Origin: Eledone cirrhosa
Taxonomy: Eukaryota
DNA length: 64,000 nucleotides
Reading direction: 5' to 3'
Assembly: GCA_964016885.1 (NCBI GenBank)
Contig: OZ024752.1
Coordinates: forward strand, 30,690,001 to 30,754,000
In this document: one piece after another, positions 1 through 64,000 of the stretch
Position numbering within the stretch: position 1 is the stretch's first letter
Layout of the letters: each line of letters starts with the position of its first letter
Translations under genes and position numbers: made by a program
Notes under the pieces: model-generated
Told to the model about the DNA's origin: nothing
Databases searched by the model: none
The model's input: the letters and a program-made list of their open reading frames with translations, nothing else

Positions 1-276
1 CAATTGGGTCAATCTAAATACATTTCAGTTGTTTTGGCTTTGACTGTACATACAATGTAAACTATAAACAAACTAAAAATGTATTTCATCTGAAATATGC
101 TGGATAAATGAGAATGAGGTAGTTGCAATTTAAACTAGATTAACTTAGGCAATATACATGTTGAGTGAAAGAAGTATGTTAAAATATGGAGGCTTATAGC
201 AGCAAGAGAAAAGATAAACTTAAAGAAGCTTGGTATCAAAGGAAACACAGCTTCTTGGAAAGTGGTTTTCTCATAT

Positions 277-336
<60 letters not shown>

Positions 337-2461
337 TCTTTAGTTTTTGCCAAGTTGACTTCAAGATCTTTTGATTCTAAGCCATGCTTCACAATTTGGA
401 ATTTCTTTAATTCAGTTATAAGGGTTACGGATTCCCCATGAGCAGCCAGTATTGCCTGGTTTACAATGCAAGTGACTATGGTGTGACCATCATTCCTGAT
501 GGTCTCAGCATCTCGGCAAGTATCCCCAGGTGTCCAACTGCCCTGCCTGTCTTCATATTCTTGATTGCCTTACTATACTACTGCTGACTTGAACAGTCAG
601 TGCCTCTGTTGGGTTGACTTGGGGCAAACTATTTTTATCTCATGCATTTTCTTCATTCAGTAATCTTTCACCATGGCACTTCCATGCTACTCTTTCAGCA
701 TCAATGAGTGAAAGTTCGGACACATTTCTCACAACCCCCTCTCCGACACACTGTCTTGTGATCCTGAACAACTTATACTTTTACTCCTCACGCTGCAAAA
801 CATGCTTAAATTTTTTTACTTTCTGCTTCCCTCTTGCAAGGTAAACATGTCACCTAGCTTCTCTTTTAACATCTGGTAGACTTCTCTACTATCCCCATTT
901 TACCATTCCTTCCATGCCAGTTTTTTTGCCCACTTTACTATTCCACTATCAAGCCACTTTCCTTCTCCCTAGAGACCTACTCCAACTACAGATTTCATTT
1001 GTTGCTTTCAGTAGCTTTTCTTTCAGGAGTCCATTGGTGACCTTGAGCAACGAGAAATAAAGTGTCTTGCTCAAGTACATAACACATTACCCAGTCTGAG
1101 AAATCAAACTTACAACCTCAAGATTGTGAATCTAATTCTATAACCACTAAGCCATGTATCTTTAATTCACATTACATGGGAGGAAATATTGTTAAGTGAT
1201 GGAGGAATAGTAGTATATTGGCTACTAATATTTTAGTGACTAGTGTTACCTGGCATATGATGGACAACATTGGGAATATATTTTTGCTACAGGTAATGTT
1301 ACATTAACACAATCATTATTTTATCTTTTATCTTTTATTTTTCATATTTCATCATGCTTATATAAAATAATGAAGCAAAACACAAATTTTCAAATTAAAA
1401 AATATTTATTAAATAAAATAAAATGACATTTGTATACTTACAATGAATACATTATCAACACACAATTCTGATCTGACATGTCTCACCCATGCTAGTGTGA
1501 AAAAATGAACATTAAACGAGGATGATGAAACTTGCAATAATTGTTTCTACGTTAGGCACAAGGCCAGCAATTACCCAGTGCATTACTGGTACTTTATTTT
1601 ATCGACCCCCGTAAGGATGAAAGGCAAAGTCAACCTCGGCGGGATTTGAAACTTGCAATGTTATTAATACACACACATTTCAAACGTTAAGCATCGAAGG
1701 ACTGAAGTCTGATCTCTCTCTTATATATATATGTCTTGCTCAAGGATGTGTTGTTTCCTTGAGCAAGACACTTTATTTCACATTGCTCCAGTTTACTCAG
1801 CTGTAGAAATGAGATGATAGGGACTGGGGTCCATATCATTCCACTGCAAAAAAGCACCCGTAGAAATCAAGCCAGAATCAGATCCCGTCACACCCTTGCA
1901 AGCAGGGAAAAAGCGGACGTAAAATGAAATGATATACTAGCAACAGTACCCAGCGTTGCCTGGGTAGGTAAAATAAAATCTGCTTTGATGAAAAGGTGTT
2001 GATCTTAGCGACTGCTTCTCGATGACTCATCTATGGCCACACACAAGCCATGTGGGGGAGGGTGGTGATGACCTCTATCACTGATAAACGCAGCATGCTG
2101 GGAGTGGGAGGTAATGACCTCTAACACTAAGCCAAATTTCCTCACGCTATTTGATTGGAAACCGATGAATTCTCAAATACACAACTAAAAGCTCAGACGA
2201 TGTCAGTGGCCATCGTTTTGCCTTTGACCATCTATAAAATGTGCAATGATAGGTTCTATCGTAGTATAAAAGTTGAACCAAATAAATTGATTTATGTGTG
2301 AGGTGGAGCCGAAGTTTCGAATTTGAACGAAATCGGTTGAAAAATGTGTGGGAGCTAGAGCCGAAAAGGTGGTATTTTTGAATATTTAAGCGGCTGCCAT
2401 GCCGTACCAACGAAGATAGTTTCAAATATGTCTTGTGTCATCAATATAGAACAAAATATTT

Positions 2462-3220
2462 TTAACGAAACATGTTAAGAGTTTTTAGTTTTTCGCATTC
2501 TAATACTTTTTTCATAATGCTGTCATACATAGGGTGACTTATGGCTCTCATGAAATTGTCGTTGTTAGTTCTGTGTAGCCAATGAGACTTCATATCCTGT
2601 TCAGTTCGAAATTTCTTGGAAGTGAAGATGTATGTCGGGTAGTTAAAAAGCGTTAGAGTTGTACCAGATTTAGATTTAAATGTTGGCTCTTCTTGTTGCA
2701 TATTATTATTTTTTGAAGTTGGTGGTTTTGGTGATAGTTCTGGTTTAGGTATATGTTCAAGCTGGCACCAATCGCTAAAATTTTCATTAATGTCGTCTAA
2801 ACCTGCGATTAAAACGTATCTCGGTGGTTGGCAGAAGTAATTTGCCATACTGCTTGGAAATTTAATTCTTTGGCATTCCGGAATAAATCTTCCAAGTTTA
2901 GTTGCCTTTTTGTATAAACTTCTAATGTATTTGAGTCGGTTTTCGCCTGGTCGTTGAGCGCTGTGCCACACTATATGAAAGTGATTAAATGCGTTCCATT
3001 CTTTTTTCGAACATATCAATGTATTTTTAGGATGATATATAACCGTCGCTTTTTGTAGTTGTATGAATTCTTTAATTTTATAGTTTGCATTGTTTTGGTA
3101 AGAGTCTTTATGGGTTTCGTCTTCGTTGTATGAGTTAATGTTTAACTCGTAATGTTTAATCGGCACTCATCCGTCATCCCATGAGAAATCGTTCGGCTGT
3201 ATCCATGGGTAGATACACAT
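2462..3220 (-). pseudogene. Endogenous parvovirus-like NS1/Rep N-terminal HUH endonuclease region, 3'-truncated
   Basis: ATG at 3220 (MCIYPWIQPNDFSWDDG*), an in-frame TGA at 3169-3167, then the 234-aa ORF containing the RCR motif II-like NHFHIVWH (HUH at 2983-2975) and a downstream Tyr candidate (ANYFCQPPR). The sequence ends near the Helitron junction (~2405) before any SF3 helicase Walker A motif. Confidence 0.65.
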
Positions 3221-3275
3221 GTATAATTGTTGTCCTGTGTTCTGAAATGGTAAATGGTTAAATTGTAATATTACT

Positions 3276-4806
3276 TTAACGATGTGCTTGCCTTGTTTTG
3301 CCGACTCTCGTTATTTCATAATTACGTAAACCCTGTGGCCATTTGCATAGGTTAGTCTTAGCTGAATTCATTATGGTTGCATTATTTGTTCCCCATGCCA
3401 TCCATACCATTGTTTGCGGACTTCCTGATATATATTCAAAATCAATTTCAGAATGGTAAGTAATTGTCATAATGAAAGATATTTTTGAAGGATTATTTTG
3501 TGAATCTAATATCGGTATTGAATCTAATTGGTGGTGGATTTACTGGAAATTGTGTTAAATGTGATCTACCCGTATTTTCCTCTTCCACTGATTTGTCTAT
3601 TGCTAAATCTTTGCTCCAAGTCCCGTCCCTTGTTGGTGCCCACGCTGATTTTTTCGCTCCTGAATATGTATTAATTTCACAGGGTAAACCGTTAGTTAAT
3701 TTTATTGTTGGTGGTTCGTAAGTTGTATTGAATGCATAATATCCCATCATTGAAAACCAACTCGGTGTTCTATTAACCCATGTATATGCTGCTGTATCTC
3801 CTGCGTATAAGAACTGAAAGTCCCCTGTATTTAGGTATGATAGTATTTCTTGTTCGTTCCCTGTCGCTTCTTTAGTATCTTGCCATAACCACCAATCTCT
3901 TCTTACTAATCTATTGCTCTCTATATTTGCTAATTTGCCTTTGTCCCTAGTTAACGGTATGTTATGTGTCCAGTTGTTATTTAAACGTGCTATGTTCCAA
4001 GTTTGATTTGAGTATAATGCGTATTTGTTGTCTATGTAATGTATCATCCATGGTCTAGTGATAAATGTAGTATTTGTCGTAGTGTTTTGTAATGTACCTA
4101 ATTCGTCTGTTAATGGTATTATGTTTGATATTTGGTATCCGCATGAAGTTGCTACATGGTGTTAAGTATGTTTCTAATTCTGCTATCGTCATACTTGCTT
4201 TTAACTCTGTGTAAGGTATTAAAGCTGCTCTATGTGCCATTTTTAATTGTATATATTCTGCATCGTGTTTTTTGTAATAGGCTTTATCTATCGGATTCTC
4301 AGAACAATTTATGTAATATGTAAATGTTCTAGAGAATTTTTTTGATACTATTGGATTTTTATCCCCTATGTCAGGTGGTTGATCCCCTTGTGCCATTGCT
4401 GCTGATCCCCCTGGTGCTGGTCCTACGTGTGGATCTCCCATTGTTGGTATTTCAACTATCCCACTATCTTGTGATGTTGCCGCGTTTAATAGATCTTGAT
4501 CTGATACTTCGCAATATTCTTCGTTTTTATGTGATTGTTCTTCTTGTTCTATTCTCTCTTTTTACCAGTCGGTGGCATTACAAAGTTTTTCCCTCTTATT
4601 ATATTCCTTACTAAGAACGCCGCTACTCCACTACTTTTTTTACTACACTCGATTAGTTTATTATCTGATTCTAATATATTAGTATCTTCCCTGCCGTATT
4701 CTATATCCTGTTCTCTGCAGCAATTATCTAAATCATTTATAGGTTTGTTGTCTAAATTTTGTGTGTATGGCCCACAATAATTATACCCTGGTAAATGTAA
4801 AGGCAT
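3276..4806 (-). pseudogene. Endogenous parvovirus/densovirus-like capsid gene (VP1 with PLA2 domain + VP2 body), frameshifted
   Basis: ORF 4806-4549 begins MPLHLPGYNYCGPY...PINDLDNCCREQDIEYG, matching the parvoviral VP1u PLA2 (Ca-loop YxGP; HDxxY here QDIEY). After one frameshift the frame RIEQEEQ...EIPTMGDPHVGPAPGGS continues into ORF 4441-4055 (Gly-rich N-terminus, SRTFTYYI, IPY), then ORFs 4047-3493 and 3470-3276. About 1.5 kb in total with roughly 3 frameshifts and no introns. Confidence 0.8.
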
Positions 4807-5606
4807 GATTACTTAACGAGAGTTCTGCCAACATCCTAGCATCTCTACATTTTAGGTCTTCGTAGCTCATGGTGATGGGTAGCGGAGTAACGGCGTTCTG
4901 TCTTGTGCGTGTAGTTCGTCTGTGGTAAAATGTAAAGCCACTTCAAGACGTAAAATAATCAGATCTAGCGTAGTGTAAAATTTGAACAAAGTAGGTTGAT
5001 TAATGTGGGAGCTAGAGCCGAAAAAATGGAAATTTGAGTCTAAAAGTGGTATTTTTGATTATTTAAGCGGCTGCCACGCCGTCCCTGAACAACAAATGCA
5101 AAATATAAAGCCACTACAGGATGTGCAATGATAAATTCTATTTTGTTTTAAAATTTGAACAAAATCGGTGGCAAAATGTGGGAGATAGAGCCAAAAATCT
5201 TATTTTTCGATACCTAAAAAAAGGTGACCCCTCCCCTATCGATTTTTATCTGCAGAATGACCCCGGAATAAAAAAAACGATACGCTGATATACTGTAAAT
5301 GTGGTTGGTGTTAGGAAGGGCATCCAGCCGTAGAAAGCCTGCCAGATAGTCCTATACGAGCGAGACACGGTTACCCGACCAACCTTGCCTCAAGTGGCAC
5401 AACTCCTGTCTAACCCATGGTAGCGTGGAAGATGGACGTTAAACGATGATGATGATGATGATATATAGAAAACACTCCCCGATGACTAATCTATGAGCCT
5501 GTAAAGTTTCATGAAAATCGGTCGTAAGATGTAAAATTAAGTGTGTGTGTGTGTGTGTGTCTGTGTATTACCTAGTATAGGTAATTCAGACACATACACT
5601 TAATTT

Positions 5607-5643
<37 letters not shown>

Positions 5644-6796
5644 TTGAGGCAGTCACAAACCACTCAATGGAGTGAGCAGTTAATGCATTATCATCCAGGG
5701 TAAACACAAAAGTTAATAAAGTGTGACACCAAGAAAAGTGACTAAAAGCAGTGGCCATAATTTACCACAACAAAGATAAATACAAATATATATATACACA
5801 CACAGACACACATTTCAGAACTTAGCAGCAAAGGACTGAAACCGTAACTATAAATATATACACACAGACACAACAAAGTGAGAGAGATTATATTAGCATG
5901 TGTCTAAAAATCATGGTAATGGCACTCACAGGTACCCACATTCCTCCAAATGAAACCACATGAAGCAGCAGTCATAATAACAGGTGGAAACAGAAAGAAA
6001 GTATTATTATTATTAGTTGTTGTTGTTGTTGTACAGGAAGTGTAGTAACAGAAATGGAAAACATTGTGTTAATTACATATTAAGTAACACAACCAATCAA
6101 CCAAATGAAAGGTATCATTACTAGGAGATATACAAGTACCTGTCTATCCGATATTGGTCTGGACAGCCAAGAGCACACCTGCAGTCAACGTGGATCACCC
6201 CTTTTTAAATCTTCATTCACAAAGTCAAGCTATGATATAAGCACCATTATAATAATAATAATTTCATCTGATGTATGTATACATTGCTCACATAGTTCTA
6301 GTTGCTACTTATTTACATGTTTTTACCTGCATGGAAGGTATTATTAACTACAAACATGATGCGGGTTACTCTTTTACAATATTCGGGTGGTTTCAGTTAA
6401 CTTTGAGATCTTTAAAACTGTAGGTTTAACAATGCTGTTCACTGCTCAGATATAAGGGTACATCGGAAAAAATTTTTAAAATAAGATTATCAAATTTATC
6501 CCAAACACCCTGTATATATATCATCATCATTCAACGCTAGCATGGATTAGACGAGTTATCCTATTTGAGGTAAGTCGAGGTCAGATGACCATGTCTTGTT
6601 CATAACCGATTTTGGCTTGGTTTCTATGGCTGGATGCCCTTCCTAATACATACATATATATTATCATCATCGTTTAATGTCTATCTTTCACACTAGCATG
6701 GGTTAGACGGGTTTGTCCCATTTGAGGCAAGTGACTGTGCCTTGCTTGTATAGGACTGTTTCTGGATGGATGCCCTTTCTAATGTCAACCACACTT

Positions 6797-6843
<47 letters not shown>

Positions 6844-8199
6844 TCTATATAAGTATTCTAAGTGAAGGAAGTAATTAGCTTTACATCTGGTGATAAAACT
6901 TGCCAGAATACTGTATACTCCCCACCACCAAGCAAAACAACTTATAGTGAAGCATCATGTGTTTAGGATGTCGTACAGTCAGGTCTTCGAACCTTAAACC
7001 TGGCAGTGAGTTGTGTCCTTGAGTAAAACACTATTTCACATTAGTTTCATGATAGGGCTGAGGACCCTAATGTTTAAAACACCAAAGATAACTTTGCAAT
7101 CTTCTCCCACCTTTGTCACATCTACCCACATAACAAAGACAACTCTCATGTCTAACCACATCAAATTACACCTCTGATCAGATAACTCTCATTCTAGGTT
7201 CCCCTAAATGAGTTAAATTAATGTTAAAATAAGACAGAGTGGGGACATGGAGACGTGTGCTGTATAGAAGAGTTAAGAACCAGAGGGGCCTCATGCAGAT
7301 ACCTCATGGGCAATAAACACAGGTAAGGTACAAGTTCTGGGGAGTGCATGGTACTGGAGTGAGTGGAACTGGTATATTGTGGTCAGATATAAATGGATAG
7401 ATAAAGTAATTCAGGTAATCAGAGTAGGTGAGAGAAAAATGAACCTTAGAATACCCACAGGCAACATGGCATCAACAGTTATATCTGTATATGCATCACA
7501 ATTAGAACTCATTGATGAGTAAAAGGACCATTTCTAAAGAGGTCTTTTGTAAACTACTTAGATAAAAGATAACAATGTTATAAAGACAGGTGGCTTTGTG
7601 GGTAGGGTATTCGTCTCACGATCATAAGGTAGTGATTTCAATTACCGGTGGCGCGTTGTCTCCTTAAGCAAGACACTTTATTTCATGTTGCTCCAGTTCA
7701 CTCAGCTGACAAAAATGAGTTGTACCTATAATTTGAAAAGCCAGCCTTGTTACATTCTGTGTCATACTGAATCGCCCTGAGAACTACGTTAAGGGTGAAT
7801 GTGTCTGTGGAATGCTCAGGCACTTGCACGTTAATTTCACAAGCAGGCTGTTCTGTTGATTATATCAACTGGAACACTCGTAACTAACGGAGTGTCAATT
7901 TCTGTTGGACAATGTGACATGTTAGCTACTCCAATGTACAGGTAGGCTAGGGATATAGGGATATGCTGGGGCACTGCCCTGAAGAGAATTAGTCTTGTGT
8001 TCTCTTACTGGTTTCAGTCATTAGACTGTGGCCATGATGGGGCACTGCCTTGAAGGGTTTGGTATAAGGAATGAACTGATGCAAATGGCCTCACTATTTG
8101 CAACATTAACTTCAAGACAGGTGAGATGTATAACTAATTATGAACACTCAAGTTTTTCCCTGGTGAAGAATGTACCACTCAACATAGGCAAGTGATGTG

Positions 8200-8734
8200 T
8201 GACCTCAAGACAAGAGTTAGACAAATTCAGAGATATAGGAACAATCTGGAAGAGGAAGATATATACAGTAGCACGAAAGGTTGAAAGAAATACATGGTGG
8301 TACAATATACAGAGAAGGGAATAGAAACATAACAGATGACAATCTGGAAGATATATACAGAAACTGAAGAGGGTCAAAATAGTACAAGGTAGTATAATAT
8401 ACAGAGGAAAAAATAGACATAACACAGATGACAACTGGAAGATATATATGGAAGCTGAAGAGATTGAAAGTAGTAGAAGGTGGTACTATATTTAGAGGTT
8501 GAGATAGAGACATAACACAGACAACAACTGGAAGATATATATGGAAGCTGAAGTGACTCAACGAAGTAGAAGGTGGTACAATATATAAAGGAGGGAATAG
8601 AAACATAACAGATGACAATCTGAAAGATATATACAGAAGCTGAAGAGGTTGATAGTACAAGGTAGTATAATATAGTGATATATCACAGATATATATGGAA
8701 GCTGGGAAAGGTTGAAAGAAGTAGAAGTTGGTAC

Positions 8735-8775
<41 letters not shown>

Positions 8776-8800
8776 CAATAGATGACAACCTGGAGATTCT
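8200..8800 (+). repeat. Degenerate tandem repeat within the RTE remnant
   Basis: Recurring ACAGATGACAA(T/C)CTGGAAGATATATA...GAAGCTGAAGAG...GGTGGTACAATAT blocks. The overlapping minus-strand ORFs are repeat artefacts. Confidence 0.75.
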
Positions 8801-8963
8801 CATGAAATAATCTGTTGAGAACCACAGAGGATCTATTGATAGAGCAAGGTTTAACTAAACAGGTGACACTGTAGTGGAATTAAATAGAAGGGGTGGGGGA
8901 ACAATATCAGATAAACAAGAAGAAAATCTAAAACATCAGTTTTTCGAAATCAACCCTGGTTAA

Positions 8964-9168
8964 CCTTTTAGCATTTACATTATTCTATATATACTATTGT
9001 ATTTTTATGGTAAAGGCTTTATCTCACATAATACTGAATCTATGAAATTTTGATATTTATTTTGAGAACAATACCTTAACATATGTATGAATGGCCAGTT
9101 ATAGCTAGTTTGAACAGAAAGAGGTGACATAATTCTGGCTGGTTACAGCCGGTTTGAATACTAAAGGG
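8964..9168. mobile_element. piggyBac-type MITE copy (TTAA flanks)
   Basis: TTAA-CCTTTTAGCATTTAC ... CTAAAGGG-TTAA; same family as 41991-42198. Confidence 0.75.
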
Positions 9169-10619
9169 TTAAAGGAGAGAAAGTGAAAATAAGAAGTTTG
9201 CCCATGTTCTACAAGATGAATGACATGAGGTATTGTGGAGGGCAAACTGTTAGATGAATATAGCACCACATGTCATTACTATTGAGAGACAAACATCACT
9301 GGGAGATGTTGTTGAATGAAGGGGGAATGCATAGAAATATCCAAGTGACGTTTATAGAGGCATGAAATTGATGGACCGGATGATGCAAATAACAGGAGTT
9401 TAATTTGGGAGAGAATCTAGTTAGATGAGATGGAGATGCATTAGATTGGATTTGTAGAGAAGTGACCAATGTTCTTTTTTAGTGAGGCAGCTACAAAAGT
9501 TTTTAAGAGGAAGTCATTATACCCAGCATTCATTAAACTGGAGAAACCCTGTGATAGAGTACCACATTTTGCTACATAGTTGTAACTAAGAAAACACGGT
9601 GTAGATGAATGGCTTGTGATTGCAGACAACATATGACTGCTGGTGTACAACAGGCTGTTCCACATTTAACTCTTTATAAACAGAAATCATCGTTTAACAT
9701 ATATTTTCCACACTAGCATGGATTAGACGGGTCATCCCATTTGAGGCAAGTTGGGTCAAGTGACTGTGTCTTACTCATGTTTCTACAACTGGAAACACAG
9801 TTTCTTGGTAGGTGGTCTCCGTCTTAACGTCAAACCCATTTAACATGACCATCAATAGATTGATATCTTCCTTCGGTTACCAAGGATTTTTAGGGTTGCT
9901 TAAAATATATTTACACTAAACATCATATATATATATATAATGAGAGAGATTATATTAAATTTTATACACTCAACATGTATGCACAACCTTAGGTTTCATG
10001 GTCCAGTTATGGCCATCGCTATAGCGGACGAGCCATTCTAAAACTGGCCTCTCTCATCAGGCGCAAGGACAAATTTTACAACAGCTCCTCCACTATAGTG
10101 ACCATAACTGGACCTGGAAATCTTAGGCCACACATACATGTAAATAAACTCTCTTGTTCTAGACTGAGCATTGTGTTCCTTGGCCTTTTACCTATGGATA
10201 TCCTACACACACACACATATATATATTGTTTCTACTTTAGGCACAAGGCCAGCAATTACCCAGTGCATTACTGGTACTTTATTTTACTTTAATATATATA
10301 TATAAAACACGAAACATTACTACAATCTACCGTTGTTAGGATATAACAATATTTTTTTTTAATGTCACGTGGGGGGGGGGGGATACACATGGGGTGGTGA
10401 AAACAATATTTGTCGCTAGGCTAACGTGGCTGACCAGGTAACGATATATTCGTTCGTGTTTACGTCCCTTTACGGTCTGTGTTCAAATCCCGCCGAGGTT
10501 AACTTTGCCTTTCATCCTTACGGGGGTCGATAAAATAAAGTACCAGTAATGTACTGGGTAATTGCTGGCTTTGTGCCAAAAGTAGAAACAGTTATGTATC
10601 AGTGTGCATCTTCTGTCGT

Positions 10620-10669
10620 TCTTGTCTGATGGCCCTGTGATAAACAGGCGAAACTCCAGAGTAACAAGA
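10620..10669 (+). ncRNA. Minimal type I hammerhead ribozyme motif (family 1, Penelope-type repeat)
   Basis: Helix I TCTTGT(10620-25)/ACAAGA(10664-69); core CTGATGG(10626-32); stem II CCTGT/ACAGG; GAAA(10650-53); helix III ACTC/GAGT with a 2-nt loop; GUA cleavage triplet (A10663). The inverted partial copy at ~10847-10889 has ATGA at the core, implying an ancestral CTGATGA. AATAAA follows at ~10686. Confidence 0.7.
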
Positions 10670-10884
10670 CTCACTGTTTAGCCTTAATAAACTGAATATA
10701 TATATATATTACTCTTTTACCTGTTCCAGCTGAGGCCATGTTGGGGCACAGCCCTTGTTGCTATGCACCAGCATGGCCTCAGCCGGATGGCTGGAACAGG
10801 TAAAAGAGTAATATATATATATTTAGTTTATTAAGGCTAAACAATAAGTCTTGTTACTCTGGACTTTCGCCTGTTTATCACAGG
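10633..10884. repeat. Long inverted repeat (foldback) containing the hammerhead and its partial antisense copy
   Basis: CCTGTGATAAACAGGCGAAA...TTACTCTTTTACCTGTTCCAGC pairs with GCTGGAACAGGTAAAAGAGTAA...TTTCGCCTGTTTATCACAGG. Confidence 0.85.
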
Positions 10885-12120
10885 ATCATATATATATATA
10901 TATCGTAAGGTCGATTTCCTAAGAACTACGTTAAGGGTACGCGTTTGTAGAATGCTTAGCCACTTGCACGTTGATCTCACGAGCAGGCTTTTCCGTTGAT
11001 CGCATCAACTAGAACATTCGTCGTCGTAACCGACGGAGTGCCTTCCATATACATATATATACACACACACTCATTGAAAGGAATTTTCTTAAATGTCACT
11101 TTCTCAGTCAGAAGAGAAAATAAAGAAAGATAACTCTTGCTAGCAAAGTCGCCATATTACACGATAACAATTATTTTGCTTTTCTTAAATCTATAAAGAT
11201 CCATGTTTTCATTAATGATCTGTTTATCGTCAGCTAAAATGTGTTAAAACTAATAAGAGAAACGGCTACTGTGTTTATTGACATGACAATACATATTAAG
11301 TTGAAGTACATCACAGCAGACGTATTACCAACAACACGTTGAAACGCTAGCAGCAACAAATTTGGTCACTTTTGACTTTGCCTTTCACCCTTACATGGTC
11401 GATAAAATAAAGTACCAGTAATGCACTGGATATTGGCTGGCCTTGTGCCTAACGTAGAAACAATTATATTATATACATATATATTGAAGCAAAAGACAAA
11501 AATAAATGTGAAGTGTTGTGACAATCATGCCTCTTAAAGCGAAAGATAGCTATTTATCAAAACAGAATTAAATAGCTAAAATGTGGTTGTTGTTGTATCA
11601 AAGATTACTTAATATTCAACTGTAAAAGAAATTGACTTTATTTGAAGGCTTTGAAATTCTGATGTGAATTAAATTAACTGCGGTGGAAATTATTTAGAGG
11701 TTATGTTAAATCATTTTCTTTTAAATGCTGGTAATTTTCTGACAATACAATATGAAAATTATTTATGAAGAAACAAACACAAAATGTTTTTAAACAAATC
11801 GTTAATTAGTATAAAATAGATCAGCTTTCATATATGTATATATATGGAATTAGCTATCGAAATGAGCTCAGTCGTAGGGCCACGATTCTTTCTATTAGAT
11901 ATATATTTATTGATAAAAAATACAGAATTCTTTTGGAGAAGGGAGATTAGTAAAAGAAATTAGTTTAGATTTCCTGTATATATTGATAAAAAATACAGAA
12001 TTCTTGTGCAAAAGAATTATAGTAAAGAAAATAGATTAGCTTTCATATATATTATATATATATTGATAAAAAATATAGAATTCTTGTAGAAAAGGGAAGA
12101 TGAGTAAAAGAAAAAAATCT

Positions 12121-12180
12121 GGTGCTCAGGATAATGGCGGTTAGCAGCCCGCCACCTTGTGAGTGTAGTACGCATGCGTG
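12121..12180 (+). promoter_or_regulatory. Candidate CTCF gene promoter (locally GC/CpG-rich; YY1-like and NRF1-like motifs)
   Basis: AATGGCGG at 12133-12140 (YY1-type) and palindromic ACGCATGCGT at 12170-12179 (NRF1-type) in otherwise CpG-poor DNA. Donor-like CA|GTAAGT at 12371/12372. Further CGCCATATT motifs at 11150 and 12873. Confidence 0.5.
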
Positions 12181-12199
12181 AAGGTCTTTTTTCTCTCTC

Positions 12200-12371
12200 T
12201 CCTTGACTATCGTTACTCACACATCAATACTATCATTCCCTCCCCACTGCAATAGTGAAGGGGGCAACACTAACAACTACACATATACTACACATACAAC
12301 CACACTAACAATAACAGTAACCGTACAACAAGGTACACCAACGCCCTCCAGCGAGCACCAAGGAAGACGCA
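12200..12371 (+). other. CTCF: Putative non-coding first exon of CTCF (start approximate)
   Basis: Follows the promoter-like block and ends at the donor ACGCA|GTAAGT. The main coding exon begins at acceptor TTTTTAG|G (17396), 12 nt before the ATG, so an upstream exon is expected. Confidence 0.45.
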
Positions 12372-15300
12372 GTAAGTAAGATAATTTCTAAAAAAATAAA
12401 ACATATAAACAACCATAGAAAACAATTATTAATAAAATAAAAATAGCCAACAACAAAAAAAAGGAAAGTTAGTAAAAAAATATATAACTCCCCCCGAAAC
12501 CCAGAGAAAAATGTTAACAAAATTAAAAAAACTAATGATTAAAGATACTGATTGATAGGAAGTTAAAATTAAAATAACCGTTGTAATTTCTTCAGAGAAA
12601 AGATCAATATCGATGAAACAATTTATATAAGTAGAAATTAATAATGGACATCATAAATAATTTTTTCACAAACGATTTAGTTAATTATTCTCTCAAACAA
12701 CATAACAACTGTATCGACATTCATGGATCATAACGATATATAAATATAATTAAATATTAAATTAAAATCATATATACGCACAGACACGTCTATATATGTA
12801 ATACATTTATGAAGAGATGAGTTGTAAGATAATAATAGGTACATAGGTGGTATATATATATTGTTGAATAACCGCCATATTTCTCACACACGCACACAAT
12901 GAACTGGAGGTTTTAATTTTTTTCCTCGTTTTAACTACTTGGTATAGTTAATAACACTTTGGTTTTTGATGCTGAATCGAAAAGAATTAGAGCTTCATAT
13001 AGCTGAATAATGAACAAACAAGTAGGTATTTTTTCTCCTTGGAATTTTTTCTGGAAATTTACCAACACAGTACAGTAGTTATTTGAGGATAAAACTTACC
13101 ATTGTTCATAAAATAATAAACAATACTGGTAATCAATCGATCTATATATATTATATAGACTGAATGATTACATATATATATATAGATATGTAAAGGTTAA
13201 AACTGATATATATATATATATATATGTGTGTGTTATTGATGGTAGGTAGCAGGAGTAAACCATTACCATTGTTCATAAAATAATAAACAATACTGGTAAT
13301 CAATCTATATATATATATATGTATGTTATATTGATGGCAGGTAGCTAATAAGTGTGTTGTAAGTATGGTACGAGGCCATTGATAAGACGGTTGTGTAAGC
13401 CTACCAACATGGTCGATTCTCGTGACAATATATCTCCCTTCATATCTTCATCATCATCATTGTTGTCTTTCGTATTTCTTATTGTCGTTCTGTTACTTCA
13501 AGCTAAACAGCTCAACCATTTGTAGCTGCTGGTTTCTGTAAATAAGTGTGTCTTTAACAGATGGCGCTCTAAATGTGGTGGGGTTTTAAACTAAGAATGG
13601 AGCTGCTACTGCTACTGTCCTTCCAGTACTGGTGCTGCCGCCTTTCTTTCAAATATATCCATAATAAACATAAACACATCTCTTCCTATCACTTTACACT
13701 TTTTTTTAAAACTTTTACTTTCTATATTTTGATCCCTAATTAAACCCTAAAAAATCTTTTACTATCTATCTTTTGATCCCCCTAAAAACGTTTGCGTGTC
13801 TCATCTCAAACTTATCAGAAATCCTATCAATTTGTTGATCACCCCAGTGATCTTAGCACAAACATACACATGCTACATATATATGTGAATATATACCTAC
13901 ATACACAAGCGTTAAACTAATACATTTCTTCCGTGGTACTGTGCTGTTGTTTTATTTTTGTTATTACTTTTACATACATAAATATATATATACCTACATA
14001 TATATGTGTGTATATATATATATATTTATATGTATGTATATTTATATATATATATATAACGGTATTTTAACTACTCGAATTCAAGCGATGCTAAAGAAGG
14101 AATATAGTACATTACTCGTGTGGATAAATACCTTGATCTAGTCATGTTACTGATTAAGTAACGATATATATAGATAGATATAGGTTCCCGAGTTGTGTCG
14201 GGGAGTAACCACTGTTAAAAAAGGTACTCAATACGTTAATAGAGTATAGGCATCTTTATTATATATATATAGAAATGACCTCTACAGGACTAGAACTGTT
14301 TCATTCGCATGAAACAATCAAGAATGTCCATTAGATATAATTGTGTATGTGTGTTTAGCCCCACATGTATTTGTAATGTAACCATTATGTTTATAATATA
14401 TAATGATTACTATATTATATATGCAATAGCATTCCCTTGAGGCTAATAAAGATATAATTCTCCTTGTCGCCACGTCATGTGCATATAAAGTCTTTCTAAT
14501 TCACTTCTACATCATCTCACGCTATAATAATCACCTTGTTCAAACTTCATCTTCGTCTCCACACTTAGTTTAATTCAATAATCTCCTTATTTTTCTCACT
14601 CTTATTTTCATTAGCAGTCTTATTTAGCGATATATTTATTTATTTTCTCTATCTTAAGAAATAATCTCCGTTGCAAATGTTAATCCTTTCATAGCTTTAT
14701 AAACTTATATTGTTATTAGCTTTAACTTTTAGTTACATAATAAATCAACAAAAACGGTTACATCCGCTTTCACTAAACATTTTGCGTCGTTCTTCGCAAA
14801 ATATTTTTATGTTGAATGAGTTTCTTTATTTTCTATTTTCTTTATTACTTTTTTGTTTAATTCAAATCTTTTTTAAAGTATATTTATTGCTATTGTTGTG
14901 GTAAAGAATGAAACGGTGTCACCTTAAAATAATACCCCCAGAAATCTTTTGTCTAAATTGGGGTCACACCATACACTCTGCATGTTTTTAACGAGATTAT
15001 TTACACAGAAACAAACCTTATTTATAAATTATATATATGTATGCATTACATATATTTACACAATACATAGATTAAACATTAAACGAACTATACTATATTG
15101 TTTTATTAAGTAATCTACGCTGGTTAATTTTGTAGTTTTACTTTGCCAATCATCCGAACCCAAAACACTGCAATTGATTATTTTTAAAGTTGTGTTTATG
15201 TTTTACTGCATTTGAATATAAATATACAGATTTCGTCCGAAAGCCAAACGCAGTATTTTAAATTATGTGGAACAATATTGATTTGTGTATTTAGTGAGAC

Positions 15301-15485
15301 AGGAAAAGCTTAAATTACGTTCGTTCCACTTTAGCTGGTCTTTGTTGAAGACTGGAGTAATAACGGAATCCGAGGCGATGGCTGTCTTACTGATGTGGTT
15401 GATGTTGTTCAACCTTTTAACATCTGTAAGAGAAACGTGGACGGTAATGGTATTAGAGGAAGATATAGTTGTGGGAATCAAGGAT

Positions 15486-15860
15486 TCTTCTTCTTGCCGT
15501 ATGACATATACACAATGGTTAGAGAGACTAAGGCGTCATTTGTAGTATTATGGATTGCCTCCACGCCGCTGAGAAAACATCTGAGGGGGCAATACCGGAC
15601 AACAAGTAGCACTGTCTAGTCAGGGTCTCCACAGTCACATATTGGACTGTTTTGGCATGTGTTGTGCGGATCCGATTAAGGGACACTCTTTGCTTTCTAG
15701 GAAAGTCAAACAAAGCCCGCTGGTTTGGATATGGGGGTCCTGGGCGAAGTCTTGGTTGTCAAATTTGGACTCAAGAATCAAGGATTTGGGAAAGATATTT
15801 AACGTGGGATCAAGGATGTGAGGCGAATGGGACTTGGGGGAGAAGTAATACAATTAACTA
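15486..15860 (-). mobile_element. 3' remnant of a non-LTR retrotransposon (RTE-X/Jockey-like C-terminus)
   Basis: Minus-strand peptide FDFPRKQRVSLNRIRTTHAKT resembles the FDLPRxxWxxLNRIRTGHG motif at RT C-termini. An (AAG)n tail lies at ~15486-15496. Confidence 0.55.
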
Positions 15861-16316
15861 GTTCAGAAAACTTTAGAGATCACTGTAAAGGTAGAGAAGA
15901 AATCGCGCGTCCGTGATTGTTAATTAATCCAGATCAAGCTAAGCCATGATTAAAATCATTCAATCCGTGACATCCCCGTATTTTTTAGGAATGGGCTAGT
16001 GGTTGAGTCTTTTAATTGGTTGTGTGACTTTCGTTTGGATTCAGTATAGGATACTTACGTGTAAGTATTAGCAGCATTCAGGATTGTGATCATTAAAGAA
16101 AAACAATATTGTATATTTATTGTGTCTACAATTCTGATTTCAAAGTATTCTAGATAAATCTAATACTAACGGTTCCCTTTAATTGAAACCTCAGACTCCC
16201 AGTTTCTTCCTTCATTTATATTAAGAGATCAGTTAGAAATATTCCAAATATCAGATTACATTATCATTGAAATTAACTTCTATATTGATTTCATATAATT
16301 ATTACATAATATGTGG

Positions 16317-16915
16317 ATGATAGGATTGGGGATCCTATCATTAAAATACCTGTGAAACTTCCTATAAGATGCAATCTTGTAAGAGACCAGCTAAACCTAC
16401 ATAGGTGTGAGCTGTAACATGATAGGATTGGGGATCCTATCATTAAAATACCTGTGAAACTTCCTATAAGATGCTATCTTGTAAGAGACCAGCTAAACCT
16501 ACATAGGTGTGAGCTGTAACATGATAGGATTGGGGATCCTATCATTAAAATACCTGTGAAACATCCTGTAAGATACAACCTTTTAAGAGGCCAGCTAAAC
16601 CTACATAGGTGTGAGCTGTAACATGATAGGATTGGGGATCCTATCATTAAAATACCTGTGAAACATCCTGTAAGATACAACCTTTTAAGAGGCCAGCTAA
16701 ACCTACATAGGTGTAAGCTGTAACTTCAACAATATGATAGGACTGGGGACCTTAACATTAAAAGACCCAAGAAACCCCCTTTGAGATGTAACCTTGTAAG
16801 AGGCCAGCTAAAACTAACAATATGATAGGACTGAGGACCTTAACATTAAAACACCTGAGAAACCTCCTATGACCTTGTAAGAGGCCAGCTGACACCAATG
16901 CAGGTGTCAGCTGTA
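16317..16915. repeat. 102-bp tandem repeat, 4 near-perfect and 2 degenerate units
   Basis: Unit starts ATGATAGG at 16317, 16419, 16521 and 16623 (period 102), then 16734 and 16822. Confidence 0.95.
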
Positions 16916-17407
16916 AAATTTAATTACAGTATGTTTTCAGCTTATAATTAAAAGATAAATTTTGTTATGAGAACAGGCTATAATAGGTAATACTTCTCCA
17001 AGGATTGAACCTGGAATTACATGTTTGTGAAGCAAACTTTTTAATCATACATCCATGCAGTTGCTCATTGGTTCCTCTTTTATGTCTTCTTTGTTGAGAG
17101 GTCTTTTTAACTTGATTTTGAAATATAAAATTAAGGTTGGTGGATTTGCAGTAATGGGTAGAGCGTCAGACAACATGCTTTGTAGTATATAGTTACAGCT
17201 CTTTATGCCCTGAGTTCAAATCTTGCCGAGATTAACTTTGCTTTTCATTTCTATGAGATCGATAAAATAAAGTACCAGTAATGCACTGGAGTCAATTTAA
17301 TCAACTTTCCCCTCCCACCAAATTGTTAACTTTGTCCCAAAATCAGAAACCATTGTGAAATTGAAAATTTACTTTGTTTAATTTATAATTTTTAGGTAAA
17401 TTCCACC

Positions 17408-19921
17408 ATGGAAGATTCTTCAACTGGTTCTGTCCAGGAAGGAGAAAATCTTAATGATTTGCAACATTATCTAGTGAACTTTAATAAAGAAATTGGAGCT
17501 GATGTACCAACAGAGTTAGATGATACAGCAGTCGATGTGACAAACAGAGAGGAAGATGCTGTTTTTATTTCTACAACTGAAACTACATCTGTTGAAGGTA
17601 CAGAAATTGTTAATATGCAGGAATATTATACGCCACCAACTGCTATTCTAAATGCAGAAACAGAAGCTAATGACCATATATCTTGTGTTGAAACAGTTGA
17701 AGGACATTCTACTATAGAATTAGATCCTGTAGAAGCAGAGATTGTACATAAAATCTCTGATATTGTACAGAATGACCATCTCTCTGCTGTTCATGCTCAG
17801 CTTGCAGAATTATCTGGTAATCAGATTCAAGAATCTGGTTTTATTAATGGCTCTGAAATAACTGCAGAAGCGATAGCAAATAGTGAAAATGAGATTAATC
17901 GAATTATTCGTGTGGTTTCAGTACGTGGAGAGAAACATATGCATATAGAAGAAGCAAGTTTACAAGTGGTGTCTGAGGATTCTTCAAATCAACAAATACT
18001 TTCTTCCGGGGATTTAGGGGTTCAACAAATATCAGTTGATGACAGTGAAATAGTGACAGATGACAATACACAAACTATTATACGTCAAAATATTGACGGC
18101 ACTAACCCTGTGGCTGTTCTTGCCTCTGTTGCAGCTAATACTATGTGTGCTTCCTCTCACTTGCAGACAATGTCTGTTGGCTCATTGCCCACAGAAATCC
18201 ACAATGCACAGTTGGTAGCACTACAGAATTCAGAAGACAGTTCGCAGCCTCAGCTTGTTGCTGTTCAATCTGCAGATGGTGTTACGTCAGAAACATTACA
18301 TGTCATTGACAATTCTCAGGTTACTTCTTCCAACTCCTTCATTTTACCGACATCTGGCACAAATTACCAAACGGTAACTATTATGCCGTCTGATGGTAAT
18401 CGGAATGGGGAATTTAGTTATGTATTTATTGTGTCCCAGGGTGATGGGGATAAAGACTTATCTGTGTATGATTTCAAAGAAGAACCCCGAGAAATCACAG
18501 ACGAAATTATTGAAGAAGGTGGTACCACAAAACGAATTTTGAAAATAACTCCTAAAAAATTGTTCCAAACAAACCCAGCACAGCTAATGTGTCAGTATTG
18601 TAATTATACTAGTCCTAAACGGTATCTACTGACTAGACATATGAAATCACATTCTGAAGACCGACCACACAAATGTGATGTTTGTGGGCGTGGCTTCAAA
18701 ACAATGGCATCATTACAAAACCATCGAAATACTCACACTGGTACCCGACCCCACAAATGTAAGCAGTGTCATGCAGCATTTACCACTTCAGGAGAACTTG
18801 TGCGTCATGTAAGATATCGTCATACGTTTGAAAAACCTCATAAATGTTCTATGTGTGAGTATGCTAGTGTTGAGCTTAGTAAATTAAAGAGACATATGAG
18901 ATCACATACAGGAGAGAGGCCTTATCAATGTCAACACTGTTCATATGCATCACCCGACACTTACAAATTGAAGAGGCACTTACGGATACACACTGGTGAA
19001 AAACCATATGAATGTGACATCTGCCATGCTAAATTTACACAAAGTAACTCTCTCAAAGCTCACAAGCTTATTCATTCTGGCAATAAACCTGTATTTCAAT
19101 GTAACCTCTGCCCTACAACTTGTGGAAGAAAGACTGATCTTAAAATTCACATTCAAAAATTACATACAAGTGAAAAACCTCTTTGTTGTCGTAAATGTGG
19201 GAAAAATTACCTTGATCGGTATTCCTATAAATTACATATAAAAAGTCACGAAGGGGAAAAATGCTTTAAATGTGATCGCTGTGACTATGCAGCTTTATCT
19301 CAGCGCCATTTGGATAACCATTTACTAACTCATTCAGGAGAGAAACCTTTTGAATGTGATGAATGTGACCAATCATTTAGACAGAAACAGCTTCTAAAAC
19401 GACACAAGAACCTTTACCACACACCTAATTATACACCACCAAGGCCTAAAGAAAAAACTCATGAATGTACGGAATGTGATAAAAGTTTTGCCCACAAGGG
19501 TAATTTGATGCGACATCTCTCTTATCACGATTCCGAAGATGAAACAACACCCAAGGAATGTGTAAATAAATTATCTCCTAGTCCTCATGTTCATCTTACA
19601 GCTCAGCAGCTTTTACAAAGCAGTTTATTATCTGATCTTCGGGACAGTAAACTGGGTCCTGGTCGTTTACCTCAAGTGGTTCTTGTCCATCCTGATGGGC
19701 GTGTTGAAGAGGTTACTTCAAAGTTAGAGAAAGTACATGATGCTGAACAGGTTGATACATTTAGTTCACATAACCAAGAAAAGAGTATGGATGATATATT
19801 ATTAGCTATGGAAGTCACTGCTGAAGCTATGAACAATACTGACACTTCAACTTTAAATTCTGAGGGGATTCAAATATTAAATACACCTGATGCTATTAAT
19901 AGAATTACTGAAGTTAGTCAG
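17408..19921 (+). CDS. CTCF: CTCF, main coding exon (N-terminus with YDF motif, 11 C2H2 zinc fingers, start of C-terminus)
   Basis: Acceptor at 17395, Kozak CCACCATGG, 838 codons, donor CAG|GTAAGG at 19921/2. Eleven fingers at 18584-19528 with CTCF-diagnostic helices (FTTSGELVRHVRYRHT, ASVELSKLKRH, ASPDTYKLKRH, FTQSNSLKAH, FRQKQLLKRH). LSVYDFKEE at 18458-18484. Confidence 0.96.
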
Positions 19922-21950
19922 GTAAGGATCATATTTATTTATTCTTTATTTTTTATTCTTTTGTCAAATCAGGAACATATACTGAGATATGTTCCTGATT
20001 TGGTCCTTAAAAAAGGGTCTATTTGATTGAGTAGGTCACTGAGAATGTGATTCCCAGTGTGGGCGCATGCTCTACAGGGGTGGGGTGGAGGACGATTTGA
20101 AAATGATTTTGATGAGAACAAACTTCAGGTTTTACCTTATTACTTTTACACAAAGGCAGCTTTGGTACACATTTCTGTTGAAAACTCCTGTCTCACCTCC
20201 TCCATACTTTATTGGGCATCTGGCACCACGTATATGCCAATTTGTACAAAATTGGGTATAAAACTTAATTTGTTTTCATATCAAAAGGGTGCATAGCAAT
20301 TTTTGAGATGTTGAGATGGGGTATGGTGCACAAAAGGTTGGGAACCATTGGGGTAAAATAAATAGTAATTGATCGATCGATCGACAAGTTCCCAAGCCTC
20401 ACAACTCCTGGCAGAAAGAGCAACGTAAAATAAAGTGTCTTGCTCAAGGACATACTGTATTGTCCAGTCTTCCAGGTTGCAGATTATATATTTTTTTTAT
20501 AGTATTATCTGTTTATATAAATAATGTTGAAGGTTGTTATTAAGCCAAGATTTTGGGTATGTGCTTAATTCATTTCAAAAATCTACTTTCAAACTTTGTA
20601 TGATGTCTTCATTCACCATGTCAGGTTCTTTTGTGTCTATCTCATTGTGTGACTGTTGTGTGATGCCATTGGGTCATGCATTAAGGCTGTCACAGTTAAA
20701 CTTCAGCTGTTGTGTCTTATTGATTGTCTCTTGGGTGGTGGCTTAATTTTAGAATGTATAGTCAAAGAGGTGCACCATAAACATAGTTCTTAAGCATAAA
20801 TAAAAAAATGCTTACTTAGATAGGAATAGAACATAGAATTCCTTCCTTAAATCTCAAAAATCTGGGACAAGATGTGTTGCGATTTGTTCTCCACTTCCAA
20901 CCTTGTCGCTTTGACTTCAAACCTGAATATATCGGTGTATAATAATGATAACTCAGACAAAAAAAAATTATGTGTGTGTATTATATATATATATATATAT
21001 ATATATCAGCATCATTTCAGTATGAACTTAACCCTGTTGGCATGGGTTAACCTTTAGCATTTAAACCGGCCACTCATATTGACGTTATGGTATTGTTCTC
21101 AAAATAAATGACAACATTTCATAGATTCAATATTATGTGAGATAATTATGTAAGATAAAGCCTTTACCACAAAAATATAATAGTATATTTAGAGTAATGT
21201 AAATGCTAAAGGGTTAAACAAGGTATTTTGTGGTAGAGATCAACTGCTGGATGCACTTAATCCTTTTATCAGTTTGTTTTTAAGTAAGATATTTATTCTA
21301 CTGAGCTGCAGTATATAGACAAATGTCACTGGTGGTCCAGGTAGTGTTAATGTATTGACAAGTAGTAAGTGACTGGTTGCTCAGGTAGTGTTAATGTGAT
21401 GACAGGTAGTAATGAAACACACACATCGTCATCATCATTATTCAACCTCCATTTGACCTGTTAGCAACGGTTGGATGGCACCATCACATTTTTTTTTGTC
21501 ATATTTTGTATGTATAAAACCTTTTATATTACATTCTTTACTTACCTTTTTTTTTTAACCTGTAACACCTGAGAGATTTGTAGGGACACCTCATTTATAT
21601 ACAGCATTTCTAGGACATTTTAAAACCTGGCGGGTCTCCTCTCTGGAAGATATATTGTGTTACATATTCATAAATGTGTTAATACAGGACAGAAATATAG
21701 TACAGTTATACCCCGGTATTCACGGAGATCACATTCCTAGAGCACCCACAAAGAGTGAAAAACTGCAAATATTGGATGTGGTCCATAAAAATGCCTATAA
21801 ACGTCAAAACATAATGTAAAATATAGGCTGGTAAATACAGTATATTGTTACTAATAATTCAGCGTTAAAAAGCACGAAAAAATATATATTGCCACAAAAA
21901 AGCAATAAAATATTGCAGAAGATATTTATTAAAGAAAGAGCAATAATAAT

Positions 21951-22133
21951 TGTTTCTACTTTTGGCACAAGGCCAGCAATTACCCAGTGCATTACTGGTA
22001 CTTTATTTTATCGACCCCGTAAGGATGAAAGGCAAAGTTAACCTCGGCGGGATTTGAACTGAGAATGGTACGGGCCGTAACTCTATATTGGAAGGCATGG
22101 CGTCCGACCCTCTACCGATACTGCCAATCCACC
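21951..22133 (-). mobile_element. tRNA-type SINE (family A) with 14-bp target site duplication
   Basis: Flanked by AGAGCAATAATAAT at 21937-21950 and 22134-22147. Box A TGGCAGTATCGG, box B GTTCAAATCC, core GCCTTTCATCCTTACGGGGTCGATAAAATAAAGTACCAG. Confidence 0.9.
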
Positions 22134-22254
22134 AGAGCAATAATAATAATGATTAAACTCAATAAAAATAAAAGGGGCAGCTAAAACCTATGATTCATAG
22201 GTTTTAGCTTCCCCTTTTATTTTTATTGAGTTTAATCATTATTATTATTGCTCT
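22134..22254. repeat. Near-perfect 60-bp-arm palindrome in a CTCF intron
   Basis: Arms 22134-22193 and 22195-22254 around a single T at 22194; one mismatch seen. Confidence 0.95.
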
Positions 22255-23277
22255 TTCTTTATCCACTCATCATACAACATCCTGGTGCATATTTTATGAC
22301 ACTAGCACAGGTGTATGGATATGACGGGGGGGGGGGGGGGGGTAAATGCTAGCAAGTATTGTGTCATGGATGTATAGCAGATAGGAGAGGTGAGAAGGTA
22401 TGTCATGAGTGTGGTGTCAAGTGGTGAGATTTGACAGGGTTGGGGTTAGGTTGTAACAAAATCTTTAAAGATAGATTATAGAATAAGACATTTAGATTTA
22501 AGCAATAATATTATTGTAGATTCTAAGTAATCAACTGTACTTTGGTATGGGTGGAAGCCATTAGTTTGTGAATTTTGTTCACAAGAACAAGACTGACATA
22601 ATTGTTGAGATGTCAGATCTTAGTAAAATAAATAAAATTCAAAAGTAATTGAACCCGGAAGTTCATCAGACCAGTGCTTATCCCAATTTCCATGGCAAGA
22701 AGTGACTGAGAGTAGGACTTGCCCCTGGACAGGACACCAGTCCATCGCAGGGTTAAAGTCTGTCCAGAATCCAGAGGTTCATCAGGCCAGTGCTGATCCC
22801 AGTTTCCATGGCGTGAAGTGACTGAGAGTACAAGACTCCCCCTGGAGAGGATTTCAGTCCATCGCAGGGTTAAACCTCCAGCTATTGCTGCTGGTATTCA
22901 TTTTCAGCTGAGTATACTGGAATAACATGAAATGAAGTGTTTTACTCAAGAACACAGTACGCAACTCAGTCTAAAAATCAAACCCATGATGTTATGATAG
23001 TAAGTCCAACACCCTTACCATTGGGTCATGCGTCTCCACTTTGTTTATTAGTATTATTTAAATATGATCCCAGTAAAATATTAATTATAAAAATACATAG
23101 TGGGTCGAAAGTTATTATTAAACACAAATTAGACTTTAAAATTGCTGCTGACTATGAAGCTGTTATGAAATATGGTTTGCTTTGTTGTGATAAATTTATG
23201 TTTTATAAAATAAATTGATAATAAAATATGTGTTGATTTTAGTTTTTTAGTAACAAATTTTTCTTTAACTGTTTCAG

Positions 23278-23528
23278 ATGAAAGAAGCGAGTACTCAAGC
23301 AGAGCTAGAGTCTGATTTTGATAGTGACTCTGAATCTGACGAAAGTGAGATGGACGCTCATGAATCAATAACCATGGCACAAGACAACTTGTCAGATGCC
23401 TCGCAACATATCTCTAATGGAACTGCTCATATCATTGCACTAAGCACATTATCAAGTGATCTTAATCTGCCTAATAGTATTAAGACTAACTCAACAATAA
23501 CAGTACCAGCAGAGCTTATCCAAGCTAG
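23278..23528 (+). CDS. CTCF: CTCF second coding exon (acidic C-terminal region)
   Basis: Acceptor TTTCAG|ATG in phase 0 with the preceding exon. Encodes MKEASTQAELESDFDSDSESDESEMD... Ends at donor AG|GTAATG (23528/9) or reads through to TAA at 23532. Confidence 0.85.
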
Positions 23529-24918
23529 GTAATGCCATAGCTTACATAACTCAATGATCTTTAGCTGCTGCTATGTCTATATCTATCTCTATTTTTTTAT
23601 CTTTGTTTTTCTATTGAATGAATTCAGACTTGGTGGAAAACCCTTTATATTTAATCATATTTTGTTATCTGCCTCTTCACTTCAATGGAGGATAAAATAA
23701 ATGAACTAAATTTGATAAATCATAGATGTTTTCTGTGTGTGTTATTGAATTTCTCTAAACCCTCCCTATAGGTTTTGATTCGGAATTTTGGGGGAGGATT
23801 ATGTAATATATTAATATATAAATAGATATGTATATAGTGGTTAATATTACATAGTAATATGATATCAGCTATGTACATAGTGGCTGGTGGATTGGCAATA
23901 TCGGTAGAGGGTCGGACACCATGCTTTGCAGCAAAGAGTTACGGCCCTTTATGGTCTGAGTTCAAATCCTGCCGAAGTTAACTTTGCCTTTCATCCTTAT
24001 GGGGGTCGATAAAATAAAGTACCAGTAATACACTGGGATAATTGCTGGCCTTGTGCTAAAAGTAGAAACAATTATATTGTAATATATTAATATATACTTA
24101 GATATGTATATAGTGGTTAGTATTACATAGTAATATGTTATCAACTATATACAGTAATATATTAATATATTATTCAATTGATGTACATAGTTGTTAGTAT
24201 TATATAATGTATTATTAGCTATGTATATCATGGTTAGTATTACTTAGTAATATGTTATTAGTTATGTACTTAGTGGTTAGTATTATATTGTAATATATAT
24301 TATTCAATTGATGTACATAGTGGTTAGTATTATACATTAATGTTATCAGCTATGTGCATCCATTACCACATTTTTACTTCCAAGACATCTGATTTCTATA
24401 AAATTATTTGAAAGGTTTTATGTTATTGAATTGATCTGAACACAATACAATTCAAACAATATTTAAAAACTTAATTTGAAGCCTAGTTTATTATTTTTTT
24501 TTAGCTTAGTTTCTGTTAAATTGATAATACATTATTTAATTTAAGTTACCTAGTATAGAATTAAATTATCTAGAGTTATGCATAAAATCTTTATTTAGTG
24601 TAAATTTATGTAATCATCATTTTCTTTATGTCCATTCTTTCCTCATGATGTCATGGGTTGAAACATTTTTAAAAAAACAGTAAAGTATTTTTTTAGCCTT
24701 GCATAATCTCTTTCTATGAGATCCAATGTTTTGGATTTCAATTTTGCCCATATGTCTTCCCAGGTGTTTGAAAATATTTGGAAATATTTAGTAGGCACTA
24801 AAAATAATGCCTGACACACCAGCTCGAACAAGCTGAACTAATGATGAAGCATCTAACATCTACACACCTCACAGTTCATTCCACCTGATGGATGATGCTT
24901 TATGCTCGCTCTACTGAA

Positions 24919-25230
24919 GGCGCGTGGCTTTTTGGTTAGGGTATTCGGTTCAAGATCAGAAGGTCGTGAGTTCAATACCTAGCGGCACACTGTGTCCTTG
25001 AGCAAGACACTTTATTTCACATTGCTCCAGTCCACTCAGCTGGCAAAAATGAGTTGTCCCTGTGATTCGATGGGTCAGCTTTGTCACATTCTGTGTCATG
25101 CTGAATCTTCCTGAGAACTGTGTTATGGATATGCATGCCTGTGGAATGTTCAGTCACTTACACGTTAATTTCACGAGCAGGCTATTCCGTTGATCGTATC
25201 AATTGGAACATTCGTCATCGTAACCGACAG
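24919..25230 (+). mobile_element. tRNA-type SINE family B, representative copy
   Basis: GGCGCGTGGCTT..TGGTTAGG (box A), GAGTTCAATACC (box B), core GTGTCCTTGAGCAAGACACTTTATTTCACATTGCTCCAG. Related copies at ~1745, 7590, 42295 and 45246; some end in an RTE-like GGACGTTAAACGATGATGAT tail. Confidence 0.85.
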
Positions 25231-39466: not shown

Positions 39467-40750
39467 TTTAATATAGAAATGGCTTCTACAGGACTAGAAC
39501 ATGTTCATTTGAAGGAAATCATCAACGCTTTCCTGGTGATTTCCTTCGAATGAAACAGTTTTAGTCCTGTAGAAGCCATGTCTATATTAAATATTTATAC
39601 TCTGCTATGTATTGAGTACCTTACTGTGGTTACCCCCGATTGAACCCAGGATTCACACAGACACATATATATATCAAGTAAGAAATTAGTTATATTTACT
39701 ATGTTGGGTTTCTAGCTGAAAGTACTCCTTATTCGAGTGAGGGGTACTTTTCCAGCAAGAAATTTCAAGTATTAAATATGAACTATAAGATTTCTCAATC
39801 GGCAGTATAAATATATTCTACTATACTCTATTTCTATATACATATATAACATTTCTCATCTGTCTGTTGTAACACCAATTGTTTTGTTTCAATTATATTT
39901 TATGGAACTCTTTAGTGTTATAAAGTTTAAAAAGTAGCAATTTTTTTGGTTATGATGTTCACAATTGTTAATTTTTTCCCCTTTAGTAATATAACTTAAA
40001 TATATCTTGTCTTTATCAAAAAATTCGTAAATTTTTTTTTTTAAGTACTATAACAAATATATTGCCTTTATTAAAAATATGTTTTATTATTTTAAAATTT
40101 TGAAGCACTGTGATATTGGACCTAATAATTTCTTCTGTAAATACTTCTAATATTTTGACATTTGTCTTGGAATCTTATGTCCAGTTGTAAAAGAGTTATG
40201 TTGTTTAGTGTTTGGTTAGTCTTGACCAAAGCAGACCTATGCTCAAAGATGTTCCAGCCGTAACCATCTTATCTTTTTGTATATAAGACTACTTTGTTCC
40301 AATGTGTCCTTCAATTTTTTTTAGATGGTAGTGTGATTTTGAGGGATATTTGCCTGCTATTTCTAGCATATTGTGTAACTATGTATAGACTCATCTCATC
40401 AACTCATAAAAGAAGTCCATTCCTGGCTGGTTAGTCTCTTTTCATCTTCCCTTGGTGCATATATTATCTTCTGAAGAGCTGTAAAACCTACCTGTATATT
40501 ATGGAAGGTGTATGACATTAAAACTGTAATGTCTACCTGTATATCATGGAAGGTGTATGACAGCTGTAGAACCTACTTGTATATCATGGAAAGTGTATGA
40601 GTAATTCTAAATGTTTATTTAATGAACTCTAGTCAATGTACCACACAACTTTACAATAATCAATCAACCAGGTGTAAATATTAAACTAATAGATGGAAAG
40701 AAAATTTGAAAATATTGATTCTGAAAGTTAGCAGCAACTAATTCAGAAAG

Positions 40751-41025
40751 GACTCTACATCAAACATTTGTGTTTACAGACTCTACATCAAACAATTGAG
40801 TTTACAAGACTCTATATCAAACAATTCTGTTTATAGATTCTGTATCAAACAATTGAGTTTACAGACTTTGTATCAAACAATTGTTTTTACAAACTCTATA
40901 TCAAACAATTGTACTTACAAGACTCTACATTTGAGTTTACAGACTCTTCATCAAACAATTGAGTTTATTGACTCTACATCAAACAACTGTGTTTATTGAG
41001 TCTGTATCAAACAATTGTGTTTACA
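40751..41025. repeat. ~29-bp tandem repeat
   Basis: GACTCTA(C/T)ATCAAACAATTG(A/T)GTTTACA recurs about 9 times. Confidence 0.9.
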
Positions 41026-41990
41026 TATTTTTTAAAGATCTATTTTATTTTATACAATTAGGGCAATAATCTTTTAATCACAGAACAAATGATTTTCTGG
41101 TCCCAAAGTCAGTATTTGTATCAATCTGGGGCTCTGCTGAATAGAAAATATTTAAAGATAGTGATTCCCTAGACCCCAAAGTCAGTGTTAGTATCAATTT
41201 AAGGGTCTTTTGAATAGAAAATATTTAAAGATAGTGATATTAGACAGGGATAGTTTAATAAAAACATTAAAAGGCAATTTGCTACAACAATATATCACTA
41301 TTGCCTTTAATCATGTTTCAGGAAAACAAAATATACACAAAAGTTAATTTTTTTCTTTAGTTAATTAAAATAAGATGGCGGTTAAGAAGTCTAATTGATT
41401 GAAGCAGTTATATTTAACCTCATGGTTTATCTTGATGTAAATTTTAATGAACATTTATTTGAATTTGTAAAGTACATATGAAGTTTAATGAATTAAAATA
41501 AAAGACTATGTATAAACACAAACACACATTGACATAGCAGTCATAAATTTGGACAACACTTTATAAAAAAAACATATTTCTGATGTACGATTATTATATA
41601 AATTTTCCTTTTTTATGGATACAAGCAATGATTGTTAACAGAAATCCTTCTAATATAAAAGAAGAAAAAGAAACAAAAACACAACAAAATACATTGTAGG
41701 AATCTCAAGAACTCCTTTGACAATCAATATAAAACTCTGTTCTGTTATTTTCTGCAAAATATGAAAAAAAATGTTTAAATTGTATTATTATTCTTTTTGG
41801 CACAAAAAAGCCAAATTGTCTTAAAGATTGTACCAAAGACAAAATTGGTATATCACCAAAAATCAAATATGCCTTGTACAAGATAAAGTTATTCTACTCT
41901 CAATTAAACCAGAGTTTCTCTTTTTTTTTTTTTTTTCCAGAAGTTAAATTTATCATTACATTTTGTTTCTGTTTATGTGTGATGCTTTAA

Positions 41991-42198
41991 CCCTTTAGCA
42001 TTTAAACCAGCCGTATCTGGCCAGAATTCTCTCACTTCTTTCTGTTCAAACTGGCCATAACCGGCTGCTTGTACTTATGCTAAGGGAGTGTTCTCAAAAT
42101 AAATAATATCAATATCTCGTAGATTCAATATCATATGAAATATAGTGTTTACTGTGAAAATACAATAGTAAATATAGAGTAATGTAAATGCTAAAGGG
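41991..42198. mobile_element. piggyBac-type MITE, representative copy
   Basis: TTAA at 41987-41990 and 42199-42202; 14-bp TIR CCCTTTAGCATTTA/TAAATGCTAAAGGG. About 15 full or partial copies in the window (e.g. ~21050, 28020, 29545, 31250, 32427, 44028, 44640, 49105, 53620, 53825, 54060, 55115). Confidence 0.9.
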
Positions 42199-43615
42199 TT
42201 AAATAAATATTTTTGAAGAAATTAACAATATTGACATGATGATATCCATCAGCATGATTGTTATTGTAACATCTGCTTTCTCTGCTAGCGTGTGGAGGCC
42301 CATGGCCTAGTGGAAAGGGTGTTAGACTTAATATTGTGGGTTCGATTCCTGGACTGGGTTGTGTTCTTGAGCAAAACACTTCATTTCACATTCCTCCAAT
42401 ATAATCTGCTGAAAATGAGTGCCAGGCGAATTTAACTCTATGATGGACTAGCATCCTGTCCAGCAGTTTTGTACTCTCAGTTGTTTCATGCCATGAAACT
42501 GGGATAAGCATTGGCCTAACAAGTCAAACTTGAGATAGATAGATTAGAAACCTGGGCTTTTAATGCAGAATATCTTTGACAGATTGAAAGAAATGAAACA
42601 AGCATACTCTGCTGGATGTATAATATAAGAGAGAGAAGGCTACACTGCTTTAGATATGGGATGAATATGGAAGATGACAAATTTATAAAGAGGTTGATGG
42701 AACATTTGATAGAAGTAGACCTTGGTAGACATAGGATGAATTTAGTGAAAACATTTCATGGACTTGAACATCATGACAGAAATGATAAAGGACTGTGTTG
42801 ATTGGTGGTTTACAGTGCTAGGCCCTGTCCCTGTCTACTGCAATAAGTAGGACACCCTACTCCTGCTAGGTCTCCCTCCATACTTTCAGTTACATCTTGA
42901 CTATTCAATCTGACATCTCATCCTAACCCTCTTTTCATTTGAATAACTCCACATTCAAATTCCCTGTATCAAACTACTTACAAACTAGAACTATCTTGGA
43001 ATATATCAGACTCTCACTTGCCCACTACAAGACTCACTGTATTTCTTTGTATAATACTGCTTACATAAAAGATAGATACTCTTAATCCTGTATCTATCCA
43101 AGGCCACCCATCTTACACCCATCATTTTCCTCCCTCCATCTACTGTAACCTGAGTAACCAGACATCCTTCCAAGACTATATCTGGCCAGAATTCTCTCAC
43201 CTTTTTCTGTTCAAACCCGCCTTAATCTGCCACTAATACTGATGTTTACGTACTGTTCTCAAAATAACATCAACATTTTCATAGCTTTGATATTATGTGA
43301 GGTAACACCTTTACTTTGAAAATACAATAGTAAACGTAGTGGGTAATGGGTTAACTTCTACCACCCTACACTTATCTAAGATGCTGTGCAGTGGGATCAA
43401 ATCATATCAAACCAGAACAGTGTAGTTAAGCAGCTTTATTCCAATATATGCAGTCTTACAGAATGTTTATGAAACAAATACATGAATTCAAATGAACAAA
43501 ATTCAAATTCACTTTTAAAAATTTTATTCTAAAAAATATTTCATCAAAATATTAATTTTTTTTCAATTTAATTTGCAAGATTGTAGGTTTATTTATTTCC
43601 TTTCATTTTACAGAT

Positions 43616-43666
43616 TTAGCTTTTTACTTTCATTTGAGCAATTTTAAGATGATCAGCCAAGTTTTC
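43616..43666 (-). CDS. Ldh_2 oxidoreductase exon 12 (terminal)
   Basis: TTGCAG| [19 protein letters not shown]. Minus-strand AATAAA at 43440-43435. Confidence 0.8.
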   Translation of the reverse strand, partial: ENLADHLKIAQMKVKS

Positions 43667-46600
43667 CTGCAATGAAAAATAAAGTGTCGATTCTTTAATA
43701 TAAGAAGTAGTCTTCCAGAAACTTCAGAATTTACTAAACCAAATTTTAATTTTCAGCACCAATGAAGAATTTATTTTCATTTACTCAATTTAGAAACATG
43801 AAAGTGAATAATAGAGAATATTTTTAATCAAAAACTATCATTATTATTATTGTTGTCGATGAGGGCAGTGGATTGGTAGAACTGGTAGAGTGTCGAACAA
43901 CATGCTTAGTAGCATAGAGTTACGGCCCTTTACATTCTAAGTTCAAATCTCGTTGAGGTTAGCTTTGCCTTTCATCCTAATGGGGTCGATAAAATAAAAT
44001 ACCAGTAATTCACTGGGGTTTATTTAACCCTTTAGCATTCACATTACTCTATATATACTATTATATTTTCATGGTAAAAGCTTTACCTCGCATAATTATC
44101 TCACATAATATCGAATTGGCAGTATCGACAGAGATTCGGACGCCATGCTTTGATGCATTGGGTTACGGCCCTTGCCATTCTGAGTTCTAATCCCGCCGAG
44201 GTTAACTTTGCCTTTCATCCTTATGGGGGTCGATAAAATAAAGTACCAGTAATGTACTGGGTAATTGCTGGCCTTGTGCCAAATGTAGAAACAATAATAT
44301 CGAATCTATGAGATTTTGAAAGTATTTATTTTGAGGTCAATATCTTAACATCAGTTTGAGCGACCAGTTACAGCCAGTTTCAACAGAAAAAGGTAGAGAA
44401 TTCTGGCCGGTTTGAACATTAAAAGGTTAATCGACTTTACCTTTTCCCCAAAATTGCTGGCCTTGTGCCTAAATCAGAAACCATTGTTGTTGTTGATAAC
44501 CAACTAACTGTATATCTAGAATCAGTTCCATTGTAACTTTTTAACATTTCAAACAGGAATGTTCTAATATTTATTAAACCTAGACCTAGCTGACTGTGGA
44601 AATTCCATGATTTCATTAGAAACAAACACCAAGTATTAACCCTTTAACATTTAAACCGGTTATATCCAGCCAGAATTCTCTCACCTCTTTCTGTTCAAAC
44701 AGACTGTAACCAGCTGCTCATACTGATGTTAAGGTATTGTTCTCAAAATAAATAATATCAAAATCTCATAGATTCGATATTATGTTAGATAATTATGCGA
44801 GGTAAAGCCTTTACCATGAAAATATGATACCATACACAGACAACACTCACACCATGTCACACACACCACACACAGACATACACCACATACAAAAATTAAT
44901 CTACAGAATTACATATGCACTCAGTTATAATTTAAATTTAAAGTTTAAAAGAAAAATCTTTTTTTTTTATAAAAAGATGTCCTCCATCACTTACAGCAAA
45001 TGTTATCTGGTTAGGGTGATATGGAATCCCACCTAATTTCTCACATTTTTCTATATGTTGTCTTTCAGGATCTCCAGGAACTAATACAGGGTTACCTTCT
45101 TCAGACTAGAATCAATAAAATAAATAATAAATAAATTTGTGTGAATATTAATTGGTAGAATCAATAGAGCATTAAATAAACTGGCTAGTAATATTTAGTT
45201 GGAGTTTACTTACACATACACACACACACACACACATATATATGGAGGCACATGGCTTAGTGGTTAGAGCATTGCAATCGAAAGGTTGTGAGTTCAATTC
45301 TCACACCGGGTGATGTGTTGTTTCCTTGAGCAAGACACTTTATTTCACATTGCTCCAGTTTACTCAGCTGTAGAAATGAGATGATAGGACTGGGGTCCAT
45401 ATCATTCCACTGCAAAGTGGTCGTGGAGGTGCCACGGCAAAAAAAGCACCCAGCACTCACTGTAAATAAGGTTAGTGTTAGGAAGGGCATCCAGCATCAG
45501 TTCCCGTATGAGCAAGACAAGGTAAGCCAACAGGACAACCCGTCTAACCCATACTAGCGGGGAAGAACGGACGTAAAACGGTGATGATGATATATGTAAC
45601 AGAGCTTTGTAACTTGCCTGAAACATTGTTGAATAGGAAACCAAACAATGCATTAGGAAGAACATTAAATCACCAAGTTAACAAAAGAATCTTACCTTAA
45701 CAAATTTAACGATCTCAAATATTTTTCAAAACTCATTATCAAGCAAGTCAATATATATATATGTGTGCGGTTATAGTGTAATAGTTTCATTGGTAAGATG
45801 AATTTTATAAATTATAATGAAATTATTGTGTACAGTTCTCAGGTGCACTACAACTCATCAAAAGTGCATGTAGAGTACATAGAATAATGTACAAATGTCA
45901 GGAAAGTGAACAGTATGACTCATGATGTACATTTGTGCGTGTGTATGGAGGGGGGGGGGTATCAGGTGCAGTGTTGGCGAATTTCAGGAAGCATAGAGGT
46001 TTTAAAGGATGCAGCGTCTTTGCAGCTAATAACTGATGCAGGTAGTTTGTTCCATGGAGGTTTTAAAGGATGCAGCGTCTTTGCAGCTAATAACTGATGC
46101 AGGGAGTTTGTTCCATGGAGGTTTTAAAGGATGCAGCATCTTTGCAGCTAATAATTGATGCAGGGAGTTTGTTCCATGGAGGTTTTAAAGGATGCAGCAT
46201 CTTTGCAGCTAATAACTGATGCAGGTAGTTTGTTCCATGGAGGTTTTAAAGGATGCAGCATCTTTGCAGCTAATAACTGATGCAGGGAGTTTGTTCCATG
46301 GAGGTTTTAAAGGATGCAGTGTCTTTGCAGCTAATAACTGATGCAGAGAGTTTGTTCCATGGAGGTTTTAAAGGATGCAGCATCTTTGCAGCTAATAATT
46401 GATGCAGGGAGTTTGTTCCATGGAGGTTTTAAAGGATGCAGCGTCTTTGCAGCTAATAGCTGATGCAGAGAGTTTGTTCCATGCTTCAGCAACTCTGAAC
46501 TTGAAAAAATGTTTCCGAAAGTTTTCTGATTTTGTAGGCATGCCCACATGTGTTATGATATATATCATCATCATAGATAGATATATAGAGAGATGTCTTC

Positions 46601-46732
46601 TACAGGACTAGAACTGTTTCATTCATATGAAATCATTATATGAATGAAATAGTCTTATATAATAAAGATGCCTATATTCTATCAATGTATTTAGTACCTT
46701 TTTTAACTGTGGTTATCCCTTGACACAACTTG

Positions 46733-46771
<39 letters not shown>

Positions 46772-49700
46772 TAATTCTAGGTTTAATCAATACATATAAA
46801 ATATATATCAATAATGTTTTTCAGTACAAAGCTACTTAAACTTCAGTTCAGAGCATCAATCAATCATATAAGTTTAAACAATAAATAACAGGGTATATCA
46901 ATTGAGAAACAGCATGCACATACATGCACACACACACACACAGTCAAACACATACACACATACACAGATGCACATATACGCATACAGAAAAAGACAGTGC
47001 AGATGATGAGATAAACAATACAGAAATAACAAAGTCTTACAGGATCCATGTTCCTCAGATAACCAAGAAGATCTGACATACGTCCTGTAAATCCAGGGGC
47101 AAAAACTGAAGGGTCTAAAGCAACAAAGCAATGTCCCTAGAATTAAAAAAAGAAATCCTTTAAACTCGTAACAAATATGAATTCAGTTTAAAAAGTTGTT
47201 TTAAAGGTTTACTTTTTATTTCTTTTCTTTCTCTTTAAATCTAGTCCATATGTCCACATGACTAAACTAATGTCCCCTTTAATTAGACAGACTAATGTCC
47301 CCCCTTAATTAGACAGACTAGTGACTCTCTTAATTAGACAGACTAATGTCCTCCTTAATTAGACAAACTGATATCCCCCTTAATTAGACAAACTAATGTC
47401 CTCCTTAATTAGACAGACTAATGTCCCCCTTAATTAGACAGACTAATGTCCCCCTTAATTAGAAGGACTAATGTCCCCCCTTAATTAGAAAAACTAATGT
47501 CCCCCTTAACTCGACAGATTAATGTCCCCCCTTAATTAGACAGACTAATGTCCCCCTTAATTAGACAGATTAATGTCCCTCTTAATTAGACAGACTAGTG
47601 TCTCTCTTAATTAGACAGACTAATGTCCCCCTTAATTAGACAGACTAATGTCCCCCTTAATTAGACAGACTAATGTCCTCCTTAATTAGACAAACTGATA
47701 TCCCCCTTAATTAGACAAACTAATGTCCTCCTTAATTAGACAAACTAATGTCCTCCTTAATTAGACAGACTAATGTCCCCCTTAATTAGACAGATTAATG
47801 TCCCCCTTAATTAGACATATTAATGTCCCTCTTAATTAGACAGACTAATGTCCCCCCTTAATTAGACAGACTAATGTTGCCGCTTAATTAGACAGATTAA
47901 TGTCCCCCCTTAATTAGACAGACTAATGTCCCCCCTTAATTAGACAGACTAATGTTGCCCCTTAATTAGACAGACTAATGTCTCCATCATTAGACAGATT
48001 AATGTCCCCCTTAATTAGAAGGACTAATGTCCCCCCCTTAATTAGACAGACTAATGTCCCCCCTTAATTAGAAAAACTAATGTCCCCCTTAATTTGACAG
48101 ATTAATGTCCCCCCTTAATTAGACAGATTAATGTTCCCCCTTAATTAGGCAGACTAATGTCCCCCAACTAGACTCAGTTCTCATACTAGGCAACACTTTT
48201 CCTACAGAAATTGATGTTAAATATTCAGGCTCAAAAGGTGAAGTTGATTATAAAAAGATTTGATGAAATTTATAAGAATCCTAGTGGTAAATTCTACAGA
48301 GGATCTATCACAACCAGGGTCATATTTAGATCGTGGAACGCCGAGGGCAGTTCAGGTTTGGTGGGCCCGTTATATAACAACATTTGATAAGAATTACAGT
48401 GGTAAATGCTATAGGAGATCTATCACAGCCCTCAATTACATTATTTATTTAAAACTGTATTGTGTATATGTAATAGATCTCTTGGACTTTTACAAAGTGC
48501 TGAGAAAATAAAGTTAATATAAAGAATGATATGCTCATGAGTGGAAATGCTATAAAATAGAGTGAAGACCCTGTAAAGACTTCAAAAGGAATTGCCATCA
48601 GCCGTTATGAGAAATTGAACCTCATATCTTCCAGACACTGGTGCTAGGTGCTTTGAGAGATATCTGTTTCAACTCTTCATAGCAACTGCTGACAACTCCT
48701 TTTTCGGTCTTTAAAGGATCTTCACCCTATTTTATAAGCTATCTTTATAGCATCTCTATGCATGAGCACACCATTCTTTATATTTAAAACTATATCTGTA
48801 TGCTTATGATGAGCAAAGATATAGAGTAGTTAGTATAAATATCACATATTTAGAAAAAAAAAAATCTTTACATACCAAATTTGCAGGTGATGTTGTATTT
48901 TTCCAGGATCGAATGTTAGGCCCATAATTTGCTCCAGATAAAACTCCACAGAATATTTCTGTCATTAATGCCAACCCATAACCTTTGTAACCACCTGAAT
49001 GAGTAGGAAAATAAAATGTAAATGTAAACTATACAATAAAATAAATATTTTTTTACCTGAGAAGTAATGGAGATATCAGATAGATTGCTCTCTGATTTTA
49101 TATATTTAAACCGGCCATATCCGACCAGAATTCTCTCAACTCTTTCAGTTCAAACTGGCTGTGACTGACCACTCATACTGATGTTAAGGTATTGTTCTCA
49201 AAATAAATAATATTAAACTCACATAGATTCGATATTATGTGAGATAAAAATACAATAGTAAATATAGAGTAATGTAAATGATAGTGTAAGAGGGAGGAGA
49301 GAGAATAATAGGGAGAAGAAAGAGAAAAATTGTGGCAAGGAATGATGAAAATATGAATGTAAGTAGAGTATTATGGTAAGAAACTCTCAGGAGAGCTGGA
49401 CAGCAGAAGGTCTTCAGAGAAGAAAAAACCCCACCCTCTCAGGCAAGTGTTTCAGCTTTTAATCTATGTAATACATGCACCTTTGACAAGTTGTAGTGCA
49501 CCTGAGCACTGTACACAATAATTTCATTATTATTATTATTATTATATTAAGTTTATAATTTCTACATATTATTAGAGAACACTTTCATTAGGTTGTTTAG
49601 CATTTTCTTATTTAAATGTGGGCAGTAGAATTCCTCTGTGGGTGCAGAGTTCCTCACCTTTATTCTAAATAATCACTCAAGCTGATCAATGAAAACAGCT

Positions 49701-50263
49701 AAATTCCCCTCAACAAATTCACTGTTTAAAATAAACAGCAGATATTCGATCAGGTAAATTTCAGGAAACCATATGCTGTTCCATTTATTACCCAGTCAAC
49801 ACTTTTAAAATGGTTGAATGGGTAACAAATTGGGGGGGGGGGGGGTGTCTATTCACACAAATCTGCTACAGATGTTTCATCATCATCATCATCACCATTT
49901 AATGTCCATTTTTCCATGCTATCTTGGGTTAAACGAGTTGCCCCATATAGATCTCGAAATATCTAGAGCTTTCAATAAGATATTACAAGCATCATCATTA
50001 CTGTTTCACATCCATTTTTCAGTGCTAGCATGGGTTAGACGAGTTGTCCCATTGTGAGACAAGTCAGATCAGATGACTATGTCTTGTTCATAATAAAACT
50101 AAATATAGTAATACATACCTGTTTCCTCTACACCTCCTAATGGTAACAGTCCACCATTGTTTAAAACATCAGCAGGATTTTTGGTAACCTGATAGAATAG
50201 AAATAAAACAACTGAAAAAATTTCATTCTTTAAAAAGCACAGTTTTTTTCAAAGAAACATATG

Positions 50264-50306
<43 letters not shown>

Positions 50307-52532
50307 GTAAGTCCAGCACTGGCTATAATGAGGCTCCTGAGGATGTGTGGCCCTAAGCTATAGCTTATTTAACTTATAGGTAAGTCCTCCCAGATTAAAG
50401 ACTTACCTCCCTTGAATCAGAAGATGGTTATCGTGTCTGGATGCTTACTACTAACATGAATAAAACTGTGGTGTTCATGGTTCAGTTCATTTGAAAAGTC
50501 ATAGGTTTTTTTTGTTCTTCATAGTTTAGCATATTGAGTTTGTAGAATAACCTATTAATTTGAAACAGCAGCACCGAAACGTTTTCTTTGCCCACTTATT
50601 CCTGAGAGGGTCATGAGGGCAGAGTTCTCAGGCATGCCTTCCAGAGGGCCCTATCAGAAGCAACCATCTCCAACTGACCTGGCTGGATCCCCAAGTGCGA
50701 TCAGCCAAGGTCATAGATGTCTAACCATCTTGCTCTGGGTCTCTTGCCAGTTGGTTTTGCCCTTAAAATCTGTCCAGCAGTTCTTTCCCAAGTCATTCTA
50801 ACCATGTGTTCATAATATCAGAACTGTGATCTCTCAAATCTGTCCAGTGATTCTTTCCTGAGACATTCTAACCACATGTCCGTAGTATCAGAACTGTGAT
50901 CTCTCAAATCTGTCCAGTGATTCTTTCCTGAGACATTCTAACCACATGTCCATAATATCAGAACTGTGATCTCTCAAATCTGTCCAGTGATACTTTCCTG
51001 AGACATTCTAACCACATGTCCGTAGTATCAGAACTGTAATCTCTCAAATCTGTTCAGTGATTCTTTTCTGAGACATTCTAACCACATGTCCATAGTATCA
51101 GAACTGTGATCTCTCAAATCTGTCCAGTGATTCTTTCCTGAGACATTCTAACCACATGTTCATAATATCAGAACTGTGATCTCTCAAATCTGTCCAGTGA
51201 TTCTTTCCTGAGACATTCTAACCACATGTTCATAATATCAGAACTGTAATCTCTCAAATCTGTCCAGTGATTCTTTCCTGAGACATTCTAACCACATGTT
51301 CATAATATCAGAACTGTGATCTCTCAAATCTGTCCAGTGATTCTTTCCTGAGACATTCTAACCACATGTTCATAATATCAGAACTGTGATCTCTCAAATC
51401 TGTCTAGTGATTCTTTCCTGAGACATTCTAACCACATGTTCATAATATCAGAACTGTGATCTCTCAAATCTGTCTAGTGATTCTTTCCTGGGACATTCTA
51501 ACCACATGTCCGTAGTATCAGAACTGTGATCTCTCAAATCTGTCTAGTGATTCTTTCCTGAGACATTCTAACCACATGTTCATAATATCAGAACTGTGAT
51601 CTCTCAAATCTGTCTAGTGATTCTTTCCTGAGACATTCTAACCACATGTTCATAATATCAGAACTGTGATCTCTCAAATCTGTCTAGTGATTCTTTCCTG
51701 GGACATTCTAACCACATGTTCATAATATCAGAACTGTAATCTCTCAAATCTGTCCAGTGATTCTTTCCTGAGACATTCTAACCACATGTTCATAGTATCA
51801 GAACTGTGATCTCTCAAATCTGTCCAGTGATTCTTTCCTGAGACATTCTAACCACATGTTCATAATATCAGAACTGTGATCTCTCAAATCTGTCTAGTGA
51901 TTCTTTCCTGAGGCATTCTAACCACATGTTCATAATATCAGAACTGTGATCTCTCAAATATGTCCAGTGATTCTTTCCTGGGACATTCTAACCACATGTT
52001 CATAGTATCAGAACTGTGATCTCTCAAATCTGTTCAGTGATTCTTTCCTGAGACATTCTAACCACATGTCCGTAGTATCAGAACTGTGATCTCTCAAATC
52101 TGTTCAGTGATTCTTTCTATTCTAACCACATGTTTGACCTACAACAATATGTTCAACTATAAGAAATATAAACCAGCTTACCTTGCCTTCTGAATTAACT
52201 CCCCAACCTTCTGGAATTGAAAGATCTTTCCTTTGATTTATTTCAACCTGGAAAGGAGAAATATAAACACAATCTTATATGAATTATTAAAGCACTGGAA
52301 GTGTTTGGAATTTCAAAATGTGGGAGTCCCAACATAAACTACTCAATTTTCTCAACTATGATTTTTAGGGATCGGCTGTTATTACAGTTATTTTCTGCAT
52401 TTGGGATTCCCACATTTTCAAATTACAAATATATTTATAGTTGCAATTGCTATTTATATATGTGTATATAAATGACAATTAGAGTGTGGGTAAAATTATT
52501 TGTTTAGTGGAGGTAGTAGTCTACTACTTGTG

Positions 52533-52581
<49 letters not shown>

Positions 52582-55500
52582 GAGGAGGAGAAGCAGTAAC
52601 CTCATCAGGTAGAAACAAGTTACTGTGAGAACTTACCTTACCCAAAGCTACAGTAGTAGTAGCCATATCTAGAACAAAACTGTCATCTTTTTGTGCTGGT
52701 GCAGCAACACTGATAGGGTTGGTTCCCAATGCAGCCTAGAAAGACAAGGAAAAGACAAAGAAGATTTTATAAATATGTTAGAGAAGAAATTACTGAAAGA
52801 AATTGACACCAAACAACACAAATTTGTAACAAATCTGTCCTCACCTGGGTGACATTCAACAGTCAAATTCTGGGTTACCTTGTTTTTGGCATAAACAAGT
52901 CTATGTGTAGGCAATCTCTTGAAGTCACCCTGGTGGTTCTCAAAGCAGGGGACAGAGGAAGCGGCAGATATAAATAGCCTGTCTTAGACCAAGCAAAAAG
53001 ACAGTTCAAAGCAGTTCCTGATAGAGTAACGATGTAAAACATTTGCTTTCTACAGACCTCTTGGGGTCTACAGACTTATTACTCTCTCTCTGGGTCTTAC
53101 AGACTCTCCCCGTCTCTTGTCACTGGGCTTTGAATACTACCTTACTGTTATGACTAACGAACAATCTCGTGCTACACTCTATTTCAGCATAACGAAATAA
53201 CAGCAAAAACATTGTCAACTTTTATGATTTGTAGTAATCTTATTCTTTGTTCCTTTATTGACTGAAGTGAAGTAAATTTTATATTTAAACGAAACCATCT
53301 ATTTTTGTTGTGTTATTTCTCCTCTAACAACACTTACTATTTCACCTTTACTTCGCTTCAAATATACTACCATCACATACCTTTTTGGCTCGTGTTGGCA
53401 CCAATAGGGGAGAAGTGTTTGTAAATGCCATTCCCTATAAAATAAAAAAAAGAAACAACACAACTAAGGAAAGAACAATAGACAATAAATAAATAAATAT
53501 TTCATAATAAGTCAACATTTCTTGTGTCTATCTTAAAAAATATTATGTTGTATCCTTCAGTAAATTTTGCCTGACTATATAATTGAGTTGATATTAATAG
53601 GACATATATCTTGTTATTAACCCTTTAACATTTAAATCAGCCACATTCGGCCAGAATTCTTTCAAAGCTCTCCGTTCAAACTGGTCGTAACTGGCCACTC
53701 TTACTAACATTAAGGTCTTGTTCTCAAAATAAATATCAAAATCTCATAGATTCGATATTATCTGTGAAAATACAATAGTAAATATAGAGTAACGTGAATC
53801 CTAAAGGGTTAAACTAATGTCTTAATCCTTTAACATTTAAACCAGCCATATCCGGCCAGAATTCTCTCACCTCTTTCTGTTCAAACTGATTGTAACTGGC
53901 CGCTCATACTGACGTTAAATAAATAATATTAAAATCTCATAGATTCAATATTATGTGAGATAATTATTTGAGATAAAGCCTTTACTGTGAAAATATAATA
54001 GTATATATAGAGTAATGTAAATGCTAAAGGGTTAAATAAATGCTGCACCACCCATATTAACCCTTTAGCATGCACATTACTCCATATTTACCATTGTATT
54101 TTCACGGTAAAGGCTTTACCTCACATAATATCTAATCTATGAGATTTTTATATTATTTTGAGAACAATACCTTAACATCAGTATAAGTGGCCAGTTACAG
54201 CCAGTTTAAACAGAAAATGGTGAGATAATTCTGGCCAGATATGGCTGGTTTAAATGCTAAAGGCTTAATGTTGTGAAATCTATGTAAATGATGAACATAT
54301 AAACAATTTTTAAAATATACATTAAATGATTCAAAACTATGAAACGAGAATTCTTGCAAAATAAGGAGCTGGGTGATATCTATTATTCTATGTACTATAC
54401 ATGCACTTTTGATGAGTTGTAGAGCACCTGACACTGTACACAACAATTTTCATTATTATTATTATAGATTTGATACAGATTTAGTGTAACTTGAAAAGTT
54501 TACTTTCTTGAAGACTTACCAATAATCCTTGGTTAGTTGCTCTCATTGAGTACCAGCCAGCAATGCCAAAATGGTTGGAACCTTAGTAAATATTAAACAT
54601 ATTGAATATCACAGATATAAATATTTGAAACTGGTGAAACATTACGTAAATGCCCAAACATTTATTTTAAGCAATAAGCACCAAATCGACCCTATATGGT
54701 GGCCATGCTTGTGACATGACAAAAAGCACCCAGTCCACCCTGTAAAGTGGTTGTATTAGTGCCCCAACAAAAGGCACCCAGTCCATCCTATGAGGTGGTC
54801 ATGCTGGTGACACAACAATAAACACCCAGTCCATCCTGTACAGTGGCCATGCTGGTGACAACAAAAAGCATCCAGTCCACACTGCAAAGTGGTCACGCTA
54901 GTGACACAACAAAAGGCACCCACATTTTATAAAAGAGTAAAATGCTATAATATTATTATTACCTGAAGCACAAACCCAACCAACACCAACTTCTTTAGCT
55001 TTTTTAATTGCCAAATCAATACAAAATTTTCCAACCACAGGACCTGAAAAGAGAAATTTTAGGGTAAGAATCTGTATAAAATAAAAGTTACTAAAGAATT
55101 ATAAAATAATTTAACCCTTTAGCATTTACATTACTCTATATCTACTATTATATTTTCATAGTAAACACTTTATCTCACATAATATCGAATCTAATAGATT
55201 TTGATGTTATTTATTTTGAGAACAATACCTTAAAATAAGTATAAGTGGCCAGCTATGGCCGGTTTGAACAGAAAGAGGGAAGAAAATTCTGGCCAGATAT
55301 GACTGGTTTAAATGCTAATGGGTTAACGCTACAGAATTATCAAAAAATTTAATTTTTATATAATACTTTAAATAATGGTTTCTGATTTAGGAACAAGGCC
55401 AACAATTTTGGGGGAGGGGAAAGTCGATTAAACGACCCCAGTGTGTTACTGGTACTTTATTTTATCGACCATGTAAGGATGAATGGCAAAGCTAACCTAG

Positions 55501-57492
55501 GCGGGATTTGAACTGTAGCAATTTAAATAATGCCAAAAGCAGTTTTCCCTCTATCAAAGTTAGTATTAAAAGTCTTCTAAGAAACTCAAGCCACATATTC
55601 TAAGATAATGTAGAGACCTGCGTTCCTTGGGCTCATAGATGCATTCTCCGTGCGTTATTTGGCTCAGCTCAGCCAATCACCACCAGCGGAGGAGAATGTA
55701 TTTCTACACGCCCTGCAGGAAAAATTCCCGTGTCAGCTCAAAGAAATCTCTCTCTTGCAGCTTGGCCATACTAAGGTAAAGACCACTTATTCTTTTGCTC
55801 TGTAAGCACAAACAATATGTAACGACAAAACATTACTATGGGCCTGGCCAAACGCCTCAGCCAGTCGACCGTATTTTCTCTTCTAATCTTAATTGAATTA
55901 TTTCATTTCTCTTGGCATGCCAGCTTAATCCACCTCTTAACCTTTGTTAATAAATTATGTAAAAACATGCTAAAATCTTGGTGATATTACTATCATATCC
56001 TTCTGCTAAAGTGGTTACTCATGGCACCATTACTACTTCTATAATTCTGCTAAATTGGTGATTATTACAGCTCTGCAAAAATAATATTGTTTTTTTGTTG
56101 ATGTTGTTGTGTAGGCAGAAGGGAAATAGTTTAGGTTTAGACCATGGCTGTTGTCTAATACAAACTACGTTTCTCTTCAACCAACACCGTTTAACATCTA
56201 TTTTCCCTGCATACATAGGTTAGATAGCTGTTGCATGCTGAAGCCAGAACTGTCAGGTGGTGGTGTTGTTGGTAGTAATGGTGCAGCTGATGGTAGTTCT
56301 AATGGTAATACTGATTATACTATAATTACCAAACAGAAACTACTAAACTAACCAAGAATGTTCTGTCCATTAATCAGTGCTGTTGCAGGAGTTTCATTCA
56401 TAATTTTAGGTTCTTCTGTACCTGATGTGATTTTAGTTTCTAAATCACGAACATACATATCTGAAAGATAAAATATATTGCAGTGGATATTATATTCTGA
56501 TAAAACATTACAGTGATTATAATACTCAAATAAAATACATTACAGTAGTTATTATACTCAAATAAAATATATTACAGTAGTTATTATACTCAAATAAAAT
56601 ATATTACAGTGGTTATAATACTCAAATAGAATATATTACACTGGTTATTATACTTAAATAAAATACATTGCAGTAGTTACTATACTTAGATTAAGATTTA
56701 CTGAATTTTAAAGCAACAGACTAAAAAATATACATAGCTGTATTATGATTCACATCACAAAAAACACAGTGTACATTCAAAGAAAACAAATAAACACAAT
56801 TTTAAAAATATAATCACACTAAAAACAGTAATTTAATTGAATAAAAGGTGAGACCGAATAGAAATAAGACACAAAATGATAAGATGACATTCATGATCTG
56901 GCATACATGAAGGTATACAATTTTATATCACATATTTTTATATTTCTTCTTTAATAATAAATATAACATTAATTTATAATGTTGAGTTTGGGAAGGTGAG
57001 TGGTTTTTTTTTTTCAGTTTTCTGAATTTGGAGCGTGTTGGTTTAGCAGGAATCATGAATGCAGGTTGGCATTCGGTTCAGGGTGTTTTCTAAATTCTTG
57101 TGGACTAATTGGAGCAATACCTGTCTTCTTTATGTGTGTGTGTGTATATATATATATATGTTTAAATTTATTGGTCCACCACTGGGTAGAATTGGTCCTT
57201 CTGCAATGTTAACCAAGGGCAGTCAGCCCAACTAACAACAACAGGCTAACATAATCACCTTTGAGTCAAAAACAAAAAAAAATTTTTCTTCTCTGCTTTT
57301 TTCCTTAAAGCCTCTTGGAATGTGTTCACCATCATCCCTTTGGTATATAACTATTATGCAATATACACCTGATGATATCACCAGGTTCCTACATAATCTG
57401 GCCACTGAAATGTGCAGTGTTTGCAGAAATAAATAATTGAAGGAATTCAGCCTGTCCAGCCTTCTCTCATGTGTGTGTGTGTGTGTTTATAA

Positions 57493-57527
<35 letters not shown>

Positions 57528-60499
57528 AAAGGTAAACAGAAATAACAACACAATCGGTACAGTATATTAGGTTAATGCTTGATATAGCAGGAAGAGGGTT
57601 AGGGTTTATGACATCATCATCATGTTTCCATGCTTGCATGGGTTGGACAGGTTCTAATTCTAATATAAAACATCTGCGACTTATTTGTAGATACCTGAAA
57701 GGTTTATAAGATATTTATCTGACTGTAGAAAAGATTAAGATAAACCAAATATTTAAAGAAAACAACAAAACTACTTTATCTTAAATATCTTAATGACCTT
57801 TGAAAATAAATAAATAGAATGTAGGGTATATCATGATTCTCATCAACATTCATTTAAAAGCCATAACATAAAAATTATCTACAAAGCATCGTTTAACGTC
57901 CATCTTCCACACAAATAAAGGTTTATTCTAGATTAATTTCATATGTATGTATGGTGCATATGGTCCTGTAACTTCTAAGGGAGTCATAAGGGTGCCGCAT
58001 TTCTAGGGTATTTGTAAAAACCTGGTGGGCCCATGTCTCTCCAGGTCTGAATATAACAGATTTCTTCTGGAGAGGGATAGAGAGTGAAAGAATGGAAGTG
58101 AGAAAGAGATATAAAGGAAGAATCGACTCCAGTATTAGACTGGTACTTTTTTAATCAACCTTGAATGGATGAAAGGCTAAGTTGGCCTAGGTAGGATTTG
58201 AACTTAGAGAGCATTCTATCCGACATTCTAATGACTCTGTCAATTCACTGCCTTATTTTCATATACTTCACTCCAAAAGTAGTAATAGATAGTCAGCAAG
58301 TTAAGTCTAAGAGATGCAGGTCCAATTCTTGAGCAAGTTATTTCTTATCACAGGCCAATATCTACAATATCTGATCTCTTCATGATAGATCAACCTTCTA
58401 GTAAACTACTTTCTTACATAAGGAAAGACACATTGGATAATGTATTCTTAGATACACTGATAAATAAAGTTGAGATAGTTACAGTTTGAATGTCTTTCAT
58501 CATAGGTTGGGTCAATCAAACCAGATCTGGACAACAACAACAACAACACCACCACCAACAAATATATTAGATGAAGACAAAGTCTTAAATATTGAACTCA
58601 CAATTAATCTAAGGTTTAGGTATTTTTCCTTTAATTTCTTCCTAAAAACTTGTTCCTTTTTATGAATAAATCTATTCTATAAATGTATTTCCACCAAATA
58701 TTTTATAGCTCCAATACTTCAGATTACAATACTTGCATTTTAAGCAGAGACCCCAGATGTTATAGACTTTGAAAGACATTGTGTCTAACAAAGATTGACA
58801 GAATTTTGGGATTATGGATATAATACAACTACGAAGGTAGGTAAAAAGTTCATAGGCTGATTATGAAGGAGTGATGCAAGAGCTGTGAAATCTTGCATGC
58901 ATTGATTTCAACTCTTCTTAATAATAACTGCATTGTTTCTTTCCAGGGACAATGTTGAAAAATAAACTTGATTTTGTTTCATTCCATTAGAGTGTCTTGG
59001 TCAGCCTATGAACTTTTTCAGCTGATCCTCATATAGCAATAATTATAAAATAAAGCGCAGTAATATCTAATATCGTTGTATAAGAGAACATAATTTCACT
59101 CAGTGGCATATTTTAAAATGGGACAGGTGGGTATAAAGGATAAGTGCCTTTTCCTTCAGCTTCTGTGATTTGAAAAAAATATTTAATAAATCTTATAGCA
59201 ATTTGAGATAAACACCACACAAAAGTATACTATCAGTTAGGTAGTACGAAACTATTAAGCGCGAATATATATATGTATATATCTTCTTTCTCGCTCACTT
59301 ATTTCTAAGAGAATCGTGGGGGGAAGAGTCCTCAAACACTCCTTCCAGCGGATCCTTTCAGAAGCAACCATCTCCAATTGATCTGGCTGGATCCCCAAGC
59401 GAGACCAGCCAAGCTCATGGATGTTATCCAACCATCTTGCTCGGGGTATACCCCCGGGTCTCCTGCCGATTAGTTTTGCCAGTAAAATCTGTCCAGCGAT
59501 TCTAACCCAATGCACATAGTATCGGAGCTGTGATCTTTCAATTCGAAGAAGTAGCGGCCTTCTCTAATCTCCGAGCTACGCACTCTATTGAGTAACATTA
59601 CTCCAAAGACCTTTCGGAGGAACTCCATTTCGGTCGGTCGCTTGTATTCGTGATATATATATATATATATTAATCGTTTAGTCGACGTACGTTAACTAAA
59701 CGTCCTACTTAAAAAGTATGGTACTGCCAGAATCTGTATGTTGTCTTCTTTCCATTTCTGAGGCAGTGTGGTTTAATTTAAGGGGGGATTTAGCTGTTAC
59801 TTTTAGCAGACGAGGCGGACATGTTGAGGCTAGGTCGTTGAAATACTTAACAAGAAAGTTAACTCTCAATAATTTTCTACTAAATGTACATTGGGAGAGA
59901 GAGTGAAAGACACGCGGAGAGAAGAAGACAAAGAGTGAGACAGACAAAGAGAAAGTGGGAAAGAGTGATACACAGAGAGGAAGAGAGTTATCTCCCCTTA
60001 TTCAACACGTTAACACCCTTAGAAAAAATTACGAATAATTTTCCACTTATTTTCTTGTCTATAGAAATCCCAGGTTTTATGTTGCTAATGTGAGATGGTT
60101 AGTATTAATCATACATAATAATTTATCACTTTAGGGACTGTAAGTAAATGTATAATATAATAAACTAACGCGAACGTATTAATTGTAAACACATGCGTAG
60201 TACATATGTATTAATAAATATGTAAACAATATGCGTAGTACATATGTATTAATAAATATGTAAACAATATGCGTAATACATTTTTGATCGAGTAGATTTA
60301 TAAGATTAAAGGGATTTCAGCTATGGCCATTTCATCATAATAGAAGCAGGTTGGACTACATTATTTAATGTATCCTGTTTTTATATACAACGGCGTGGTG
60401 GTGTGATTTGATGGAGATTTGCCTACATAGGGGATTCCTCGTCGACACGAACGATGCAAATTGATACCGGTTGTTACGACAAACACACACACTACCCCC

Positions 60500-60533
<34 letters not shown>

Positions 60534-61205
60534 TATATATATCTAATATAGAAATGGCTTCTACAGGACTAGAACTGTTTCATTCGAGGGAATCATTAGG
60601 AAAGCCTACTGTCAATGTGTTATGGTGGTGATTGACGTGGGTGGAGGTCATTGGCCGATGGATTGTTCGTGGTCTTTAAATGGTTTCTTAGGTTGAATTG
60701 GAGGTCATTGGCTGACAGTCGGTTTTCCTGATGATTTCCTTCGAAGGAAACAGTTCTAGTCCCGTAGAAGCTATTTCTAGATTAAATATTTATACTCTGC
60801 TATGTATTGAGTACCTTACTTACTGTGGTTACCCCCGATTGAACCCGGGATACACACACACATATATATATATATATAATATATATATATATGGTGGCTG
60901 CAACTCGATTTCGAGTAATGCTATCGCTTGATATTTAAGTATCACGTATGTGGCTTTTTAGTCCTGTTAGGGACTTGCCTATTGACAGCAATACCATGCA
61001 TGGAAAAAAAACACACACACAAACACATACATAGAGAAATAAACTTACCTAGTCTGTTCAGCCCATGACTAAAATGTCCCCGTGTGTCAGCGGCCACCAA
61101 TAATTCAGCTAAAGCCTCGGCATGTGAAGTTTTACCTCCAACTTTCTCAATACATCTCACCACAAACGAAAACAATTCTTCAGTGCTCACAACTCTTGCT
61201 GCCAT
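43616..61205 (-). CDS. Ldh_2/MDH2-family NAD(P)-dependent oxidoreductase (YjmC/ComC/AllD/DpkA-like), 12 coding exons, 357 aa
   Basis: Exons (minus): 61205-61049, 56460-56353, 55043-54963, 54581-54520, 53434-53381, 52735-52637, 52247-52182, 50188-50119, 48994-48876, 47136-47041, 45105-44995, 43666-43616. All introns are GT-AG and phase-consistent; 1074 nt, no internal stop. Family motifs: [68 protein letters not shown]. Confidence 0.93.
44995..45105 (-). CDS. Ldh_2 oxidoreductase exon 11
   Basis: TTCTAG| [37 protein letters not shown] |GTAAGT. Confidence 0.9.
45770..46560 (-). mobile_element. CR1-type LINE 3' remnant containing an internal 61-bp tandem array
   Basis: Peptide [36 protein letters not shown] matches the CR1 ORF2 C-terminus pattern (FFxxRVxxxWNxLP). 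Shorter 3' UTR pieces of the same family lie at ~49450-49530 and ~54390-54460. Confidence 0.8.
45990..46482. repeat. 61-bp tandem repeat x8
   Basis: TGCAGCTAAT recurs at 46021, 46082, 46143, 46204, 46265, 46326, 46387 and 46448. Confidence 0.95.
47041..47136 (-). CDS. Ldh_2 oxidoreductase exon 10
   Basis: TTCTAG| [32 protein letters not shown] |GTAAGA. Confidence 0.9.
47265..48170. repeat. ~25-bp minisatellite, roughly 35 units
   Basis: Unit TTAATTAGACAGACTAATGTCCCCC. Confidence 0.95.
48876..48994 (-). CDS. Ldh_2 oxidoreductase exon 9
   Basis: ATTCAG| [40 protein letters not shown] |GTATGT. Confidence 0.92.
50119..50188 (-). CDS. Ldh_2 oxidoreductase exon 8
   Basis: TATCAG| [23 protein letters not shown] |GTATGT. 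Confidence 0.9.
50600..52135 (-). mobile_element. RTE-type LINE 3' remnant whose 5' part is expanded into a 70-bp tandem array (~19 units, ~50770-52135)
   Basis: GAACTGTGAT recurs every 70 nt from 50821 to 52081. On the minus strand the unit translates to [22 protein letters not shown] (RTE xLRWxGHVxRM motif). 50610-50820 is homologous to the RTE remnant at 59290-59650. Confidence 0.85.
52182..52247 (-). CDS. Ldh_2 oxidoreductase exon 7
   Basis: TTCCAG| [22 protein letters not shown] |GTAAGC. Confidence 0.9.
52637..52735 (-). CDS. Ldh_2 oxidoreductase exon 6
   Basis: TTCTAG| [33 protein letters not shown] |GTAAGT. Confidence 0.92.
53381..53434 (-). CDS. Ldh_2 oxidoreductase exon 5
   Basis: TTATAG| [18 protein letters not shown] |GTATGT. 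Confidence 0.9.
54520..54581 (-). CDS. Ldh_2 oxidoreductase exon 4
   Basis: ACTAAG| [21 protein letters not shown] |GTAAGT. Confidence 0.9.
54700..54925. repeat. Short tandem array of a SINE-internal segment
   Basis: AAAAGCACCCAGTCCA.CCTGTAAAGTGG.CATGCTGGTGACAC repeated about 4 times. A similar motif occurs in the SINE copy at ~45440-45465. Confidence 0.7.
54963..55043 (-). CDS. Ldh_2 oxidoreductase exon 3
   Basis: TTTCAG| [27 protein letters not shown] |GTAATA. Confidence 0.9.
56353..56460 (-). CDS. Ldh_2 oxidoreductase exon 2
   Basis: TTTCAG| [36 protein letters not shown] |GTTAGT. Confidence 0.9.
56470..56690. repeat. AT-rich ~32-bp tandem repeat next to the exon 2 acceptor
   Basis: ATAAAATATATTACAGTGGTTATTATACTCAA repeated about 6-7 times. 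Confidence 0.85.
58832..59031. mobile_element. Tc1/mariner-type MITE
   Basis: TA-flanked; inner TIR AAAAAGTTCATAGGCTGA / TCAGCCTATGAACTTTTT. Confidence 0.75.
59290..59650 (-). mobile_element. RTE-type LINE 3' remnant
   Basis: Peptide [16 protein letters not shown]...ASERIRW fits the RTE C-terminal R..GRP..RW.D motif. Confidence 0.75.
61049..61205 (-). CDS. Ldh_2 oxidoreductase exon 1
   Basis: [14 protein letters not shown]...[10 protein letters not shown]; donor G|GTAAGT. Confidence 0.92.
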
Positions 61206-61272
61206 TGTTATTATATTGCTTCCTCACTTTATTTCTCTACACTAATAGTGCCTATCAAATAGAAATACGACC

Positions 61273-61280
61273 TATTTATA
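61273..61280 (-). promoter_or_regulatory. Candidate TATA box of the Ldh_2 oxidoreductase gene
   Basis: Minus-strand TATAAATA about 70 nt upstream of the ATG. Weak evidence in AT-rich DNA. Confidence 0.35.
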
Positions 61281-61703
61281 ATAATGATATTTTGATATCG
61301 AGGTGGGTACACACCACGAATAACACTTTCTATGTGTTTTTAACTTTTAACTACCACTACTACTCGCATGTTTATCTTATCAGAAACCACTCCCTTCCCC
61401 TTTTTTACACTGCTTTTTCCAATTGAATTTTTATATTTTCAAAGGCACTATTATAAAAGCTCGCTCTTCGTTGTATATAAGCAATGAGAACAGAAACTGA
61501 AATACTGACAAATAAGTTAATACAAAATCTCCGTATTTCTAAACTAATTTATTCTATTCTATATCTTGCTATTCATATCTGGTTACATTTAATTCTTTTT
61601 TCTTTTCTTCATTGAAATAATTCCCTTTATTATTTACTTACATATTCACTCAGTTATTTACAATATGTTTTATCACCCCACCCCCAACAGGTTTCATAAG
61701 ATA

Positions 61704-63970
61704 TGTTTCTTTTATTTGCCACCAGGGCATCAAAAGTGGGACAAGTACAAAGGGGGGAGTTTACACAAAAAGGCGTCCTCAATAAGGAGGAGGCAATAAC
61801 AATGTATAAAAATAAAATAAAATATAACAAAAAATAAAATTTATAACAAAGTCCTCAATAGAGAGGAGGCGCCTTGGGGGGGTCGCACACACCCCCGAAA
61901 AAAGTGCGCAACCCTTTTCCTCAGGAGCACAGAGAGGGGGTGCTCCCTCGTTCCTTCCTCTTTTCCACCTACAGGCTTATGTAAAGAGAAGGCCCATTCA
62001 CACGGGCCATTCTCGCCACTTTCACCCACCTTTCATAAAAACGACTGGGGTGGAGCACCTCTCTCTCCATCCTGATCCTTCTTCCGAAATGATATCGGAA
62101 GAAACGGACCAGTTGTTGGCCAGAGAGAAAGGTGCCTGACCTCAGTCCTTTCAGACGCGTCCACCATACAATTTCTTTCACCATGGCTATTACGCACAGA
62201 AACACCGCCTCTCCTTCATCTTTGAAGGGGGGAGGCGGCTTGATCATTACAATAGACTCGGTGGTCAACTGGATCGGTCCCACCCTTGACAGCAGTTGTT
62301 CGATATAGCCCCACAGATCGGCTACGCCCGAGCAGTGTACCAATGCGTGTGAAACGGTTTCCTCGTCGCACACGCATCTGGGACAGATCTTTTTGGCGGG
62401 GTCCCTACCCGGGCGCCCGTGTCTGTAGAGCTTTTCTCGAACGGGTAGAGCCCCTCGGTAGCACTGCCAGGCCAGGGACTTCTGGAAGTTGTCCATAGGT
62501 CCCGGGCTGAATGTCCTACCGAACAGGCTGGCCAGTTCGTCCTCCTCCATGTCTAGGGCTTCTCCGAGGGCGTCGTCGCACCTGCTGCGTACCAGCCCTC
62601 TATAGAATGTTGCGGTGGAGTCTCCACTGATAACCGGATCCGCCTGCCAGAGGGTGGTGAGCGCCTGGGCACACTCAGTGTGCCAGGCGCCCAGTTTTCT
62701 CGGTCTTTGCTTGACCCAGGATTGCAGCTCGGTGAGTGAGACGAGTCTGGGAAAGCTTCGTCTCACAAACGAGGCCCACACCGGTTGACCGGTGAGGAAT
62801 ACGTAGAGGTGCCGTAGCCTTAATGCGTGTTTACGCATCATTAGCCACGGCATCCCCAGCCCTCCTTTCGAAGGGTGTTGACAGCAGATGGATCTCCTTA
62901 CCATAGGAGCCCGCCTCTTCCAAAGGAATTGGAAGAGCGCGCGCTCCATCTTGGTTAGGGTTTCCCTTGGGCAGGGCACTACGGTCAGGCGGTAGTAGAT
63001 GACGGACGCTATATAGGTGTTCGCCACCTCCGCCCGACCTTTCAGGGATAGTTTGCAACTGGCCCACTTCTGGGTCAGTGCAAACACCCTGTTCGTAACC
63101 TCCGCCCAGTTTTTCTCCACCTGGAGGCCCGTCCGAACCAGATCCCGAGCAACTTCACCGGGCCCTCCGTCCAGCGTCCGACGACGCCATCGGAGGGCAT
63201 CGGTCTGCCCCTCCACGTGCCGAGTTGCAAACCGATCGACTTGTCCCGGTTCAGCTTAGTCCCTGTGAACCTTTCGTACTCCTCCAGTAAGGTGCCGACC
63301 GCCTCGATTTCGGAGGCCGTCTACACCATTACTGTCACGTCATCGGCGTAGGCCGACACCGCTTTCCGTAATCCCGGTTCCAAAGAGATGCCCTGCAACA
63401 ACTCCAACTTCCGCAGTAGTGGCTCGAGAGTCAACACATACAAAAGGGAGGAGAGAGGGCACCCTTGTCGGATGGACCGCGCGATTTTGAACGGCTCCGA
63501 GAGGTAGCCGTTCCCCTTGACTCTAGAGCAGATGCGGTCGCTGTGCATAGCAGTGATCCAGCCCCTGAAAACGGGTCCGAAGCCTGCCGCCGCTAGCACC
63601 GCATCCAGGTAACCATGGTCGACCCTATCGAACGCCTTAGATTGATCCAAGTTGATCAGAGCCCCACCAAAGCCGGGTTCGTTCCCAACCCTCTCTATGA
63701 TGTATCGCATGAGGTGGAGGTTGTCATGGATGGACCTGGACGGGATAGCGCATGTCTGTGCATCTCCCACCAGGTTGCCCACGACAAGCGCCAACCTCTT
63801 TGCTAGCACCTTGGCCAAAATCTGTAACTCTGTATTTAGCAGGGCCTGAAGTTACTTATTTCGTCCCCCTTGTTCTCGTCCTTCCTCACTAGCGTGACTA
63901 TGCCCTTGGTCACAGTACAGGGAATTCTCCCGTTCTGTTGCCAGTTGCAGTAGACCGCCTCGAGGAGATC
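61704..63970 (-). mobile_element. 5'-truncated Tx1/L1-clade LINE with a perfect 14-bp TSD
   Basis: GGTTTCATAAGATA at 61690-61703 and 63971-63984. Markedly GC-richer than the host. Minus-strand AATAAA near the 3' end (~61716-61711). Confidence 0.92.
61969..63960 (-). pseudogene. LINE ORF2 fragment: reverse transcriptase and C-terminal zinc-binding domain, frameshifted
   Basis: RT motifs LINLDQSKAFDRVDH, IRQGCPLS and AYADD (63818-63321); LSLKGR, KGGLG and CPRC...ETVSHALVHC (63216-61969). The frame breaks near 63320-63220 and 63850. Confidence 0.9.
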
Positions 63971-64000
63971 GGTTTCATAAGATAGCTCTATAAGTTGTAT

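What the first reader, a model, noticed from the sequence alone, without database searches (positions are those of the whole stretch)
1937..5642. Helitron-like element that has captured a parvovirus/densovirus-like genome segment
Seen: canonical Helitron termini on the minus strand (7-bp hairpin + CTAG|T at 1937-1966; A|TC at 5642) bracket about 2.5 kb (~2405-4930) of intronless capsid and Rep-like sequence in the same orientation, with related element-internal blocks on both sides of the cargo. Established: Helitrons capture foreign DNA, and both Helitrons and parvoviruses replicate through HUH-endonuclease-initiated ssDNA intermediates. Inference: the viral DNA entered, or was amplified in, the germline inside a rolling-circle transposon, which would be a route of endogenisation and possibly a source of antiviral piRNAs.
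Basis: partly seen in the sequence, partly recalled or inferred. Interest (0 to 1): 0.85.

Follow-up and report, generated by a model that had tools for sequence, protein, structure and literature searches.

The report
Backwards parvovirus fossil inside a Helitron
A broken piece of a parvovirus sits once inside one copy of a very common rolling-circle transposon and was not spread by it; the more unusual fact is that the virus family, inserted at about 30 places in this likely octopus genome, has its capsid gene before its replication gene, predicted to lie inside an intron of it.

Summary
The anatomy is real; capture and spread by the Helitron is not supported. 1937-5642 is one copy of a ~1-kb non-autonomous Helitron family (1,132 3' ends genome-wide). 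Empty copies join the two arms directly. The insert, 2409-4926, is a truncated parvovirus piece: a PLA2-bearing capsid gene with three frameshifts, then the 5' half of NS1. Both junctions occur once in the genome. None of 40 other stretches with related viral DNA carries these arms. One more copy sits inside a different, coding Helitron, about what chance predicts.

The novel part is the virus. Related copies have hairpin ends and the order VP then NS1 on one strand; a review says all parvoviruses put NS left and VP right. An 18-codon mini-exon with a splice donor before VP and an in-frame acceptor just after the VP stop are conserved, predicting that VP lies in an NS1 intron. This is untested in RNA. 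The scan's earlier notes held nothing on it.

The parts
1937..1966 (-). Helitron 3' end: 7-bp hairpin (1947-1966) and CTAG, followed by T of the AT target
   Evidence: 1,132 matches at up to 1 mismatch, 0 for the reversed control
1937..2408 (-). 3' arm of the non-autonomous Helitron copy, including part of its ~170-nt subrepeats
   Evidence: median 94.9% to 29 other copies; 1,725 first-look candidates
2397..2408 (.). Left junction: short imperfect similarity between Helitron and viral NS1 sequence; about 14 nt of the Helitron missing at the site; no target duplication
   Evidence: junction unique
2409..3241 (-). Parvoviral NS1, 5' half: HUH-like HFHIVW motif, in-frame stop(s), a 71-nt internal deletion near 2470 relative to copy L076, cut off before the helicase Walker A
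3242..3275 (-). VP-NS1 spacer ending in a predicted splice acceptor (pyrimidine-rich, CAG) in the NS1 frame
   Evidence: same position in 14 of 14 rows, 10 distinct copies
3276..4806 (-). Capsid gene VP1 with N-terminal PLA2; broken by three frameshifts (near 4565, 4146, 3527)
   Evidence: capsid-like
4811..4870 (-). 18-codon mini-exon and predicted splice-donor position; the donor is degenerate in this copy
   Evidence: GTRAGT in 9 of 11 distinct copies
4871..4926 (-). Viral leader remnant; the TATA box and left hairpin seen in related copies are absent here
   Evidence: right junction unique
4927..5292 (-). 5' arm of the Helitron copy (subrepeats)
   Evidence: median 94.4% to other copies; 1,757 candidates
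5293..5459 (+). SINE-like repeat inserted in this Helitron copy, with (GAT)n tail and 6-7-bp target duplication
   Evidence: absent from the empty copies; flanks; relatives elsewhere in the window
5460..5642 (-). Helitron 5' end (A|TC, microsatellite), with a short local inverted duplication not seen in the empty copies

Best explanation
A truncated parvovirus fragment sits in one copy of an abundant non-autonomous Helitron, likely pasted in passively during repair of a DNA break, and the composite has not been copied elsewhere in this genome. Shown: single copy, about 14 nt of Helitron lost, no target duplication, both viral ends cut, a short imperfect similarity at the left join and 2 nt shared at the right. 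Inferred: end-joining repair with viral replication intermediates in a germ cell, followed by neutral decay. The fragment is one of about 30 insertions, mostly independent, of a parvovirus lineage with hairpin ends and the order VP then NS1. In it, one left promoter is predicted to give VP from unspliced RNA and NS1 by splicing an 18-codon mini-exon across the whole capsid gene.
For: Junctions unique. All 34 first-look candidates of the cargo search were scored; none outside the window exceeds 86% over a long stretch. The window copy has its own branch in both trees. 0 of 40 other viral stretches carry these arms. Related copies lie beside LINE-type RT, LTR-type pol and IS4-type transposase frames. 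One sits in a coding Helitron and replaces about 26 nt of its Rep motif, with empty copies elsewhere: the same delete-and-fill pattern in another family. Helitrons make up 0.7-3.7% of two octopus genomes (PMC6279123, passage), so 0.2-1.2 of about 33 places are expected in one by chance; 1 unselected case was seen. The genome has 3,704 Helitron Rep candidates. VP-then-NS1 order holds in every stretch where both genes adjoin, except L089, which is rearranged. Hairpin ends and fold-back joins. Splice signals.
Against: One copy cannot exclude uptake during Helitron transposition (filler-DNA capture, recalled) followed by no further spread. A second virus-in-Helitron case exists. The flank survey would miss other non-coding Helitron families, and several NS1 matches were not fetched. 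The Helitron share of this genome was not measured. Splicing is unverified, and NS1 has methionines just after the acceptor that could serve an internal promoter. Gene order in free relatives was not seen.
Confidence: 0.78

Rival explanations
1. Real Helitron capture without spread: viral single-stranded DNA was joined in while this Helitron was a transposition intermediate, so the Helitron carried it into the germline once.
For: The cargo is internal, with both Helitron ends intact and the same orientation. There is a short similarity at the left join. A second case lies in another Helitron family.
Against: Nothing distinguishes it from insertion into a resident copy. Most related insertions have no detected Helitron. 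This copy also took a SINE-like insertion and is as diverged as its family (about 95%), as a resident target would be.
Confidence: 0.15
2. Capture followed by transposition: the composite has moved as a unit.
For: Intact termini; coding Helitrons with long open frames exist in the genome.
Against: One copy of each junction; no near-identical cargo elsewhere.
Confidence: 0.03
3. Viral NS1 nicks Helitron sequence (shared HUH chemistry), so these viruses integrate into Helitrons preferentially.
For: 2 of about 34 places lie in Helitrons.
Against: One of the two was the reason this window was picked. The two sites share no evident sequence. The count fits chance at a 0.7-3.7% Helitron share.
Confidence: 0.04

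Closest known systems
Endogenous parvoviral elements next to transposable elements in invertebrates (PMC5013282, passages read)
   Same: Degraded NS and VP fragments in invertebrate genomes, some beside transposons; molluscs are among the hosts.
   Different: 'Octopus' has 0 occurrences in that main text (supplements not seen). No VP-first order in the passages read.
Helitron gene capture
   Same: Foreign DNA lies between the 5' TC and the 3' hairpin-CTAG.
   Different: Captured cargo is normally shown by several copies with the same junctions; here there is one.
Teratorn, a piggyBac-herpesvirus fusion (PMC10175614, abstract start and passages)
   Same: A virus inside a DNA transposon.
   Different: Teratorn is an amplified functional fusion; this is one broken fragment in a non-coding element.
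Penaeus monodon metallodensovirus, PmMDV (PDB 6wh3; review PMC11357303, passages)
   Same: Best solved-structure hit of the capsid body by sequence (E 5e-8, 57 residues); ~4-kb genome with hairpin ITRs.
   Different: PmMDV lacks PLA2, which this VP has. Its gene map could not be read (primary paper not held), so its order was not compared.
SwaBA megaparvovirus lineage (PMC13426907, sections 3 and 17 read)
   Same: Atypical organisation, a PLA2 frame 5' of NS1, predicted splice donors, EVEs that point to the host.
   Different: There the capsid gene still follows NS1, and the genome is ~6.4 kb with four frames; here the whole VP precedes NS1 in ~4 kb.

Membership tests
Helitron (non-autonomous) | 5' TC | tested here: met
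   window; 22 of 25 copies have TC, 21 with A before it
Helitron (non-autonomous) | 3' hairpin plus CTRR | tested here: met
   CTAG in 26 of 29 copies; 1,132 matches
Helitron (non-autonomous) | insertion between A and T, no terminal inverted repeats | tested here: met
   A before the 5' end in 21 of 25, T after the 3' end in 27 of 29, at unrelated flanks; empty orthologous sites not seen
Helitron (non-autonomous) | autonomous RepHel partner with the same ends | tested here: inconclusive
   0 of 12 coding loci share its sequence; 1 of 12 (L167) has a like 3' hairpin with a paired two-sided change, then CTAG|T
Helitron-captured, mobilised cargo | several cargo-bearing copies with identical junctions | tested here: not met
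   1 match each; 0 of 40 stretches
Parvoviridae-derived element | NS1 with SF3 helicase and HUH motif | tested here: met
   Parvo_NS1 in 5 of 5 NS1 frames of related copies; HxH motif in alignment; the window copy is cut before the helicase
Parvoviridae-derived element | capsid protein with VP1 PLA2 | tested here: met
   PF08398; PmMDV and AAV capsid hits; Atlas first hit Denso_VP4-type at 0.95
Parvoviridae-derived element | jelly-roll fold | tested here: inconclusive
   model pLDDT 45; best Foldseek E 5e-3 to a densovirus capsid; 9 of the top 9 are parvoviral capsids, none at E <= 0.001
Parvoviridae-derived element | terminal hairpins, about 4-6 kb | tested here: met
   in related copies: branched hairpin, -78 kcal/mol, and about 4 kb between ends; absent from the window fragment
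Parvoviridae, canonical gene map | NS left, VP right (PMC11357303) | tested here: not met
   VP precedes NS1 on the same strand
Any named parvovirus genus | NS1 at least 35-40% identical over 80% coverage to a member | tested here: inconclusive
   best named viral hit is an uncultured densovirus NS1, 34% over 29%; no family-wide tree built
piRNA-producing EVE | small RNAs from the cargo | not testable with these tools
   no RNA holder listed

The most novel reading that the evidence does not exclude
The fragment belongs to an undescribed cephalopod parvovirus lineage whose ~4-kb hairpin-ended genome is arranged VP then NS1, with the entire capsid gene nested in an intron of NS1, so that one splice choice switches between replication and capsid output. 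The lineage has entered the germline dozens of times, in part very recently.
Probability: 0.55. Interest if true: 0.68.

Novelty: new variant of a known kind. Interest (0 to 1): 0.5.

Why it matters
As a Helitron story it is ordinary: one viral fragment landed in one of more than a thousand copies. As a virus story it matters more. A review states that all parvoviruses have NS on the left and VP on the right, and this lineage reverses that. It predicts a splice-controlled switch that one RNA-seq library could test. It also gives a likely host group for unnamed ~4-kb contigs that carry related capsids, and a set of germline insertions of differing ages in a group where my searches found no endogenous parvovirus paper.

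Tried and rejected
Assembly chimera: rejected. Cargo as a discrete element with fixed ends: the shared end points were only the limits of my query; other copies run on into the helicase and the hairpins. VP-then-NS1 as a concatemer or circular-permutation artefact: rejected, because only about 34 nt with no hairpin lie between the VP stop and NS1, the hairpins lie outside the pair, and the order holds across copies 66-86% identical. Direct terminal repeats on the virus: the repeats around L069, L070 and L074 look like duplicated host DNA. Autonomous partner: none in 12 loci. Relatives with DNA context: none in viral contigs or metagenome contigs, so gene order in free relatives is unseen. The N-terminus of ENA relative P0010 gave no sign of upstream VP. 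Fold: low confidence. Runs: no RNA holder listed. X6 is RAD-seq with almost no cover of the cargo, and X5 (another organism) shows the Helitron family but only scattered viral pieces; neither tests presence of the insertion. Literature: searches gave 0 papers; one search gave 7 and one search gave 1, none reporting this in what I read; one search was too loose to be useful; one search was wasted by a wrong year bound, so no search on PmMDV's gene map was made. Subscription papers and supplements were not seen, so 'undescribed' is provisional.

Full report
Observation. The window is G000:C12:30690001-30754000 of a 3.0-Gb genome. The host is likely an octopus; this is inferred from the nearest named relatives of the viral proteins, which are annotated in Octopus vulgaris and O. 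bimaculoides. The left arm found 1,725 first-look candidates and the right arm 1,757, of which 40 each were scored. A 30-nt pattern of the 3' end has 1,132 matches, against 0 for the reversed control. In 26 of 29 fetched copies the right arm follows the left arm directly. CTAG ends 26 of 29, T follows 27 of 29, and A|TC starts 21 of 25 (tallied by hand). So this is a ~1-kb non-autonomous Helitron family. One of 12 coding Helitron loci has a like 3' hairpin, but none shares the body, so the partner is not identified. The similar blocks on both sides of the cargo are the family's own subrepeats, and 5293-5459 is a SINE-like insertion private to this copy. The copy is about 95% identical to its family, as family members are to each other (93-95%).

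Cargo. It spans 2409-4926 and replaces about 14 nt of the Helitron, with no target duplication. On the minus strand it holds a capsid gene with PLA2, broken by three frameshifts, and then the 5' half of NS1 with an HUH-like motif, one or two stops and a 71-nt deletion; it ends before the helicase. At the left join the viral alignment runs about 12 nt into the Helitron; at the right join 2 nt are shared. Independent contigs reproduce the cargo without differences and bridge the left join in a second sample of the same study; the right join is crossed with only 25 nt.

Was it mobilised? No. Each junction has one match in the genome. The cargo search gave 57 matches from 34 candidates, all scored; long matches are 66-86% identical, and the window copy has its own branch. 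None of 40 fetched stretches with related viral DNA (L061-L090 and L114-L123; about 33 distinct places, as some overlap) carries these arms. Several further NS1 matches were not fetched. A Pfam scan of 114 flanking frames found RT, LTR-type pol, IS4-type transposase and other parvoviral NS1. One place, L075, lies inside the Rep gene of another Helitron family (PF14214 on both sides, E 6e-14 and 2e-4; 440 candidates) and replaces about 26 nt that the 11 empty copies compared retain. With Helitrons at 0.7-3.7% of two octopus genomes (PMC6279123, passage), 0.2-1.2 such cases are expected among 33 places, and one unselected case was seen. My survey would miss other non-coding Helitron families. 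Most likely mechanism (inferred): repair of a chromosome break in a resident Helitron with viral DNA as filler. Uptake during transposition without later spread cannot be excluded.

The virus family. Related copies carry a 524-540-aa VP frame followed on the same strand by a ~560-aa NS1 frame with an SF3 helicase. The order holds wherever both genes adjoin, except the rearranged L089. Outside the pair lie hairpin ends that share an inverted motif, plus head-to-head and tail-to-tail fold-backs as expected of rolling-hairpin intermediates. Before VP there is a TATA-like motif in 8 of 11 distinct copies and an 18-codon frame followed in phase by GTRAGT in 9 of 11. The donor columns are kept in 9-11 of 11 copies, against a mean of 7.8 at third codon positions; the copies were picked by the first 14 nt of the frame, not by the donor. 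After the VP stop a pyrimidine-rich YAG lies at the same in-frame position in 14 of 14 rows, 10 of them distinct. This predicts NS1 as mini-exon plus second exon with all of VP in the intron, and VP from unspliced RNA by leaky scanning. It is not shown in RNA, and an internal NS1 promoter is the alternative. The capsid's best solved relative by sequence is PmMDV; the fold model was poor. NS1 relatives occur in O. vulgaris (61%), O. bimaculoides (72%) and unnamed long contigs (32-46%). Full-length VP relatives sit on unnamed ~4-kb contigs. Gene order in those relatives was not seen.

Comparison and novelty. EVEs beside transposons are known (PMC5013282, passages), so the nested fragment is ordinary, and the test for mobilised cargo failed. 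For the gene map, PMC11357303 (passage) says all parvoviruses have NS left and VP right. Atypical maps in PMC13426907 (sections 3 and 17) and PMC9896142 (passages) keep VP after or opposite NS1. Searches turned up no report of this lineage or order in what I read; the PmMDV paper was not held, and supplements were not seen. Helitron capture models are recalled, not read. Verdict: observation confirmed, capture-and-spread not supported, and a likely new parvovirus genome layout found on the way. Interest 0.5.

Noticed in passing
L064-L068 (C14:8.50 Mb, C5:102.83 Mb, C998, C10:49.49 Mb): One viral strain, 98-100% identical, at four places with different flanks and truncations, in inverted concatemers: very recent repeated integration or local amplification.
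   Followed up: partly
L075:4247-6751: Internally deleted viral copy with both ends, inside the Rep gene of a coding Helitron family; an independent second virus-in-Helitron case.
   Followed up: yes
L069, L070, L074: Viral copies flanked by long direct duplications of apparent host DNA (about 370, 150 and 80-200 nt); L069 and L070, 8 kb apart, share a flanking repeat motif.
   Followed up: no
L069:3-1604, L070:8405-10000, L072:5695-6402: A second, distant parvovirus-like NS1 family (about 25% identity) lies next to these copies, suggesting clusters of viral insertions.
   Followed up: no
L076:7243-8533; L083:107-2380: Pieces of VP (80-nt unit) and of the NS1 end (108-nt unit) expanded into tandem arrays on C27.
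   Followed up: no
L061:7354-7874: A second, diverged (71%) copy of the viral 5' region directly upstream of the main copy: two strains at one site.
   Followed up: no
G000 C20:3.5-5.2 Mb, C27:13-15.5 Mb, C19:35-40 Mb: Near-identical Helitron Rep copies recurring at roughly 100-170-kb spacing, as if inside a very large tandem unit.
   Followed up: no
window 5534-5610: Short fold-back duplication near the Helitron 5' end, absent from the empty copies.
   Followed up: no
window 17396-20023 (+): 876-aa single open frame with many C2H2 zinc fingers.
   Followed up: no
window 33800-38500: Large microsatellite-derived array with long inverted arms.
   Followed up: no
window 61972-63851 (-): Broken LINE-type reverse transcriptase frames.
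   Followed up: no

Follow-up and report, generated by a model that had tools for sequence, protein, structure and literature searches.

The minus strand of the window, by which we mean the whole 64,000-nt stretch of DNA analysed here, carries at positions 2409–4925 a degraded 2.5-kb endogenous viral element (EVE) located inside a high-copy host repeat. Read along this strand, the gene order is VP1(PLA2)-VP, followed after 55 nt by a parvovirus-type NS1 that is cut before its helicase; no extra gene besides VP and NS1 was seen in this partial insert. The left flank (2218–2408) is a non-viral host repeat unit with a period of about 173 nt that aligns with 4927–5200, and the right flank (4926–5290) comprises two more units of the flanking repeat. 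Alignment of the flanking units placed an insert edge at 2408/2409 and showed the insert to replace about 14 nt of one unit, with no target duplication seen in the same alignment. Contig depths and differences were compared in four of the seven listed runs, including X1, X2 and X4, where X1 and X2 represent one sample that is possibly the source of the window. The summed contig depth in run X1 was 55,614 in the left flank (2255–2405) and 66,991–70,363 in the right flank (4973–5274), and 16–113 within the insert, the contig identical to the locus having a depth of 12.5. The surrounding window is A+T-rich, microsatellite-laden animal DNA and encodes CTCF at 17396–20026 (E 4e-117 against human CTCF).

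Capsid and NS1 genes of the element

The VP1-unique region with its PLA2 (4579–4806) matches PF08398 (E 8e-14), the PLA2 domain spanning 4806–4552. The catalytic His of PLA2, which belongs to the motif HDxxY, is absent in the window copy. The gene for the major capsid protein (3276–4578) is spread over three frames, with shifts near 4552–4561, 4140–4160 and 3493–3539, and ends with the VP stop codon at 3278–3276. In one of the capsid pieces, a stretch of 48 aa matches the capsid of PmMDV (6wh3, E 1.2e-4); the other two VP pieces have no match in the PDB. Six of the seven pieces searched against Pfam were without a match, no VP homologues were found in searches among longer proteins, and the ESM Atlas scores for VP were 0.80 or less.

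The NS1 main exon (2471–3241) has a putative start at 3241, a Met at 3220 and an in-frame stop at 3167–3169, and is 72.6% identical (tblastn) to residues 1–249 of P0001, a 547-aa Logan protein that was the sole match among 283 candidates when the 234-codon ORF was used as query. P0001 begins at the Met equivalent to 3220. In the window, about 27 codons are deleted at 2470, after which NS1 resumes out of frame to 2409. The element ends with this remnant (2409–2468), equivalent to residues 277 to about 296 of P0001, and has lost the helicase; a tblastn search with P0001 gave 61% identity over residues 277–307 (E 1.2e-4). A preliminary description of this DNA had placed VP1(PLA2)-VP (4806–3276) ahead of an NS/Rep frame on one strand, which the ORF frames and the PF08398 match confirm, and had correctly noted that the NS/Rep frame is open from about 3310, the first ATG lying at 3220. 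Its 234-aa Rep-like ORF does lie in the NS frame, but that ORF (3166–2462) starts just downstream of the stop at 3167–3169 and the gene begins further upstream.

Within the main exon, the HUH motif HFH is found at 2983–2975 and the motif III Tyr at 2839–2837; among 14 NS sequences compared, H62 and H64 are nearly invariant and the motif III Tyr is conserved. P0001 was assigned to Parvo_NS1 by Pfam (PF01057, E 1.4e-18) and matched AAV Rep40 using profile A1 (E 3.4e-24). Its predicted model (pLDDT 74.9) aligns with AAV2 Rep68 over both domains (528 columns, E 3.5e-16), and the best of the 50 matches listed for this model in BFVD are parvoviral NS proteins with 14–27% identity; PmMDV NS1 does not occur in that list of 50. 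The top matches of P0001 in Pfam, the PDB and BFVD are parvoviral NS1 and papillomavirus E1, and no CRESS-type Rep was met among them. For the partial nuclease model of the window, the top rows in VIA were HUH RepB, weak at Z 4.4 (rmsd 3.0, 91 aligned), with no chain among 48,161 reaching Z ≥5. The SF3 helicase of NS1 type is present in P0001 (72% identical) and deleted from the window copy. Through the domains, motifs and fold matches of P0001, the ORF is identified as an HUH/SF3 NS1, where the preliminary description had allowed for the lack of an HUH fold.

A phmmer search with P0001 retrieved 1,215 proteins at E ≤0.001, of which 150 were listed. In a helicase tree of 147 rows, P0001 fell inside a 22-row clade (SH-aLRT 98) that includes P0003 from Octopus bimaculoides, P0016 from Lamellibrachia satsuma and P0004, encoded on a 4,017-nt contig; P0019, P0021, P0022, P0026 and P0161 are likewise carried by contigs in the range of 3.8–4.2 kb. 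As this was a quick, midpoint-rooted tree lacking named reference viruses, we do not assign the element to a subfamily. No close relative emerged when P0001, A3, A4, P0021, P0004, the window ORF and two DNA patterns were used to scan IMG/VR, nor from one metagenome scan and one prokaryote genome scan. The 14 loci found in one of the IMG/VR scans lie on contigs of 7–8 kb at 24–32% identity, which judging by their size are presumably papillomaviruses, plus one 1.4-kb contig at 26%.

Gene order in diverged copies and in an octopus sequence

The VP/NS junction is spanned in both X1 and X2 (one sample) by 925-nt contigs identical to 2404–3328. These identical contigs, possibly from the source sample, counter an assembly artefact as the origin of the junction. 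Record 19 of run X4 aligns gaplessly to 3200–3492, with 42 differences, and extends 1,249 nt NS-ward, its orientation being taken from records 8 and 15, while record 20 of X4 (starting at 3239) and record 11 of X2 (reaching 3252) take in the VP stop together with some of the spacer. Since diverged contigs cross the same junction, the VP-NS order is not a rearrangement private to the window copy. The differences between copies were followed in 40 of 734 rows, chosen by the tool, with 30 of these falling inside the insert; leaving out four in the spacer and five in the frame overlap gave 21 for a synonymy count. Among these listed coding differences, 17 of 21 are at third positions (P 1e-5) and 14 are synonymous (P 6e-4). 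As the listed differences are mostly third-position or synonymous, the copies appear to have diverged under selection on both VP and NS1, as viruses would.

An intact relative, Parvovirus octopus5722 (Parvo5722, BK066711), was located by searching the supplements of Buck et al. (10.1101/2024.03.25.586562; PMC11071296) for a motif. The record derives from RNA-seq of Octopus vulgaris white body and is given as linear, with 4780 nt retained of a contig that at first measured 5722 nt (PMC11071296). A nucleotide comparison by eye, covering the first 400 of the 4780 nt, revealed TATA boxes at around nt 92 and nt 149 and, at nt 209–225, a 17-nt stretch identical to window 4898–4882. An 18-codon ORF follows at nt 238–291, with 10 of 18 residues the same as those encoded at window 4870–4817, and a consensus splice donor lies directly after nt 291, in phase 0. 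The VP1 PLA2 start is found at nt 302, 10 nt past the short ORF, a spacing also seen in the window. VP1 is thus located at the left end of BK066711, which leaves no space there for NS1, as promoter-like sequence and VP1 come first.

The proteins listed for BK066711 are Vbit, VP, NS1, Dened and P6465 (PMC11071296), and the papillomavirus entries beside it in the supplement are listed in map order. Compared by eye with the window, the Parvo5722 VP is identical at 86 of 99 positions in one block and throughout its last 26 residues, and its NS1 opens with the residues encoded at window 3223–3203. From the list order and these junction residues, we strongly infer that NS1 follows VP on the same strand in BK066711. 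Parvo5722 has intact frames, a full 547-aa NS1 and a promoter region. In the portion of the source available to us, NS1 is annotated as unspliced, neither VP1u nor a leader exon is given, and the main text does not mention octopus, 5722, gene order or splicing (PMC11071296). As the RNA-seq contig was trimmed from 5722 to 4780 nt and the Dened peptide appears to derive from a microsatellite, BK066711 may be a transcribed EVE and not a free virus. We know of no virion-derived genome or terminal hairpin for the lineage.

The comparison also suggests an identity for the region upstream of VP1 in the window. A 5' untranslated leader (4871–4925), at whose outer end the element breaks off close to where transcription of the relative is predicted to begin, is followed by the 18-codon leader ORF (4817–4870), a predicted first exon of NS1 in phase 0 that fits an acceptor at 3242, and by the 10-nt gap to the VP1 ATG (4807–4816), which holds the donor position in BK066711 and is broken in the window. 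The stretch 4807–4925 hence reads as a 5' leader with a short ORF, not as a Rep tail. The preliminary description had proposed a Rep tail at 4807–4930 and from it a circular genome; the region instead matches the BK066711 leader (by eye), so this argument for a circle fails. Compared with P0001 it gave no match, E being 1.9 at best, and 4807–4925 has none among 151 NS relatives. The lineage had further not been recognised as a described one, yet GenBank already contains this type of sequence as BK066711, while the layout itself was not found described in the literature searched.

A native cap-to-rep unisense layout, also put forward in the preliminary description, is in our judgement very probable: diverged, coding-constrained copies keep the junction, and BK066711 starts with promoter-like sequence and VP1. 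Closest relatives with NS ahead of VP would have spoken for a local rearrangement, and the closest relative, BK066711, does not open with NS.

Predicted expression and genome topology

Since the promoter lies at the left end and VP comes first, there must be some way of expressing NS1. The spacer (3242–3275) resembles the 3' end of an intron, with a branch-like site, a pyrimidine run and CAG at 3244–3242. In a crude ranking by pyrimidines, branch-like site and lack of upstream AG, which is not a trained model, the acceptor at 3242 came first of 83 YAG sites on the minus strand; its 12 of 17 pyrimidines are tied with two other sites, and it is alone in having a branch-like site and no upstream AG. 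With respect to the NS frame, the exon from 3241 begins in phase 0, which is also the phase of the leader donor. The seven codons between the acceptor and Met 3220 resemble residues 2–10 of P0014, both P0014 and P0161 carry a similar GxxLY stretch at the equivalent place, and the tblastn alignment extends to 3247. All three listed differences within 3241–3221 (3233, 3236 and 3239) are synonymous in the NS frame, and the one at 3261, upstream of the acceptor, is not. The short leader ORF itself did not match the N-terminus of any stored NS protein. Given the top-ranked acceptor, the agreement in phase of donor and acceptor and the coding appearance of the codons before Met 3220, NS1 probably consists of the leader exon and the main exon, joined by a predicted splice over the whole capsid gene, a link absent from the preliminary description.

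A single promoter at the left end would then yield one pre-mRNA, in which the leader exon is followed by VP1/VP and this by the main exon of NS1. The capsid proteins would be translated from RNA that is unspliced or short-spliced, and NS1 from RNA that has lost a 1,575-nt intron (4816–3242). Whether the virus replicates or makes capsids would then depend on a choice of splicing rather than on promoter order. Taken as a whole, the reading that we favour with moderate confidence is that the element stems from a capsid-first parvovirus-like virus with a linear genome, whose NS1 is predicted to be spliced from the 18-codon leader over VP. The source was likely a virus of octopuses, and the linear form of its genome is presumed. 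The animal carrying the insert is itself probably an octopus, as the closest relatives with a named source are those of Octopus bimaculoides (P0003) and O. vulgaris (BK066711).

The gene order could in principle have arisen once in a host genome, from a head-to-tail concatemer or an episome of an ordinary NS-VP virus whose ends were lost, with all copies including BK066711 descending from that event. Every copy with visible context is indeed host DNA or RNA, the window copy sits in a repeat of thousands of copies that could have spread it, and rearranged NS copies exist in the clade (P0009). We nevertheless regard such an origin as improbable, since the copies differ mainly at synonymous sites in VP and NS1, unlike neutral duplicates, a promoter and a leader rather than an NS1 end lie upstream of VP1, and the spacer is without the hairpin remnant, TATA box and AATAAA/ATTAAA expected of fused ends. 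If the order is native, NS1 might instead be expressed from an internal promoter in the end of VP, starting at Met 3220, with the leader donor serving the capsid only. P0001, like several relatives, has its start called at the Met that corresponds to 3220, a TATA-like word is found at 3434, and the available annotation of Parvo5722 gives NS1 without splicing. This seems rather unlikely to us in view of the seven codons ahead of the Met, with their resemblance to P0014 and exclusively synonymous listed differences, the position of the element's best acceptor exactly at the start of these codons and in phase with the leader ORF, and the conservation of the leader ORF as protein (10/18).

The remaining alternative concerns topology, and is that the capsid-first unit resided on a hairpin-less, CRESS-like circle of ssDNA nicked by NS1 at a stem-loop. 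A weak stem-loop is present at 3257–3280, presenting TAATATTAC in a 10-nt palindrome at 3265–3274; TAATATTAC is the motif of the geminivirus origin. The preliminary description had noted no palindrome between the genes, which holds for anything of terminal-hairpin size, the longest perfect inverted repeat in 2409–4925 (loop <60 nt) being 7 bp, but not for this shorter one. Within the element, the spacer is the one place where the motif occurs with a 6-bp stem, and in a post hoc test 20,000 shuffles of the spacer reproduced motif plus stem no more than 5 times; about four exact matches to TAATATTAC are expected per 64 kb. The favoured splice reading leaves this stem-loop unexplained. Among parvovirus contigs associated with molluscs, some have been entered as circular (PMC11071296), BK066711 as an RNA-seq contig says nothing on topology, and the nearest ESM Atlas clusters are labelled Cressdnaviricota (0.93–0.94, below the recognition threshold). 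Against a circle, the stem is weak and A/T-only (−1.8 to −2.5 kcal/mol; fold z −1.7 to −2.0), the test was post hoc, and the arms coincide with the VP stop and with the branch-like site. One arm includes 3261, at which 80 of 102 depth units of X1 and all of X4 deviate, thus most of the paralogous depth, with no compensating change among the differences listed. Furthermore, 4807–4925 is better read as a leader than as a Rep tail, and BK066711 is recorded as linear. We therefore find a circular genome unlikely. The broader idea of a parvovirus-derived octopus and tubeworm lineage that forms a bridge to the CRESS viruses, with small hairpin-less circles, a PLA2 capsid inside an NS1 intron and, where that intron ends, a nonanucleotide origin of the geminivirus type, is correspondingly doubtful.

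Comparison with known parvoviruses

The element resembles Parvoviridae, among them Parvovirinae, Densovirinae and Hamavirinae, in the HUH and SF3 domains of NS1 (the latter in P0001), in its PLA2-bearing VP1u, which most genera have, and in a capsid related to a parvoviral one. Some genera of the family use heavy splicing from a single promoter (PMC13426907, PMC12298888), similar to what is predicted here. It differs in that VP is found upstream of NS1 on the same strand, predicted to lie within an NS1 intron. According to the parts of two reviews available to us (PMC11357303, PMC12298888), parvoviruses carry NS at the left and VP at the right, on the same or opposite strands, and the order of promoters provides for early replication and late capsid expression. 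Classification into Parvoviridae is stated to rest on the SF3 domain (PMC13426907, consulted in part). As the element does not have the NS-left/VP-right arrangement and its termini are missing from the insert, we file it as parvovirus-like and not as a member of Parvoviridae.

PmMDV (Metallovirinae) has the only solved capsid with sequence similarity to that of the window (6wh3) and likewise an aquatic invertebrate host, but lacks PLA2 and has 416-nt ITRs (PMC11357303), whereas the window has PLA2. Buck et al. described possibly circular parvoviruses bearing Cah, some of them recorded as circular (PMC11071296). These share marine invertebrate sources with the sequences discussed here, and one of them, Parvo5686, is listed with VP before NS1 (PMC11071296); they exceed 5 kb and are defined by Cah, whereas Parvo5722 is recorded as linear with 4780 nt and none of its five listed proteins is named Cah. 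Swazi bat megaparvovirus has a PLA2 ORF with a splice donor upstream of NS1, but its capsid gene is downstream of NS1 and without PLA2, in a genome of about 6.4 kb (PMC13426907). With the CRESS viruses (Cressdnaviricota), the element has in common an HUH nuclease and a TAATATTAC stem-loop in an intergenic space, while the helicase of the relative is of the NS1/E1 type by Pfam and fold, and the capsid and PLA2 are parvoviral. Unplaced mollusc parvovirus sequences have been reported, with octopus not named in the part of that source available (PMC5013282), and the corresponding parts of PMC9896142 and PMC10267136 add no capsid-first case. No description of a capsid-first layout was found in the literature searched, which included only a minority of subscription papers.

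A monosense capsid-first genome would break the NS-left/VP-right rule stated in reviews. If the capsid gene does lie inside an NS1 intron, the early/late switch would be reduced to one splice choice. The splice prediction is exact, with a donor after BK066711 nt 291 and an acceptor just before NS1. Beyond this, the element points to a clade that has been sampled little. Its relatives occur in Octopus bimaculoides and in Lamellibrachia satsuma, a tubeworm, and it includes transcribed octopus copies whose frames are intact.

Edge of the insert and a repeated word

The 5' edge of the viral insert, a degraded parvovirus-like element on the reverse strand (window 2409-4925), falls at window 4925, equivalent to about nt 183 of BK066711 (Parvovirus octopus5722, the intact octopus relative, from an RNA-seq contig), where a TATA is found near nt 149. 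Since the edge is only a few bases from the predicted transcription start of BK066711, there is a hint that the insert was captured from unspliced RNA and not from genomic DNA. A near-identical word of 12-13 nt was found both just 5' of the VP1 ATG (4812-4823, reverse strand) and at the VP stop (3270-3282, reverse strand). As BK066711 departs from the window word at the site before the VP1 ATG, this repetition may be due to chance.

Flanking repeat and run X4

The insert is bordered by a host repeat (window 2000-2408 and 4926-5290) with an internal unit of 173 nt and a depth roughly 4,000-5,000 times that of single-copy sequence, and which presumably resembles the non-autonomous elements of the Helitron/Helentron type. 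The location of an HUH virus within an HUH-transposon-like repeat is perhaps more than a coincidence. The same repeat is nearly missing from the small sequencing run X4 (88 million letters), with a depth of 9-67 compared to about 50,000 in run X1, and by this scarcity X4 is unlike whole-genome data. Contigs from X4 included some identical to parts of the insert locus as well as several diverged copies.

NS1 relatives

In P0009, one of the NS1 relatives, a helicase part and a second nuclease part are joined. The longest contig is of identical size (168,177 nt) for P0152, P0154 and P0157, which suggests that their NS1 copies are clustered on one host contig.

Host genes and other repeats in the window

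An open CTCF frame of 876 codons (17396-20026, forward strand; E 4e-117 against human CTCF), with its zinc fingers in a single exon, lies approximately 12.5 kb beyond the viral insert. A reverse transcriptase-like gene in two frames (61969-63851, reverse strand), which we take to belong to a non-LTR retrotransposon family, is found within a G+C-rich stretch reaching past the window end. The window furthermore contains a degenerate tandem repeat (8232-8740; at least four copies of a unit of about 92 nt) and a TA/TATG-type microsatellite of about 5.7 kb (33840-39550) with 9-23% G+C.
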